DNA from: a virus
Length of the DNA stretch: 64,000 nucleotides
IMG/VR virus record: IMGVR_UViG_3300028844_007948
Location: 1-64,000 of that record
Strand: one strand, 5' to 3'
A program made the translations under genes and the position numbers. Positions within the stretch are counted from its first letter, which is position 1. Each line of letters opens with the position of its first letter. The notes below the pieces were generated by a model. It worked only from the letters and a program-made list of their open reading frames with translations. It searched no databases and was not told the DNA's origin. This document shows, piece by piece, positions 1 to 64,000 of this stretch.

Positions 1-405
1 GCAAAGAAAACAAACAACCCTTACGGAAAGATTCTAAAGAAAACAAAGCTATTAGCAAACATTGGTTTTCATTACAAGAATTCTTTAAACAACCAAGCAA
101 AAAGAGAAGGTAAGGAAATTGACTTTGACATTAAGCCGCGCCGTTGGGGGGTAAGATTGCCTAATACTCCTTTAGTAGAACATAAAGGAAAACATTATTT
201 AGAATACAAAGCGGAAAACGTTCAAAGTGTAGAATACTATACAGAACAAGGGGAAGAATTGACAAAAGAACAAGTACAAGAATTCTTACCTAAGAAAAGC
301 ACGTCTTCCACCCAAAGAGAATTGACAAAGAAAATCATCTTGCGAGACGTTGCGATTGAAAACATTCTTTCTTTAAGGATAAGTAAAAAGGTTTTCCTTG
401 GTTAA
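1..405 (+). CDS. Conserved phage hypothetical protein, 5'-truncated (frame is open from base 1)
   Basis: Frame 1 is open from base 1 (AKKTNNPYGKILKKT...YKNSLNNQAKREG...PRRWGVRLPNTPLVEHKGKHYL), so the TTG start at 157 in the track is internal. The NPY...WG..R...TPLVEHKG..YL pattern resembles a common phage hypothetical family. Confidence 0.8.
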   Translation, partial: AKKTNNPYGKILKKTKLLANIGFHYKNSLNNQAKREGKEIDFDIKPRRWGVRLPNTPLVEHKGKHYLEYKAENVQSVEYYTEQGEELTKEQVQEFLPKKSTSSTQRELTKKIILRDVAIENILSLRISKKVFLG

Positions 406-412
406 TGTTAGC

Positions 413-437
413 GCCCCCCGAAAGGGGGGCTTTTTTT
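413..437 (+). terminator. Rho-independent terminator
   Basis: GCCCCCC-GAAA-GGGGGGC hairpin followed by T7, just after the stop at 405. Confidence 0.92.
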
Positions 438-445
438 ATGCCTAC

Positions 446-503
446 AAATAGAAAAGAAAACAAATAGAACAAAATAGGAAATAAACTAAATAGAAGGAAA
501 TAG
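446..503. repeat. Five AAATAG direct repeats in a purine-rich spacer
   Basis: AAATAG at 446, 462, 472, 488 and 498. Confidence 0.5.
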
Positions 504-518
504 AAAGAGAGAGAAAGA

Positions 519-683
519 ATGATTCATACTTACTTTAAACTATACAAAAGAAAAACCAACGTCCTCGCTTTTGTTTTGGGAGCTTGCCTAGGCTTGGCTA
601 TTGCTTGGGGTTTGCTCGCTTTCCTAGGCTCTCCTTGGATTGCCTTGTTTGACTTGGTTTGCCTTGCTCTTTCTTGCTCTTGA
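519..683 (+). CDS. Small membrane protein, 54 aa (not in ORF track)
   Basis: MIHTYFKLYKRKTNVLAFVLGACLGLAIAWGLLAFLGSPWIALFDLVCLALSCS*: basic N-terminus followed by 1-2 hydrophobic helices. Confidence 0.5.
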   Translation: MIHTYFKLYKRKTNVLAFVLGACLGLAIAWGLLAFLGSPWIALFDLVCLALSCS

Positions 684-749
684 AAGGTTGCTTTCTTTCA
701 ATCAATTTGAACTCTTTTTAAACTAGACAAAGAAAAAGTTGCTATGCTC

Positions 750-778
750 TTGACGTTTTAAAACAATTAGTTTATTCT
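750..778 (+). promoter_or_regulatory. sigma70-type promoter, probably giving a leaderless mRNA
   Basis: TTGACG(750-755)-N17-TATTCT(773-778); ATG at 787. Confidence 0.7.
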
Positions 779-786
779 TTGTTTAT

Positions 787-939
787 ATGATTAAGAAATT
801 GACTTCCAAACTTCACGACCTTTACCACGTAGGTTTTGCCTCAACTTGTTTAGTGTTCAACCTAGACTCAAACATTTGGTTCTTTGCGAGCCTTGTTTAT
901 TTGATCATAAGCCTTTTCGATCTCGTAACTAACAACTAA
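787..939 (+). CDS. Small membrane protein, 50 aa (not in ORF track)
   Basis: MIKKLTSKLHDLYHVGFASTCLVFNLDSNIWFFASLVYLIISLFDLVTNN*, starting at the predicted transcription start. Confidence 0.65.
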   Translation: MIKKLTSKLHDLYHVGFASTCLVFNLDSNIWFFASLVYLIISLFDLVTNN

Positions 940-962
940 CCCAAAAAAAAGGAAAAAGTACC

Positions 963-1925
963 ATGTACATCATTAACAACAACAACGGAAAAACAGAAGT
1001 AGAAACCTCTCAAGTTGAGAGCATTGCCAATGCAGTAGAAACCTCAATGAGAGAGTTTAAACTGCATGACGTAAGCGAGCAAGCCGACGTCAATGGCATA
1101 CTTGAGCAACTCAATGTTGGAGAGTATTCAACTCGCTCTCTTGATCACGTCTGCCAAGGCTTCAAACTTATCAAGGATGATCGAGACGAGCCTTTGACAA
1201 TCGTAAGTTCAACCTATGATCTCTTGCAACCTCTTGAGGCTTTTGCTTTCCTCGATTGCCTCAAGGATGAATTGAGCTTTTCTTATGAGAAAGCGGGCTT
1301 TCTTCACAATGGACGTCAGCTTTTCATCCAAGGCTCTCTTGGTAACTTTGAAGTACCAACCTCAAGCCAAAGGAGAAAAGGAGATATTCTAAACAAAAGA
1401 ATTGTCGCCAAAACCTCTTTTGATGGTTCGATTGCGACAACCATTGCGATTGAGATTTTGAGAGTATGGTGCGACAATGGTTGCGCCTCTTGGGAGAGCG
1501 ACAATGCGATTGCTAAGGTAAAGCATACTCGCAACCAACGTCAGCTCATGAGATATGCTCTTGAGCAAGCAACGGGAGTCAAACAAGTAATTCAAAACCT
1601 TGAGAGCGACATTGCAACCTTGAGCAACGTTGAAGTCAATCAAGAGCAGTTCAATCGTATCAATGAGCTTGTTTTCAAGGGAGAGAGCAAGAGAGCTGAA
1701 AACGTGAGAGATCAAGTTGCTAGTCAATTCCACAATGAGCGCTTGGGAGCTTTTGGGGAAAGCGCTTGGGACGTACTCAATGCTTTTACAGCATATCAAA
1801 CTCATGATCGAGTTGTGAGAGAAACCAAGCAAACCTCAAGAGAGGAAAATGCTTTCCGCGCTCAAGGAGATCAAACCTTTTCAAGAAAGGTTCGCAAGGC
1901 AATCCAAGAGGTTCTTTCAGTATGA
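963..1925 (+). CDS. DUF932 / TIGR03299-like phage-plasmid protein
   Basis: Motifs VSSTYDLLQPLEAFAF, AGFLHNGRQLF, TSFDGS, RVWCDNG, KVKHT, GESAWDVLNAFTAY..H; AAGGA SD upstream. Confidence 0.85.
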   Translation: MYIINNNNGKTEVETSQVESIANAVETSMREFKLHDVSEQADVNGILEQLNVGEYSTRSLDHVCQGFKLIKDDRDEPLTIVSSTYDLLQPLEAFAFLDCLKDELSFSYEKAGFLHNGRQLFIQGSLGNFEVPTSSQRRKGDILNKRIVAKTSFDGSIATTIAIEILRVWCDNGCASWESDNAIAKVKHTRNQRQLMRYALEQATGVKQVIQNLESDIATLSNVEVNQEQFNRINELVFKGESKRAENVRDQVASQFHNERLGAFGESAWDVLNAFTAYQTHDRVVRETKQTSREENAFRAQGDQTFSRKVRKAIQEVLSV

Positions 1926-1978
1926 TGCTCATTGTCTTGATCGGAGTTGCTTGCTTATTAGCTAGTCAATTCAATTAG
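1922..1978 (+). CDS. Possible 18-aa hydrophobic peptide, translationally coupled
   Basis: ATGA overlap with the DUF932 stop; MMLIVLIGVACLLASQFN*; ends just before the terminator. Confidence 0.35.
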   Translation: MMLIVLIGVACLLASQFN

Positions 1979-1992
1979 ATCATAAAAACCTC

Positions 1993-2021
1993 AAGCTCTC
2001 CGAAAGGAGAGCTTTTTTTTT
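1993..2021 (+). terminator. Rho-independent terminator
   Basis: AAGCTCTCC-GAAA-GGAGAGCTT followed by a T-run. Confidence 0.92.
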
Positions 2022-2034
2022 GCCTTGATTTCTA

Positions 2035-2165
2035 CCCCCCCCATTTTACCAAAAAATTGACCGATCCGACTTTACGAGATGCGCGCGGGGGCCCTATTTT
2101 CAGTATCGAACACAAAAAACTGAATTTCAATATATATGTTGGGGCTGGGCCCCAATACCCCCCCC
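2035..2165. other. Non-coding junction with C/G homopolymer runs and an inverted repeat
   Basis: C8 at 2035-2042, GCGCGCGGGGGCCC near 2081-2094, TTGGGGC-TGG-GCCCCAA at 2139-2155, C8 at 2158-2165; separates two compositionally different regions. Confidence 0.5.
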
Positions 2166-2259
2166 TATTAAACAAAAACTAACAAAAAAGAACAAGAGTA
2201 GTACAAAAACAAAAACAAAAAAAATACAAGGACGATAAATTTAGATAACGCGCGATTTA

Positions 2260-2820
2260 TTAATCGAATGTATACCCGAATTTATCTATCTCCCATTGGG
2301 AGCAAGATGCTACAGCATCAATAAGCATGTCATCATACATATGTTGATATTCTCTATTAGGCCTAATAGATTCAAGAGTTCTATTTTCTATTTTTGGACT
2401 TTTCACTCCAAGTTTATCGCATATAACTTTCATGTCTTTTTCCACATGTTCTTGTCTAACAAAGTGGTCTATAATACATGTCGAACAAAAATGAAATTTG
2501 CAATATAAGGAAACTATAGGGCTTGAAATTTTACCAGATAAAACAAAATCTTTAAAATTTAATTGTTTTAATTCCTTGTGGTGAGTTTTTGCATGATAAT
2601 AATAAGATACGGCTCTGTCCCAAGGATTACGAACCGAACCTATTTTAAAATAAGAATCAAAATCATTCCCTATTTCTCTTTTCCATTCATATGCATTCCA
2701 ATGAGCAGAACTTTTTGGTATGATATAATCTGGGCAATGTTTTTTGAGTAACATCTTTATTGATCCTCCAGCACATTTCTGTGCATGAAGAAATAATATC
2801 TTCGAATCAGGTATATACAT
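2260..2820 (-). CDS. Sulfotransferase family 2 protein
   Basis: 5'-PSB loop FLHAQKCAGGSI; 3'-PB motif VRNPWDRAVSYY; C-terminal YDD...EIDKFGYTF. Confidence 0.88.
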   Translation of the reverse strand: MYIPDSKILFLHAQKCAGGSIKMLLKKHCPDYIIPKSSAHWNAYEWKREIGNDFDSYFKIGSVRNPWDRAVSYYYHAKTHHKELKQLNFKDFVLSGKISSPIVSLYCKFHFCSTCIIDHFVRQEHVEKDMKVICDKLGVKSPKIENRTLESIRPNREYQHMYDDMLIDAVASCSQWEIDKFGYTFD

Positions 2821-2827
2821 AAATGTA

Positions 2828-3532
2828 TTACTTAAAAGTATAATTCTTAATTTTTATAGTTTGATGGTCTTTAGCTGAAACCATATCAATCAATTCTTGA
2901 GTATAAAATTTATAATAATCAAGACCTAAAGAATTATAATTAAAATCATTATCATGTCTTAACTTTGATTGAGCATCAATGTTTAATTTACCACAAACAT
3001 AAGAAAAATCTTTCTCAAAGCTATCAAAATCCATCAAATAATCTAAAATAACACTTCCGTATTCATCTGTATAATAATCAGATTGAGGTTCATGATCGTA
3101 AACGATTTTTTTGAAAGCTGCTTCATATGACCCCCAATTATCAAAAAAGCCCGCGATATTCTCCATATTTCTCTCTGTCTGTATTCGCCAATCGAGAAAA
3201 TGATCTTCTGGTTTTCCCTCCGCCCTCATCGACTTTTGAGTTTTATTAAAAAATTGCTCTCTTCTGTGAGGGTCAAGAAAAGTTTCTAATCTTTGCACTC
3301 GCATACAAAAATTACTCCAGATTCTTTCCCAAGGATTTCTTACGACTGTAAACTTAAAGTATTCCGTCCACTCTTCATCAGAAAATATTTTTTTTGCTTG
3401 GAGTGCTGTTTTTTGACTGGCACTTGTGCCGTTTATAAGTTGACCCCTGAATAATTGAAATGTTTTTTTAATAGAAACAGATCCTGTCTTAGGGATGGAT
3501 ATGTAGATGAATTTAGTTTGAATAGATCTCAT
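2828..3532 (-). CDS. Sulfotransferase family 2 protein
   Basis: YISIPKTGSVSI, FTVVRNPWERIWS, HEPQSDY, C-terminal NYTF. Confidence 0.85.
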   Translation of the reverse strand: MRSIQTKFIYISIPKTGSVSIKKTFQLFRGQLINGTSASQKTALQAKKIFSDEEWTEYFKFTVVRNPWERIWSNFCMRVQRLETFLDPHRREQFFNKTQKSMRAEGKPEDHFLDWRIQTERNMENIAGFFDNWGSYEAAFKKIVYDHEPQSDYYTDEYGSVILDYLMDFDSFEKDFSYVCGKLNIDAQSKLRHDNDFNYNSLGLDYYKFYTQELIDMVSAKDHQTIKIKNYTFK

Positions 3533-3806
3533 TATGATATAATATTATGATATAATATTTCTTTTAAATTTACTTTCAACATATTTTTCCTTCATATTTG
3601 TATTTATAGGCTAAACTTGACATTTTTATTATAATTCCACGCATTTTGTTATTGCAGTGAGCCTATTTTAGAATTGCCATATATAACATATAATAACGAA
3701 AAAAAAAAATTTTAAAAAGCTCGATATAAATTTATAGCGGCGGCGAAGACGGAACAAAAATGACAGGACGAAAGCCCTAAAAAACTTAAAAAGTGAAGGG
3801 TTTTAA

Positions 3807-3811
3807 GTGTA
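3807..3811 (+). promoter_or_regulatory. GTGTA putative late-promoter element
   Basis: GTGTA 9 nt before the ATG at 3821; recurs upstream of many structural genes. Confidence 0.6.
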
Positions 3812-3820
3812 ACCATTATT

Positions 3821-4123
3821 ATGGTAATAATAGATGCAGAATTATCTGCTCCACCTAGTGAGGTCTGCCTGTTTAGGGATATAACATTGTATTCAAATTT
3901 TTTTTTAAACAAAGAGACGGTCCTAGAGTGTCCCAAGGAAGAAAGGGATTATTACTATAAATGGCTTAAGAATATGTCGGCATGGGATTATGTGATTGAT
4001 TTCGTCAACCCCAAAACTGAAATAGGGATAACTATAAGACCAAGTGAAGCGAATATTCTTATAGATAAAATTGATTATGGTAATTTCAATTTGGTTATAC
4101 ATAAACTACAAACCTTAACTTAA
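3821..4123 (+). CDS. Hypothetical phage protein
   Basis: 100-aa ORF preceded by GTGTA; no recognised motif. Confidence 0.7.
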   Translation: MVIIDAELSAPPSEVCLFRDITLYSNFFLNKETVLECPKEERDYYYKWLKNMSAWDYVIDFVNPKTEIGITIRPSEANILIDKIDYGNFNLVIHKLQTLT

Positions 4124-4164
4124 TTTTAAATAGATTTTTAAAAGAAAAAAAATACCATAAGGTT

Positions 4165-5250
4165 ATGGGCAAATTAGAAATCATAAGCCAAGACCAAGAA
4201 GAAGTCGATGCACTTGGAAGTGTTTACTCTGAAGCTAAATTTGATAGATCAAGACTGGAAGGCACGCTAAGTTTTGCAAACAAAGAGTGGTTGACATTAC
4301 TGTCGGCTCAAGATACTGCAAGCGGACGCATTAAGGAGGGCACGGTGGGAATAGGGAGGGCTACGAGAAAATTAGAAAGGTTATCAAAAGGAGCATTAAA
4401 AAGGGTTAGAAATTTCGGGGAATTTGATTGCATCAAAATTGTAAGCTTTTTTTCTTATGGAGTTTATTGTCATAACATAATAGACACAATACCCGTATTA
4501 ATGGGAATGGATGAGATGGAAGATTGTGAATTAGTTTTAGTTAAATCAGAACCTTCTGTAATAAAGATGATCAAAGGTTTAAATATAAAATTTAAAAAAG
4601 TAAAATTCGTATCAGGAGCAAAAGATAATTATATAAAAGCAAGAAAAGTGATTCTTTATCATCATCATAATGCTCACACAAGAAGAAAGGAAGACATAAT
4701 AAAATTTAAAGAAAAAATCGATTACGAAACGATAAAACTAAGAGGAGAGCATCGAAAAAAATTAATATACTGCACTAGGAATGTAGGGGGGGGAGCCCTC
4801 CACGGGAGGCAAATTGAAGAAAAATGCGAGACAAGGATAATATCAATACTTAAAGCTCATGCAAGAGTAAATGATTTAGATTTTGTTTTGTTTACAGGAT
4901 GGAAAGATATAGAAAAGCAGGAGAGACTCTCTTTCCTTGAGCAAATGACTTTATTCAGCAAGGCAAAAATAGTAGTTGGGCCTCATGGTGGAGCAATGGT
5001 GAATATAATTGGATGCTTAGAATCTAACGATTGTTACATTGCAGAATTTAGCAGTGGCAAAATACCATGCCAAGGAAAAAGGTCTAAGCTTTTTGGTAAA
5101 AATTACAGTAAATTATTATCTTTTCACCCTGAAGAGATCATGAATTACTATTTGATACCTTTTTCGGAGGGGTCAGGACAAAGCAAGACTTTGATAGATT
5201 TGAAGCATTTAAGACAATTTCTCAAATATGCAAGAGATAGTAAGCCATAA
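4165..5250 (+). CDS. Glycosyltransferase family 61-like protein
   Basis: YCHNIIDTIP, IYCTRN, LSFLEQMTLFSKAKIVVGPHGGAMVN (GT61 EQ...GxHGA motif). Confidence 0.8.
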   Translation: MGKLEIISQDQEEVDALGSVYSEAKFDRSRLEGTLSFANKEWLTLLSAQDTASGRIKEGTVGIGRATRKLERLSKGALKRVRNFGEFDCIKIVSFFSYGVYCHNIIDTIPVLMGMDEMEDCELVLVKSEPSVIKMIKGLNIKFKKVKFVSGAKDNYIKARKVILYHHHNAHTRRKEDIIKFKEKIDYETIKLRGEHRKKLIYCTRNVGGGALHGRQIEEKCETRIISILKAHARVNDLDFVLFTGWKDIEKQERLSFLEQMTLFSKAKIVVGPHGGAMVNIIGCLESNDCYIAEFSSGKIPCQGKRSKLFGKNYSKLLSFHPEEIMNYYLIPFSEGSGQSKTLIDLKHLRQFLKYARDSKP

Positions 5251-6268
5251 CCCAAAAGAATATACATCTATATTATACCCTCCTCCCCCACACCAGGAAA
5301 TAAAAGATTTTAGGGAATATGATAACGACGATAGATACAGATACTACGGCGTGGTAAACCAAAGCATAGACAGAAGGCAAAGGCTTTTTGTTACAGAATA
5401 TTGGGATGAGGAGTACAGTAAGTTGAAGTGGCAAGGTCCTGATGTACCAAAATATAATTCAGTATTAATATTGAACATGCCTTATGACAAATCTTATTGT
5501 CATAATATGCTAGATACTCTACCTCTAATATTTAATTTAGAACTTAAAAGTCATTATGATTTAATAATCATACCAAATACAAACTTTTTAGAAAAATTTT
5601 ATTTGGAATTAAATTTAGTCCTAAAAAAAACAATAATATTAAAAACTCATACGAGTTTTCAAGCTAAAAATGTTAGAACAGAAAACTACTGCATAAAAGC
5701 TAGAGATGTTAAAAACTTAATTCAGTTCAAAGGTTTTGTAGAAAAATACAAAAGTAAAACAAAAATAAAAGAATCAAAAAATCAAAAAAAATTCATATAT
5801 TGCACCAGGAATTCTGGAGGGGGAGCATTTAATAATAGAAGGGTGGACGATTTAAATGAAGGCGAATTGATATTATTATCAGAAAAATACTGCAAAGAAA
5901 AAGGTCTAGATTTTGTTTATTTTAACTGTAAGAATGCGAGTGGAACAAGAAACTTAAAGATAATTGAGCAGATGAGTCTTTTTCATGATGCAAAAATAGT
6001 AGTTGGGCCTCATGGCGGAGCGTTGTCAAACTTAATATTTCTTGATCCCAGAAATAAATGCAAAGTGGCAGAGTTTGTGTCTGGGGAAATGAGTAAAGGT
6101 GTTCATGGAGTCAAGCCTTATGTTAAAAATTACAATAGGCTTTACTGTAACATAATAGATCAGTTTTGTGATTATTATTTCATTCCATTTTCTAAAGGAT
6201 CAACAAATATGACGACCAAAATAGACCCTGAGGATTTTAAACTTTTTTTAAAAAAAATAGGAAATTAA
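5228..6268 (+). CDS. Glycosyltransferase family 61-like protein (paralog of the upstream gene)
   Basis: YCHNMLDTLP, IYCTRNSGGG, EQMSLFHDAKIVVGPHGGALSNLIF. Confidence 0.82.
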   Translation: MQEIVSHNPKEYTSILYPPPPHQEIKDFREYDNDDRYRYYGVVNQSIDRRQRLFVTEYWDEEYSKLKWQGPDVPKYNSVLILNMPYDKSYCHNMLDTLPLIFNLELKSHYDLIIIPNTNFLEKFYLELNLVLKKTIILKTHTSFQAKNVRTENYCIKARDVKNLIQFKGFVEKYKSKTKIKESKNQKKFIYCTRNSGGGAFNNRRVDDLNEGELILLSEKYCKEKGLDFVYFNCKNASGTRNLKIIEQMSLFHDAKIVVGPHGGALSNLIFLDPRNKCKVAEFVSGEMSKGVHGVKPYVKNYNRLYCNIIDQFCDYYFIPFSKGSTNMTTKIDPEDFKLFLKKIGN

Positions 6269-6294
6269 AAAAAAATAAAAAATTTAAAAAAACA

Positions 6295-6299
6295 GTGTA
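6295..6299 (+). promoter_or_regulatory. GTGTA putative late-promoter element
   Basis: GTGTA upstream of the ATG at 6323. Confidence 0.6.
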
Positions 6300-6322
6300 A
6301 TGTACAACATAGTCTAATTGCA

Positions 6323-7183
6323 ATGAAATACAAAAAACTAGAAATTGATTTAACAGATGAAATTAAAGCAGCCCTCTCTGAAGAAGAGGGAAACCAAGAA
6401 GAAATCCCTCAAGAAGCTTGGGCAGAAGAGAAGAATAAAGGTAAAACATTAAATAAACCATTTAGAACATCAGGTGGGCCTAAGAAATTTTCTGTTTATG
6501 TTAAGAACGAAAAAGGAAACATAATTAAAGTTAACTTTGGAGATCCAAACATGGAGATTAAAAGAGACAGCCCAGAAAGAAGAAAGTCTTTCAGAGCTAG
6601 GCATAACTGTGAAAATCCTGGACCAAAAACAAAAGCAAGATATTGGTCTTGCAAAATGTGGAGCAAGAAAAGTGTCACAAATGTAACTAAAGGCTCAGAA
6701 GAGGAGCTGTTGAAAGATTTAGATGAGTCCGAAGCAGAACTTACTGAAAAACAAAAAAAACTCCCACCTGAAGTCCAAAAGAAAATCTTAAAAAAACAAG
6801 GTAAGGACACTAAAAGCGTAGACAAAAAAGATTCGGAAAAAAAAGACGCTAAAGAAAGCTCAGAAGCCAAACAGGGGCTCTGGGAAAATATCCATAGAAA
6901 AAGACAAAGAATCAAAGATGGATCTGGAGAAAAGATGAGGAAAAAAGGTGACAAAGGAGCTCCAACAGAAAAGCAAATAAAACAAGCTCAAAAGAAAAAA
7001 GAAGAGTCTAAGGCTGAAGAAGAATTTAAACCTCATAAAATGTACGACAAAGATGGAAAAGCATATGACGCTAAAACCAAAGAGGATCATCTCCGTATGA
7101 AGAAAATGGGTTATACTCACGAAGATCCAAAAATGAAGTCTAAAAGCGGTTATAAAACAAAAAGCGGATACAATAAAAAATAA
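6323..7183 (+). CDS. Basic modular protein with a DUF6321-like domain; probable internal head protein
   Basis: LNKPFRTSGGPKKFSVYVKN...VNFGDPNM...RRKSFRARHNC...KARYWSCKMW, plus short Lys-rich modules. Confidence 0.7.
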   Translation: MKYKKLEIDLTDEIKAALSEEEGNQEEIPQEAWAEEKNKGKTLNKPFRTSGGPKKFSVYVKNEKGNIIKVNFGDPNMEIKRDSPERRKSFRARHNCENPGPKTKARYWSCKMWSKKSVTNVTKGSEEELLKDLDESEAELTEKQKKLPPEVQKKILKKQGKDTKSVDKKDSEKKDAKESSEAKQGLWENIHRKRQRIKDGSGEKMRKKGDKGAPTEKQIKQAQKKKEESKAEEEFKPHKMYDKDGKAYDAKTKEDHLRMKKMGYTHEDPKMKSKSGYKTKSGYNKK

Positions 7184-7244
7184 CTAAAAAAACTTTAAAA
7201 ACAGTTTTATTGATTTATAATAAGATTTTACATATTCAATAAAA

Positions 7245-7781
7245 ATGATTAGTTATACTAAAAAATTCTTATTCCAGCACCACGGCAAGTGCGCTGGAAC
7301 TTCAGTCAAAAATGCAATTAAAAAGGCTTTGCCTGAACTTAGATCGGAGCTCAGGGAAACTGGCAAAGGGCATCTCTCATTGGATGATATGTATGATCTA
7401 ATTAGAGAGCGAGGAGAACTACCTAATAAGTATTTTAAGTTTACTATTGTAAGGAATCCCTGGGACAGACTCGTTTCCTGGTATTACCATTGGATTAAGA
7501 TCAATGGTTCAGACATGAAGTTTGAAGATTTTGCTATTCAAAGAAGAATGCCATATAAAAATCTAGAAAAAATGAATTTCATATTACAATTTGAGAATCT
7601 GAAAAAAGATTGGACCAAACTTTGTGCGAGGTTAGACATGCCAAGGATTGGACTTCCTCATATTCAGTATAATACAAATAGGCCGAAAAAAGCCTATCAA
7701 GAATATTATACTGATGAGATTAGAGATCTTGTAGCTACTAGACAAAAAGAGGTTATCGAAAAATTTGACTATAAGTTCTAA
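7245..7781 (+). CDS. Sulfotransferase family 2 protein
   Basis: FQHHGKCAGTSV, FTIVRNPWDRLVSWY, QFENLKKDW, YQEYY...KFDYKF. Confidence 0.88.
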   Translation: MISYTKKFLFQHHGKCAGTSVKNAIKKALPELRSELRETGKGHLSLDDMYDLIRERGELPNKYFKFTIVRNPWDRLVSWYYHWIKINGSDMKFEDFAIQRRMPYKNLEKMNFILQFENLKKDWTKLCARLDMPRIGLPHIQYNTNRPKKAYQEYYTDEIRDLVATRQKEVIEKFDYKF

Positions 7782-8425
7782 AAAAAAGGCTCGTATATTA
7801 TACTGTCCCAAGGCAAGCATTTGACAATTAAGTCTCCGAGGGGAGTTATGCCTTTTACGAAATGTTTGCTATGAGCTAAATAGCATAAGTCTTGATCTAT
7901 ATTTTCATGTGAATAAATATTTAAATCATACCCCTTTTCCTCACATTGATTAGATAAGCTTTTTACTATTTTAAAACTATCCTCTACAGCTTTCTCGCTG
8001 TAGGAATACTTACCATTAATTTCATTATCCCCAAAGTGCAGAGCGGTCACAGCTGTTACTTTATTAATAGAAAGCTCTGAAATATCTATATGAGAAAAAA
8101 AATCTGAATAAAAATATATAGATTTCTTTTTGGCGAATTCATAGTCCAGCGAGTCCATTATGTCTCCTAATCGAAGTTGTATTACTAACTCGTCATGATC
8201 TGGGGTTTTATATTTTTTTTCTTCAGCATGCTTTCTTAAAATATTTTTAAAAAGTGAATAATCCAACTCTTGCTCTTTTTTTGATAAATATTCAAAGAGT
8301 ATTGTATCCTTATACTTTGGGTTATTCAAAATTTCGGACCTGTCTTTCCGCCACCTTATACCCCAGCCAAAGAATAAGTCGTTCACTCTGTAGTGCTTGT
8401 TAGATTTAAGTTTTTTTATTTTCAT
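7778..8425 (-). CDS. GT11 (fucosyltransferase)-like protein
   Basis: LVIQLRLGD resembles the HxRxGD GDP-sugar binding motif; IDQDLCYLAHSKHFV resembles the GT11 C-terminal motif. Confidence 0.5.
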   Translation of the reverse strand: MKIKKLKSNKHYRVNDLFFGWGIRWRKDRSEILNNPKYKDTILFEYLSKKEQELDYSLFKNILRKHAEEKKYKTPDHDELVIQLRLGDIMDSLDYEFAKKKSIYFYSDFFSHIDISELSINKVTAVTALHFGDNEINGKYSYSEKAVEDSFKIVKSLSNQCEEKGYDLNIYSHENIDQDLCYLAHSKHFVKGITPLGDLIVKCLPWDSIIYEPFF

Positions 8426-8430
8426 TTTGC

Positions 8431-8459
8431 TTGACAGTTCTTACTGTACACTATAAATT
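8431..8459 (+). promoter_or_regulatory. sigma70 promoter (+) overlapping a minus-strand GTGTA element
   Basis: TTGACA(8431-8436)-N17-TAAATT(8454-8459), ATG at 8466. TACAC at 8447-8451 reads GTGTA on the minus strand, upstream of the ORF starting at 8425. Confidence 0.65.
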
Positions 8460-8465
8460 AAAGAT

Positions 8466-8642
8466 ATGAGAATTTCAATAGTATTGCTTTTTATATTAGC
8501 CTTATCCTCTTGCAAAAATAAAAAAAATTATAAATGGGAAGATAAATTGCACAGAACTCAATATCTTGACAGATGGGGGGAATTAGAAAGGATGAGGGAT
8601 CTAGAGAGATACCCCTACAGAAAATCAGAATTATTTTTTTAG
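8466..8642 (+). CDS. Small lipoprotein, 58 aa (not in ORF track)
   Basis: MRISIVLLFILALSS|CKNKKNYKWEDK...SELFF*; LSSC lipobox; leaderless start. Confidence 0.7.
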   Translation: MRISIVLLFILALSSCKNKKNYKWEDKLHRTQYLDRWGELERMRDLERYPYRKSELFF

Positions 8643-9241
8643 ATAAAATCGTAATTGTATTTATCTATGTCTACACTGTAGATTTTCGACACTATGTCAA
8701 CAGTTTTAACATTATAAAAACTTTTATATTTAGAATATACGCTCACATCAAAACTTCTTAAATTTGGATTGTCTCCAAAAATATTAGACAGAAGTAGTGA
8801 GTCTTTTTTTAAGTTTTCTATTTTGCCGACATAGTCGATATCACGATCTAAAAAATAAGATTGATCTAAAAAATGCAATTGCATTAAATTAGCTCTTTCA
8901 AGACCGCCTTCTTTTACGAAACTATCAAAAGAAGAATACTTCATTAAATAGTTCTCCCTAGATTTCAAATCGTATTCGCTGTTATTACCTCCTTTGAGTA
9001 GATAATTGTATGCACTAACAACTCTAGACCAAGGGTTCCTTACAAATGAAAAGCAAAAAAAAGAGCTTAAAATTTTATCTGGAAAATCAGAGCATTTCGA
9101 ATGAGAGTCTCCAGAAAACCCGCCTACAACTCTTTTAACAAAATTACCCCCACATTTGGGAACGTGTATGAATAAAAGTTTTTTTTTGAAGTTTATATTC
9201 TTAGAGTAAATCTTTTTAAGTTCTATCTCATATGGGTTCAT
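8639..9241 (-). CDS. Sulfotransferase family 2 protein
   Basis: FIHVPKCGGNFV, FSFVRNPWSRVVSAY, HFLDQSYF, DYVGKIENL, DIDKYNYDF. Confidence 0.9.
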   Translation of the reverse strand: MNPYEIELKKIYSKNINFKKKLLFIHVPKCGGNFVKRVVGGFSGDSHSKCSDFPDKILSSFFCFSFVRNPWSRVVSAYNYLLKGGNNSEYDLKSRENYLMKYSSFDSFVKEGGLERANLMQLHFLDQSYFLDRDIDYVGKIENLKKDSLLLSNIFGDNPNLRSFDVSVYSKYKSFYNVKTVDIVSKIYSVDIDKYNYDFI

Positions 9242-11112
9242 TTTATGAACATAGGGGTAAAAGAGCTTATTGCCTGAGAAGAAGCTTTGTAGTTTTGGAA
9301 GTCATAATATATCTTTACCATCCAATTGCCTAAAACAAGGGAAGAATAGCTATCTTTACGGGCTTTATTTGGACCTGTCGTCCTTTTCAATGTGTCTGGC
9401 AAATCAAATGTTTGTGTTCCTTGTGCTGTTGTTTTTATCTGTATTAATGCGCACTCTGATTTTGTTAAGTTAATCATGTCATGTTGATGTTCTACAAAAT
9501 CGATCATTTTTGCACCACTACTATTTGTAACTTCTGAATCTGAAGTATTTAAATATTTTATAGAATCGATGGGTATTTTTTTCTTTATTTGTTCGTGGTA
9601 AGAATCGTCCATTGCTCTTGAGGCAAACCATATTCTTTTATGATCAAAGTTAGCTTGCAGTAATTCGTTTGCATTTCTTATCCAGTTGCTAGTAGGCTTT
9701 CTTAATATACAATACCTTCTTTCATTTAAATCATATTCAGCCTTCGCATTCTTAAGATCGTCTTGATAGTTTTCTGGCTTTTCAAAATCGCTTGTTAGGG
9801 TTTTTATCTTTATTTTTGAATCTTTAAATAAAGAGCTTTCGTTGCAAGCATTTACGAACTGGACTCCGCCATTATAGTCACCTACGATAGCAACTATATT
9901 AAAACTTTTTAAAAGATAGTGAAAGTATTTTATATGATGTTTGAGGTTGGTTCCAGAAAGAGCATAACCATGAACAACAGTTCCCTGCATCGTATCATCG
10001 TTTATCTTAATAATATGCATTGCGAAATTATCAGAACTTTCAGATTCGGCCCAGCTCGGATCAAAAGAAAGTATATATTTAGAAGATGAGTCTCCAGCAA
10101 CCTCAACAGAGGGAGATTCTCCATCTGGAGTCGTACATTGGGCCATTCTTGAAGTTTTAAAGTAACCAGAACTATCATCTGTGAATATAGCTCCAAACTC
10201 TCGATCAAATTGAGACTGGCTCATTGTGGCTTTTGATTGTAGGATCAAATTTTCATCGTAGAGCTTTTTAGGGGCACAATCATAACTGAACTGCATTATG
10301 CACCTGGTTGCATCTCCTTCCTCTTCTATTTTTCCGTTTATTAGAAATTCAAATTGTTCATACAACTTGTATAAATATTCAAATTTATAAGATGCAGAAG
10401 ATAGCGCTATAAGCTTATTGTTGGGCCATTTGTATCTTTCTTCCTCCTTCATTTTTCCCTGTTCTATAAGGGTAGTTTCAGCTTGATGCATTTTCTCTCT
10501 TTCTACTGGGTTTTCCACAACCGAAAGAAATGGAACTATAACTTCGTTATAAATTCTTTCTGGCATAAGTAAGAACTCATCTATTATAATCCTATGGAAT
10601 CTAAAACCTCTCAGTTTAGAACCGTCCCCAAGAGGCAAAGCTCTTATTCTAGATCTGCCAATTTCCATCAGCCATTCATCATTGTTTTTTGATTTATGTG
10701 TAATGCATTGAGCTAATAATCTTGCTTCGGGTTTAGCGGCAATATCTTCAATCTTTTTGAATATCATTTTAGACTGTCTAAAAGATTTAGATAATATTCC
10801 TATCTCAACTCCTTGATTTAATATTGCATCAAGAAAGGCGTATATTCCAGTTGTAAAAGATTTAGACATACCTCTGGACCAAACCCCAAGTGTGTAGTCG
10901 GTTTCAAACATGGCCTTGATAGCCATGTGCTGAAAAGGAAAAAGATCAACCCCTGATAATAAGCTAGTTGAAAATGTTATATTTTCTCTCAAAAATTTAT
11001 AAAGGAGGATTTTAGCCTCTTCTTCATCTTCTATATACCCATCAATGCTAGATAAAAAATCATTAAAATCTTCTTTATCTTTTCTTTTCTGAGAACCTTT
11101 ATCCCAAGCCAT
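9238..11112 (-). CDS. terL: Terminase large subunit
   Basis: LFPFQ adenine-binding motif, Walker A variant WSRGMSKS, Walker B RIIIDEF, LRGFR, RNase H-like nuclease SFDPSW ... KDSYSS. Confidence 0.9.
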   Translation of the reverse strand: MAWDKGSQKRKDKEDFNDFLSSIDGYIEDEEEAKILLYKFLRENITFSTSLLSGVDLFPFQHMAIKAMFETDYTLGVWSRGMSKSFTTGIYAFLDAILNQGVEIGILSKSFRQSKMIFKKIEDIAAKPEARLLAQCITHKSKNNDEWLMEIGRSRIRALPLGDGSKLRGFRFHRIIIDEFLLMPERIYNEVIVPFLSVVENPVEREKMHQAETTLIEQGKMKEEERYKWPNNKLIALSSASYKFEYLYKLYEQFEFLINGKIEEEGDATRCIMQFSYDCAPKKLYDENLILQSKATMSQSQFDREFGAIFTDDSSGYFKTSRMAQCTTPDGESPSVEVAGDSSSKYILSFDPSWAESESSDNFAMHIIKINDDTMQGTVVHGYALSGTNLKHHIKYFHYLLKSFNIVAIVGDYNGGVQFVNACNESSLFKDSKIKIKTLTSDFEKPENYQDDLKNAKAEYDLNERRYCILRKPTSNWIRNANELLQANFDHKRIWFASRAMDDSYHEQIKKKIPIDSIKYLNTSDSEVTNSSGAKMIDFVEHQHDMINLTKSECALIQIKTTAQGTQTFDLPDTLKRTTGPNKARKDSYSSLVLGNWMVKIYYDFQNYKASSQAISSFTPMFIK

Positions 11113-11116
11113 ATTA

Positions 11117-11482
11117 CTATTCTCTAAAAACTTTCTGGCAAGAATAGTTCTCAGGATCTAATTCCTTAATTGCTAAATCCATAGCCTCACTTGGTCTATA
11201 GCCTCTACAGGAGTGAATATTAATAAAGCAATTTTTATTATTTGATAAAAAATGCCCAGTGATTAAACAGTTTTGAGTCTCATGAACTAGCCTGAAGCCG
11301 CTCATGTTTTCGTCGTGCTTACCAAATTCACTAACCACTCCAACTATCTCGCTTTTTGGGTCTATTTTTTCGCCTAAAGTTTGGCCGATTTTTTTTAAAA
11401 AAGATTCCTCTAGCTGCAACTTCTTGCAATTATGAAAGTTTAACATTAAATCAAGGGACCATATTATTTTTTCTGTTTTCAT
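11117..11482 (-). CDS. S-adenosylmethionine decarboxylase-like pyruvoyl-fold protein (Ser to Cys at the cleavage site)
   Basis: Aligns by eye with phage SpeD-like proteins: W..DL.L....C, FG, GFRLVHETQNCLITGHF (cf. GYSLVQLIETSxITxHF), INIHSC (cf. DVFSC). Confidence 0.65.
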   Translation of the reverse strand: MKTEKIIWSLDLMLNFHNCKKLQLEESFLKKIGQTLGEKIDPKSEIVGVVSEFGKHDENMSGFRLVHETQNCLITGHFLSNNKNCFINIHSCRGYRPSEAMDLAIKELDPENYSCQKVFRE

Positions 11483-12425
11483 ATATTTTTTTATTTATAA
11501 AATACTGCATGTCTACATCCCACAACTTTTTTCCATATAATAATATTTGAGGGATTATTTTTTTCAACCCATTTCTATTTCCAGCAAAAACAAACTGGCA
11601 ACAATCTTTGTAGTCTTGAGATATTGATTTTAAATTATGCCATATGTAAGGGAGTTTTGATTTATGAGGCGAGAAGATGTTATTCTTTTTTATTTTGTCA
11701 ATATCGCTTTCCACTAAAACAAAAATATATGAATTAAACTTTCTAGCCCTATCAAGCTCTCTCCTAAACCTTTCATAATTATTACCAGACAATGTTGACT
11801 TCAAGTCACCTTCGCTCTTACGGTCTATATATGTATAATCATAATATGGAGAGGCTGCCGTGTAATCTCCAAAGTCTAACTTCATTAGTTCTGAGTTTAT
11901 AAAATTTATAGGCTTTTGCTCTCTAGTATCAACAAAAATTTTCATCTCTTCTGGGTTGAGATGTGGATTATCTTCAAAATTAAAAAAATCGGAAGGGATG
12001 TTTTTATTTAGACAGTTTTCTAAACCTATTTCTTTGCATAGATCGGAGTAGCTTCCGAAAATATTTTTATAACAATCTATAGTTGGAAAATCGCACAGTT
12101 CTAATTCTATTTCGCTTAGAGCATATTTTATTTTCTTTTCTTCTTTTCTATCAACTAAGAGTTTTTTTATATATACTGAAGTTGTGTCTTTTTTTTCTTG
12201 CTCGCACCAAAGTAATAATTCTTTTCTGTTCAAAAAATCAGAGCTCATATACTGCTTAAAGTTTTTAAAAGGTATATTTTTTTTGAGCAGCAAGCTTTTT
12301 CTGGGATAATGTTTTGTGTAGTATTTTTTTAGAGAAATGTTGTGAGCTTTTTTAATGTGCAAATGAAGGCCTCTGTTTGTGCTAAATGATTTGCCGCACT
12401 CTTTGCATGTAGTCAAGTCAATCAT
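11451..12425 (-). CDS. C2H2 zinc finger plus ERCC4/XPF-like nuclease
   Basis: CKECGKSF...LHLHIKKAH; VDTREQKP, GDY, IDRKSEGDL, RFRRELDRA, VLVE. Confidence 0.82.
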   Translation of the reverse strand: MIDLTTCKECGKSFSTNRGLHLHIKKAHNISLKKYYTKHYPRKSLLLKKNIPFKNFKQYMSSDFLNRKELLLWCEQEKKDTTSVYIKKLLVDRKEEKKIKYALSEIELELCDFPTIDCYKNIFGSYSDLCKEIGLENCLNKNIPSDFFNFEDNPHLNPEEMKIFVDTREQKPINFINSELMKLDFGDYTAASPYYDYTYIDRKSEGDLKSTLSGNNYERFRRELDRARKFNSYIFVLVESDIDKIKKNNIFSPHKSKLPYIWHNLKSISQDYKDCCQFVFAGNRNGLKKIIPQILLYGKKLWDVDMQYFINKKIYENRKNNMVP

Positions 12426-12784
12426 CTCTTACCTCCAAAATATTCTTTTGCATGCCCTTCTGAAACTAATATCTCAGAAAGATTTTGAAATTTAGATTTT
12501 TTATTTTTTGCGAATAGTATTTCAGCTATAATTCTTCCAAATTTTCCTTTTCCATGAGATTTTATCTTTATCTCATTAGAATTTTCTAACAAATCTTTAA
12601 CCCTTTCTTTAGCTTTAATGCCAAGCTGTTTTTCTTTTTTATCTCTAGTTCTTGTTTCTGGGGTATTAATACCAAAAACTCTTATCCTTTTTTTTGTAAA
12701 AACATCAAAGCCCAAATCAATAACAACATCAATAGTATCACCATCAACAACTTTAACAAGGTCTTTTATTTTATACTCGTACAT
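12422..12784 (-). CDS. Thermonuclease (SNase) family protein
   Basis: VVDGDTID, RIRVFGINTPE, GKFGRIIA, LVSEGHA. Confidence 0.92.
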   Translation of the reverse strand: MYEYKIKDLVKVVDGDTIDVVIDLGFDVFTKKRIRVFGINTPETRTRDKKEKQLGIKAKERVKDLLENSNEIKIKSHGKGKFGRIIAEILFAKNKKSKFQNLSEILVSEGHAKEYFGGKR

Positions 12785-13845
12785 TACAAGACGTCATCCT
12801 TTCTCAAGCCAAGGATCCTTGATTTCCATGAATCCATGGATTCTAAACGATCAACCTCATCCGAAACTGCCATTTTTTGTTTTTCAGCAATTTCAATCAT
12901 TCTATCTCTCTCTTCTTTTTGTTGGAAAGACTGAACTAAATTCAGCACTGACGCAAAGTTACCTTCTCTATTTTTCATTCTTACAGATCTATCCCCATTG
13001 AGTTTTTTAATTAAAGACTCTTGTCTCTGCTCACATTGATGATACTCAGAACTTTTAGCTTTTAATATCTCAGCGAGCTTTACGGACATTTCAGTTTGAT
13101 CCTCGCAATCATCAAACATCCTGTTAAGCTTTTCCATATTTCTTTGTATAGTCTTGAGGTTTACATAATCAACGCAAACATTTATGTAAAGATTTAGTTC
13201 ATCTGAAGTTAGGTCAGGTTTGTCCCATACTGCCCTAACAAATTCAGCCTCAAAAAGGTAAGAGTCTTCTTGAGAATATGTATTTAATATCTGAATAAAT
13301 CTAGGAGATTGTAAACTTTTAATTATATTTTGAATACATTCTTTATCTGCTCTTTTAAGTTTTGAGAAGTCTTCATCCAGATTGCTTTGAGTTAATTCAT
13401 TAACCTTTAATATAGCTTCGTTGTTTGCTTGGGGTGGAATGTAACTTGGGACTGCAACATCTTCTTTTGGTTTAACATAATTGCTTGAATTAGTTTTAAT
13501 AAAATCAGAGACTATCCTCTGCTCCTTACTTAAATTTTTAATCTCTTTTTCTTGGAAAATTAATTGTGCTATTTGAAGGCTATTGAGGTGATCTTCATCA
13601 TTATACTCTATGATTAGTTTTTTTTGCTCTTCCGTTAATTTTATTTTACTGGCTTTCTTATGAACTCTGGTTTTATATTTGTAGCCCCTCTCTAACATAT
13701 AGGCCGCAACCAGTTTACCTTCTTTATTTCTGCCATCTAAGTTGTCATTCTTGAATAGTGACTTAGTTAGCTGATCAACGTCTGGTATTTGAAGATAGTT
13801 TTTATCAATAAATTTTTTCTGTTCTTCTGTTAATGATTTAATCAT
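12784..13845 (-). CDS. Hypothetical helical/coiled-coil protein (possible small terminase)
   Basis: 353 aa, N-terminal HTH-like segments, coiled-coil C-terminus, in the terminase operon; function inferred from position only. Confidence 0.6.
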   Translation of the reverse strand: MIKSLTEEQKKFIDKNYLQIPDVDQLTKSLFKNDNLDGRNKEGKLVAAYMLERGYKYKTRVHKKASKIKLTEEQKKLIIEYNDEDHLNSLQIAQLIFQEKEIKNLSKEQRIVSDFIKTNSSNYVKPKEDVAVPSYIPPQANNEAILKVNELTQSNLDEDFSKLKRADKECIQNIIKSLQSPRFIQILNTYSQEDSYLFEAEFVRAVWDKPDLTSDELNLYINVCVDYVNLKTIQRNMEKLNRMFDDCEDQTEMSVKLAEILKAKSSEYHQCEQRQESLIKKLNGDRSVRMKNREGNFASVLNLVQSFQQKEERDRMIEIAEKQKMAVSDEVDRLESMDSWKSRILGLRKDDVL

Positions 13846-14564
13846 GTCAAGATGTCTTTATTTTCCAAAATTTTTAAAACTATTTTTTTAAATTTTAATT
13901 TCAAGTTTTTTATTTGTTTATATCCAGCTGTCCTACCTTTCTCATTAGTCTTGTACCCAAGTTCTATGGCGACCTCTTCCTCAGGTCTTTTTTCCAAAAA
14001 AAGCATTTTGTATATTTTATACTGTTTCTCTGATAAAGTCTTTTCTAACTCCTTATGAAGCTTCTCTATTGTTTTATTTAAATTGGTAGATTGAGCTTGA
14101 TGATCTTCGATATTTAATCTAGGTAAAACTTCTATGGATACTGGTATTTTAATTCCATAAGCATGTTTTTTAGACTTATTCCATTTTTTGTACAAAGGGC
14201 AAGTGCAATCTTGTTTTTTAGATTTAGTGAAGTCGCAATAATTATCAGTATCAGATGTACTTGTATTAAATGGGCATCCCACGCAAGGCTTGACAAAACT
14301 ATGATAATGGTTTCTTACTAGATTTTTGAGTTGATTAGTTATAATTTTATTAACCCAAGGAAGTAATGATCTAGACTGATCCCACTGATCCCATTTTTTA
14401 AAAATATGAAACCTTATTATTTGGGAAATATCATCGTAATCAAGCCATTGTAGGGATGTCAATCTCCACTTCCCCTTTCTTTTTCTGATTTCGTTATCTA
14501 TTTCGTCAGAATAAAAAGAGTAGCTTTTATTTCCTCCTTCTTCTGACTTTTCTTTTTTCACCAC
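13842..14564 (-). CDS. Phage-encoded sigma70-family (ECF-like) sigma factor with a Cys-rich insert
   Basis: sigma2-like DYDDISQ...FKKWDQWD...PWVNKIITNQLKNLVR; sigma4-like LSEKQYKIYKMLFLE..PEEEVAIELG; linker carries CxxC...C...CxC. Confidence 0.78.
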   Translation of the reverse strand: MVKKEKSEEGGNKSYSFYSDEIDNEIRKRKGKWRLTSLQWLDYDDISQIIRFHIFKKWDQWDQSRSLLPWVNKIITNQLKNLVRNHYHSFVKPCVGCPFNTSTSDTDNYCDFTKSKKQDCTCPLYKKWNKSKKHAYGIKIPVSIEVLPRLNIEDHQAQSTNLNKTIEKLHKELEKTLSEKQYKIYKMLFLEKRPEEEVAIELGYKTNEKGRTAGYKQIKNLKLKFKKIVLKILENKDILT

Positions 14565-14853
14565 TTTGTTTTATATTTTTCTGCGACTCTTCCTTTGGGG
14601 GTTCATTAATAAAATCTGAACCTTTATGTTTAACGCCCATTCCTTCGTAAGAAACTGAAACATCTAAATTACGAATGTCTGGGATTTCGAATACATCGGT
14701 GCCATCTTCGTCTAAGTCTTCATTGGTAGGCATTTTATTTGTTTTTATTTTTGCATTCGCATTGAATGGCTCTCCACATGAGGAGCAAAAATTTGGCCTA
14801 GACAAAGAGTACGCATTTTTATAACCGCAAGAAGGGCAATAAATATTCCCCAT
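14527..14853 (-). CDS. Zinc-ribbon protein
   Basis: YCPSCG...PNFCSSCGEP double CxxC, followed by an acidic then basic tail. Confidence 0.8.
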   Translation of the reverse strand: MGNIYCPSCGYKNAYSLSRPNFCSSCGEPFNANAKIKTNKMPTNEDLDEDGTDVFEIPDIRNLDVSVSYEGMGVKHKGSDFINEPPKEESQKNIKQSGEKRKVRRRRK

Positions 14854-14854
14854 A

Positions 14855-15202
14855 TTATTTACCCCCCTTATCTATTTTAAAGTATTTTATAATTTTTTTC
14901 ATTTCTTCTTGTGTCAAAGTCTCTCCATCCTTTAATACAACATCTAGATTAATTGATTCTGAAGACAAAGATCTTACCTGAGAAAAACCTTCTGAGGTGT
15001 ACTCAAATTGACTTTTAGTTTTTTCTTCTTCTTTATCTCTACCAATGTAAAGCTTAAAGTATTTTATTTTTTCTTTAGATATTAAATCTAAAAAATCTAT
15101 CGAAGTTTTTGCTTTAGAATATCTTTGTTTTATGTAAAAACATACTATGGTTACGATACAGGTAAACACACAGCTTATTAAAGATATAATTATTTCATTC
15201 AT
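14855..15202 (-). CDS. Membrane protein with a single N-terminal TM helix
   Basis: IIISLISCVFTCIVTIVCFYI followed by basic residues. Confidence 0.7.
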   Translation of the reverse strand: MNEIIISLISCVFTCIVTIVCFYIKQRYSKAKTSIDFLDLISKEKIKYFKLYIGRDKEEEKTKSQFEYTSEGFSQVRSLSSESINLDVVLKDGETLTQEEMKKIIKYFKIDKGGK

Positions 15203-15248
15203 AGATGCTGATATATTCTATACTAGAATGAAAAATATTCTACAATTT

Positions 15249-16457
15249 TTAATTAGGTGTATTATTTTCGTACTCGAATTTCTTATTCCAATCTACATTT
15301 CCATTTTCATCTATATATGGGGGGGGAGGTAAATCTGGCGATTTCTGAAGTCTATAAATTAAAAAAAATGTCAAAGAAAAAACCAAAACTACAATTCCGA
15401 CAGCAACCCATCCTAGAACCAATCCTAAATTCTTTAATATCCAAGGCTCTGGTTTGGGCTTAGGCTTTGGCTCTGGTTTGGGCTCTGGCTTCGGTTGGGG
15501 CTTGGGCTCTGGCTTCGGTTGGGGCTTGGGCTCTGGTTCTGGTTTGGGGTTAGTAGGATCAGGTTCCCCTAAAAGCATTGAGTCTGCATCAATGATTCCA
15601 TAACCCCAATCAGAGTCTTTGCCTGCTGAGCCCATGTCATCAGCATGACTTCTTAGTAGCTCTCTAATTTCATCCACAGTATGTATTTTTCCATCTTTTT
15701 TGCCTTTAGAAATTAGCAAGGCTACAACTCCAGCTACAAAAGGGCATGCCATGGAAGTGCCACTTAATCTAGCGTAACCCTTATCTTTATATGTGCTAAA
15801 TATATTGACTCCAGGAGCCGCAATTTCAACCTGTTTTCCACGAGAAGAAAACCTAGCAATCTTGTCGTCTTTAGAGTATGCAGCCACAGCTATACACTCT
15901 TCAAATGCAGCAGGATAGTTAACACCTGAAAATCCACTATTTCCAGCCGCACAAATGACTGGAATATTTTTTATATAAGCTTTTCTAACTGCAGATTGAA
16001 TTTCTGGACTGGGTGATCTTCCTCCTAGCGACATACTTATTAAATCTACATTTTTGCTTATACAATATTCTATAGATTTAGCTATACCTGAGTTAGATCC
16101 GCTACCGCTATTACTTAGTCCTTTGACACAAAGGCACTTTGCATCTGGGGCGACCCCAACCATACCTTGGTTATTATCTTTTGCAGAGATAATTCCAACG
16201 CAATGGGTTTGATGGCCATGCTTATCTTCTATTGATTCATTCGTTATAAAACTTTTTCCTTTAATTGCATTATCGCTAATATCAGGGTGATCAGGATACC
16301 CAGTATCTATAACACCTATTATGACATTTTGGCCAGTAGACTCCTTCCAAATTTTAGGAATATTAAGTTTGGATAAGCCCCAGTCAGTAGTTTGAGAAAA
16401 AGATGTATAAACTTCTTCTACTTTATATTCGGGTAGTCTAATTTCTTCCTTTTTCAT
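15249..16457 (-). CDS. Subtilisin-like S8 serine protease with Pro-rich stalk and C-terminal TM anchor
   Basis: Catalytic D (VIDTG), H (HGHQTH), oxyanion N (AAGN), S (GTSMA); (PKPE/PKPQ)n linker; hydrophobic helix LGLVLGWVAVGIVVLVFSLTFFLIY. Confidence 0.93.
   Translation of the reverse strand: MKKEEIRLPEYKVEEVYTSFSQTTDWGLSKLNIPKIWKESTGQNVIIGVIDTGYPDHPDISDNAIKGKSFITNESIEDKHGHQTHCVGIISAKDNNQGMVGVAPDAKCLCVKGLSNSGSGSNSGIAKSIEYCISKNVDLISMSLGGRSPSPEIQSAVRKAYIKNIPVICAAGNSGFSGVNYPAAFEECIAVAAYSKDDKIARFSSRGKQVEIAAPGVNIFSTYKDKGYARLSGTSMACPFVAGVVALLISKGKKDGKIHTVDEIRELLRSHADDMGSAGKDSDWGYGIIDADSMLLGEPDPTNPKPEPEPKPQPKPEPKPQPKPEPKPEPKPKPKPEPWILKNLGLVLGWVAVGIVVLVFSLTFFLIYRLQKSPDLPPPPYIDENGNVDWNKKFEYENNTPN
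15444..15569 (-). repeat. Coding tandem repeat for the (PKPE/PKPQ)n linker
   Basis: Includes two exact copies of the 24-mer GGGCTCTGGCTTCGGTTGGGGCTT. Confidence 0.85.
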
Positions 16458-17169
16458 TTTTACTATTTTTTGTTAATTTTCTTATTATAAATTTAAGTAC
16501 CTCGCTGCGTTTTATATCCGAGGCATTGAACGAAAAAGTCTCTATCCCATTTTTCGAGCTCTCTTCGTCGTTGAAGATTTTAATCATGCCACCGAAGCCA
16601 CTTTTACCATTTATATCGCTTTGCATCAAATCGCCGCAAATAAATAATTTACAGTTCTCGCCAATTCTAGTGATTAAGGTTGTCAATTCTTTAAAGGAAG
16701 CATTTTGAGCTTCGTCCATAATTACTATTTTATCTTTCCAACTACAGCCTCTAAGGAAATTAATCGGCATAGCATCTATCCGACCTTCTTTTATTAAATC
16801 AGTTTTAATCGTAGACCCTGATGGCATAACTTCCTCAAGTTTCTCCATGAGCGGGATCATGTAAGGATTAAACTTTTCATTCAAATCTCCTGGCAGAGCT
16901 CCAAGCCCCTTATCTGCACTTTCTATTATAGTCCTAATATATATTAGATCTAAATCTGGATTTTTAGACAATAACAAAAGCGAGGTATATACCGAAATAA
17001 ATGTTTTAGAGCTTCCAGCTGGTCCAGATACGAAAACTATTTTAGTTTTTTCGTCTGAGCTCATGGAGAAAAAAGCTTTTTGCTTTTCTGTGAACTTAAC
17101 ATTATTTAATTTAATTTTATTTAAATTAGACGTTATTAGGTCGTTTTGATTTTGTTTTTTTCTAGACAT
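16438..17169 (-). CDS. phoH: PhoH-like ATPase
   Basis: GPAGSSKT, LGALPGDLNEKFNPY, FLRG, DEAQN, TRIGE, GDLMQSD, DIKRS. Confidence 0.95.
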   Translation of the reverse strand: MSRKKQNQNDLITSNLNKIKLNNVKFTEKQKAFFSMSSDEKTKIVFVSGPAGSSKTFISVYTSLLLLSKNPDLDLIYIRTIIESADKGLGALPGDLNEKFNPYMIPLMEKLEEVMPSGSTIKTDLIKEGRIDAMPINFLRGCSWKDKIVIMDEAQNASFKELTTLITRIGENCKLFICGDLMQSDINGKSGFGGMIKIFNDEESSKNGIETFSFNASDIKRSEVLKFIIRKLTKNSKNEKGRN

Positions 17170-17707
17170 TTTTAATATTATTAATAATGGAATTTAAAAT
17201 TTCTTCTCGCCGTTCGGGTCCTGAATAAAACCACTTCAAATAAAAACAATCGTTCATTTGGTTGAGTTCTTTTTTCAAGTCTTTTATTTCTTTTTCAAGT
17301 TTATCTATTTCAATAAAAGATATTTCCCCCAGATCTATTTTTGAACTTCTTACTTCGTCATAAAATTTATTAAGACTCCCTTCTTTTTTTGCTTTTGATA
17401 TATTTTTAAAAGAATCTAAATTATTGACGCCTTTTCTATCTGGATGGGTAAGTTTTGCAGCATCCCTGTATTTAGATTTAATTTCATCCTCATTGAAAAA
17501 AGAATTATTTTTTTCGTCTTCTTTTTTTATTTCCTTGGAGAAAGGGTCATCTATATTTTTAGATTCTATTTTTCTTAAAAATGTTGGATAAAAAGACTGC
17601 CATGCCATTTCAAGAAGAGATTCTAATTGTCTTTTTTCTTCATTAAGCTCTCTCCACTCAGACCTTAATTTATAAAAATATTTTTTTGAAATTGAGTTTA
17701 TTGACAT
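17162..17707 (-). CDS. J-domain (DnaJ-like) protein
   Basis: IKSKYRDAAKLTHPDR with the HPD motif, then FKNISKA. Confidence 0.7.
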   Translation of the reverse strand: MSINSISKKYFYKLRSEWRELNEEKRQLESLLEMAWQSFYPTFLRKIESKNIDDPFSKEIKKEDEKNNSFFNEDEIKSKYRDAAKLTHPDRKGVNNLDSFKNISKAKKEGSLNKFYDEVRSSKIDLGEISFIEIDKLEKEIKDLKKELNQMNDCFYLKWFYSGPERREEILNSIINNIKNV

Positions 17708-17723
17708 GAATTCTCAAAAGGTG

Positions 17724-17743
17724 GGTGTAAAAAACATTACACC
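17724..17743. promoter_or_regulatory. Inverted pair of GTGTA elements between divergent genes
   Basis: GGTGTAA(17724-17730)-N6-TTACACC(17737-17743), between the ATGs at 17707 (-) and 17745 (+). Confidence 0.65.
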
Positions 17744-17744
17744 T

Positions 17745-17951
17745 ATGAAAGACGCTATTGAAATAAAAGATATATGCGATGAATATTGCGAAGACTTTGT
17801 TTTGCACTGCGAGAGCGAATTCACAGTCTTACTGAATTCAAAATTTCTAGAAGACTTGAAAAAAAGATTATCTTGCCACGGATGGGTCATCAGGAAAACA
17901 AAAAAGAAGTATTTTTTAGTGTTAGCTACTTTTTTTAATCCTATTCTTTGA
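17745..17951 (+). CDS. Small hypothetical protein (start moved to 17745)
   Basis: MKDAIEIKDICDEY...; this ATG follows the GTGTA element, whereas the track start at 17706 overlaps the divergent gene. Confidence 0.6.
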   Translation: MKDAIEIKDICDEYCEDFVLHCESEFTVLLNSKFLEDLKKRLSCHGWVIRKTKKKYFLVLATFFNPIL

Positions 17952-18179
17952 TTTTATAAAAGAAAAACCAATACAGACTAGAAAGGATGCGGCTATAATC
18001 AATAAAAAAGTCTTATGAGCTTCTGTTTCTTGATCATGAGGAACGGTAATGTTATTATCAAGGATAAGTTGGTTGGCCGTACTTTCCTGAAGTTCAGGCT
18101 TACGCTTTTCTTTAATAAAATGCGATTTACAAGAGAACTGAGTTAAGATGGTTAAAAAAAATATTGTAAAAAATTTCAT
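17922..18179 (-). CDS. Putative lipoprotein with C-terminal TM helix
   Basis: MKFFTIFFLTILTQFS|C signal peptide II-like; FLLIIAASFLVCIGFSFI followed by a basic tail; TATAAT 7 nt before the ATG. Confidence 0.65.
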   Translation of the reverse strand: MKFFTIFFLTILTQFSCKSHFIKEKRKPELQESTANQLILDNNITVPHDQETEAHKTFLLIIAASFLVCIGFSFIKSKNRIKKSS

Positions 18180-18215
18180 ATATATTATTATAATTGGTTT
18201 GTTAAAAAATTAAAC

Positions 18216-20849
18216 ATGGGACATTTAAAGAAACAGGAAGATCTTTGTATTTTCTTCGTTATAACCGAAAGGGAAATAGATGACGGAGAGTTTGAATCTT
18301 GCATATTCAAGTATTTAGATAATATCCCATCGAGGAATATAATGTCGGATTTTTATGTTTTTATAAATAAACTCACATCAAGATCTAAAGTTGAAAACAT
18401 AGGCAAACTAGTTGAGACAAATAGATTCGTAAGATCTATAACTTTTATAAACTTAGACCTATCTCAAGAATTGGACTGCTTTTGGTACCCATGGTCTTTC
18501 AGCCAGAAAATAAAACCAAAAAATAAACCCGAACTAGGCTATACATCAGGTGCAAATATACTATTTTACATCGCAATAGAAGCTATGTTTGAAACCAAGT
18601 ATAAAAACTTTCTAATGCTAGAATGTGATACGAAGCCCTTACGTAGAAATTGGTTTGATGTTGCTTATAGATATTGCGAAAACAATAAATTCGATATAGC
18701 TGGTAGTACATATAAAGGAATAGCAGAGTGGCATAGTGACTCTGAATACAAAGACCACATAAATGGGGTTGCAATTTATGCAAATAGCGCGAGCAATAAA
18801 TCTTTAATCAAAGCTAGTAAAAAAATCGTAGCAAGAGAGTGTCAAAAAGTTGACTATTTAAACTTTGATGTAGCAAATTTAATAGCGAAAGAAGAGAGTG
18901 AAAGAAAAAAACCTTTCTTGTTAAAAGACACTGATTTTATTGTAAATATAAGCGATCCACTAGATCAACATCAGACAGAAAAAGAAATTCTTGAAAAATA
19001 TCCAAGAGCCACAATAGTTCACCAAAAACAAAAAAAGACCCCTCCAATTCTAGACATCTCTATTTTTGAAAAAAATTATAACGACAGCCTTCCAGTATTT
19101 TTCTGCATGCCAAAATGTGCTTCGGAGTATGTGCTTGGGGCTAATATTGAATTATTAAAAGTATCAGCAAAAAAAGATAGAAAAAAACCTTTAGTCCTAA
19201 AACTGCACACAAAATCAAATTCTGGATTAACATTTTATTGTAAATGCGATTTAGATTTCTTTTTGCTACCTAGGAGCCTATTTAAGGATGTAAACGGAAT
19301 CAGCTATACGACAGAAATAAAAACATTCAATGACTTAGTTTTAAATAACTATATAGATATATTTTCTATGGCGATAGATTTCAGACATTCGCCTGCAGAT
19401 ATAGATGAAGCAGCATTTTACCTGCTTAAAAGTATATTTGAAACTATAGAAAAAAGTCCAGAAATATACACTTTCCTTCGGCATCCTTTTGAGATATTAA
19501 AATCTTCTTTTCCTACTTGGGAGAATGTTAACTTCAGAGGGGTAGAGCCAGACTCCCAGGAGAGAAGGAGGAGATTTAATTTTTTCTCGACTTTACACCC
19601 AAATATGTTTATGCAGAAAAGGCTTCTTGGTGCAAATTATGATGGATCTATCGAACAAAAAAATCATCTTTATGCTATACTTGAAAATTTTTATATTTAT
19701 GATGTGTCTGCTATAGAAGATGTTTTAAGCTCTTTATTTAAGCATTTCTGCGGTGTATCCATGCCCGAAATAGAACCAATAAAAGACATAAACCCAACAA
19801 AAAATATTTACAATATAGACCTTGGGGTTTTTATGAAAGCTAAGGTGGCTAAAGACATTTGGGCTCAGAAATCTCAAGAAGATATACAAATTTACAAAGA
19901 GTTTGCAATTCAAAGATTTGAATCAAATGTAGGAGAAATTATGAAGAAAAATGCAGAATTTAGTTTTAGCCAGTCAAACATACCAGTATTTTTCCATATA
20001 CCAAAAAATGCTGGGACATTCATTATAGCAACAATGAATAAGTTTTTCGTAAGGGTTCTCAAGGTGACCCCAGAAGATATGAACTTCCAAAGATTAAGTA
20101 TAAAAACTAAAAGCGGCCATGAAATTAAAGCTTTTGTGTATTTTACAGATGAAAATTGGAAGTCTGATAAAAATATAAAAGTTTTACCAAATTATGGGCC
20201 AAAGGTAAGAGCAAGACTGACAGACTTAAAAACATTAGAAAAATACCTTTCCATGAAGCAGATTAAATTATTAACGATGATAATCGAGCCTGCTGGAGAA
20301 ATTTTAGACTTAAGGAATTCTTTTTATGAAGTATGGAATATATTAGAGAGCTGCGATAAAACCCCAGTTAACTTCTCCATAGTAAGAAATTCTTACGATA
20401 GAGCATCCTCTATATATAATTATCTTAAATCAGATGAGTCTATGCACGAAAGAACCCATGGGGCTTTTGATCACTTAAAAACATTTCCAGATTATATAAA
20501 ATCAAACATGCTTGAAGATAGTTGGACTATACGAGCTGTAACTGGAGCTCCAAATAACATACCTCTTAATAAAAAATGGAAAGATCAAGCTCTTGCCTTT
20601 TTTGATAAACATAAATTTATAATTAGAGATATTAAAGAATCACAAAGCTTACTTCAACAGATTCTTACATATTGTTTTGAAGAAAACCTTTCCGACCTAG
20701 ATACTAGAAACATAAACGACAACAGGAGTAAGTATAAAACAAAAAAAGTTAAATTCGCAGAATTATCAATGGAAGAGCGCGATATTTTTAACGATAGGTC
20801 AAAGTGGGATATAGACTTATATCAAGAAATTTTAGAAAAAAAATATTGA
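18216..20849 (+). CDS. Multidomain protein: glycosyltransferase-like domain plus two sulfotransferase-like domains
   Basis: N-terminal MLECDTKP...AGSTY...HINGVAIY; then FFCMPKCAS...FLRHPF and FFHIPKNAGT...IVRNSYDRASSIY...DIDLY. Confidence 0.7.
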   Translation: MGHLKKQEDLCIFFVITEREIDDGEFESCIFKYLDNIPSRNIMSDFYVFINKLTSRSKVENIGKLVETNRFVRSITFINLDLSQELDCFWYPWSFSQKIKPKNKPELGYTSGANILFYIAIEAMFETKYKNFLMLECDTKPLRRNWFDVAYRYCENNKFDIAGSTYKGIAEWHSDSEYKDHINGVAIYANSASNKSLIKASKKIVARECQKVDYLNFDVANLIAKEESERKKPFLLKDTDFIVNISDPLDQHQTEKEILEKYPRATIVHQKQKKTPPILDISIFEKNYNDSLPVFFCMPKCASEYVLGANIELLKVSAKKDRKKPLVLKLHTKSNSGLTFYCKCDLDFFLLPRSLFKDVNGISYTTEIKTFNDLVLNNYIDIFSMAIDFRHSPADIDEAAFYLLKSIFETIEKSPEIYTFLRHPFEILKSSFPTWENVNFRGVEPDSQERRRRFNFFSTLHPNMFMQKRLLGANYDGSIEQKNHLYAILENFYIYDVSAIEDVLSSLFKHFCGVSMPEIEPIKDINPTKNIYNIDLGVFMKAKVAKDIWAQKSQEDIQIYKEFAIQRFESNVGEIMKKNAEFSFSQSNIPVFFHIPKNAGTFIIATMNKFFVRVLKVTPEDMNFQRLSIKTKSGHEIKAFVYFTDENWKSDKNIKVLPNYGPKVRARLTDLKTLEKYLSMKQIKLLTMIIEPAGEILDLRNSFYEVWNILESCDKTPVNFSIVRNSYDRASSIYNYLKSDESMHERTHGAFDHLKTFPDYIKSNMLEDSWTIRAVTGAPNNIPLNKKWKDQALAFFDKHKFIIRDIKESQSLLQQILTYCFEENLSDLDTRNINDNRSKYKTKKVKFAELSMEERDIFNDRSKWDIDLYQEILEKKY

Positions 20850-20873
20850 TTTCTTAAAAGAGAAGATTATAAT
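20846..20873 (+). promoter_or_regulatory. sigma70-type promoter
   Basis: TTGATT-N16-TATAAT, with the ATG 9 nt downstream at 20883. Confidence 0.6.
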
Positions 20874-20882
20874 AAAAAAAAT

Positions 20883-21545
20883 ATGAAAGTAATACATTAT
20901 TATCCGCCAATATATTCAATGTTTAAGCAAATGGCTGAAAGGAATTTTGAAAATTCCAGTTTTATATTGGAATCGAGAGAGCTAGACGATTTTAAGAAAA
21001 AGAAGCTAGAGAAGGTCGAGCTAAATGGGGGATACAAAGTAAAAAAGCTGTGCGAAGATATAGAAGCTAATCTAGGAAATAATATTTTGTATCTTGATCC
21101 AGCTGTATATGTAAACCCAACTAAAGTTAGAGATCTATATAAATACCTTCTTAATTTTAAAGATGTTGATTTGTGTTTGCCGAAGCATACTAAAAGAAGC
21201 GGATATTCGCCCTGTGTAATGAAAATAAAATGTACAAAGAAAATGTTGGCCTTTTTTGAGCACATCAGAGATAGGGTAAAGAAAAGCAAGCAGTACACTG
21301 AAGAGCCAGTAATCAATAATGTAATAAAAGAATGGAAGGAAAGGATATCCTTTGAAGAGTTAAATGCTAAAATATTATGCACCCCTTTTATATCTAGCGA
21401 GGCTGTTAGGCAGAGTTATTACCTATGGAATGTCTGGACAAAAGCGGAAGGTCTGACTTCCTCTGAGGTTTATGACAATAAAGTTAAAATAGTATTTGAT
21501 CATAGATTTATTAACAGAGAAGACTACAACTACTTTAAGTTGTAA
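20883..21545 (+). CDS. Putative nucleotide-diphospho-sugar transferase (GT-A-like, degenerate)
   Basis: KVKKL..IE.N....ILYLDPAVY (degenerate DxD), a TEEPVIN motif in the DQ position; weak match. Confidence 0.5.
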   Translation: MKVIHYYPPIYSMFKQMAERNFENSSFILESRELDDFKKKKLEKVELNGGYKVKKLCEDIEANLGNNILYLDPAVYVNPTKVRDLYKYLLNFKDVDLCLPKHTKRSGYSPCVMKIKCTKKMLAFFEHIRDRVKKSKQYTEEPVINNVIKEWKERISFEELNAKILCTPFISSEAVRQSYYLWNVWTKAEGLTSSEVYDNKVKIVFDHRFINREDYNYFKL

Positions 21546-22334
21546 ATGAAAATTTATACTTTTTTTGAGCCCGTAGAGGACTCTCATGATAAACAGACCC
21601 AGGAAGGCTTACTAAAATCATGGAAAGATAATTGGATTGCTCATGGGTGGGAACCAGTAGTAATTAACAATGACCATGCAAAAAGTCATCATATGTACGA
21701 TGAAATGGTCGAAAAAATGAGAAATTTCCACGTGTTATTTACGGGGAATAAAATTAAGCTATATGGAATTTACTGTTATACGAGATGGCTAGCATATTCC
21801 GCCTTAGAATCTGAAGAGCAAATTTTTACTTGCGACTACGATTTAGTAAATAATGGACTGAAACCTGGAGCTATAAAACTCAAAGAGGGAATCAATCTCT
21901 ATTCAGATTTTTGCCCATGTTTTGTTTCGGGAAAGTCTAAAGATTTTGAAAGATTTTCTAGGTTTATGATTTCCATAAGCGAACTTAGGTTCAACAGATT
22001 AAAAGGCAATATAAGAAACCTTTCTGGTACAAGGTCTGATATCTATCATGATCAAGATGTATTAGTTAATAATTTGTCTAATAAAAATTCTAGATATGGA
22101 ATAGAGTTATGCTCTGATTTAAATTTTAATCTATCTACTAAATATGTCGGACAAATGGCGGCAAAACAAACTTTCGATTCGTATATGTTTAAAAAACCAA
22201 TTCCCCAAACTTTACATTTCTCAAGAAGTAGCATGTTGAGATTCAGAAAAGATGCGGGATTAAATGAAAAATATAAAGATATTGACAACGATACATTAAG
22301 ATTAAAAATTGTACAAGAAAAGTTTGGTAGCTAA
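21546..22334 (+). CDS. Putative glycosyltransferase-like protein
   Basis: W..HGWEPVV, CYTRWLAY, CDYDLVN (DxD), HDQD, LHFS. Confidence 0.55.
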   Translation: MKIYTFFEPVEDSHDKQTQEGLLKSWKDNWIAHGWEPVVINNDHAKSHHMYDEMVEKMRNFHVLFTGNKIKLYGIYCYTRWLAYSALESEEQIFTCDYDLVNNGLKPGAIKLKEGINLYSDFCPCFVSGKSKDFERFSRFMISISELRFNRLKGNIRNLSGTRSDIYHDQDVLVNNLSNKNSRYGIELCSDLNFNLSTKYVGQMAAKQTFDSYMFKKPIPQTLHFSRSSMLRFRKDAGLNEKYKDIDNDTLRLKIVQEKFGS

Positions 22335-22362
22335 AAAAAACACAACAAAACCCCGTTTAGTT

Positions 22363-22367
22363 GTGTA
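22363..22367 (+). promoter_or_regulatory. GTGTA putative late-promoter element
   Basis: GTGTA upstream of the ATG at 22382. Confidence 0.6.
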
Positions 22368-22381
22368 TATCTATTATATAT

Positions 22382-24916
22382 ATGGCAGAAACAGCACCTT
22401 ACTCACGAATAATAATTAAAACAGTAGATAATACTGATTATATATCAATCCCATTTGGTAAGCCAGAATATTTTGGTTCGTCGAAAAAGTTTAACTTCAG
22501 GATAACCTGGGGAGATGGAAAAATAACCAATTTAAAAAACAATTACAATTACAAGGATGTATCTTGGGATAGAAACTACGATAGTAGCGGCAGACCTCAA
22601 AACCCAGCCCCTCAAAGCGATACCGCTTTAACTATAACACATAAATACGAAACAGCAGGTCAATACGATATAGAAGTCAGAGGTGGCTTTGATAACAGTA
22701 TGGATGATCAAGGAAACTCTCTTAATAACAATGATAACCAATTAACTTTGAAGCTATGTTTTGCCAAGTCATCAGATAGAATGTCATGCAGAGGAACGCC
22801 AGAGGTAATAGAAGAAATAAATGGGATAGGCGGAGCTCACAGAGGGGAAATATATGTACATGGACAAGGAGATTTTGAAGATTTTATCAACTTAAAAGAG
22901 ATTAATTGTGGTATTAGATTATTAACCTCAGCAAATCCTAAATCAAATTTACTTTACGATGGAGGGGCTGGAAAAGTCGCTTTTATAAATACTTTTAAAA
23001 ATTGTGAAAAAATAGGATTAGGAAAGAAAAACAGAATAAGAACGTTACCCCAAGGAGATGCCAAAATAATAGACATGGAGGGATGTTTTGACAATTGTGG
23101 GTACAATGGATTTTTACCATGGGACACATCTTTAGTTACGAACTGGAAAAGAGCATTCAGGAAGAGTAAAAACCACGCGAAAATCGCCTTTGACTTTTCT
23201 GCCGCTGAAAATTTAGATTATGCATTAGAAGACTCTTATGCAGGTAGAGCTTATAGATTGCCAGTTACCGTAAACAAAGGCGGTTCAGGAATTGTTGATG
23301 CAAAATGGAAATTTGTACTTGCAAAACAAACAGATAACATTGCAATATGGTCTAATGATGGGTCCACGTTACCAGGAGATCCTGGAGGAAAACAGCCACA
23401 GGGAAGCATCGTCGGGAAGACGAACGATAGCGGTAATTTCAATGTTAACTTAGGTGATATTAATTTAATGGAGTGCATAGATCCTGATTCATATTTAGAC
23501 CAAGAGACCGAAAATGATTTTATTAATTTAAGATTGCACTCTTGGTGCTCAACGGATGGTGGGTCGTCTTTTCAAAAAATTTCGAATAAAAATTTAAATT
23601 TAAATGTAATAGGGACTCTAAAATTAGAGTCTGATTTTCTATTTGGAGATTTGCGGAATGTAGTTTCTATGGTTGGGACTTTTAAAGACCACAAGAAGTT
23701 TGATGCGAATTTATTGAGAAGATGTTTTACATCAAATGTGGTTTACAAACTAGAAGATATGGAAGCGTGTTTTGAGGGGGTAGATTTCCTTAAACTAAGA
23801 AATTCTAACGATAACGGTACTAGATTTAGATTAAGATTGACTAATGCAAAACCAATATCAATTAAATCATATATCAGGAACTCAAAAAATGCATTTGATA
23901 TAAGATACATGGATGGATCTAGGATAACAAATATATCGCATTTCGTTCAAAATACAGATTACAACCAAACAATAAGTTTTGACATGCAAAAAGTAACAGA
24001 TACTTCTTATGCATTTGCTGGTTGTACTGGAAATCCATACATAAGAACTCTATGGCTTCTAAGAAGTGGAGATGGGAAAAATTTTGCAAATATAAATTGC
24101 GAAGGAATGTTTGAAGGAAGTTCAAACTGGGATACAGATTTACCATGGAAACACTTAAAGCCAACATCTACAGAGAGAATGTTTAATAATTGCTCTAGTG
24201 ATTTTAAATCTTCCATGGGTTTTGGCACTTTTGATAATTGTACTACAATACGAGCTATGTTCAGAAACTCAGGCGTGAAAGCGATAGGAAACTTAGCGGC
24301 ACTTAGTTTAAAGAATGTGGTAGATGCAAGTTATGCATTCAAAGGAACTCAAAATGATGTATCTGTAAATAGATGGTTTTCTAACCCAAATATAGAACAT
24401 AAGATTGAAAATATAGATGGTATGTTCGAAGGATCAGTAAATACAACAATAACGAACTTATGGGCTGAAGTTATAAGTAAAACAGTGAAATCGGCAAGAG
24501 CTGTTTTCAAGAACAATCGAGCTGTACCTTTAGACAATATAGTTAAAACATTTAGAAATACATCACAAGACAATGTTGTAGAACAGATAGACGAATTTTT
24601 CAGAGGCATCTTGCTAAAAACAGGGGAATTCAACACTGATCAAAGAAGATTTATTAGACAATGGCATGTAAACAATAAATGCGAAAATCAATTTAATGTT
24701 CTCAAAGCCGTGTCCTTTGGAGGGCCTGCAACATATTCAAGCTGTAGATATAAAAATTATGAATCTGACGATCAAATTGTTATAGAGCCAGAATATGAAG
24801 AAGTAAACCTATATCAAAAATCAGAAGTAACATACGATCACATTTGTGAAGACCAATTAATAGATGAAGTGTCAATTCCAGAAGGATTAGATACAGTATT
24901 CATGGCAATATACTAA
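22382..24916 (+). CDS. BspA/DUF285-like repeat protein with N-terminal PKD-like domain (start moved from TTG 22361)
   Basis: ITWGDG...HKYETAGQYDIEVRG; repeats such as WDTSLVTNWKRAF, DMEGCF, TERMFNNC, TIRAMFRN. Confidence 0.72.
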   Translation: MAETAPYSRIIIKTVDNTDYISIPFGKPEYFGSSKKFNFRITWGDGKITNLKNNYNYKDVSWDRNYDSSGRPQNPAPQSDTALTITHKYETAGQYDIEVRGGFDNSMDDQGNSLNNNDNQLTLKLCFAKSSDRMSCRGTPEVIEEINGIGGAHRGEIYVHGQGDFEDFINLKEINCGIRLLTSANPKSNLLYDGGAGKVAFINTFKNCEKIGLGKKNRIRTLPQGDAKIIDMEGCFDNCGYNGFLPWDTSLVTNWKRAFRKSKNHAKIAFDFSAAENLDYALEDSYAGRAYRLPVTVNKGGSGIVDAKWKFVLAKQTDNIAIWSNDGSTLPGDPGGKQPQGSIVGKTNDSGNFNVNLGDINLMECIDPDSYLDQETENDFINLRLHSWCSTDGGSSFQKISNKNLNLNVIGTLKLESDFLFGDLRNVVSMVGTFKDHKKFDANLLRRCFTSNVVYKLEDMEACFEGVDFLKLRNSNDNGTRFRLRLTNAKPISIKSYIRNSKNAFDIRYMDGSRITNISHFVQNTDYNQTISFDMQKVTDTSYAFAGCTGNPYIRTLWLLRSGDGKNFANINCEGMFEGSSNWDTDLPWKHLKPTSTERMFNNCSSDFKSSMGFGTFDNCTTIRAMFRNSGVKAIGNLAALSLKNVVDASYAFKGTQNDVSVNRWFSNPNIEHKIENIDGMFEGSVNTTITNLWAEVISKTVKSARAVFKNNRAVPLDNIVKTFRNTSQDNVVEQIDEFFRGILLKTGEFNTDQRRFIRQWHVNNKCENQFNVLKAVSFGGPATYSSCRYKNYESDDQIVIEPEYEEVNLYQKSEVTYDHICEDQLIDEVSIPEGLDTVFMAIY

Positions 24917-24918
24917 TC

Positions 24919-27231
24919 ATGAGCGATAAAGAAAAAATACTAGAAGAAGCGGAAAGACTTCTTGAAAATTTTAAAATAACATCAATCTCTTTTGGTCCGA
25001 TGGTAAAACCTGGGACAAAAGATTTAGTTGAAGCGGTAAAAGTAGGAGTTAAGGAAATGCTTGAAGATTTGCCGAACTATTTAGAAATAGAAGGTCAAAG
25101 ATATGATGTCTATCAGTCATGCGAAAGAGTAATCCTTTGTGACGAAACTGAATTATCTGTTCCTACTAATAAGGCCGAAGGAGAGAAATTGCAGTCTTGG
25201 TATAAAGTCGGAACGCAAACTGCAGATGGAAGTATATTAAGTTCAGTAATCCACGAAAATGATTGTGGAGTAGCCTCCCCGCTAGAAAACAAAAAAAAGA
25301 TAAGACCTTTAAAGAGTGGAGCTGCAATAAGTGCGGACAAAAAAAGCATCGGAACGTTAGGGTGTTTCGCTATCGATAATGAAGATGGAAAACTTGTAGC
25401 CTTAACCAATGCTCATGTAGTAAATGGAGGGGTAATACCTTTGTTAACATCAAAACAAGAAGGAATAGGAAGGGACTACAGTATACTAGGAAAAAAAGTA
25501 TATCAAGGCGATTTTACTAAAGATGACGGAACAGTTTACGAAACATCTTATTCAAAAATTACAGAAGATGATGTTGTAGGAATAGTAAAAAGATATCTTC
25601 CTGCTGGAATCGCATACACCTTTCAGGGAAAATATTGGAAGCAACATATAAAAGAAGATCAATTTCAAATTGACGCTGCATTAATAGCGGTAAAAAAAGG
25701 TACAGTAGATGCTGAGTCATGGAAACTAGTAGGAGTGGACAATGCTGATTTCAATGACGGTGGACCTCCTACATTTTGTGGTGAAGTAGAATTTCGTGAA
25801 TGGCTAAGAGATAGCTATTGGTCGGGGTATACCCAGGATGTGGGCGGAGGAGTAGATGAATTTAATACTCCTAATGAGCCTGACATGATCATTTCTGGAG
25901 CTGCAACGGGAGCAAAAGACGGAACAAAAACTGGACCCGATGATTACAGGTGGAGAATATCTGGACCCCTTAAGTTCCAGGAAATGGAAATAGATGGAGG
26001 TGGAAAGCTTGTGTCTATAAATGCCAGAGATAATGTAGCCTTAGTAAGACAACAAAACAAAGATAGATATAGGCCGAATGCAGATGATACCTTGTTCGTC
26101 GATACTGTACCTAGAGGAGATTGGAATTGTGCAGATAATATACTGCCTGGAGATTCTGGGTCTGTTGTATATTCAAAAATAAACGGATCATGGAAAGCGG
26201 TTTGCTTGGTTTACGCAACCAAATCTAGTATAGGCGGAACCCAACAAGATCCTGTTACAATATATACAGAAGGTCTTGTGATTCCTTTTTATATAGTTGC
26301 AAAACTCATGAATATATCAGAATGGGATGGAATAGTAAATGATTCTATATTCTCAGAAAATAGCGAGAGCGGTTTCAGGGTTGACACCAGACATGTAAAG
26401 GGGTTAAGCGGCATATACAAACATAGAGTCGGCGGTAAATCATATTTTCAGGCTGGTTTAGTTCCAAGAGAGCCAAGGCCATACCCCCCAATGAAAGAAT
26501 CCTTCCAAGCCGAAGAAGAACTTAAACCGATTCCACAGTCTTCGCTAATAGAGCAATTTGTTAAATATGACAGTGTTACTGTTGACACTCCTGCAGGCAG
26601 ATCGTGGAATGATAACGAAAAAGGCTACTATTCAGACCCTGTATGGTTTAAGATTACAAATCTTAATATTTCTGAATCAAATATACCTGCTATAATCAAA
26701 GGAAGTGGGCTGGATTATGGAGTATTATCGCTAGACTTAGCTATAGTACATAACGACCAAATAAATAATTTAGAAGATATTTACTTTTCTCCAGAGAGTA
26801 GAAAAACAGCGATTTATGGATCAGTCCCCATATTAGAAATTTTTGGAAACAGTATAAAGTCTAGTTTAAGCGGAGGATTAGATAATATACTGCCAAGATT
26901 AAAAAGTTTATTAGATGGAGGACAATCAGATGCTGATAATGGATTAAGATCTCCGAACCTTTATAGATTAAGATTTAAAAATGGAGCTAGAACAGGAAAA
27001 CTTCAAAGCTCTTCAAGCATCAATATAACCAACACTACATGCTATAAAGAATATGTGCCATGGGAATTCGGTTCTGATAAAAAATTAAAAGGTGCAGCTA
27101 AGGCCGAACCTGCCGCACTTGAAGATTGGGTGGACCGAGGAGCAAGTATAGTTTTAGTACTTTCTTATGTAGGAAAAGATTTGAACTATGTTGTGGATCA
27201 AGTAACTGTGACATCTTTAAAGAATAAATAA
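24919..27231 (+). CDS. Trypsin/chymotrypsin-like (S1) serine protease with C-terminal extension
   Basis: GTLGC, LTNAHV (His), IDAAL (Asp), PGDSGS (Ser). Confidence 0.85.
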   Translation: MSDKEKILEEAERLLENFKITSISFGPMVKPGTKDLVEAVKVGVKEMLEDLPNYLEIEGQRYDVYQSCERVILCDETELSVPTNKAEGEKLQSWYKVGTQTADGSILSSVIHENDCGVASPLENKKKIRPLKSGAAISADKKSIGTLGCFAIDNEDGKLVALTNAHVVNGGVIPLLTSKQEGIGRDYSILGKKVYQGDFTKDDGTVYETSYSKITEDDVVGIVKRYLPAGIAYTFQGKYWKQHIKEDQFQIDAALIAVKKGTVDAESWKLVGVDNADFNDGGPPTFCGEVEFREWLRDSYWSGYTQDVGGGVDEFNTPNEPDMIISGAATGAKDGTKTGPDDYRWRISGPLKFQEMEIDGGGKLVSINARDNVALVRQQNKDRYRPNADDTLFVDTVPRGDWNCADNILPGDSGSVVYSKINGSWKAVCLVYATKSSIGGTQQDPVTIYTEGLVIPFYIVAKLMNISEWDGIVNDSIFSENSESGFRVDTRHVKGLSGIYKHRVGGKSYFQAGLVPREPRPYPPMKESFQAEEELKPIPQSSLIEQFVKYDSVTVDTPAGRSWNDNEKGYYSDPVWFKITNLNISESNIPAIIKGSGLDYGVLSLDLAIVHNDQINNLEDIYFSPESRKTAIYGSVPILEIFGNSIKSSLSGGLDNILPRLKSLLDGGQSDADNGLRSPNLYRLRFKNGARTGKLQSSSSINITNTTCYKEYVPWEFGSDKKLKGAAKAEPAALEDWVDRGASIVLVLSYVGKDLNYVVDQVTVTSLKNK

Positions 27232-27251
27232 AAACCAAGAGATTTAATTAA

Positions 27252-29792
27252 ATGGCAACTACAATAGGAACGTTTCCCCAAGCATCGAGCAATACTAACA
27301 ATATAGGCGGCGATGAAAAAGTAATGGTGTTAACCATTAACACATCTGGATACGAAGACACCCATCAATGGCAACCAGGAAAACACAACGTTACAGTTGA
27401 ACACCCATTTGAGTATGGAACAGCGGGCCAGTGGGAGGGTGATAAATACTCAAACACCATAGTAATACCAATCTGGAGAGTTGGAGCAGCAGGAGTAACA
27501 ATAAATTGGGGAGATGGTCACTCAACAAATTTACCTGCAAATTGGGAGTGGACTGGAAGCAGTAATCATAATAATTTTTTTACAATTTGGAGAAATGCTG
27601 CAACAGGTGCAAACAATACTCAACAAATTATAGATGGTGGATATGAAAATTTAGTCCACAAATATTCAACTTCTGGCCAACATACAATTACAATAACTGG
27701 AGACGTTGAAAGATTTGGGGCATGGTTTGAACTCCACAATGAAGAACAGTTTCAACACTGGGGCAGTATTGGACCTGGAAGTTACAATGGAATTTATACG
27801 CGAAATTTATATAAGTATTCATGTTGCTTTTCATCAAGAGTAACTTCTATAGGGGAATTTCCTTTCTGGAATGATTGCGAATGGATATATCCTTTTATAT
27901 TATCAAATATCACGAGCTGGAATAAAAATTCAATTTTTAAAGGCTTTAAATGTATAGGTGGATTCGTTTCTCATATTGAAGACAGAGATAATGCTGGCAC
28001 TTATAAGTCTGCTGGTTTTGATGCAAGCTTTACATCTCAAGCTCCTGGCCCTTTTGATAATTGGACAGCGAGTAGTGATTATACTGAGCAAGTTTCAAAC
28101 GGACTTAAGCTTAGGACATGGTCTGGAGGTAGTTATGAATACTCTTATCTCGTCAAGTCTTTAGATTATGCACTTAGAGGTAGAAATAATTTCGCTTCAG
28201 AAGTTTATGACACCAATGGGCCGAATTTTCAGAATATAAGCACAGACCAGTGTGGGAGAATAAAATTTAATGGAGATTTATACTTAAAAAATTTGAGTAT
28301 ACCATCTGATGGATTTTATGGGAGGCTCGTCAGGGAAGTAAGTAACAATGATAAAAAAATTCAAATTGGAAAATTAGGCTTTACTCAATTTTACGAGTCT
28401 GATGATGCTATTCCTTATTCATGGATGAAATACGGTATAGATAATGCTTTATTCTCATTTGACGACGATTCTAGTTTAAATTTATCAGCGGGAGTTGTGC
28501 CGACTTGGCCTATCTTAGAAGCATTTAAGTCGGAGTTAGGATCAGTTAAATCAACAGAAGGCATAGATTCTTTTGATGAATTTTTCAAAGATGAAGTGGT
28601 TACTCAGGGAGATATAAATGCTTTAGCTGAGCTTTGTAAATTCAATCCTAACGCAAGTTTTAAAAGTATGTTTGAGAACGCTACATTTAGAACTGATATA
28701 GATATAGAGTCATGGGTTTTAAATGGTTCAGATTTAACAAACATGTTTAAGGGGGCTACGTTTGAAGCAGGAATAAAACTCCCCAAAATAGAAAATCCAG
28801 CGTCATTAGTAAGCTTTTTCGAGAATGCCACTGTAGCTGGAACGATAGAAGGTTTAGAAGGGTTAGTTTTAAGCGAAGCGACTAAAATAGAAAACATATT
28901 TAAAAATACAACTCTTTCTGGGGGTGGAATATCTAACATAGGAAACTGGAAAGGTATTGGTGAAGGCCAACTATTCAATCTTATTATAGAGCATCTGGAC
29001 AATATTAAAGATGGAAATCCCGACAATAAACTAGAGAGTTTTAGTACAGTGACAAATGATATTGTGTTACCAGGAGAATTAGATTTTATTTCAGAAATAA
29101 AAGATTGGTATAGAATAATGCCAAAACAGAGTGGAGATAATAAGAATGCGAATGGGGGTTATAGTTATAACCCAGCAAATATTAGTAAAATATATGAAGC
29201 CTATGGTTCGGGTGGAGCTAGAAATAGTTCAAATAATATAATCCCTAATTTTACTGAAGCTGGAAAATACGCATTTATTGTTGATACACAACTTTCTAAT
29301 AACTATACTACTCCTACTAGTGTGCAGGATGACAAAGATAGCCTTTTTGCTGGGTCTTACCCCTCTGTTTATGATTTAGCTCTATATAACACAGATGAAG
29401 AGTTGGATTTTAATAAAGACGAATCACTTTTAGTAAACGTAGATATTAATGATGCAAAAAAAATATCTAAATACTCGGCGGACGATGTAATTTCATACAG
29501 CTCATATCTTGCAAAAAATGTAGTATCAGACAGTTTTACAGCAGGAACTATAGCAAAGGACATAGGAAGAAGATCTTATATTGCTGTCATTGATGTAGAT
29601 AAATCTTTATATACAAAAACTAAGCTTTACTTGAGATTCAAAAGCGAAAATACCTGGTCATCAGGTGGGGTAGAAAATGCACAGGTTGATCTTGGTGAAG
29701 ATGTAAGAGTACAACTATACAATCCTCAGTGGAATGGGGCTTATAACGATTTACTCACCGCCCAAAAAGAAGCTGAAGATTCAGGAGTTTAA
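27252..29792 (+). CDS. PKD-like plus DUF285-like repeat protein (putative virion surface or fibre protein)
   Basis: INWGDG...HKYSTSGQHTITITG; repeats FKSMFENATF..DIESW, LTNMFKGATF, NIGNW. Confidence 0.65.
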   Translation: MATTIGTFPQASSNTNNIGGDEKVMVLTINTSGYEDTHQWQPGKHNVTVEHPFEYGTAGQWEGDKYSNTIVIPIWRVGAAGVTINWGDGHSTNLPANWEWTGSSNHNNFFTIWRNAATGANNTQQIIDGGYENLVHKYSTSGQHTITITGDVERFGAWFELHNEEQFQHWGSIGPGSYNGIYTRNLYKYSCCFSSRVTSIGEFPFWNDCEWIYPFILSNITSWNKNSIFKGFKCIGGFVSHIEDRDNAGTYKSAGFDASFTSQAPGPFDNWTASSDYTEQVSNGLKLRTWSGGSYEYSYLVKSLDYALRGRNNFASEVYDTNGPNFQNISTDQCGRIKFNGDLYLKNLSIPSDGFYGRLVREVSNNDKKIQIGKLGFTQFYESDDAIPYSWMKYGIDNALFSFDDDSSLNLSAGVVPTWPILEAFKSELGSVKSTEGIDSFDEFFKDEVVTQGDINALAELCKFNPNASFKSMFENATFRTDIDIESWVLNGSDLTNMFKGATFEAGIKLPKIENPASLVSFFENATVAGTIEGLEGLVLSEATKIENIFKNTTLSGGGISNIGNWKGIGEGQLFNLIIEHLDNIKDGNPDNKLESFSTVTNDIVLPGELDFISEIKDWYRIMPKQSGDNKNANGGYSYNPANISKIYEAYGSGGARNSSNNIIPNFTEAGKYAFIVDTQLSNNYTTPTSVQDDKDSLFAGSYPSVYDLALYNTDEELDFNKDESLLVNVDINDAKKISKYSADDVISYSSYLAKNVVSDSFTAGTIAKDIGRRSYIAVIDVDKSLYTKTKLYLRFKSENTWSSGGVENAQVDLGEDVRVQLYNPQWNGAYNDLLTAQKEAEDSGV

Positions 29793-29830
29793 TTAGAAAA
29801 ACATTCATTAGTTAATATAATATTCTACTA

Positions 29831-30670
29831 ATGAATGGATCAGGAAAAAGAGTCAAAGACTACCCTTTTATAGAAAAATCAGGGGTTAAGGTTTTAATGG
29901 ATATCTATTATCCTGAAAGTGATTTGGACGACAAGAAGCCGATATTAATATATTACCACGGCGGAGGCTGGGACAAGGGCGATAAAAATAAAATAGAAAT
30001 AGGCTTGTTTAAAAGAGTTTCTCGAAATTTGTTAAGTAAAGGTTTCGCTATTTGCTCAGTAGGATACAGGAAGGGAGATAAATATGCCATAAGAGATTGT
30101 GTGAGTGATTGTCAAGATGCGGTAAAATTTTTAGTTTCAAAAAAAGAGGTTATAGGTATAGACGAAAACAAAATATTTTTATTTGGAGACTCTGCGGGAG
30201 GTCAAATAGCAAAACTCATATCAATGATAAAATGTCCTGATTTCGATGAAGCAAAAAACTTCAAGGATGTAAAATATAGAATAAAAGCTTGTGCATGCTG
30301 GTATAGCCCAGTTGACTTTGGAAATATATCTTTAGACAGAAACCGCAGTAAAGACAGATTTGAACTAAGAATAATGAATAATTCAGACCCCAAGGATAAA
30401 GAGATTCGTTATAAAGAAATTAGTCCTATAAGACATATAAGCAAAGATGATCCAGAACTACTATTAGTACACGGAGAAAAGGATGCCGTTATATCATTTG
30501 CCCATTCAGAAATGATAAGAAATCATTATAAAAAAATAGGAAAAGAAGTAGAGCTATTAAAAATCAAGAATGCTGGGCATAACTTCAGGGAAGTCGAAGG
30601 TGATATATCCCCAAATAAAGATGATATAGTAAAAAAGACCGTTGACTTTTTTTTAAAAAACAAAAGTTAA
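29831..30670 (+). CDS. Alpha/beta hydrolase (HSL / BD-FAE-like esterase)
   Basis: HGGGW oxyanion motif, GDSAGG nucleophile, HGEKD, AGH. Confidence 0.92.
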   Translation: MNGSGKRVKDYPFIEKSGVKVLMDIYYPESDLDDKKPILIYYHGGGWDKGDKNKIEIGLFKRVSRNLLSKGFAICSVGYRKGDKYAIRDCVSDCQDAVKFLVSKKEVIGIDENKIFLFGDSAGGQIAKLISMIKCPDFDEAKNFKDVKYRIKACACWYSPVDFGNISLDRNRSKDRFELRIMNNSDPKDKEIRYKEISPIRHISKDDPELLLVHGEKDAVISFAHSEMIRNHYKKIGKEVELLKIKNAGHNFREVEGDISPNKDDIVKKTVDFFLKNKS

Positions 30671-30716
30671 AAGTAACTTTAAAAGTTAACTTTAGACTTT
30701 TGTTATAAAACGTGTA
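30662..30716 (+). promoter_or_regulatory. AAAGT/ACTTT palindromic repeats plus a GTGTA element upstream of the portal gene
   Basis: AAAGTAACTTT (30670-30680), perfect palindrome AAAGTTAACTTT (30682-30693), GTGTA at 30712-30716. Confidence 0.55.
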
Positions 30717-30724
30717 TTATACAT

Positions 30725-32761
30725 ATGATGAGTAAGAGAAAATACACAAAGAAGTCTGCCTACTGGAATAAGTTTTCAGTAGGCTCAAATTCTAACAAAG
30801 ATGGGGTGGAGTCCTTACTTCAAAATTCGGACATTAAACCTGTACTTGCTGGAGAGAATTATTATATATCAAATGCTTCTGCGTTTAGTGGTGGTTCGGG
30901 ATCTACATCTAGAAGAAAAAATTTCATATCATCATCTTCAAAAAATAATAGGTTTTCTAATATAAGACAGGGGACGCTACCTTATACTCCAAGCTCAGAT
31001 GGGGTTAATGTAAGAGATGCTATAGAATTATGCCAAAAAGCATATGCAAATGTTCCTATATTCAGGAATGCTATAGATATAATGGCCGAATTAGCTAACT
31101 CCAATATATGTGTTGAAGGCGGAAATGAAGCTTCAAAAAAGTTTGTTGAAAAATGGTTTTCGAAAATAAACTTATGGTCACTAAAAGATCAATTTTTCAG
31201 GGAATACTATAGGAGTGGAAATGTTTTCATGTATAGACTAGATGGTAAATTTTCAGCAGAAGACTTTGCTAAACTAAATAAAATTTATGGATCAAATCAT
31301 TTAAAAGAAGGAGAGATACCAATAAGATATGTATTACTGAACCCTTATGATATTGTGGCGAACAGAGCTACATCATTTAGAGGTAATGCGTATAAAAAGA
31401 TATTATCAGAATACGAGTTGGAAAAACTTCAAAACCCAAAGACTGAAGAGGATAAAGAAATATTCGATTCACTACCCGAAGATGTTAGAAAAAAGATAAA
31501 AACAGGGGGTTGGAGCGGAGATGGAGTTTCTATGGATCTTGATTCTTCAAAATTAATACATGCATTTTATAAAAAACAAGACTACGAACCATTTGCCATA
31601 CCTTTCGGTTTTCCTGTGCTAGATGACATAAACTGGAAGATGGAACTTAAAAAGGTTGACCAAGCGATAAGTAGGACTATAGAAAATGTAATTCTATTAA
31701 TAACCATGGGTACTGATCCCGATAAAGGAGGCATCAATCCTAATAACTTAAATGCAATGCAGTCTCTTTTTCAAAATGAAAGTGTTGGTAGAGTTTTAGT
31801 TTCTGATTATACAACCAAAGCAGAATTTATATTACCAGACATAAGCAAAGTAATTGGCCCAGAAAAATATAAGATAGTAAACGAAGATATAACTCAAGGC
31901 TTGCAAAATGTTATTGTCGGAGATGAAAAATACAAAAACACCCAAGTTAAAGCTGAAATTTTCTTAGAAAGATTAAAAGAAGCTAGACAGTCTTTTATGC
32001 ATAATTTTCTTCAGCCTCAAATTAAAATGGTTTGCAAGGCAATGGGTTTTAAAGTTTTCCCAACAGCAAAATTTGAAGAAATAGATATTAAAGATGAAGT
32101 TCAGCTGCAGAGAGTAGTCACTAGATTAATTGAAATGGGGATATTGACTCCAGAACAAGGAGTTAAAGCTATTAAAACAGGAATATACCCAGAAGAATCT
32201 GAAATCGAAAAAGCTCAAACTCATTATATAGAGAAAAGAAAAGAGGGAATGTATAATCCATTAGTTGGAGGGCTCCCTATGGTTGATGTAGATGGAGATG
32301 GCCAGGTAGATACTATACCCAGCTCTAGCGAAGAAACTAACTCTCCTGGTCCTTCTTCAAAAACCCCAACGCCAAAAGGATCAGGGAGACCAGTGGGAAG
32401 ACCTAGGGGAACCAAAGGTATACCAAGAACAGTAAATGCGGCGGAAGAGGAAATATATTCAAGAAAAGATATACAAGAAATTATATATAAAACTCAAGAC
32501 CTGGAAGATCATATAAAAAAATCTTTTGCAAAAAAAATGAATAAAGATTTAAGCGATGATCATTTAGAAATGTGCAAAGAGTTAACTAAAAGTATAGTTT
32601 TGGCGAAAGAGTCGAACCAATGGAAAAGATGCGCCAACTCTTGTATTAAAGATTATTCGAAGATAGAAAGTTTACCTGTATTAAAAAATATTTTAGACAT
32701 TTCTGAAGAAAAAGAGTTAGAGGTTTATGCAGCATCGTTACTTTATCACAGTAAAAAATAA
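30725..32761 (+). CDS. Portal protein
   Basis: AYANVPIFRNAIDIMAE, EYYRSGNVF, LNPYDI, YEPFAIPFGFPVLDDI; first gene of the head module. Confidence 0.85.
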   Translation: MMSKRKYTKKSAYWNKFSVGSNSNKDGVESLLQNSDIKPVLAGENYYISNASAFSGGSGSTSRRKNFISSSSKNNRFSNIRQGTLPYTPSSDGVNVRDAIELCQKAYANVPIFRNAIDIMAELANSNICVEGGNEASKKFVEKWFSKINLWSLKDQFFREYYRSGNVFMYRLDGKFSAEDFAKLNKIYGSNHLKEGEIPIRYVLLNPYDIVANRATSFRGNAYKKILSEYELEKLQNPKTEEDKEIFDSLPEDVRKKIKTGGWSGDGVSMDLDSSKLIHAFYKKQDYEPFAIPFGFPVLDDINWKMELKKVDQAISRTIENVILLITMGTDPDKGGINPNNLNAMQSLFQNESVGRVLVSDYTTKAEFILPDISKVIGPEKYKIVNEDITQGLQNVIVGDEKYKNTQVKAEIFLERLKEARQSFMHNFLQPQIKMVCKAMGFKVFPTAKFEEIDIKDEVQLQRVVTRLIEMGILTPEQGVKAIKTGIYPEESEIEKAQTHYIEKRKEGMYNPLVGGLPMVDVDGDGQVDTIPSSSEETNSPGPSSKTPTPKGSGRPVGRPRGTKGIPRTVNAAEEEIYSRKDIQEIIYKTQDLEDHIKKSFAKKMNKDLSDDHLEMCKELTKSIVLAKESNQWKRCANSCIKDYSKIESLPVLKNILDISEEKELEVYAASLLYHSKK

Positions 32762-32777
32762 CGTTTAACTTTTTTTT

Positions 32778-32782
32778 GTGTA
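32778..32782 (+). promoter_or_regulatory. GTGTA putative late-promoter element
   Basis: In the portal-protease intergenic gap. Confidence 0.6.
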
Positions 32783-32816
32783 ATATGCTTTGTACCAGTT
32801 CCTTCAATAAATAACT

Positions 32817-34436
32817 ATGTATAAATATAAAACATTTTTTTCAAGCGAAATACAGGCTTCTACTTTTTCAAAGGATCAGGGGGATAACATATCTAAAGCT
32901 TCCTTGGAGTCTCTGAAATCTTTAATGCCTAATAATATAGATTTAGAAGGTAATATAGATTTACTAGCTGTAGCATTTAATGCTGCGGTCGTAAATGTGT
33001 TCAATAAAAATCATGATGGAATAAATACCGAAACAGCCAAAGCGGTTTCTAAATATTTTATTCACAAGCCTACTAATATAGAACACAAGAAGCAAAAAGT
33101 AGTAGGGCATATTATATCTTCTGGTTATTCAAAATTTGGGACAAATGAAATAATTAAAGCTGAAGATATAGAAGATTCTTACGAACCTTTCAATATAGCA
33201 CTATCTGCATTAGTTTATAAAACAGTCAATTCAGACTTCGCAGATCTTATAGAGAAATCATCGAATCCAGAAGATGGAATGTATAATACAATTTCAGCGA
33301 GCTGGGAAATAGGATTCAATGATTATGCAATAGCAGTAGGGAGCAAAAATTTAAAAGAGGCTGAAATTATAACTGATAAAGTTCATAAAGAAGAATTAAA
33401 AAAATATTTAAAAGCTTTTGATGGAGAGGGATTAATGGATGATGGTACTGAAATTTATAGGCTAGTAGCTGGCGATGTATACCCTTTAGGGATTGGATTT
33501 ACCACCAATCCCGCAGCAAATGTAAAGGGCTTAGTGAATATAGATAAAAAAAAAGAAGAGGTAATACAAGACTCGGAAGCTCAGGAAAAACCAGAAAAAA
33601 TAGAAATTAATTTTAATGATTTTTTAAAAAAAATAATAAATATTAAAAAAAATTCTTCACATACGGAAAAAACGCATGTAATTTCAGACAAACCGAATTT
33701 AATTAAAACCGTTCAAAAAATGGAAACTAAAGAACTAATCGATCAACTCAAGGATACAATCTTAGCATCTAGCTCTGATAAGTTTTCTGAAGAAGCCGTC
33801 GCTAACATCGTTAAAGTAGTATCTGATGCTATCAGAGAAAAGAGCGATGTCTACGTACAAGAAAAGGCTGAATTAGAAAATGAAAAACAAGAAGCTGAAG
33901 CCGCTAAGTTGGAATCTGAAAATAAGATTAAAGAACTTGAGGAAAAATTAACAGCATCTGAAGGAATACTTTCGAAGATTCAAGCAGAGCAAGAAGAAGC
34001 AAAAAGACTTCAAATTTTCAATGATAGAATGAGCTCTATCGATGAGAGTTATGAGTTATCTGATGAAGATAGGAAAATCTTAGCTTCTGAAATTAAAGAT
34101 TTATCGAATGAAGATGAAGCTTTTGCAACATATAATGACAAGTTGCAAGTCATCTACAAGCACAAAAGCAAATCCTTTCTTGAAGAACAAGAAAAAGCTT
34201 TTAATGAAAAAGTTCTAGCAGAAGTAGAAAAAAGAATATCTTCAACTACTGAAGCATCTGAAGCAACCGAATCAGCAGAAGAAGTTGTAGAAGATCAAGT
34301 AGAAGAAGTTCTTGAAAACGTTGAATCAAGCGAGGACATTTCCTCAAACAACGGAGAGTCTACAGAAAAAGAACTATCTTTAGCCGATAAATTTAAATCA
34401 GCTTTCACCAAAGAATCCATAACAATTAAATACTAA
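32817..34436 (+). CDS. Prohead protease-scaffold fusion
   Basis: N-terminal NKNHDG, KPTNIEH...VVGHI, ISASWEI, GIGFTTNPAA (herpes/HK97-like protease fold); acidic coiled-coil C-terminal half. Confidence 0.8.
   Translation: MYKYKTFFSSEIQASTFSKDQGDNISKASLESLKSLMPNNIDLEGNIDLLAVAFNAAVVNVFNKNHDGINTETAKAVSKYFIHKPTNIEHKKQKVVGHIISSGYSKFGTNEIIKAEDIEDSYEPFNIALSALVYKTVNSDFADLIEKSSNPEDGMYNTISASWEIGFNDYAIAVGSKNLKEAEIITDKVHKEELKKYLKAFDGEGLMDDGTEIYRLVAGDVYPLGIGFTTNPAANVKGLVNIDKKKEEVIQDSEAQEKPEKIEINFNDFLKKIINIKKNSSHTEKTHVISDKPNLIKTVQKMETKELIDQLKDTILASSSDKFSEEAVANIVKVVSDAIREKSDVYVQEKAELENEKQEAEAAKLESENKIKELEEKLTASEGILSKIQAEQEEAKRLQIFNDRMSSIDESYELSDEDRKILASEIKDLSNEDEAFATYNDKLQVIYKHKSKSFLEEQEKAFNEKVLAEVEKRISSTTEASEATESAEEVVEDQVEEVLENVESSEDISSNNGESTEKELSLADKFKSAFTKESITIKY
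33656..33684 (+). promoter_or_regulatory. Internal promoter TTCACAT-N13-ATGTAATTT
   Basis: Same two boxes and spacing as at 41346-41374 upstream of the tail tube gene. Confidence 0.65.
33720..34436 (+). CDS. Putative nested in-frame scaffolding protein (238 aa)
   Basis: In-frame ATG (METKELIDQ) just downstream of the internal promoter, at the start of the coiled-coil region. Confidence 0.6.
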   Translation: METKELIDQLKDTILASSSDKFSEEAVANIVKVVSDAIREKSDVYVQEKAELENEKQEAEAAKLESENKIKELEEKLTASEGILSKIQAEQEEAKRLQIFNDRMSSIDESYELSDEDRKILASEIKDLSNEDEAFATYNDKLQVIYKHKSKSFLEEQEKAFNEKVLAEVEKRISSTTEASEATESAEEVVEDQVEEVLENVESSEDISSNNGESTEKELSLADKFKSAFTKESITIKY

Positions 34437-34442
34437 TAAACC

Positions 34443-35120
34443 ATGGCACACAGACTATTACCTTTTAGACAGTACGACGAGAATGACGTAGTCAATCTCT
34501 TCTCCCTGGACGCTAAGACCTTGAGTTCAGACCTCAAGCTCATGAAGCCAGGCGACGATGATATTAACGCAGACGGAGTTCTTGTTTCCGTAACCAACGG
34601 AAACATGACTGAGAACGATGTTATTGAACTTGGCGAAGACAGCAGATTCGCAAACAACTATAGTTCTCCAGTAGGTCGCAATCCTTATCCTACCAATCCT
34701 CTCAAAGTTGCTCCTGCAGCTTCTGGAGTTAATCCTCTTGGTGTTACTCTTAATCAAACTCTTGCAGTTGACGAGAATGGAGAAAGCTTGCTTTTCAATC
34801 CAATCAAGAAAGACGAGCTTCAAGCTGTTCTTTCTGGTCAAACCGTTCCAGTTTTAGGAAAGGGCATTATTACTGTGCATGAAAATGCCACACATGTAGG
34901 CGCAATTGGAGCTGAAGAAGCAATAATTGGATCAAATGTAATCTGCGGAGGAGAAGGTAAATTCGCATTCTTGGCGGCTCAAGCTGCTGGTGCCAGAACT
35001 CAGAGGATCGGAAAATTGATAGCTACTGGTCACAGAGGCGGAGGACAAGCGAACAGATCTCCAGGGGTCAACGCTGACTTCCAGAGCGGTACCTACTATG
35101 TAATTAATCTAGATTGCTAA
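34443..35120 (+). CDS. Capsid decoration/cement protein
   Basis: Between scaffold and MCP; RLLPFRQYDENDVVNLF, PLGVTL, VLSGQTVPV..KG beta-tulip-like pattern; codon use typical of highly expressed genes. Confidence 0.65.
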   Translation: MAHRLLPFRQYDENDVVNLFSLDAKTLSSDLKLMKPGDDDINADGVLVSVTNGNMTENDVIELGEDSRFANNYSSPVGRNPYPTNPLKVAPAASGVNPLGVTLNQTLAVDENGESLLFNPIKKDELQAVLSGQTVPVLGKGIITVHENATHVGAIGAEEAIIGSNVICGGEGKFAFLAAQAAGARTQRIGKLIATGHRGGGQANRSPGVNADFQSGTYYVINLDC

Positions 35121-35150
35121 AATATTAACATTTAACATATAAGTTTTAAA

Positions 35151-36197
35151 ATGAATATTACACTAAAGAGAACCGACGAGCAAATCGAACTAGTCAAGGC
35201 TATGGCCTCCAAGGACAGAGCTGTTTCTTATGAAGCACAACAAGCTCTCGCTGCCTTTATCGGGCCTGTATTGGCTGAGGTAGTAGATAACGCTCCCACT
35301 TTAAGTAACCTGTTTTCCGCTTTTCAATTCGCTGCTGATGACAATCCAAGTATCCCTTTGGATCTTTATCATGATGTAACTGACGACGAGTATATCAAGG
35401 TTTACACTTCTAACACTGCTGGTGGTCTTCCTTCCAGTCATGTTACTCCCACCCATAGTGAGTTAAAGCTCGCTACTTACAGGTTGGAAAGTGCCATTGA
35501 CTTTGATAAGCGTTATGCATCACGTTCAAGACTTGATGTCGTGAGTAAGAGCATGTCTAGACTTGCTCAGGAAATTATGCTTCAACAAGAAGCTGCTTCC
35601 GCAAGCTTGATCATGGGCACCATCTCTGACAACGAGAACAAGTGCTATACCACGACTGAGGTTGGCGCCACTCTTGATATGGACGACTTTAATGCCCTTC
35701 TTACCAAGGCCAAAAGAAACAATCCTGCATGGAATGCTGGTACTCCTGAGCGTAGCCGTGGAATTACCGATCTTATTGTTTCTCCAGAGGTTGTTCAACA
35801 ATTGAGATCTTTTGCTTACAATCCAATTTCAACCACGGGTGATTTTATTCCTGCTAGCGATGCTACAAGAAACACCTTGTTCTCACAAGCTGGAATGACT
35901 GAGTTCTTTGGAATTTCCATCATGGAGATTTACGAGCTAGGACCAAACCAAAAATACCAACAAGTAGCTAAAAAGCTAATTGGCGGTCATGCTACAAATG
36001 ATTTCGCTCTTGCTCTTGACAGAAGTCGTGAGTCTATGCTTCGTGCAGTTGCTGTTGATGCTGAGTCAGGAACTTCCTTGACTGTTAATGCTGACGATCA
36101 GTACGTTACCAGACAAAAGAAGATCGGTTACTATACCGAACTTGAAGAAGGTCGTACTATCATCAACGATAGCGCAATCATCGGTTTGGGTATCTAA
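35151..36197 (+). CDS. Major capsid protein
   Basis: 348 aa at the end of the head operon, followed by a strong terminator; HK97-like features (TDLIVSPE, EFFGISI, KIGYY..LEEGR). Confidence 0.82.
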   Translation: MNITLKRTDEQIELVKAMASKDRAVSYEAQQALAAFIGPVLAEVVDNAPTLSNLFSAFQFAADDNPSIPLDLYHDVTDDEYIKVYTSNTAGGLPSSHVTPTHSELKLATYRLESAIDFDKRYASRSRLDVVSKSMSRLAQEIMLQQEAASASLIMGTISDNENKCYTTTEVGATLDMDDFNALLTKAKRNNPAWNAGTPERSRGITDLIVSPEVVQQLRSFAYNPISTTGDFIPASDATRNTLFSQAGMTEFFGISIMEIYELGPNQKYQQVAKKLIGGHATNDFALALDRSRESMLRAVAVDAESGTSLTVNADDQYVTRQKKIGYYTELEEGRTIINDSAIIGLGI

Positions 36198-36217
36198 AAA
36201 TACTCAATTGAGTTTAG

Positions 36218-36254
36218 AAAACGCGGTAGCTTTCGAGTTACCGCGTTTTTTTTT
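36218..36254 (+). terminator. Rho-independent terminator
   Basis: AAAACGCGGTAGCT-TTCG-AGTTACCGCGTTTT followed by a T-run. Confidence 0.92.
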
Positions 36255-36286
36255 GGATTTTTTTTGATGAAAAAGTATAATATATT

Positions 36287-36305
36287 GTGTAGATATATTG
36301 TACAC
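36287..36305 (+). promoter_or_regulatory. GTGTA element with an inverted copy
   Basis: GTGTA(36287-36291)-N9-TACAC(36301-36305), upstream of the ATG at 36326. Confidence 0.6.
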
Positions 36306-36325
36306 ATGCCAACCATTTAAATATC

Positions 36326-36718
36326 ATGCCTAGAAAAAAAACAACCACCACAAAGAAAAGAGTAAAGAAGGAAATAGAATTTGCAGACGGCAAAGTTGAA
36401 GACGAAAAACACGCTCTATCTAAAGACATAGAAGAAATTTTAATGCCATCGAAAAATCCTTTCGGAACAAACTCTCAGGAAGAATTAGATGAAAGCCTGG
36501 AGGGAATGAACCTCAGGCAAATGCAAGAACTTGCGGTAAAGGCTAGTGTATTTCCTTCTGGGAACAAAACCACTCTTAAGAGAAAAATTAAAAAAGAATT
36601 TTCAGTAAAATTTGGAACTAAAGATGGGTCTAGGAAGTACAACTTCCCAACAGAATCCCCGCTGGTAAAAGACGAACAAGTTGCAAAAAGCGTACTAGAA
36701 ATATTAAATAAAAGATGA
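36326..36718 (+). CDS. Hypothetical protein (possible Rho_N/SAP-like helical motif)
   Basis: LEGMNLRQMQELAVKASV...KTTLKRKIKKEF. Confidence 0.7.
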   Translation: MPRKKTTTTKKRVKKEIEFADGKVEDEKHALSKDIEEILMPSKNPFGTNSQEELDESLEGMNLRQMQELAVKASVFPSGNKTTLKRKIKKEFSVKFGTKDGSRKYNFPTESPLVKDEQVAKSVLEILNKR

Positions 36719-37233
36719 GCTATAGCTTTGACCATTCGGTCAATGAAATCGGCAACTTAGCATCAGGAATATACAAATTTGATTTCGACGAAAATAGTCA
36801 ATTTGTAAACCCTAGTTATCTTTCTGGTTGGTTGCAGAATAATATTGGCGAACTAAATGTTCTTACCCACACTAATTATAGTGGGGTGAATCCTGGCATG
36901 GGAAGCCAAGAACAAAGTATATATAGGCATATCTTTTTACGCGATTACTACAAGAAGTTGGGAAGAAAAGCTTTATTAGGGGTGAGTTATATTCCTTCAT
37001 CTCAATCAGGATCAGGAGAAGTTGTAACATCAGATTGGACAGAACTAAGAGAAGGAGATAGTGTAATTAAGAGGAAGGCTATGCTAGCAAGTCCTTCAGA
37101 AAAAATCACCACATCAAGGCAATACACCCAGCTTTCTAATGAATCAGCAAATGAATTAGAAAAATTATTATACAAGTATAATATATCAAAAGGCGGGCCA
37201 AGGCAGGTAGCAGGAAAAGACTCTCCTGCTTAA
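36715..37233 (+). CDS. Putative head-tail adaptor
   Basis: Position after the MCP; WTELREGDSVIKR beta-hairpin typical of adaptors. Confidence 0.55.
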   Translation: MSYSFDHSVNEIGNLASGIYKFDFDENSQFVNPSYLSGWLQNNIGELNVLTHTNYSGVNPGMGSQEQSIYRHIFLRDYYKKLGRKALLGVSYIPSSQSGSGEVVTSDWTELREGDSVIKRKAMLASPSEKITTSRQYTQLSNESANELEKLLYKYNISKGGPRQVAGKDSPA

Positions 37234-38219
37234 GAAAGATCCATAAGATCTTTCATGTTAAGGCTACCCCCTTTTTTTCTCGCAGCTTCAGAAAGTGAGC
37301 TTCCAGATTTAATGGAAGTTTTTTCGACTCCCATGTATTCGTAATCTTCTGCGGTTGCGCCAAAAACAGTAGAGGCTCCATCTTTATTTAAATGCTCTTT
37401 CATTTTCTCTCTACTTTTAGAGTTGCTTGAAAAATCTAATAATGCCGCTGGATCTTTTCTTATTTTTTCGGGGATATCTTGGTTGTTATCGAATATATTT
37501 TTAAAAACTCTACTGTAAGTTAGTATAGATAACTGGTTATTAGTTAAATCAATTGCAGACTTACCAAAAAAACTATGTGGGCCGTCAGCCATATACATAA
37601 ATGGAAAAAAGAATTCCTCTAAAATTATTTTTTGTATATTTTCCTCGCTGACAGATTTTACAACAGAATTATTTATTTCTGTTAGCTCTTTTATTTCACT
37701 GTAAGATAAGCTTGCAAAAAAATCATCAGACAAATATTTAGTTTTAAGATCTTTATCTTTGTAAAAACAATTTATGATAAAGTAATCATTTATTTGTTTG
37801 GAAGAATAACTTTCTGCAGTATTTCCAAGTATAGATTGCCTCTCAGACAATTTATTATTTAATTTTCCCTGCTCTTCATCGATTATTTTTTGATGAGCAT
37901 CTCTTTCTGATTTTAAATTTAAATTAGATTTTGTTTTTAATAAGTTATCTATAAAAATTTCTTGACCATCTATAAATGACTCATCTTTTTCTGACCAAAT
38001 ATCATTTTCTATAGCTTCCTCTAAGCATTTTTTCTCAGTTTGCAGACCTCTTCCTATAGCTTTCTTTAAGAAAAGGTCTTGCTTTTCATTGATGTCTATG
38101 TAATCGTTTGCATGGAGGTGCTTTACATAAACTTCCTCTTTTTTGTAATAAGATTTGCTATACCCTAGGCAAACATCTCTAAATATTTTTCTGTAGAAGT
38201 AATCGTCTTTCTCATACAT
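37230..38219 (-). CDS. Hypothetical protein, possible tail assembly chaperone (paralog of 38212-38973)
   Basis: Shares RGLQT/RGILT and SILGNTAESY/SLFNHTADSK blocks with its neighbour. Confidence 0.6.
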   Translation of the reverse strand: MYEKDDYFYRKIFRDVCLGYSKSYYKKEEVYVKHLHANDYIDINEKQDLFLKKAIGRGLQTEKKCLEEAIENDIWSEKDESFIDGQEIFIDNLLKTKSNLNLKSERDAHQKIIDEEQGKLNNKLSERQSILGNTAESYSSKQINDYFIINCFYKDKDLKTKYLSDDFFASLSYSEIKELTEINNSVVKSVSEENIQKIILEEFFFPFMYMADGPHSFFGKSAIDLTNNQLSILTYSRVFKNIFDNNQDIPEKIRKDPAALLDFSSNSKSREKMKEHLNKDGASTVFGATAEDYEYMGVEKTSIKSGSSLSEAARKKGGSLNMKDLMDLS

Positions 38220-38973
38220 TTCCAGAGTCTATATCGTCATTCAAACTATCGAAATCTTCTTTTGACGCGTTAGCACTGAAATACCAAAAACTTAATACAG
38301 ATAAAAGTTTATCTTTAACAAGGTCAAAGATTTCATGGCCGTTTTCATCAATATCATAATATTGTTCTATTTTATCTTGAACTTCTTCTCCGTTAAAGAA
38401 TGGCTTAGCATCAAGATCTTCGTCTTCTTGATAAAAAGACAAATGGACTAAATACCACAATATAACTTTATTTTGAGCTTTGCTGTCTGCGGTATGATTA
38501 AAAAGCGAAGAGTAAGATGTTTCCATGTCTACTATATCCCTCCTCTTTTCTGCCATTTCACCTAAGAGGTTACTTAACTTTTTTTCATCCTTATCATCCT
38601 TTTTTGGCTTGGAGGAAAGCCTGCTGTATCTATTTTGGAGATCTCCAAGTTCGCTATACCTTCGAGTTAGAAGTTTGGCATCATCTTCTGTTAGAAGGCC
38701 TCCTGTGTCACTATATTTTTTAGCTAGCATTGCTTTTGTAAGAATGCCCCTCTTAATGCATTTACTCATCTCAATGCTATATTCAATGTCAGCTTCTTCT
38801 AAATCTCTTCTATTTGGCTCTTTCAATATAATTTTAACTGGTACTGGCTTCTTTTTGGTTTCCTCAACGGAGTATTCTTCCATCTTGCCAGTTTCTTTAT
38901 TCTTTCTTTTCTTTGTTACTGATTCTGTGACGTCTCTTTCGACATCAACACTGAAGCTATATATTTCTTTCAT
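38212..38973 (-). CDS. Hypothetical protein, possible tail assembly chaperone
   Basis: IILKEPNRRDLEEA pattern resembles tail assembly chaperones; paralogous to the next gene. Confidence 0.6.
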   Translation of the reverse strand: MKEIYSFSVDVERDVTESVTKKRKNKETGKMEEYSVEETKKKPVPVKIILKEPNRRDLEEADIEYSIEMSKCIKRGILTKAMLAKKYSDTGGLLTEDDAKLLTRRYSELGDLQNRYSRLSSKPKKDDKDEKKLSNLLGEMAEKRRDIVDMETSYSSLFNHTADSKAQNKVILWYLVHLSFYQEDEDLDAKPFFNGEEVQDKIEQYYDIDENGHEIFDLVKDKLLSVLSFWYFSANASKEDFDSLNDDIDSGNV

Positions 38974-38984
38974 ATTGATAGATG

Positions 38985-39290
38985 TTACTCGTAATAATTA
39001 TTGAATTTAAAATGCACTATGAATTTGTCAAGATCTTCATTTTGATTCCTTAAGGAATCGTTCCCCATATCTAATACTCTTTTTCTTAAGTATTGCATTT
39101 TCTTGAAATCAAAATAATTAGCTTGGTCAATCAGTGCGTGATATTTTTCAGGTAAAGAGATTTTTAATTTAGTAAAATGTATATTATGGTCTTCGTTCAA
39201 ATCTTCAAGTAGATGAAGGAAGCTTTTAAATAAACCTTTAACATGCTTTTCATATCTATCCTGAAGTATTTCCTTGTCTTTATCACTCAT
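38985..39290 (-). CDS. Hypothetical protein
   Basis: 101-aa ORF with TATAAT upstream; LRKRVLDMGND motif. Confidence 0.7.
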   Translation of the reverse strand: MSDKDKEILQDRYEKHVKGLFKSFLHLLEDLNEDHNIHFTKLKISLPEKYHALIDQANYFDFKKMQYLRKRVLDMGNDSLRNQNEDLDKFIVHFKFNNYYE

Positions 39291-39338
39291 GATACAATTA
39301 AGATATTATATTTTAATAAATATTTTTTTCTATAAAAA

Positions 39339-39343
39339 GTGTA
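39339..39343 (+). promoter_or_regulatory. GTGTA putative late-promoter element
   Basis: Upstream of the ATG at 39359. Confidence 0.6.
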
Positions 39344-39358
39344 ATTTATATTTAAGAC

Positions 39359-39817
39359 ATGCCTAATTTGATACCAGATTCCGAGAAACAGGCTTTACAG
39401 CAGGCTTTCAATGATATACATGATACCTTTTCTAGGCCAGTCTACTACATAAAAGAAGCTAAAACTGTAGTACTACAAACAAGCCCTTCGTTCAATTCTA
39501 TTTATAGCCAAGGAGCGTCGTTAAAAAAATCAATTAAAAAAACAATTAATTCTGGCCAGTTCAATGCTAGAATAACATATGACACAGATAAAGCTAATTC
39601 TTACTTGAATGACCCTGAGATAGATTCTCAATTAAAATTAAGACTCCCCGACGGATATGTTAGAATAAAAGTTGACTCCAGTGGATATAATATAATTAAG
39701 GAAACAAAGAGGGTTTTATTTGATGAAAGAACTTTTTCTATAGAAAGCGATGTCCGCCCTCACGGTCTTTTTTCACCCAGCTATTATACTTTCTTTTTAC
39801 TACCTACCGAAAAATAA
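39359..39817 (+). CDS. Putative head-closure (stopper) protein
   Basis: 152-aa beta-rich protein in the neck position. Confidence 0.55.
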   Translation: MPNLIPDSEKQALQQAFNDIHDTFSRPVYYIKEAKTVVLQTSPSFNSIYSQGASLKKSIKKTINSGQFNARITYDTDKANSYLNDPEIDSQLKLRLPDGYVRIKVDSSGYNIIKETKRVLFDERTFSIESDVRPHGLFSPSYYTFFLLPTEK

Positions 39818-39818
39818 G

Positions 39819-40466
39819 ATGATATCTAGCAGTGTAATTAGATCTATAAATTCTCAACTACAAAGAGAGATAGGAGCCAAAGTAGAAGCTATAGTAATAA
39901 AAGAATTTGAAGCAATTAAGCGACAAATGATAGATGAATTTGAAAATCATTTAATAACAAGAGAAATAGAAGCGGGAGAATCCTCTAGTAATATTAGCGG
40001 CACTCTTAGTGGTTATGGAAATTTATTTACATTTATAGGTTTTCAAGAAGGGGATAGTCCATTATCGGAAGTGAGAAGAAGATTGGAGGCAACATCTATA
40101 AGGAAGACTTCTTATCGAGCAGGTAAATGGGAATTCATAACAACAGAGCCGACTAAAGAGGAGTTATTCTCAATGACACCATTGCCTTGGGCAAGCGGAA
40201 GAAGCTGGATAGACGGAATAGAAACTGGCTTATCTGGACTAGGTTATTATTTATACATAAGAGGTAAAGATTTAAAAGGATCGAGGTCTGGACCTGCAAT
40301 ACAGCTAAAAGGCGGAAAGAAATCAGATTCAGCTTTTGGTGGAGATTCTACAGGTGGAGCAATTAAAAACCAGAGATCCAGGTACAAGAGAGTCTCTTAT
40401 ATGTCAAAGATTTTAAGAAATTTCAATGCGAAAACTTTAGCTTTAACAAAAAGGGCTATAACATGA
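39819..40466 (+). CDS. Putative neck / tail-completion protein (start moved to 39819)
   Basis: ATG 1 nt after the upstream stop; GNLFTFIGF, PWASGRSWIDGIETG. Confidence 0.55.
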   Translation: MISSSVIRSINSQLQREIGAKVEAIVIKEFEAIKRQMIDEFENHLITREIEAGESSSNISGTLSGYGNLFTFIGFQEGDSPLSEVRRRLEATSIRKTSYRAGKWEFITTEPTKEELFSMTPLPWASGRSWIDGIETGLSGLGYYLYIRGKDLKGSRSGPAIQLKGGKKSDSAFGGDSTGGAIKNQRSRYKRVSYMSKILRNFNAKTLALTKRAIT

Positions 40467-41323
40467 AGCCTAATTTCGCGCATGAAGCTACGACCAGTTT
40501 CTCGATGTGGTTTGAACATCACCTAGTGGAGCATGGAGAAGCATTCGAAAACAAAACTGGAATTTTGTATTATGTTGAGGACGAAAGGCTTCCCGATGGT
40601 TTCTTTAGGTACAGTAGTCCATACAAACAATGGGTAACAGAAAGCGGTGCAGGGGGAGCATTTGTACCAACTGGAATATCTGGATCTAACGGAATAATAG
40701 AGAAAAACAATAAAAGCGATGGATATTTTATAGACTTTAATAACGGAGGAATTGTTGTAACAGGAGATTCCGCATCAGACTCAATGAATCTAAGTGGAGC
40801 ATTCTCCGTTAAAGAGTTTAATATTTATAATACTAATGAGACAGAAGAATCTTTAGTAATCGAAAATAAGTTTGTAGCAAATAGTAGATTCTCTATACCA
40901 GAAAGTGGGATCGCTCCATATGACATGGTCACCCCTGCTGTTTTTATAAATAATGAATATATGGAAAACACTCCTTATGCATTTGGGGGTGAAGATAAAA
41001 CCACAGTAAGTTTCAAGTCAGTAGTTCTTGCGGAGAATTTATACCAATTAGATGGAATACTATCTTTGTTTTCTGATACAAGGAATGTATGCTTTCCTAA
41101 AATGAATTTTGAAGACTATCCTATAAACGAATATGGAGACCTGAAGACTGGAAAATACTCATACAAGGAATTGGTTTTACAGAAAGGAAGTAACCTTTTT
41201 AATATAGAAAGAGCTGTTACATCTAAGATAAGTGAGAACGTTAGAACTAAGATATCGCCTTCACTTTATGTAGGATTTATTGATTTTGAAATATCTCAAC
41301 CCAGATTTCCTAGGATTTATTAA
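40463..41323 (+). CDS. Putative tail terminator protein
   Basis: Directly upstream of the tail tube; PAVFI...PYAFGGED...VGFIDFEI pattern. Confidence 0.55.
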   Translation: MKPNFAHEATTSFSMWFEHHLVEHGEAFENKTGILYYVEDERLPDGFFRYSSPYKQWVTESGAGGAFVPTGISGSNGIIEKNNKSDGYFIDFNNGGIVVTGDSASDSMNLSGAFSVKEFNIYNTNETEESLVIENKFVANSRFSIPESGIAPYDMVTPAVFINNEYMENTPYAFGGEDKTTVSFKSVVLAENLYQLDGILSLFSDTRNVCFPKMNFEDYPINEYGDLKTGKYSYKELVLQKGSNLFNIERAVTSKISENVRTKISPSLYVGFIDFEISQPRFPRIY

Positions 41324-41345
41324 TTTTAATAAAAATAAAAAAATT

Positions 41346-41374
41346 TTCACATTATATTATATTTAATGTAATTT
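41346..41374 (+). promoter_or_regulatory. Promoter TTCACAT-N13-ATGTAATTT
   Basis: Matches the element at 33656-33684; upstream of the tail tube gene. Confidence 0.65.
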
Positions 41375-41427
41375 AGAATGAACCCAATTTGTCAAAATAT
41401 CAACATTAATTAACAACTTTAAAAATC

Positions 41428-43176
41428 ATGGCCAGAAATAGAGTAATTTATCAAAGTGAAGCGCTTTTCGTTAGCCCTAATGCTACTGGCGCACACTTTA
41501 CATGTACAGCTGTCATAACAGGAATGGGACCAACTGGAGTGGCGGGTGTCGGACCTAACCTCGGAGGTCTAGGAGGACCTTCACTAGAAAGTGGAAATGC
41601 TTTAGGATTGCATACCCTAACAAACCCTATCGGTTTGTCAGAGGACCCAATTATATTAAAAAATAGAAGCAATGACAACTTTAGTAATGCAAGATTGGCA
41701 AGGGCAAGAAGTGTTGGTATAAAAATTGGTGACCCAGGGCTTTTAGACATCATTAACATTAGTGGTGCCGCTGAAGCTTCAATAAATGAAGAATTACGTT
41801 CAAAATTTGGCTGGGAGCCAGTAGGATCACCAAGTATAAATGGAGCTTCAAATCAAAATCTAGCTAGAGCTTTAATGGCTGGCGGGCAGACTGGACAATT
41901 AGCATTCTTCTCTAGAAAAGATAATTGGGATAATGCTACTGGTGCATATTATAATGAAATCCCTGGGCCAGCTGTTAGAGATGTAATACCTGACAAAAAC
42001 CACACACCTATAGGTGTGTTTTTACAACCATGGTCTGGATCATATGAAAATATGATTTCACAGGTTCATAGAGTTCAAAGTGCTAACTATAGTTTCACTA
42101 TTAATAGAACAGATGTTAATACATTTGGACAATTGGCTAGAATAGATGCTATTGCTCTTGAGCCGCCCACAGTTAACTTAGATTTTACATATTATCCTAC
42201 GGACGGCTTCAACGAAAGAAACCTTGGGTTTTATGTTCAAGGAGAAGATGGTTTAGGAAAAGGAATGGGATCCGAAGGAAAGAATGCTGCTGCAGATCAC
42301 CTTAAGGCAGATAATGCTGGCAAGAACTTCTTCATCCTTACAACTCCTGAATCTACTGATGCATTCAATACAACAGATGCGGTTTCAGAAAGAAGTGTTA
42401 TAGGTCTCGGAAATGGATTCTTGAGTGATTACACAATCGAAGCATCTGTTGGATCAATACCTACCGCAAATACTACCATTGAGTTGTACAATGCCAAGTC
42501 AGATATCGGAACTACAGGAGTAACTATCCCTGGAATTGGCCTCAAGGATGGTGTACCTTCTAGCGGAATTAACTTCAGTCTTGGTCATCCTGAGGCATTA
42601 AGAGGTGACTACAAAGGAGCATCTCCAAGTACGGGGCTTTTTGGAACTTCCTCAATCACAGCATTGAGGCCTGGAGATATCCAACTTGAGATTCCAAATG
42701 GACTATCTATGATAGCTAAGGTTTCTGGAGAAGGATCTATACATATTCAAAACTTCAGCCTCAGTATGCCATTGAGCAGAAGCCCAATCGATAGATTAGG
42801 TACTAGGTTCGCATTTTCTAGAGTTGTAGATCTTCCTGTTACAGCATCCTTGAGTGTAAGTGCTCTAATGTCTGATGTCGGAACTGGAAACCTTGCATCC
42901 CTGCTTGATGATTGTAAAGAGCATGACATCAAAGTTAAGATGATGGGGCAAGTAGGCTGTGAATTTGGTAATCCAAAAATAGAAGCTTTAACTATAGACT
43001 TCAAAGGTGCACGTGTTGATAGTGAATCGATATCATCTGATATAGGAAGTAATAAGAGTATTGATCTTACTTTTACTACCCAAATCGGTGGGCCAGAAGA
43101 TCTTATCCATGGAGTATTTATTTCTGGAGCTAACAGGAATAAAATTCCTGAGTATGCTAATGTTCCAAACAGATAA
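41428..43176 (+). CDS. Major tail (tube) protein
   Basis: RVQSANYSFTINRTDVNTFGQ, IQNFSLSMPLSRSPIDRLG (duplicated tube-fold pattern); own promoter and terminator; directly precedes the tape measure gene. Confidence 0.78.
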   Translation: MARNRVIYQSEALFVSPNATGAHFTCTAVITGMGPTGVAGVGPNLGGLGGPSLESGNALGLHTLTNPIGLSEDPIILKNRSNDNFSNARLARARSVGIKIGDPGLLDIINISGAAEASINEELRSKFGWEPVGSPSINGASNQNLARALMAGGQTGQLAFFSRKDNWDNATGAYYNEIPGPAVRDVIPDKNHTPIGVFLQPWSGSYENMISQVHRVQSANYSFTINRTDVNTFGQLARIDAIALEPPTVNLDFTYYPTDGFNERNLGFYVQGEDGLGKGMGSEGKNAAADHLKADNAGKNFFILTTPESTDAFNTTDAVSERSVIGLGNGFLSDYTIEASVGSIPTANTTIELYNAKSDIGTTGVTIPGIGLKDGVPSSGINFSLGHPEALRGDYKGASPSTGLFGTSSITALRPGDIQLEIPNGLSMIAKVSGEGSIHIQNFSLSMPLSRSPIDRLGTRFAFSRVVDLPVTASLSVSALMSDVGTGNLASLLDDCKEHDIKVKMMGQVGCEFGNPKIEALTIDFKGARVDSESISSDIGSNKSIDLTFTTQIGGPEDLIHGVFISGANRNKIPEYANVPNR

Positions 43177-43196
43177 CACAGGATAACTAAAAATTT

Positions 43197-43227
43197 AAAA
43201 ACCCGCCAATTAGGCGGGTTTTTTTTT
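43197..43227 (+). terminator. Rho-independent terminator
   Basis: AAAAACCCGCC-AATTA-GGCGGGTTTTT followed by a T-run. Confidence 0.9.
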
Positions 43228-43260
43228 GGATATTTTACAGATGTTTTAATTCCTTTTTAT

Positions 43261-43287
43261 GTGTAATATTAGTTAAGGAATAAGGAA
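43261..43287 (+). promoter_or_regulatory. GTGTA element plus tandem TAAGGAA SD-like motif
   Basis: GTGTA at 43261-43265; TAAGGAATAAGGAA immediately before the ATG at 43288. Confidence 0.6.
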
Positions 43288-46200
43288 ATGCCTCTAAAAA
43301 TACCAACAATACAGGTCGGACTAGAAAAGTCTATACAAAAGGCTGTAAAAAATGTCAGCGCTAGAGGGGGCTTATATTTAAGCTTAAATGATAAAAATTT
43401 CACAAGACCACTAGGCAAAATAACTGGGTCTGTAAGTGAATTTAATAGATCCTTAGAGGCTTCAAATGCTAGAGTATTAGCTTTCGGAGCTTCTGTCGGA
43501 ATGATACAAGGTGTGCAAACTGCATTTAAGGCCTTGTTGCAAACCACCATACAGGTAGAAAAGCAATTAACGGAAATTAATATCGTCATGGGACTGACGA
43601 ATAGCCAATTAGATGATTTCTCAAAAGGATTATTTAAAGTAGCAAAAAATACTGCTCAATCTTTCTCTACTGTAGCTACTGCAGCCACAGAACTAGCAAG
43701 ACAAGGTTTAACAATGGAAGAAACCTTGAAAAGGACAAATGATGCTCTCATACTGACTAGGCTGACTGGATTAGACGCAGCTAGTGCGGTGAATGGTTTA
43801 ACTGCCGCATTAAATACATTTAATAAAGCTGGTCTAGATTCTACTCAAATTTTAAGTAAAATGGCTGCCGTAGACGTGCAGTTTGCTGTTAGCACAGAAG
43901 ATTTAATAGATGCTGTTTCTAGAGCTGGTGCTGTAGCTCAAGATGCAGGAGTTAGTTTTGATGAATTACTAGGTGCTGTTACTGCAGCTCAACAAATGAC
44001 AGCTAGAGGTGGTAAGGTTATCGGTAATAGTTTTAAAACTATTTTCACCCGTGTACAAAGATCTACCACGATTAGTAGGCTTGAGGAGCTTGGAATAGCC
44101 GTAAGAGATGTAGCGGGTAACACACTCCCAGCAATTAGAGTATTAGAAAACTTATCAGCCACTTATGATAAGCTAGCAGATACTACAAAAGCTGCTGTAG
44201 CTGAACAAGTTGGTGGAGTTTTCCAAATAAACATTTTAAAAGCTGCTATAAATGACCTTTCTTCATCAAATAGCATTCTAGCTAGAGCAACTCAAATATC
44301 TGCAAGTGCAAGTGATGAAGCATACAAAAAGAATGAAATATTAAATAGATCATTATCTGCATTATCATCACAAGCAGCAACGAGTATAACTGAATTATCT
44401 AATATAATTGGAGAGATTGGATTCTCGAATCAAATAAGAGATTATCTTACATTTATAAGAGATCAGGTATCAAGCATAAATGATTTTCTCGGTCAAAAAG
44501 AAGGGGAATCTGCTGGAGCTGATTTTGCCAAAGGGCTCATTAAAGGCATAGGTAATGTTATTAGTGGTCCAGGTTTACTATTAGCGGCTGGTGTTTTAAT
44601 AAAATTATTCGCAAAAACTTCTACATTTTTAGTGGGAAGTGCTAAAGAATTGATGGGTGTTGTTAGCGCTAGCCAAAGGCAAAAACAAGTTCAAGAATCA
44701 ATAGTAGCTGTATTAGGGGAAAATAGTAGTCTTCAAAAAAGAATATTAGCCCAAGAGGGAAACAGGGCGGCACAAGAGAAGACCATATTAACATTACTTC
44801 AGGCTCAGTCTAGAGAGCAGCAAAGAATAGCTGCTACAGCAAAAGCTGTTGGACCAGCTATACTAAGAGCTGGATTTAACACCTCTTTACAAAGAGGAGG
44901 GAAGATAGCTAGTAGCGGCTTAATCCCAAACTATGTCACCCCGAAAGAAAAAGAAATGGAAAAACAGGGAGCCAGGGACGGTGGATACACTCCTGGCACC
45001 GTTAAATCCATGGACATAAAAGGAAAAGGAAGAATAATATATAATACAGCGGAAAAAGTTAAAAAATTTTCAGGAATGTCTGAGCCAGCAATATTACCAC
45101 CTTGGAGAAGTAAGGCAGGAAGAAAGTACAAAAACACATTTGAAGAAACTCACGGATTCAACCCTTATGCTAATAAAGGAATGATTCCTAATTATTCAAA
45201 ATCTAGATCTAATATTACTTTTAAGGAGATGGGGGGAGGTCAAATTGGGGGCCCCCCAAGGCAGGTCTTATTTAAATCTACGGTTGGAGGGGAGAAGTTC
45301 ACAGATGCTCAAACAATGGAGATCGTAGACCCCAAAAACGGTGGCAAAATGGGACTGCAAGTTATTTTCACTGGAGACTCTCCCTCCGAAATGAGAGGAA
45401 AAGGATACGGAAGAGAGTTGTACGAATACATGGCGAAGTATGCCAAGAGGAATGGCTACGGAGGCTTATATGGAGATATGGGGACTTCCATATCAGCAAT
45501 GAGAGTTGTAGATAGCATAGCAAAAAGAAAAAGCTTTAAAGTTGAAAAAAATCCAGACTTGAAGTTCATAAAAGATGACTTCGAAGAAGAAGGAATCTGG
45601 GGGAGCGACGACTGGACATATAGATTGTCAAACAAAGGCTTAATCCCGAATTACGGAGCATTTTCTCATGATAAAAATTTATTAGGAAGCTTACTCGCTA
45701 ATGATTTCGCCAAAGATGGAAGGATAAAATATCTTGACGCTCTTAGTTATGTTGACGAAAAAGGTTTAACATCTATATTAAAAAGCTTCAATAAATATGG
45801 AGAGCATGATGGCTGGAAGGCTTCTTGGCCTGGAATGCCCGTCAATCAGTTAATGAAGAATTTCCCCAAATACAGTACTGGCGGAAAACCTTACGATAGT
45901 GGAGCCAAAGGGCTTTACAGTGGATTAACCCCAACAAGAATAAAAGAAATATTAGAGAAGCCTGAAATAACAAGGCAATTTTATAAATATATAACTGGAA
46001 AAACATCCTCAATAGATGTGGAGTCTGGCTTGACACCTCAAGAAAAAGATTATTTTAAATCTAATTTTGGGATGGTTCCTAAATTAAAACACATAGAGGA
46101 CGGTTTCGTTTCCAGTGGGGCGAATCAAAAAAAGAAAAATCTTAATGCACTAAGATATGACTTTCTTAAAGCAGGGCCTAAAGGTGGCAGCTCCACCATG

Positions 46201-49200
46201 AGCAAAATTAAAACTCAGTTCAGGGGAACTCTATTTAAAGACCCTAAAAGAAGAGCTAATCTTTTTAGGCAAAATAATGAATTAGCACCAGATCCTATAC
46301 TGCAATTACCTTATGACCCAGGCAGGAGGCATATTGACCCCAATATAAGAATGGCGCAGCCTGGTGACTACTTAAAAGCCCAGCAATTAAAGCTTGAACA
46401 AGAAATGATGGGGTCTCAATCTGGAATTCTAAGAGGATCCTCTTTTAGAGCTAGTGATATGGGTAGAATGAGGTCAGCACTGTCATTTAATACATCAGCC
46501 AGAGATTATCAAAATAAATTTTTAGTAAACGAATTCGAAGAGTTAATGAAAGGCCAAGAAGGAAAAAGAGATCCAATGTCTTTTTCTAAAGCCGAAAGAA
46601 GAATAAGCGGAAGATTAAAAGTAAATCCAAGAATTAGGAGTTTTTACGAAAATATGACAAGAGCCACTCGATCAAAATGGGGCTTTTCTGGAGGAATGAT
46701 TCCTAATTTTGGATTAAAAATAAATGCTGGAGCCATGAAAAGCATTGGACTTCAGTCTACATTAGGTCAAGCTAAAAGTAGGCAAGAAGGAGTTATAGGC
46801 ATGTCAGAGCTGGATAAAATCCTGCAAAGTAATTTATTTAAATCAATTAAATACCTCCCGCTAAAAAGCGACACTCCAATCATGATAAAAAATGCAAGGT
46901 ATGGAGTTCATAGCTTAAAGAAAGGAGCTCCCCCACCAAAAGGATTCAAAAGTTGGAAAGATTTTGACGAGAATAGCCCACTTGGTAGAACCAGAGTGGT
47001 TTATGCTAAGCCAAAAACTGAATCTGAAAAACCTTTTAAGAGGCTTAAGCTTGAAAGAATAGAAAGTATAAACCATCAAGGAAAAACCCTTACAGTTGAC
47101 CCTAATTTAGCTAACAACGGTTTAATTCCGAACTTTATTTTTAAGAAATTAAAAACTGTATCTCAGGCCGTAAAAACATTTAAAGAGGATACTGGGGCAT
47201 TTTCAGCTGGAACCAGAAATAACATTTGGAGTACTACTCAAAATAAAATCAAGCTGAGATCTAGTAATTACGATGATGTCAGGCAATTTGTTAATAGCAA
47301 GAGTTTTAGACTATTAGATCCAGCAGAACAAAAAAGAATAAAATCCGATCTGAAAGCTCAATCCGAATCATTGAACATGAATGATGTTACCAGGCCTTAT
47401 TTTCAGTATGATGATCCTGATTACCAAGGAGCAATTCATGCAAATAAAGGTTTGATACCAAATTACTCAAAGCTTTTTTCAGAAGGAGCGAAAAATGTTT
47501 TATCTAAAAACCCTCAGTATACTGGAGCTGTTCAAGAAGCAATTCAAAGAGAGGCTTCTTTTGGATTAACCCCCAAGGTCGTGGAAGCTCACTCATTAAA
47601 GAGCTCTAAGAATCCTGGTCTTGCCGTAGTAAACCAAGAGCAGGAATCTGGAAGTTTACAAAAAGCCAGAATTCTTCATGGAGGGTTGAACCCTAATCAA
47701 AAAACTTCAGCCGTTCCCAACTATGCAAAAACACAAGTTGATGTAACCAAAGTACTACAATTAAGAAAAGAATCTGTAAGAAACATAAATGATGTAGGTT
47801 TAAATTCAGTATCTAAATCTTTTGATAGAGCGGCTAATGTGATAGATAAGTTTTCAACAAGCGTCAAAAGCGCTCAATCTTACCTCGGCCAACAAGGTAC
47901 TGAATACGCAAAATCATCAGAGTTAATTAAAGAAGCTAATCTAAGAGAAAAAGCGAGGCTCGGAACTTTAGAAAAAGAGACTTCGGCTAGAAAAAAATAC
48001 ATGAGAGAGGTTCTTAGAAAGGACTCCCTAGCGAAACTTTCTTCACGATCTGGACCAGTAGGAGAATTGGCAACACAATTTATGGGCTCTAGTAATTTTG
48101 AAAAAGATTTAAAATTCAGAATGGGGGTAGCCAAGGAAGCTAATGACTTTGAAACATTAAAAGGTCTGAAAAAGTTTGACAAGGCAATAGACGAAAGTGC
48201 CAGAGGCATGTTTAATAATGCAACCACAAAAGCTAGTATATTAAATAGCCAACTCAGAGAGAGTACAAAAGACGGAAATAAACTAAAAAGATTTCAAGGG
48301 GCAGAAGGTTTTGGCAAAAGAGAAATGAGGAAATTTTTTAGTCAAAGCTTTCTTCAAGAAAGAGGCATCCAAACACTTGACAGTAAAGAGTCCATGAATG
48401 TTATGGCTTCAATGGGAGAAAGGGGAGAAAAAGCATTTCAAGATTATGTAAAATCCCAAGGCGTAATGTCTAGCAATAAAACTTTAGCAAGAGCAGGTCT
48501 TAGAACTGGAGATTTCTCATCATTGCTTGGAGGAAATGATGGAAAAAACTTCATAAAACAATTAGAAAAGTACCAAAGAATGGTTGACGGCGGTGCTAAG
48601 GGCAAGGGCACAGCCAGAAGAGAGCTTATGAGAGAGGCTGCCAGAATTGGTGCAGATTCAGCTTCTTCAGAGAAACTCCAAAGCATGGTGCTTTCAACTC
48701 AAAAACAAGTTAAAGATGATGCTCCTAAAGGAGCACCGCAATCAGCAAGAGATAGAATATCAGGAGGAAGAATTTCTGGAGCTCTTGGATCCTTCCAGTC
48801 TGGAATGTCTGGATCTGGATTAAGATCTCAAGGGTTTATGGGACTCGTTGGGAATAGAGCAGGGCAAGGAATCAATAGATTTGGAACTGGAGCGAAAAAC
48901 TTTATGAAGGGTGGGTTTGGTGCAGCTGGTGGGCAAATGGGATTAGGCCTCTCTATAGCCGCCCCAATGTTAGCGGGCATGGTGGCAAATAAAACCCCAA
49001 GGGAAGATAGAGCCGTATTACAAAATGGACAATTTAATGTTCAGGGAACTGGAGCAGATACGGCATCTAGTACATTGATGGGTGTTGGTATGGGAGCTAT
49101 ATTTGGTGCTCCAGGCGCTATTGTAGGAGGTGTTATAGGATTTGTACAGTCTCTTACGAAGGCAACTCTAACTATAGATGAACAAATAAGAGTAAGAGAA

Positions 49201-52200
49201 AAAGAAATAGCCATCATAGGTCAAAATGTTCAAGCAGCCCAATCTCTTCAGAATTTATCATCAGCTAGGGCTGAAGCTTTTGCCGTAGGAGACTCTGATA
49301 GAATCGCAGAAATTGATACAGCAATGAATAGAGCTTTGGCTGGGGTCAATGATAAAAAAACATTAACAGCTTTAGCTGCATCAGGGGGAGATTCAGATGC
49401 TTTGTCAAAAATACAAAGACAACTACAAGATCAAATGACAAACGCTGTTAGTGTTCAGAATTTTGGAGTAGCTCTAAAGAATTCCGACCAACAAAAAGCA
49501 GCAAAAAATGCTGGAGTTGCAATGGGAGGAATGATAGCCCAAGCAATAAGAAATGAAAATGTAGATGAATCTACTGCACTAGATATATTGAGAAATATAC
49601 AGACTAGTACGGCTCAAAAAGAAAAAAGTGGAATGCTTGACACTAAAAGCCTAAATGCTTTAAGGAAAAAAGCCTCAGGAGGTCAAGAGTTAACCAGTGG
49701 ACTAGGTATGGCAGGAGGTCTTGCTGGAGGACTGATGGCTGGAGGAGCTGCCTTGAGTATGTCTGGAGTAGGCATGCCGCTTGGGTTGGCAATGGCGGCT
49801 GCAGGAGCAGGAATAGGCATATTAAGCGGAAGAGCTATTGAAAGTGGAGCAGCTAAAAGTGATTTAGAAAAACAACAAAAATTAGGATTAGATGAAATTA
49901 ACGAACTATCAAAACTAGTAGATGCTGGAGCGATGACAGAGACTGCAATGAATCAATTAGTTGCAGCTTTTAGGGAGGGAGAAATAAGCATGGGAGATAT
50001 AGCTAAAGAAGCAGAATCTGCCGTTGTAGAGTTTCAAAAAATTAAAAAAGCATCTGATAGAGCAAGCTCTGCGTTATTTAATATAGATCAATCATTCAAA
50101 AGAACTATTGGCAAAATGGTTGTTGATTTAGAAGTTAACAAGATAAGATCAGCAGCTGAATCTAACGCAAGAAAATCGAATGTTAATTTCACATCTCAAT
50201 TCATGTCGCCAATTAGTGCTAGTGATTTCTTAGCAAGAGAACAATCTAAAATATTAGCTTCGGATGCTCAAGGCAGAGTAGGACAATTTCAAAGAGAAAC
50301 AGATATTAATTTCCTTAGAGGAGTTCAATCAAAATCAAAAAGTTTAAATTTCGGCGGGCCACAAATGGAGTTCGTAAGAAAGACGGTCGAAGATCAAGGA
50401 GTTGGCTCGATAGAGTCAATGATCAGAAGAAGGGAAATGTCTGGAGTAATGAATTTAAACCTAAATACAAAAAATCTTGACGATATATTTGAAAAAGTAG
50501 GAGTAAAAGGTGGGGTCGATGCTTTCAATAAAGATAGCAAAATAACAATGCCAGAAAACTTGAACGAACTGAAAGACCTTCTTGGCACTGGAGATAAAGA
50601 TGAACAAAAAAGAATAATGGATGAGCTTGTCGCAAACCTACCTAAGGCAAGACAAGAAGGATCCATGCAAACTAAATTTACAAGAGCTCTTGAAGGAGCA
50701 GATGTTCAAACTTTAACAGAAATAATAGATTTAAGGAAAGAGCAGTTTAGAATTGTTCAGGAGCAAATACTGGCTGAAAGAAAAAATTTAAGCATACAAA
50801 TAGCTCAACAAAAAATACAAACACAAATACAGGCGAAGCTTGAAAGCTTAAGGCAGGAATCTTCAAATAGAAGTATGGCCTTAGACACTAATATGATAGG
50901 TGTGAGAGGGAGGGCTGATACAAACAGATCACTCACTGGTTTTGAAGCTCAATCTCCTATTTTTAGAGGAATGTCTTCTGACGCGGAAGAGTCAAAAAGA
51001 CAGACTGGTCTAAGAAAAAGAGTTTTTGATGAAGATATAAAAGTTAGAAAAGCTGAAGCTTTAAATATGTTAAAAAAAGAGGCTGTCAGACTTTTATCTG
51101 AGAAAAATTTAGTTGATGCATTAAATGATTTAAAATCATCAATAGAAAAAGAAACTGATTTTGCAGCTACAGAAGGAAATCAAGTAGGCTCACAAAAAGG
51201 GCAACAGATTCCAGTAAAGACTGAGCCGTCATCCGCAGCCAGTTCGGCATCTGGAGCGGGAGCTGGAAAAAGTCCAGCTGTAAAAATGGGAAAACAAATG
51301 TCTTCGTTTAAAACGAGCGGAAACAATGAGGAAGGCTCAAAGAGGATAAAGGAAATAGGAAAAAAGATAGATCAAAATAATATAGAAATAAAAACTCAAG
51401 AGAGTAAGCTGAACACTGAAAGTAGTGTAGAAGACACACTAGCAACAAAACTTAAAAAATATAAAGGTGTATTAAAACAACTTGAAAACTTAAATAACTT
51501 GCCTGAAAACAAAACCTCTTTCAGTAAGCCTGGCAATCTATTCAAACGTAACGAACGAGATGATTCAAGAGAAAGCGCAAAAAGAAAACTTCAAGATTTG
51601 GATCTTAATCAATTTTCAAAAGTTACAGGAACTCGCCTTGATGTTTTTGATGGATTTGATTCAGGAGATTCTGGGGGGAGCTATGTACAAACTAGCAGGG
51701 ATGCAACTGATGCCGAAATGATCAAATCAATGACAGATCTTGTTGAAAAAACAGAATCCCAACTACAAGAGACTAGAAGTAAAAAAGGATCTACAGAGAG
51801 TGCTATAGAAAAAGCTAAATCAGAAATCCAAGAACAAAAAAAGCAGATCGAAGAAATAGAAAAGCAAATGGCAGAAGGTGTTGTTGAGCTTTCTGACACT
51901 CTTAAAGGCCAAAATATAAGTTTAAAAAACATCAATGTAGAAAAGACAGCAAATTTAACTAAAGATTTATTTAAGGCTGATTCAATAGAAGGACTTACCG
52001 AAACTCTAAATAAGAATTTAGAAGATATTAAGGCTAATGACCCTTCTGGACAAATAGCTCTTCAGCTTCAAGGATGGGGAGAGTTGGTTAACAATGTTGG
52101 AGCTAGTCTAGATGATGCCGTTCGAGCATTTAACGTAGAAGAGGCTAAGAGAGCTCAAGAAGAATTTAATAGAAATTTGACATTTTCAAATTATTCAAGC

Positions 52201-54018
52201 GGAGCATTTGAGCAGCTTAATGCCATTAATCAAGGACAGAAAACCATTCGCGCTGGTGTTGGAGTAGGAATTATGGATAAAGTTGTTGACCAGGAAAGAA
52301 GGCAACTAAATTTTGACACAATAAACCAAGATCCAACATCAACACCACTAGAAAGAGCAAGAGGAAAAGCAGAACTACAATCATTCACCATAGGAACAAA
52401 AGATCAAAGAGTTCAAATGGGGAGCCTCAGGGACGAACAAGCCCTTCAAAATAGAGATTTAATTGATGCTGAAAGAGACAGATTAAATGCAGTATCCGCA
52501 GGAAAAGCAGCTAAGACTGACGAAGCAAAGTTTGCCGCAAAAAGTGTGGAAGAATCAGCTGTTGCTAGAATAGCAGAATTAAAAGGTACAATAGAAAACC
52601 TTGACAAAAGTATGCTAGACTTAGCTCATCAAATGGAGAGAACTACCCCAAGAGATAAAGGGTTCGTCTCTGAATTTAAACAAAATACATCGATGGGGCT
52701 TGAGTTAGGTTTTGCTGAAATAGAAGCTCAATCTGAGCAAATATATACAAGACTAGGACAAGACTTGCCAATGGTTTTCAGAGATGGTCTTGTAGACGCA
52801 ATGCAAGCAGCCTTAGACGGAAGTCAAAAATTAGGAGATTCCTTTGAGCAAATAGGAATGTCTTTATTACAAAACATACAGAAAGCATTCCTGACAAGTG
52901 CTTCAAACAGAATAACTGGTGCCGTAGGATCTGTGTTTGGGCTAGACGGTTATAATACTGGGGGATATGTAAATGGTGGAAGTGGAATAAAAGATGATGT
53001 CCCAGCGATGTTAATGGGGGGAGAGTATGTAATCAAAAGGAGTGCTGTACAAAAATACGGAGTAAACTTTTTAGAAAACTTAAATCAAGGAAGTATACAA
53101 GGGTTTGCTGGAGGAGGAGCCGTTCTTAATGTAGGATCTCCAATGGCAGCAGAAAGAGAGTCTTATGTAGACAAAAGTAAATATGGAAATGTAACTAGAT
53201 ATAAAACAAAACAAGCTGGTATAGGAATCAATAGTCAGCTTACTGGATATGCAATAGCAAATGATAGAAGTATACAGAAATACTTTAGAGATCAAGAGAC
53301 TCAATTTAATCAGAATTTAAATACAAAAAAACAAGAAGAAGCAAGACAGAAAAATAAAGATTACGAGAAGAAGGCAAAGAAAAGAAGCTTTTGGAATATG
53401 GTTATAGGAATAGCTGGATCCGCTTTATTGGGGAAAGCTGTTCAATGGGGTACTGATAAGTTCAAGCAAACCGATTTTTACAAAAATAGAGCTGCAGCTA
53501 AGGCTGAAAGGTCTATGGCGGATAATGGATATGTTCAAGTAAGAGGTAAAAGCATTCAGCGATTATACCCAAAACCTTCAGACCAATCTGGTGTCAGGAA
53601 AATGATTAGCAATGCCCACAGGGATGGAGGCTGGAAAGCTGCATCTACAATAATGCGGGATAATAATATAAGAGGTACTGTTGACGAAACTGGGGTACAA
53701 CTAAATAAAGGCGGCGCAGTACCAGCAAGGCTTACTGGAGGGGAATATGTAATGAGTCCAGGAGCTGTTAAAACTTATGGCTCTTCATTGATGCAGAATT
53801 TAAACAATGGCTCCATACAAACTGGCGGTCAATCTGGTCAATCTGGTCAAGTAAGTAATGTTTCCCATGGAGATGTGAATATAAGTATAAATGTAGACAA
53901 TTCTGGAGGAGCTTCTTCTGGAGGAGGTTTAAATTCACCAGAGTTTGCGTCAAAAGTCAAGAGTGCAGTAATGAATATAATTTCACAAGAAAAAAGAGTT
54001 GGAGGGAGTTTGAGGTAA
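43288..54018 (+). CDS. Tape measure protein (TP901-type core) with an internal cargo-domain array
   Basis: N-terminal TMP core (ELARQGL, GNSFKTIFTR, LEELGI); C-terminal GGYVNGGSGIKDDVPAMLMGGEYV and VPARLTGGEYV motifs; Gly/Ala-rich TM-like segments. Confidence 0.92.
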   Translation: MPLKIPTIQVGLEKSIQKAVKNVSARGGLYLSLNDKNFTRPLGKITGSVSEFNRSLEASNARVLAFGASVGMIQGVQTAFKALLQTTIQVEKQLTEINIVMGLTNSQLDDFSKGLFKVAKNTAQSFSTVATAATELARQGLTMEETLKRTNDALILTRLTGLDAASAVNGLTAALNTFNKAGLDSTQILSKMAAVDVQFAVSTEDLIDAVSRAGAVAQDAGVSFDELLGAVTAAQQMTARGGKVIGNSFKTIFTRVQRSTTISRLEELGIAVRDVAGNTLPAIRVLENLSATYDKLADTTKAAVAEQVGGVFQINILKAAINDLSSSNSILARATQISASASDEAYKKNEILNRSLSALSSQAATSITELSNIIGEIGFSNQIRDYLTFIRDQVSSINDFLGQKEGESAGADFAKGLIKGIGNVISGPGLLLAAGVLIKLFAKTSTFLVGSAKELMGVVSASQRQKQVQESIVAVLGENSSLQKRILAQEGNRAAQEKTILTLLQAQSREQQRIAATAKAVGPAILRAGFNTSLQRGGKIASSGLIPNYVTPKEKEMEKQGARDGGYTPGTVKSMDIKGKGRIIYNTAEKVKKFSGMSEPAILPPWRSKAGRKYKNTFEETHGFNPYANKGMIPNYSKSRSNITFKEMGGGQIGGPPRQVLFKSTVGGEKFTDAQTMEIVDPKNGGKMGLQVIFTGDSPSEMRGKGYGRELYEYMAKYAKRNGYGGLYGDMGTSISAMRVVDSIAKRKSFKVEKNPDLKFIKDDFEEEGIWGSDDWTYRLSNKGLIPNYGAFSHDKNLLGSLLANDFAKDGRIKYLDALSYVDEKGLTSILKSFNKYGEHDGWKASWPGMPVNQLMKNFPKYSTGGKPYDSGAKGLYSGLTPTRIKEILEKPEITRQFYKYITGKTSSIDVESGLTPQEKDYFKSNFGMVPKLKHIEDGFVSSGANQKKKNLNALRYDFLKAGPKGGSSTMSKIKTQFRGTLFKDPKRRANLFRQNNELAPDPILQLPYDPGRRHIDPNIRMAQPGDYLKAQQLKLEQEMMGSQSGILRGSSFRASDMGRMRSALSFNTSARDYQNKFLVNEFEELMKGQEGKRDPMSFSKAERRISGRLKVNPRIRSFYENMTRATRSKWGFSGGMIPNFGLKINAGAMKSIGLQSTLGQAKSRQEGVIGMSELDKILQSNLFKSIKYLPLKSDTPIMIKNARYGVHSLKKGAPPPKGFKSWKDFDENSPLGRTRVVYAKPKTESEKPFKRLKLERIESINHQGKTLTVDPNLANNGLIPNFIFKKLKTVSQAVKTFKEDTGAFSAGTRNNIWSTTQNKIKLRSSNYDDVRQFVNSKSFRLLDPAEQKRIKSDLKAQSESLNMNDVTRPYFQYDDPDYQGAIHANKGLIPNYSKLFSEGAKNVLSKNPQYTGAVQEAIQREASFGLTPKVVEAHSLKSSKNPGLAVVNQEQESGSLQKARILHGGLNPNQKTSAVPNYAKTQVDVTKVLQLRKESVRNINDVGLNSVSKSFDRAANVIDKFSTSVKSAQSYLGQQGTEYAKSSELIKEANLREKARLGTLEKETSARKKYMREVLRKDSLAKLSSRSGPVGELATQFMGSSNFEKDLKFRMGVAKEANDFETLKGLKKFDKAIDESARGMFNNATTKASILNSQLRESTKDGNKLKRFQGAEGFGKREMRKFFSQSFLQERGIQTLDSKESMNVMASMGERGEKAFQDYVKSQGVMSSNKTLARAGLRTGDFSSLLGGNDGKNFIKQLEKYQRMVDGGAKGKGTARRELMREAARIGADSASSEKLQSMVLSTQKQVKDDAPKGAPQSARDRISGGRISGALGSFQSGMSGSGLRSQGFMGLVGNRAGQGINRFGTGAKNFMKGGFGAAGGQMGLGLSIAAPMLAGMVANKTPREDRAVLQNGQFNVQGTGADTASSTLMGVGMGAIFGAPGAIVGGVIGFVQSLTKATLTIDEQIRVREKEIAIIGQNVQAAQSLQNLSSARAEAFAVGDSDRIAEIDTAMNRALAGVNDKKTLTALAASGGDSDALSKIQRQLQDQMTNAVSVQNFGVALKNSDQQKAAKNAGVAMGGMIAQAIRNENVDESTALDILRNIQTSTAQKEKSGMLDTKSLNALRKKASGGQELTSGLGMAGGLAGGLMAGGAALSMSGVGMPLGLAMAAAGAGIGILSGRAIESGAAKSDLEKQQKLGLDEINELSKLVDAGAMTETAMNQLVAAFREGEISMGDIAKEAESAVVEFQKIKKASDRASSALFNIDQSFKRTIGKMVVDLEVNKIRSAAESNARKSNVNFTSQFMSPISASDFLAREQSKILASDAQGRVGQFQRETDINFLRGVQSKSKSLNFGGPQMEFVRKTVEDQGVGSIESMIRRREMSGVMNLNLNTKNLDDIFEKVGVKGGVDAFNKDSKITMPENLNELKDLLGTGDKDEQKRIMDELVANLPKARQEGSMQTKFTRALEGADVQTLTEIIDLRKEQFRIVQEQILAERKNLSIQIAQQKIQTQIQAKLESLRQESSNRSMALDTNMIGVRGRADTNRSLTGFEAQSPIFRGMSSDAEESKRQTGLRKRVFDEDIKVRKAEALNMLKKEAVRLLSEKNLVDALNDLKSSIEKETDFAATEGNQVGSQKGQQIPVKTEPSSAASSASGAGAGKSPAVKMGKQMSSFKTSGNNEEGSKRIKEIGKKIDQNNIEIKTQESKLNTESSVEDTLATKLKKYKGVLKQLENLNNLPENKTSFSKPGNLFKRNERDDSRESAKRKLQDLDLNQFSKVTGTRLDVFDGFDSGDSGGSYVQTSRDATDAEMIKSMTDLVEKTESQLQETRSKKGSTESAIEKAKSEIQEQKKQIEEIEKQMAEGVVELSDTLKGQNISLKNINVEKTANLTKDLFKADSIEGLTETLNKNLEDIKANDPSGQIALQLQGWGELVNNVGASLDDAVRAFNVEEAKRAQEEFNRNLTFSNYSSGAFEQLNAINQGQKTIRAGVGVGIMDKVVDQERRQLNFDTINQDPTSTPLERARGKAELQSFTIGTKDQRVQMGSLRDEQALQNRDLIDAERDRLNAVSAGKAAKTDEAKFAAKSVEESAVARIAELKGTIENLDKSMLDLAHQMERTTPRDKGFVSEFKQNTSMGLELGFAEIEAQSEQIYTRLGQDLPMVFRDGLVDAMQAALDGSQKLGDSFEQIGMSLLQNIQKAFLTSASNRITGAVGSVFGLDGYNTGGYVNGGSGIKDDVPAMLMGGEYVIKRSAVQKYGVNFLENLNQGSIQGFAGGGAVLNVGSPMAAERESYVDKSKYGNVTRYKTKQAGIGINSQLTGYAIANDRSIQKYFRDQETQFNQNLNTKKQEEARQKNKDYEKKAKKRSFWNMVIGIAGSALLGKAVQWGTDKFKQTDFYKNRAAAKAERSMADNGYVQVRGKSIQRLYPKPSDQSGVRKMISNAHRDGGWKAASTIMRDNNIRGTVDETGVQLNKGGAVPARLTGGEYVMSPGAVKTYGSSLMQNLNNGSIQTGGQSGQSGQVSNVSHGDVNISINVDNSGGASSGGGLNSPEFASKVKSAVMNIISQEKRVGGSLR
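44908..47724 (+). repeat. Eight copies of a protein-level motif xxxG[LM]IPN[YF] delimiting modules in the TMP
   Basis: ASSGLIPNY 44908, ANKGMIPNY 45169, SNKGLIPNY 45628, SNFGMVPKL 46060 (degenerate), FSGGMIPNF 46684, ANNGLIPNF 47110, ANKGLIPNY 47440, SAVPNY 47707 (degenerate). Confidence 0.9.
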
Positions 54019-54019
54019 A

Positions 54020-54850
54020 ATGGGCGGTTATGTACATAATGCGGATCAATCATTCTATATAAATGGACTGCAAATTTCTGGTGTAAGATCTGTATCTGCA
54101 AATTATCAAATACCATCAGAAGATAATGATTTTTTAGGTTATGTCGGGGCTGCAGATTTTATGCAAAACGCTCCAGGAGTGGCAAACTTTTCTGTAGAAA
54201 GGTCTATGATAACAATGGATCAACCAATAACAGAATTATTAGTTACTAATTCTGGGTTTGATGGAGGACTTACCTTCAACAATAAAAATTTTAACTTTCA
54301 GAGTGGATATATAAATTCATATCAATGCTCGTTTTCTGTAGATAGTGTTGCGGAATCATCTTTAAGTTTAACAGCATTTGGTGAAGTTGGTCCAAATGTA
54401 GAAATAAAAAAAAACACTCAGGAGCAAAAAGAATTATTTATTCCTACAAACAGCGGTATAAAAGTAGAATGCGACGGAAGGGAAAGTAATAGGGTTCTAA
54501 GTTTTTCGTTTTCTACTAACATTAAAAATGATCCAGTATATAAAATAGGTTCAATATATCCCTGTGAAATAGTTCAGTCCTTGCCTATAAGGCAAACATT
54601 TAATATTGAAATGGAAATAGATGATTTTGATTCAAAAAATGTATATGATTATATGAGGACTGGAATACATTTTGAAACGATAAGGGTTAAGTTACAAAAT
54701 CAATGCGGAGAAAAAAGAGAAGTTGAGTACTTATTTAAAGATGCTCATTTGCTGTCTCAAAACCTAAGCACAGACGCTGAAAACAATACAAAAGTTGAGC
54801 TTTCATATTCTACGGTTTCTAGATATAAACCCGATATTTTTTATAAATGA
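54020..54850 (+). CDS. Tail-tube-fold / distal tail protein
   Basis: Follows the TMP; QISGVRSVSANY and RVLSFSFSTNIKNDPVYKIGS echo tube-protein motifs. Confidence 0.6.
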   Translation: MGGYVHNADQSFYINGLQISGVRSVSANYQIPSEDNDFLGYVGAADFMQNAPGVANFSVERSMITMDQPITELLVTNSGFDGGLTFNNKNFNFQSGYINSYQCSFSVDSVAESSLSLTAFGEVGPNVEIKKNTQEQKELFIPTNSGIKVECDGRESNRVLSFSFSTNIKNDPVYKIGSIYPCEIVQSLPIRQTFNIEMEIDDFDSKNVYDYMRTGIHFETIRVKLQNQCGEKREVEYLFKDAHLLSQNLSTDAENNTKVELSYSTVSRYKPDIFYK

Positions 54851-55608
54851 AATATATAAGACATCAAGAATGCGAAATACAGATAAATGGAGAAAAATTT
54901 TTTGCAAAAGATGCTTCTTTGTCAACATCAACTTCTATTGAGGCAAAACGGGTATACGGAGGAGAATTAAGAAATTATCTGGCAAGCTCTGCTGAAAGTG
55001 CAAATGTACAGTTTAGTTATTATTTAACTGGGAAAGAAGACTCCATAGGATTTTTAACTGGAAATAATTCTTGCTCTGGAAGTTTTTGTGGAATAAATTT
55101 TTCTGGAGCATATTTAACTAACTATGGAATAGAGATAGCTCCATATAAGCCTGTGCAATTCAGTGCATCATTTGATATTTATAGTGGGTTTGAGAGTGAA
55201 ACTAAAACTGGATCCTTCACTACAGACCCAGTGAAATTCGCAAACGGAGCATATACTGAACTTTTAAATTTTAATAAAAATAATATAGGCTTAGATTTTC
55301 CAACAAATATATCATACTCAGTAGAATGCGAAAGAAAACCTAGCTATGTAATAGGACAACAATATCCTCAGGATGTGGTCCAGGGAAAGGTATCGAGAAT
55401 GATTTCTATAAATGGAGAAAACATTGGAAAGGTCATCGATTATTCAGGTAGGGATTTTGCAAAAGTATCCATATCTCCCAAAACAATGGATTATGCAGCA
55501 AGAGGTAGAACTATAGAATGTGAGGGAATAATAACAAGTCAAAATTTAAGCATATCAACTAAAGGCTTAATGAATGGTAGTATAGAAGTAATGGAGAGTA
55601 TGAGATGA
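54847..55608 (+). CDS. Tail-tube-fold / distal tail protein
   Basis: NISYSVECERKPSYVIGQ resembles the upstream protein and the tube protein. Confidence 0.55.
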   Translation: MKYIRHQECEIQINGEKFFAKDASLSTSTSIEAKRVYGGELRNYLASSAESANVQFSYYLTGKEDSIGFLTGNNSCSGSFCGINFSGAYLTNYGIEIAPYKPVQFSASFDIYSGFESETKTGSFTTDPVKFANGAYTELLNFNKNNIGLDFPTNISYSVECERKPSYVIGQQYPQDVVQGKVSRMISINGENIGKVIDYSGRDFAKVSISPKTMDYAARGRTIECEGIITSQNLSISTKGLMNGSIEVMESMR

Positions 55609-56579
55609 ATACTTTAAACAAAACAAGATTCTGGAATTTAGAAAAAGATTATTATGTAGACTCTGAAAATGTGGGGTCTGATTTTTATAATAATTACGAA
55701 AGTTTTATAAAAGGATCAAAAATAGATTCAAACCTTAAAAATTTTAAATACAATAACCCCTTTTCTTTTATTCCTTCTTATAATTCATCTGTATCTATAA
55801 CTTTTTTAAATAAAGTATCTTCCTATGGAGATAATTATATATCAATAGAACCACGGTCATTGAATAGAATAATTTTTGAAGCTAACTTAAGTTTTGATAA
55901 TAGAAATGACGATGAATCTTCTAATATAGTTGAATACATTAATTCCAAAAAAGGGGCTGATTATTTTCCGCTTCAAATGATAGATAGGAATGGATTAAGT
56001 AATGAAAATGCATATAAATCCCTATTTTCGATAAAACCTTATTTTGTGCAAGAATTTAGTTGCAATAAGATTACTTCCAGTTCAACCTACAAAGGAGATA
56101 ATAATATTCAATTAATTTTTCTGAATGATTTAATAACACAAACAACTGTTAGAAATATAATTTATGTAAATTCTATGCCTGAAGACAAAAAACAGATAGT
56201 AAATGAATATTGGCATAAAGAAAAACTAGATATAAGACCTTCTTACCCACTTTCAAGAGAAGAAGATTTTAAAGTCTCTAATGTTAATTTAGGAAGTTCA
56301 AAAACATACATAGAAAAAGATGGAGTTAACCCAAAATTAGCTACAATAAACTTAAATTTTAATGGCATAGACGACGATACTTTGTTAAAACTTTTAGCAT
56401 TTTTTCTATCAAAACAAGGGTATGAAAGTTTTGAATTTGAACTAGAAAAGCCAGAAAAGAAAGTTATAAATGTAACAGCTTCGAAAATACAGCATACTTT
56501 TCTTTACATGAACTCTCATAATGTAAGCATTAGTATTTCAGAAGTCCCCGTGAGGAGAAAATTTTTCTTCAAACCTTAG
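55605..56579 (+). CDS. Minor tail protein, lambda gpM-like (two domains)
   Basis: PSY...YGDNY...SLN...LSFDNR...KKG pattern occurs twice (second copy: PSYP...DGVN...LNFNG...KQGYESFEF). Confidence 0.6.
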   Translation: MNTLNKTRFWNLEKDYYVDSENVGSDFYNNYESFIKGSKIDSNLKNFKYNNPFSFIPSYNSSVSITFLNKVSSYGDNYISIEPRSLNRIIFEANLSFDNRNDDESSNIVEYINSKKGADYFPLQMIDRNGLSNENAYKSLFSIKPYFVQEFSCNKITSSSTYKGDNNIQLIFLNDLITQTTVRNIIYVNSMPEDKKQIVNEYWHKEKLDIRPSYPLSREEDFKVSNVNLGSSKTYIEKDGVNPKLATINLNFNGIDDDTLLKLLAFFLSKQGYESFEFELEKPEKKVINVTASKIQHTFLYMNSHNVSISISEVPVRRKFFFKP

Positions 56580-56612
56580 TCGAAAAAACTTGAATAAAAA
56601 ATATTATATATA

Positions 56613-57518
56613 ATGGCATTTCTAAAAAAAGAAGAGGTAAACGCGGAACTATTTAATCATAGCAAAAATTCCTGTATAGAATTTTTAGAAATATCAGAGA
56701 TTCCAAACTCCAGCGATGTTATAAGATTCCACGGGGGTTTAAATTCGATACATGAATCTGTTTACTTTGATAGTAAAGAATATTTTTACATACCATATGA
56801 GGGTAGTGATTTCGGGACCAGATCTGACGGAAGAGTTTCAAGGCCGACTATAAAGATCATAAACTTTAGCGGTTTTCTTTCTAAATTTATGATGGGCAAA
56901 GATGATCTACTAAAATCAAGGGTTAAGAGAATTAGAACTTTCTTTAGATTCCTGGATAAAGAAAACTTTTTAAATTATGATTCAGAGAAGCAATTCTGGG
57001 ACTCAATGGGAATAAACCCTGATCCAGAAGCTGTACTCAGGCCTGATATTTGGTATATAAATCAAAAAATAGAAGAAAATAAATTCTTTGTCGAGTTTGA
57101 GCTTTCTAATGCATTAGATTTAGAGGGGTCAACTCTACCAAGAAGACAAATAATAAACAATTATTGCTATTGGAAATACAGAGGGAAGGGATGCAGGTAT
57201 TCAGGGGGAGTCGTTGCAGATTCTAATAATGTTAAATTTGACAAAACGAGCTTAACACCAAAAGGTGAGTGGGCCGAAGGCATTGATTATGTTTTAGGAA
57301 ATGTAGTTTATTTATGGACTAGAGAGGGGCACGGGCAAAGAGCTTTAATGTATGTTTGCACTGAACCTCACACATCTTCAGATGAAACCAGACCTTCAAT
57401 AAATTCTAAAAATTGGGCAATGGATGCATGCTCGAAAACATTAAAAGGATGCAGAATGAGATTTGGTGAGAAATCCGTACTTCCTTATGGCGGATTCCCG
57501 TCAAGTAGACTTTACTAA
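56613..57518 (+). CDS. Minor tail protein L-like (Fe-S binding)
   Basis: SRPTIKI, VKRIRTF..FLD, VEFELS, LPRRQI..NYCYWKYRGKGC, DACSKTLKGCRMRF, YGGFPS. Confidence 0.92.
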   Translation: MAFLKKEEVNAELFNHSKNSCIEFLEISEIPNSSDVIRFHGGLNSIHESVYFDSKEYFYIPYEGSDFGTRSDGRVSRPTIKIINFSGFLSKFMMGKDDLLKSRVKRIRTFFRFLDKENFLNYDSEKQFWDSMGINPDPEAVLRPDIWYINQKIEENKFFVEFELSNALDLEGSTLPRRQIINNYCYWKYRGKGCRYSGGVVADSNNVKFDKTSLTPKGEWAEGIDYVLGNVVYLWTREGHGQRALMYVCTEPHTSSDETRPSINSKNWAMDACSKTLKGCRMRFGEKSVLPYGGFPSSRLY

Positions 57519-57520
57519 AA

Positions 57521-57901
57521 ATGCAAGAAGAAATTTTAAATAATATAAAAAAAATATCGGAAGCTAATCCTGAAGAGGAAGTGTGCGGCTTCTGGGTCTC
57601 TTGCAAGAAGCAACCAATAATTCAATGCAAAAATGTAGCACTAGATCGGGAAAACAACTTTGAAATATCTGCGGAAGAATATATAAACACATTTAATACA
57701 AAAAATATAATTCTACTATTTCATTCTCACCCAAAAGACACCGAAAGATTTTCAAAAGAAGATTTGTATATAAGTCAGCAATTAGAGATGCCAATATTAG
57801 TATACAGTAATGCAACAAAAAAATTTAATTTTTATAAGCCAGATTCAATAAAAAAAAATAAAACACTAAATACTATAGAAAAAAGTGTAGTTACATACTA
57901 A
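57521..57901 (+). CDS. JAB/MPN (Mov34) metalloprotease, gpK-like, without the NlpC/P60 domain
   Basis: EEVCG, CKN, FHSHP.....FSKED. Confidence 0.88.
   Translation: MQEEILNNIKKISEANPEEEVCGFWVSCKKQPIIQCKNVALDRENNFEISAEEYINTFNTKNIILLFHSHPKDTERFSKEDLYISQQLEMPILVYSNATKKFNFYKPDSIKKNKTLNTIEKSVVTY
57885..57889 (+). promoter_or_regulatory. GTGTA putative late-promoter element
   Basis: Upstream of TAAGGAAAAGGAA and the ATG at 57912. Confidence 0.55.
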
Positions 57902-57911
57902 GGAAAAGGAA

Positions 57912-58625
57912 ATGAAAATTATTCTGCACGGACATATAGGAACAAAATTTGGCAAAGAATGGGATTTAAGTGTAAAGTCTCCAAATGAAGGTCTCAGGGC
58001 TATAGATGCTAATACGGGTGGATTCTTTTCTTATTTGGGGAGTAAAGAGAATGAAAATTTATATTTTAGGATATACAGGGATAAGAATTCTATAGGAAAT
58101 CATGAAGAACTCGGACTTGAGTCGAGCAATACAAATACTGTACATTTTTTTCCTATAATTAAAGGGTCCTCCGAAAGGTCAAGAGAGGCCAATAGAATGA
58201 TGGGATATGGAGCACTTGGCCTGGGTGTATCTTGGGGTCTGGATTACTTAGGAGCACAAATAGGCGGAACATTTGGTGCAATTCTGGGTTGGGTTGCTGA
58301 TATAGGTTATGAAATAAGTGCCTCCATGATGATACAAGGAGCAATGATGCATTTAACAAAAGATCCTCCCGACCCTCCTAATCATGAAGATGCTCAAATA
58401 GCATCAAAATCAACTACATCTTATACTTTTTCTAGACCTCTAAATAATACTACCCAGGGTGCTGTTGTTCCAGTTGGTTATGGGAGATTAAGAATAGGTA
58501 GTCATGTAATATCTTCTCATTTGATGAACAGTAGACTAGCAGCATTTAATCAAGTAAGAAATTCGACAGAAGATGATAATGGAAATTTAGTAGGAGCTGT
58601 CAATGTTGATCACTATACACTATAA
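57912..58625 (+). CDS. Tail assembly protein, lambda gpI-like (N-terminal ubiquitin-like domain)
   Basis: IILHGHIG..FG..W.L.VKSPNEGLRAI, PIIKGS, SYTFS..LNNTTQGAVVPVGYGRLRIGSHVIS. Confidence 0.9.
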   Translation: MKIILHGHIGTKFGKEWDLSVKSPNEGLRAIDANTGGFFSYLGSKENENLYFRIYRDKNSIGNHEELGLESSNTNTVHFFPIIKGSSERSREANRMMGYGALGLGVSWGLDYLGAQIGGTFGAILGWVADIGYEISASMMIQGAMMHLTKDPPDPPNHEDAQIASKSTTSYTFSRPLNNTTQGAVVPVGYGRLRIGSHVISSHLMNSRLAAFNQVRNSTEDDNGNLVGAVNVDHYTL

Positions 58626-58628
58626 GTC

Positions 58629-61600
58629 ATGCCTTTTAACTTATACTGTAATGCTTCTGATACTACCCCAAGATTATTTAGGAGGGAAATAAGGGGAAGT
58701 TTTCAACCATCCGAAGAAGATAAAGAAAAATTACAATCAACAGCATTTATAAAGGCAATGGACCTTTTGTGTGAAGGTCCGATAGAAGGAATAGTAGATG
58801 CAACTGGAAAATTGGCAAAGGGGTCTGATATATTCAAGGGTATATATTTAAACGAAGTCCCTGTACAATTAACAAAAAAAGGCGCTCCGCTTTATAATTT
58901 TAGAAATGTTTCAATAGCTTACAAAAAAGGAACTGAGAGTCAAACCCCTTTTTATACAGAACAAGATGACGATTTTTATTGGTTAAAAGATTTTTCTTAT
59001 ACATCAAAAACCGTACCCGTCGGAGTAAGCTTAGATAACCAAACAATATTAGAGGCAACATCTCAAGCAAAAAAATTAAATGCACAAGCTTCTTATTCTA
59101 TAGTAGATCAAGATGTTGACTATGTAGGTTTAACAATTGGCATAAGCGAATGTTACACAATAGATGAGGACGGACAACATCAAATAAATGAAGGCGGATT
59201 CCAGATATATGGAGACATAACTGGTGTTGTTCACAGAAGCCTTGGAGAAGAGGAAGTGGCAAGAATAGTAGATGATGGAGTTGATGAACAAAATGTAGTC
59301 GTGCATGTAAAAGGGCTATCTTTAAATGCTTACAAAGAAGATATATTTTTTAAACTAAAAGACTCTAAAGATATTGGATCTAGTAGGCCTAGACACATAC
59401 ATATCAAAAACACAACAACTCAATCTTTAAATTTTAGAAATAAATTTTCTGCATCTCTTGATACTGTTACTGAAATAGTAGATGTAAATTTAAGTAATCC
59501 AAATTCAGCAGTTGTAGCCGCAGTCGTAAGTGCAGAGAATTTTTCTGGGCCACCAACGAGATCATACGATGTAAAGTTAAAAAAAGTAAAAGTTCCTAAA
59601 AATTATGTAGACAAACTTGAAGGTCCAGATGGACCAACAAAAATTAGAGCTTATGGCTCTGAATATGGCGCAGCTGGATCAGAAGCTGATAGTGAAAATA
59701 GGCATGAGGGTATTTGGGACGGAACATTTAAAGAAGAATTAGAATGGACCGATAATCCTGCATGGGTACTTTACGATTTAATAACAAACGATAGGTATGG
59801 ATTAGGCGACTACATAAGAGAAGAAGATGTAGATAAATGGGAATTGTATAAGATAGCAAAATATTGTGACGACCTTGTTCCTACATCAAGGCCAGCTAAA
59901 GGCGATGGGTTTATTCAGGAAAGAAGGTTTACATGTAATCTTCTTCTAACCAATGCATCCGATGCATATCAAACTCTAAATGAAATATGCTCTATATTCA
60001 GGGGAATAGCATACTTTAACAATTTAGAGATTTTTGTAGCTATGAATTCCCTAAAGGTGCCTATGGCAACCTTTACCAATGATAATGTAGCAGATGGAAT
60101 ATTTAGATATGGAGGAGCTCCAGAGCATACAAAGTTTACAGCGGTAAAGGTCGCTTATAAAGATAAGACTGATTCATTTTTACCAAAATATGCATACATA
60201 GAAGATGCAGAGGGAATAATAAGATATGGTTTAAGATTAAAATCTTTAGCTGCGGCGGGCTGCACTTCAAGAGACCAAGCTCTAAGAATGGGAAGGTGGA
60301 CATTGCTAACATCTAATTTAGAGGAAGAGACGGTAAGTTTTGCTACAGATAGGCAGGCTGAATACATACAACCTGGACAGGTCTTCACTGTATATGATGA
60401 ATTAAGGCAATCTTTTAGAATAGGCGGAAGGGTAAAAGCTATACAAAGATCAACCGATTCTGTGGAAGGGAATTTTCTTCTGTTAGACCAGCAAATTGAT
60501 ACAGATAAATATGACATGACGTCAATATCTTTTCTTATTCCAAGCAAAGATTATCAGGGAGATGGAAACACCCATCAATTTAAAGAATTTATACATAGGA
60601 ATGGTTATAATATTGGAGCTCAAGACAATGGAGAAAGAAATTTTGAAGTTATACCCCTTCATTCAGAATCCTCAAATAACACTTCTTTACATAATTATAT
60701 AGAAAACACCCCTTCTGGGGCAAAAATCTTAACTGATGAAAATCAGGACTTGTTATTAAAAAGGACAGTATCTGGATCTCATATAAGCAATGAAGCTAGA
60801 TATAAAACTTTTAATGATTACTTACTATCTAGCGATGTTCTTAAGGATCTAAGGAATGGAGAAGATAGAGCTGAAATAACAGATAAGATAAGAGAAGGAG
60901 CTTTATATTTAATACATGGAGTGTCTAAAGACGGAACCGTTTCAGATTTTAAAGGGAAGAATTATCAGTTAATATCCAAACAAGAAAATTCAGATGGAAC
61001 ATTTGCAATTTCAGCATTAGAGTATGATTCTGGAAAATTTGATAAGACAGATGCATTATCAACAATATACACAGAGACAACATATAATTATGACCCTTCA
61101 GAAGGAGGAGATAGCGGGGGTCCAGGCGAAGATGAAGAACCCCCAGAGCAACCTCCCGTGCCTCCACCAACGGAGCCGCCAGTAGTAAACCTTGGATATC
61201 CAAAAATAAATACGGTAGATTTAATAGTTCAAAGTAGTGGGGTTATAAACTCCCAAGGAGAAACAAAGTCAAGAGTATCTTATTATTTTCATAACACACA
61301 AGAGAACAAACCTTACTATAGAAATAATTTATCTGCAGGGTACTATGGTTTTAGAGTTTCTATGATATCTGATAAATATTATGGAAGACTACTCACAGCT
61401 AGAGATAATGGAGAAAAGGTTCTGCAACATGGCCAATATATAGTGTCTGGAGAACAAGACTGCGGTGACTATAGAGTTCTATACGATAACACACAAACAG
61501 CATCGGAATACTACCTTACTCCGAGCGGAAAAGCTGTTCTTGGAGGTCAAGATAATAATTCTGTAGCTATAGCAGAATTTAAATCATCTGAATTTAATCC

Positions 61601-64000
61601 ATTTTTAACTGTTGAAAGACCTAGAGCTGTATATGAATTTGCAGACTTAAAAGCAGAAGGTTGTAACGTTTTTCAAGAAGAATACGAAGACAAAATACTT
61701 ACCGATGTTCTTTCTGGGGAATTTGACCTTCCCGACCCAGAAGCTTATTATGAATTAAGATGGTTTGAGGGAAATTCATTCGGAAAAAGCCCTGAGAAAG
61801 TAATGATATTTAAGGGGGTTAAAGATGTTACACCTCCCGCTGTTCCCACCAACTTCAACGTTTCAATAAATCAACTTTTCCCCAATCAGTTGAATTTTGA
61901 ATGGGATCACCAAGAAGGCAAAGACAGCGATTTAATAGGATTTAGGATATATACTGGGCACGAAGGGGGTGAAGACCCAAATATAAAATTCAGTAAATAC
62001 TCCGATGATATAAATCCAAGAAACTCTTTCCATACTCCCAAACAAGGGTCATCTTTCGCTGAAGTAGTAGGAAAAAATGCAAGATATTTCACTTATGAGG
62101 CTGATACTTCTGACGGAACTCTAAGAAACAATAAAGGGGAGCCTATAGGATTTGGAGATAAAGCAGCTTTTCACATAAGAGCTTTTGACTATTCTGAAAA
62201 TTTAAGCGATGGAGCGAATAGTAATACACTTTCCTTAACTAATGTATCAGCAGCGCCAGATATTTATTTATCTGGAGAAATAGTAGAGGAAGCCGTAGGG
62301 ACAGACAGTTATAGATGGAGCCCAATACTGCATGTTTTTTATTCTGGATCCTATCACACTTTTAAGTCATTCAAAAATTATCATTTAAAAATAAATGACG
62401 AAACATACGGGTTTGGATCTCCTAATTCTTATGTAATACCATTACAGGATGTCAAGCCAGCCCCTGAAAGCTTTGGAGTTCAAGGCTCTGGCTATTACGA
62501 AATAAGATCAGTTCTTCCTGGTGCCACTTATTACGGAGAAATATATGCCGTAATGAATGACGGAAGAGAATCAAGAGAAGGTAATCATACTGCAACTATA
62601 CCACAGGATACATTCCCCCCAGCAAAACTAAACGACTTTAGGGTTTCAAAACAGTTTTCAAATTTTAGATTTTCATGGGATGAACCTGAAGAAAGAGATG
62701 TTGCCAAAATTCTTTTATATACAGGAAGTGGGCATTCTAATTGGGGAGTGCAGTTAAATAAAGAAAGCGAGACAAGTAACTTAACTAACCCTGAGTTCAA
62801 ACCTCAAACAGAACACTTCTTAGTTTCAGATCCTACAGATTTCCCAGCAGCACCGATAGACAAATTCAGAGAAATAGGATCAGAGTCTTGGGAGAAAACC
62901 AAATTCCCATTTCACGCGGTTCCAGTTGACACATCTAACAATACAGGTATGTATAGCAATTATACATATAGATATGTAAATCTAGCTGGACCCGAAGTTC
63001 ATACAAGTGGAGAGGCTCACCCAGACGGTCGTTCATTAATTCATGTTTTTTACTCTGGAATAGGTCAAAATGATGAATCATTTAAATATTACGAAACAGA
63101 GTATCAAGATGTAACATCCAACGACTCTTTCTTAATAAACTCTTATTCTGATTCAAAAAAATCTAGCCTAGATCATTCTTTGATCGGAAAAGGTTCGGGG
63201 CATTTTAGCTTTGAGGCTTTAGGCACTCATTTATATGAAGTAAGAACTAGAGTTATATTCGACTCTTTTGAATCAAATTTTTCTGATGATGTTAGATTAA
63301 GCAATTATGAATATGGAATAACCTCTGATTTTATATATGCTCCGCCAGATAGAATACCTCCTGGAAGACCAGAATGGATAGCGGCTCAAAAAAATGGACC
63401 TAATGTATTTTTATCTTGGGATAATCCGCCAGACAGAGATTTAAAATCAATACTTCTTTATACTGGATATCAAAACTTTACAGGCGAAAAAGATGGAACA
63501 TATTTACATCAGAATACATTGACTAATGTCGATTTAATAGCTTTAAAAAACTTTAGAAAAAATTCAGAAAATGATTTATATTTTTGGTTAAGAGCTGTAG
63601 ACACCTCAAATAATACTGGAGAATGGAGCATAGGGAACACAGCCATAGGAAATCCAGATCAAATAGATCCTTTTGGAAAACCTTATAATAGTGGGCAAAG
63701 AATTGGAATCGGTTTACCAGAACCTCTTCATAGAGAGCATATAATAGCTACTACAGGAATAGAAACAGATGAAAAGGGAGATGGTACATCAAAACCTTTT
63801 ATATCTTATATGATAACTGGTCATCTTGATTACCAAAGAGCTTATTATAAAGTAGACCTATCAAGAAAAAATAATTATTCAATACTAAAAGGAACACAGA
63901 ATATTGATATAGAACACGGCCCAAGAACTAATACAATGACGGGCAGTGGAATATTTACAGATTTAATAGCTAACGAAGACTATTATTTAAGAGCTAGATT
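58629..64000 (+). CDS. Host-specificity / central tail fibre protein, lambda gpJ-like, 3'-truncated (not in ORF track)
   Basis: ATG at 58629; DLLCEGPIEG, IYLNEVPV, WDGTFK..WTDNPAWVLYDL...RYGLG, KYCD.LV, RFTCN, GCTSRDQA, then FN3-like repeats (DVTPPAVP, DTFPPAK, DRIPPGRP); appears to run off the window end. Confidence 0.9.
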   Translation, partial: MPFNLYCNASDTTPRLFRREIRGSFQPSEEDKEKLQSTAFIKAMDLLCEGPIEGIVDATGKLAKGSDIFKGIYLNEVPVQLTKKGAPLYNFRNVSIAYKKGTESQTPFYTEQDDDFYWLKDFSYTSKTVPVGVSLDNQTILEATSQAKKLNAQASYSIVDQDVDYVGLTIGISECYTIDEDGQHQINEGGFQIYGDITGVVHRSLGEEEVARIVDDGVDEQNVVVHVKGLSLNAYKEDIFFKLKDSKDIGSSRPRHIHIKNTTTQSLNFRNKFSASLDTVTEIVDVNLSNPNSAVVAAVVSAENFSGPPTRSYDVKLKKVKVPKNYVDKLEGPDGPTKIRAYGSEYGAAGSEADSENRHEGIWDGTFKEELEWTDNPAWVLYDLITNDRYGLGDYIREEDVDKWELYKIAKYCDDLVPTSRPAKGDGFIQERRFTCNLLLTNASDAYQTLNEICSIFRGIAYFNNLEIFVAMNSLKVPMATFTNDNVADGIFRYGGAPEHTKFTAVKVAYKDKTDSFLPKYAYIEDAEGIIRYGLRLKSLAAAGCTSRDQALRMGRWTLLTSNLEEETVSFATDRQAEYIQPGQVFTVYDELRQSFRIGGRVKAIQRSTDSVEGNFLLLDQQIDTDKYDMTSISFLIPSKDYQGDGNTHQFKEFIHRNGYNIGAQDNGERNFEVIPLHSESSNNTSLHNYIENTPSGAKILTDENQDLLLKRTVSGSHISNEARYKTFNDYLLSSDVLKDLRNGEDRAEITDKIREGALYLIHGVSKDGTVSDFKGKNYQLISKQENSDGTFAISALEYDSGKFDKTDALSTIYTETTYNYDPSEGGDSGGPGEDEEPPEQPPVPPPTEPPVVNLGYPKINTVDLIVQSSGVINSQGETKSRVSYYFHNTQENKPYYRNNLSAGYYGFRVSMISDKYYGRLLTARDNGEKVLQHGQYIVSGEQDCGDYRVLYDNTQTASEYYLTPSGKAVLGGQDNNSVAIAEFKSSEFNPFLTVERPRAVYEFADLKAEGCNVFQEEYEDKILTDVLSGEFDLPDPEAYYELRWFEGNSFGKSPEKVMIFKGVKDVTPPAVPTNFNVSINQLFPNQLNFEWDHQEGKDSDLIGFRIYTGHEGGEDPNIKFSKYSDDINPRNSFHTPKQGSSFAEVVGKNARYFTYEADTSDGTLRNNKGEPIGFGDKAAFHIRAFDYSENLSDGANSNTLSLTNVSAAPDIYLSGEIVEEAVGTDSYRWSPILHVFYSGSYHTFKSFKNYHLKINDETYGFGSPNSYVIPLQDVKPAPESFGVQGSGYYEIRSVLPGATYYGEIYAVMNDGRESREGNHTATIPQDTFPPAKLNDFRVSKQFSNFRFSWDEPEERDVAKILLYTGSGHSNWGVQLNKESETSNLTNPEFKPQTEHFLVSDPTDFPAAPIDKFREIGSESWEKTKFPFHAVPVDTSNNTGMYSNYTYRYVNLAGPEVHTSGEAHPDGRSLIHVFYSGIGQNDESFKYYETEYQDVTSNDSFLINSYSDSKKSSLDHSLIGKGSGHFSFEALGTHLYEVRTRVIFDSFESNFSDDVRLSNYEYGITSDFIYAPPDRIPPGRPEWIAAQKNGPNVFLSWDNPPDRDLKSILLYTGYQNFTGEKDGTYLHQNTLTNVDLIALKNFRKNSENDLYFWLRAVDTSNNTGEWSIGNTAIGNPDQIDPFGKPYNSGQRIGIGLPEPLHREHIIATTGIETDEKGDGTSKPFISYMITGHLDYQRAYYKVDLSRKNNYSILKGTQNIDIEHGPRTNTMTGSGIFTDLIANEDYYLRAR

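What the first reader, a model, noticed from the sequence alone, without database searches (positions are those of the whole stretch)
44908..47724. Tape measure protein contains a motif-delimited array of cargo domains: a candidate injected effector polyprotein
Seen: residues ~541-1479 of the 3576-aa TMP are not helical tape. They form seven mutually unrelated modules (78, 144, 135, 199, 133, 101 and 80 aa), each bounded by a conserved xxxG[LM]IPN[YF] motif (6 clear copies, 2 degenerate). The motif is conserved in protein while its codons vary, which points to selection on the peptide. At least two modules look like stand-alone folds (GNAT; SH3/WYL-like barrel). Known: TMPs are ejected into the cell during infection, are often proteolytically processed, and some carry enzymatic domains. 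Inference: the motif is a processing or recognition site and a recombination anchor, making the TMP a modular delivery vehicle for host-takeover or anti-defence proteins, with cassettes swappable between relatives as in polymorphic toxin arrays.
Basis: partly seen in the sequence, partly recalled or inferred. Interest (0 to 1): 0.92.

Follow-up and report, generated by a model that had tools for sequence, protein, structure and literature searches.

The report
Tape measure protein with swappable cargo
The tail-length "ruler" protein of an uncultured 163-kb phage carries, in its middle, four exchangeable folded domains (one an acetyltransferase) fenced by a short repeated peptide that resembles the site where phage T5 cuts its own ruler; relatives swap over 100 kinds of such domains exactly at that peptide, so the tail probably injects ready-made enzymes into the host, although neither cutting nor delivery has been shown.

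Summary
Confirmed, with corrections. The 3576-aa tape measure protein (43288-54018) has six exact G[LM]IPN[YF] motifs (none in shuffles). The first and last segments are conserved flank domains. In 94 relatives the scaffold keeps its length while the array (1-11 modules, 103 types, including ART-PolyVal, SNase and kinase-like domains) varies, and swap points fall inside the motif. Cargo is under purifying selection, always basic, almost cysteine-free, and lies in a basic loop between two hydrophobic segments, which fits passage with the tape measure into the host cytoplasm. The motif is a variant of the A-x-G-G tape-measure motif at which T5 pb2 is cut, but the link is indirect and the cut register ambiguous. 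Best reading: an injected, probably cut, effector polyprotein (about 0.5). No paper found; this scan noted the same system before in several other genomes. Delivery, cleavage, activity and host are untested.

The parts
43288..54018 (+). Tape measure protein gene, 3576 aa, no cysteine
43639..44217 (+). PhageMin_Tail (PF10145) domain, residues 118-310
44545..44643 (+). Hydrophobic segment TM1 (residues 420-452); net charge turns basic after it
44908..44934 (+). Motif 1 (residues 541-549)
44935..45168 (+). Conserved flank domain F1 (550-627); small beta-rich domain with an invariant Glu; not cargo
45169..45195 (+). Motif 2 (628-636)
45196..45627 (+). Cargo A: GNAT-fold acetyltransferase (637-780), acetyl-CoA motif A invariant; dN/dS 0.025
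45628..45654 (+). Motif 3 (781-789)
45655..46683 (+). Cargo B (790-1132): one module; folded, mostly helical N-half of unknown fold, variable poorly predicted C-half; includes the rejected degenerate site at 928
46684..46710 (+). Motif 4 (1133-1141)
46711..47109 (+). Cargo C (1142-1274): probable WYL/SH3-like barrel; a free-standing 98-aa relative exists
47110..47136 (+). Motif 5 (1275-1283)
47137..47439 (+). Cargo D (1284-1384): small, mostly helical folded module, unknown function
47440..47466 (+). Motif 6 (1385-1393)
47467..47724 (+). Conserved flank domain F2 (1394-1479) ending in a degenerate closing motif that is complete in many relatives; not cargo
49075..49158 (+). Hydrophobic segment TM2 (1930-1957); basic region ends here
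49765..49830 (+). Hydrophobic segment TM3 (2160-2181)
52942..53124 (+). Canonical tape-measure A-x-G-G plus GE domain, copy 1 (3219-3279); kin to lambda gpH and PDB 8zdo_S
53701..53841 (+). Canonical A-x-G-G plus GE domain, copy 2 (3472-3518)
57521..57901 (+). gpK-like JAB peptidase gene (PF14464 above cut-off) in the lambda-type M/L/K/I/J block; one candidate for the processing protease, untested

Best explanation
A siphophage tape measure protein that doubles as a loading strip for effector proteins. SHOWN: the layout is N-scaffold, TM1, motif, F1, motif, [cargo, motif]n, F2, motif, scaffold, TM2/TM3, C-scaffold; cargo cassettes are gained, lost and reordered with junctions inside the motif; they are folded, selected domains, several of them enzymes that need cytoplasmic substrates (acetyl-CoA, NAD+, ATP, nucleic acid). 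INFERRED: the array is built into the tail with the tape measure, unfolded; on infection the tape measure is ejected, its hydrophobic segments enter the inner membrane, and the basic stretch between TM1 and TM2, which holds the array, reaches the cytoplasm ahead of the DNA. INFERRED, weaker: the motif is the family's version of the tape-measure maturation site (T5 pb2 is cut at R1127, just before A-x-G-G), so the array is cut into single proteins, during tail maturation or after entry, which then modify host proteins or nucleic acids to take over the cell or blunt defence. Only junctions that rebuild an intact motif survive, and the 18-27 bases of partial identity help recombination land there. 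My odds: cassette exchange 0.97; cargo reaches the host cytoplasm 0.7; motif is cut 0.6.
Against: No cultured member, so no proteomics, tail length or host. The array profile ranks the T5 site only 45th of 1212, and profile comparison does not link F1 or F2 to the canonical GE domain (HHalign probability under 2%); the tie to T5 is a two-step inference from short motifs. The residue before the motif is not conserved, unlike T5's Arg. Only T5 and lambda tape measures are known to be cut, by an unknown protease (PMC12617516). Modules B and D have no assigned fold, and C only a weak one. Some cassettes in relatives are joined without a recognisable motif (clusters 14 and 17), so release of every domain is not required. 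Basic charge and lack of Cys fit a tethered loop equally well.
Confidence: 0.5

Rival explanations
1. Tethered array: the cargo enters the cytoplasm as a loop of the membrane-inserted tape measure and works there uncut, at the mouth of the DNA channel. The motif is a binding site for a tail chaperone or the tube wall, or a spacer that keeps passengers unfolded, and was copied from the C-terminal motif for that purpose.
For: The array lies between TM1 and TM2 in a positive-inside stretch, so no cut is needed for cytoplasmic access; a cytoplasmic domain between hydrophobic regions is modelled for TP901-1 (PMC5099701). Some modules are fused without a motif. A membrane-bound defence nuclease (SNIPE) acts at the tape measure during injection (PMC13190303), a place where tethered counter-measures would be useful.
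Against: The nearest motif with a known role is a cut site; the motif is kept between nearly all modules and lies in disordered linkers.
Confidence: 0.27
2. Excised before packaging: the array is cut out during tail assembly and the modules act in the producing cell late in infection, or are packed in the head; the tail ruler is only the scaffold (about 2640 aa).
For: Scaffold length is constant while the array varies 3.7-fold without compensation, as expected if the array is not measured.
Against: Domains freed in the producer cytoplasm would not need to be uniformly basic and Cys-free; the free-standing relative of module C has a Cys.
Confidence: 0.13
3. Variable filler or decoy: captured domains lengthen or disguise the tape measure (for example against defences that sense it) and their enzymatic activity is irrelevant.
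For: Most of the 103 cargo types have no Pfam match; duplicated and very short modules occur.
Against: Catalytic or cofactor motifs are invariant in GNAT and kinase-like clusters, ART-PolyVal and SNase pass Pfam cut-offs, and cargo is under stronger purifying selection than the C-scaffold.
Confidence: 0.1

Closest known systems
Polyvalent proteins of phages and conjugative elements (Iyer et al. 2017, PMC5512222)
   Same: Very large virion-region proteins joining disparate conflict domains (GNAT, ART, kinase, nuclease), proposed to be processed and injected with the DNA; one cargo here passes the ART-PolyVal cut-off.
   Different: The carrier is the tail tape measure (the word 'tape' does not occur in that paper), not MuF, portal or virion RNA polymerase; domains are fenced by one repeated peptide at which they are swapped; a zincin HExxH is present in only 4 of 95 proteins.
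T5 pb2 and lambda gpH maturation (PMC10038345; PMC12617516)
   Same: Tape measures cut during tail assembly; the T5 cut precedes A-x-G-G and separates an enzymatic C-terminal piece; the canonical motif and GE domain are present near this protein's C-terminus.
   Different: There one cut near the C-terminus; here the motif variant is repeated 3-14 times in the N-terminal half around exchangeable domains, and cutting is untested.
Sle1-type tape-measure-related effectors of actinobacterial contractile injection systems (Nagakubo et al. 2026, PMC13277306)
   Same: Tape-measure-related protein used as a reconfigurable carrier of a variable functional domain (abstract only).
   Different: Bacterial contractile machine with one C-terminal functional domain; here a bona fide phage tape measure in a lambda-type tail block with an internal multi-cassette array.
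Polymorphic toxin systems (Rhs, CDI, MuF toxins)
   Same: Cassette exchange at a conserved peptide next to a variable enzymatic domain.
   Different: Cargo is internal and multiple, with no immunity gene and no orphan cassettes in the genome.

Membership tests
Siphophage tape measure protein | N-terminal tape-measure domain | tested here: met
   PF10145 E 1.9e-25 and five PHROG tape measure families
Siphophage tape measure protein | Longest gene, upstream of distal tail / M, L, K, I, J-like genes | tested here: met
Siphophage tape measure protein | Hydrophobic membrane-spanning segments | tested here: met
   hydropathy peaks at 420-452, 1930-1957, 2160-2181; TM1 in 94% of 67 relatives
Siphophage tape measure protein | Sets tail length and is ejected on infection | not testable with these tools
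   no cultured member
Polyvalent proteins (Iyer 2017) | Several disparate catalytic or binding domains in one large protein, variable between relatives | tested here: met
Polyvalent proteins (Iyer 2017) | Encoded among virion genes | tested here: met
Polyvalent proteins (Iyer 2017) | Zincin metallopeptidase for processing (common, not universal) | tested here: not met
   no HExxH in this protein; 4 of 95 relatives have one
Polyvalent proteins (Iyer 2017) | Packaged and transferred with the DNA | not testable with these tools
   only indirect compositional evidence
T5/lambda tape-measure maturation site | A-x-G-G-hydrophobic motif at the cut | tested here: inconclusive
   array motif keeps one Gly and the geometry; lambda motif ranks 1 of 846, T5 site 45 of 1212
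T5/lambda tape-measure maturation site | Followed by the small GE domain | tested here: inconclusive
   canonical copies at 3219 and 3472; F1 replaces them in three relatives, but HHalign does not link F1 or F2 to them
T5/lambda tape-measure maturation site | Cut in the mature tail | not testable with these tools
   needs proteomics
Polymorphic toxin system | Variable toxin domain at the C-terminus | tested here: not met
   variable region is residues 637-1384 of 3576
Polymorphic toxin system | Adjacent immunity gene and orphan cassettes | tested here: not met
   next gene starts at 54020, in the tail block; cargo profiles find no clear copy elsewhere in the genome
GNAT acetyltransferase (module A) | GNAT fold with acetyl-CoA motif A | tested here: met
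GNAT acetyltransferase (module A) | Acyl transfer activity and substrate | not testable with these tools
   none
WYL domain (module C) | SH3/Sm-like barrel matching WYL | tested here: inconclusive
   one BFVD WYL hit, TM 0.73 by target, E 4e-3, model range not shown; no Pfam or PDB sequence hit
PD-(D/E)xK nuclease (default cargo of 43 relatives, absent from this window) | E, D and (D/E)xK catalytic signature in a restriction-endonuclease fold | tested here: inconclusive
   signature conserved by eye; fold and family searches gave no match

The most novel reading that the evidence does not exclude
A general protein-injection system of long-tailed phages: the tape measure's maturation site has been multiplied into a cloning-site-like array, so that any domain made basic and cysteine-free can be slotted in, cut free and driven into the cytoplasm ahead of the DNA; the 100 or more unknown cassettes are then a new catalogue of host-takeover and anti-defence proteins, and the motif gives the sequence rule for the long-unknown tape-measure protease.
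Probability: 0.4. Interest if true: 0.9.

Novelty: new variant of a known kind. Interest (0 to 1): 0.76.

Why it matters
Siphophages have little known means of injecting proteins other than the tape measure itself. If right, this family shows that the ruler is also an effector magazine with a simple grammar (motif, basic, no cysteine, between two membrane segments). It would explain why some tape measures are giant, break the rule that gene length gives tail length, offer over 100 candidate early-acting phage effectors, and make two old questions testable: what cuts tape measure proteins, and why. The parts (cut tape measures, polyvalent effector proteins) are known; their union in a motif-fenced, freely shuffled array was not found in the papers searched.

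Tried and rejected
Seven modules: rejected (F1 and F2 are conserved flanks; 928 is inside a domain). Site-specific DNA recombination site: rejected, codons vary as in the rest of the gene. Assembly chimera: rejected, an independent contig (P0001, 95% identical) has the same array. Free-standing GNAT relative: the one long-contig hit (P0103) is a piece of a frame-broken tape measure gene in a polished long-read assembly. Module B outside this family: none among 1.84 billion representatives, all 10 hits look like family members or fragments; ESM Atlas gave no usable hit. Folds for B and D: none found, but they were searched only inside a 767-residue model dominated by the GNAT, so absence is not shown. 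Nuclease fold of the default cargo: not confirmed. ART reading of cluster 25 rests on an R / S-T-S / E-x-E pattern by eye; no PDB hit. F1-F2 complex prediction: no verdict. F1/F2 kinship with the GE domain: not supported by profiles. First block alignment A3 failed and was not folded. Cultured phages with F1: none. Host: not determined; one 2.4-kb contig in a Proteobacteria MAG and one Bacteroidota MAG label are not reliable. Literature: nine searches, none described this array; the library lacks most subscription papers.
Full report
Observation. The window is the first 64 kb of a 163,424-bp, 33.6% GC phage contig. ORF 43288-54018 encodes a 3576-aa protein with PhageMin_Tail at 118-310 and tape-measure PHROG hits. 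It is followed by minor tail genes, a gpL-like gene, a JAB peptidase, a tail assembly gene and a J-like gene, the lambda-type siphophage order. G[LM]IPN[YF] occurs six times (Gly at 544, 631, 784, 1136, 1278, 1388); 2000 shuffles gave none, and no other ORF of the genome has a strong copy. The motif is real and particular to this protein.

Relatives. A search with residues 400-640 returned 94 full-length tape measures of 1973-4959 aa; 18 viral contigs gave DNA. A profile found 406 distinct motif copies, consensus [AS]-[SAN]-x-G-[FLHY]-[IV]-P-N-[FY], and none in reversed sequences; 88 of 95 proteins have three or more. Cutting at the motif and clustering gave one layout: F1, one to eleven cargo modules, F2. 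F1 and F2 are in 82 and 84 proteins. Its third and fourth are one module, because relatives align across residue 928 and that residue lies in a confidently folded stretch. This window has four cargo modules, A to D.

Shuffling. Among 28 close relatives there are 20 different arrays; module A is first here, last in others, and is followed by five different neighbours. In 27 of them the N-part is 621-627 aa and the C-part 2099+-70 aa, while the array spans 535-1998 aa. At junctions that share the upstream module, identity stays high to position -3 and falls to background after the motif; at junctions that share the downstream module it is background before the motif and raised from +6. Exchange therefore happens inside the motif. 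Motif codons follow gene-wide usage (0.51 identical within genomes, 0.46 expected, 0.47 between genomes): no recombinase site, but microhomology plus selection for an intact peptide (inference). Against a 95%-identical relative with the same array, synonymous divergence jumps just after motif 2 (37 of 138 codons in A against 93 of 945 in the flanks, p 3e-7, chosen after looking), as expected from a recent allele swap.

Where the cargo goes. All 103 cargo types are net basic, against 47-49% of this phage's other ORFs and 46% of scaffold windows; 94% remain so after trimming the linkers. They hold one cysteine in 23,697 residues where about 334 are expected, like the lambda and T5 tape measures, which have none. 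And in 67 proteins the stretch between the first hydrophobic segment and the next one after F2 is basic (median +0.058 per residue; the array in 100%), while the parts outside are neutral. By the positive-inside rule (general knowledge) that is the cytoplasmic loop of a membrane-inserted tape measure; such a domain is modelled for TP901-1 (PMC5099701). Tape measures are ejected on infection (PMC10713586). Unrelated enzymes obeying the carrier's compositional rules most likely travel its route. This is inference, not a test of delivery.

What the motif does. T5 pb2 is cut after R1127 (PMC10038345); the next residues are A-E-G-G-M-M, followed by a GE..E..TP element, and R-A-x-G-G is invariant in six T5-like phages. 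Lambda gpH has two such motifs; the piece from residue 733 weighs 12.7 kDa against about 14 kDa reported for the cleaved fragment, whose site is unknown. This protein has canonical copies near its C-terminus, related to lambda's (E 6e-7) and to PDB 8zdo_S, with the same small-x-G-G-hydrophobic-[VI] geometry as the array motif. Three relatives carry the array motif and an F1-type domain in that C-terminal position and no canonical domain. So the array motif is most likely a variant of the maturation motif. Limits: the profile ranks the T5 site only 45th of 1212 windows, F1 and F2 do not match the GE domain by profile, and the residues before the T5 cut (A-N-[SG]-F-[VI]-P-R) also resemble the motif, so the cut could be just before the small residues or after Pro-Asn. 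The protease is unknown even for lambda; candidates are the JAB gene, a host protease, or self-cleavage at the near-invariant Asn (speculation).

Mechanism and rivals. Most likely the array is loaded with the tape measure, cut at the motifs, and passed into the cytoplasm ahead of the DNA, where the enzymes act on the host (0.5). A tethered uncut loop is the main rival (0.27); excision in the producer cell (0.13) and inert filler (0.1) fit the composition and selection data less well. Whether the targets are defence systems or housekeeping machinery is open.

Comparison and verdict. It is a tape measure protein by every test available. It works like a polyvalent protein (PMC5512222) but on a carrier that paper does not mention, and like the Sle1 effectors (PMC13277306) in reusing a tape measure as a platform. 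It is not a polymorphic toxin system. Nine literature searches found no description of the array. This scan has noted the same kind of array in at least five other genomes; those notes agree but are not independent evidence, and my T5 comparison was made before I read them. New variant of a known kind; interest 0.76.

Noticed in passing
P0028 1594-1724 and P0030 1437-1566: An extra F2-type domain with tiny 14-19 aa modules sits in the middle of the array, suggesting a duplicated array end.
   Followed up: no
L014 (tape measure residues 756-1013 and 1939-2200); P0036 1374-1522; P0018 626-896; P0066 947-1361: Modules or runs of modules are duplicated within one array, the expected product of unequal crossing-over at the motif.
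   Followed up: partly
P0069, P0081, P0087: Further motif pairs with flank-type domains far downstream (about 2550-2950 and near the C-terminus), replacing the canonical GE domains.
   Followed up: partly
P0071, P0072, P0076, P0080: Relatives without a strong motif copy; three of them keep F1. Possible array-less or degenerate forms.
   Followed up: no
P0085: Precomputed VanY D,D-carboxypeptidase domain (PF02557) in a relative's tape measure; position not checked.
   Followed up: no
window:37230-38973 (-): Two acidic, helical-looking ORFs overlapping by 8 bases on the strand opposite the tail genes; possibly the tail assembly chaperone pair, in an unusual orientation. No PHROG hit.
   Followed up: partly
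window:41428-43176 (+): 582-aa acidic protein (net -15) just before the tape measure, no Pfam or PHROG hit; likely tail tube protein with a large insertion.
   Followed up: partly
window:57521-57901 (+): gpK-like gene has only the JAB domain (126 aa), without the NlpC/P60 part; JAB motifs are also seen downstream in relatives L020, L025, L029.
   Followed up: partly
G000:C1 about 83000-103500: Long cluster of sugar-nucleotide and glycosyltransferase-like genes, judged from N-terminal sequences only; one tRNA-Arg at 158784-158860.
   Followed up: no
L041:6424-16795: Tape measure gene broken into many pieces in a polished long-read contig, probably sequencing frameshifts; its F1-GNAT junction matches this window.
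   Followed up: yes
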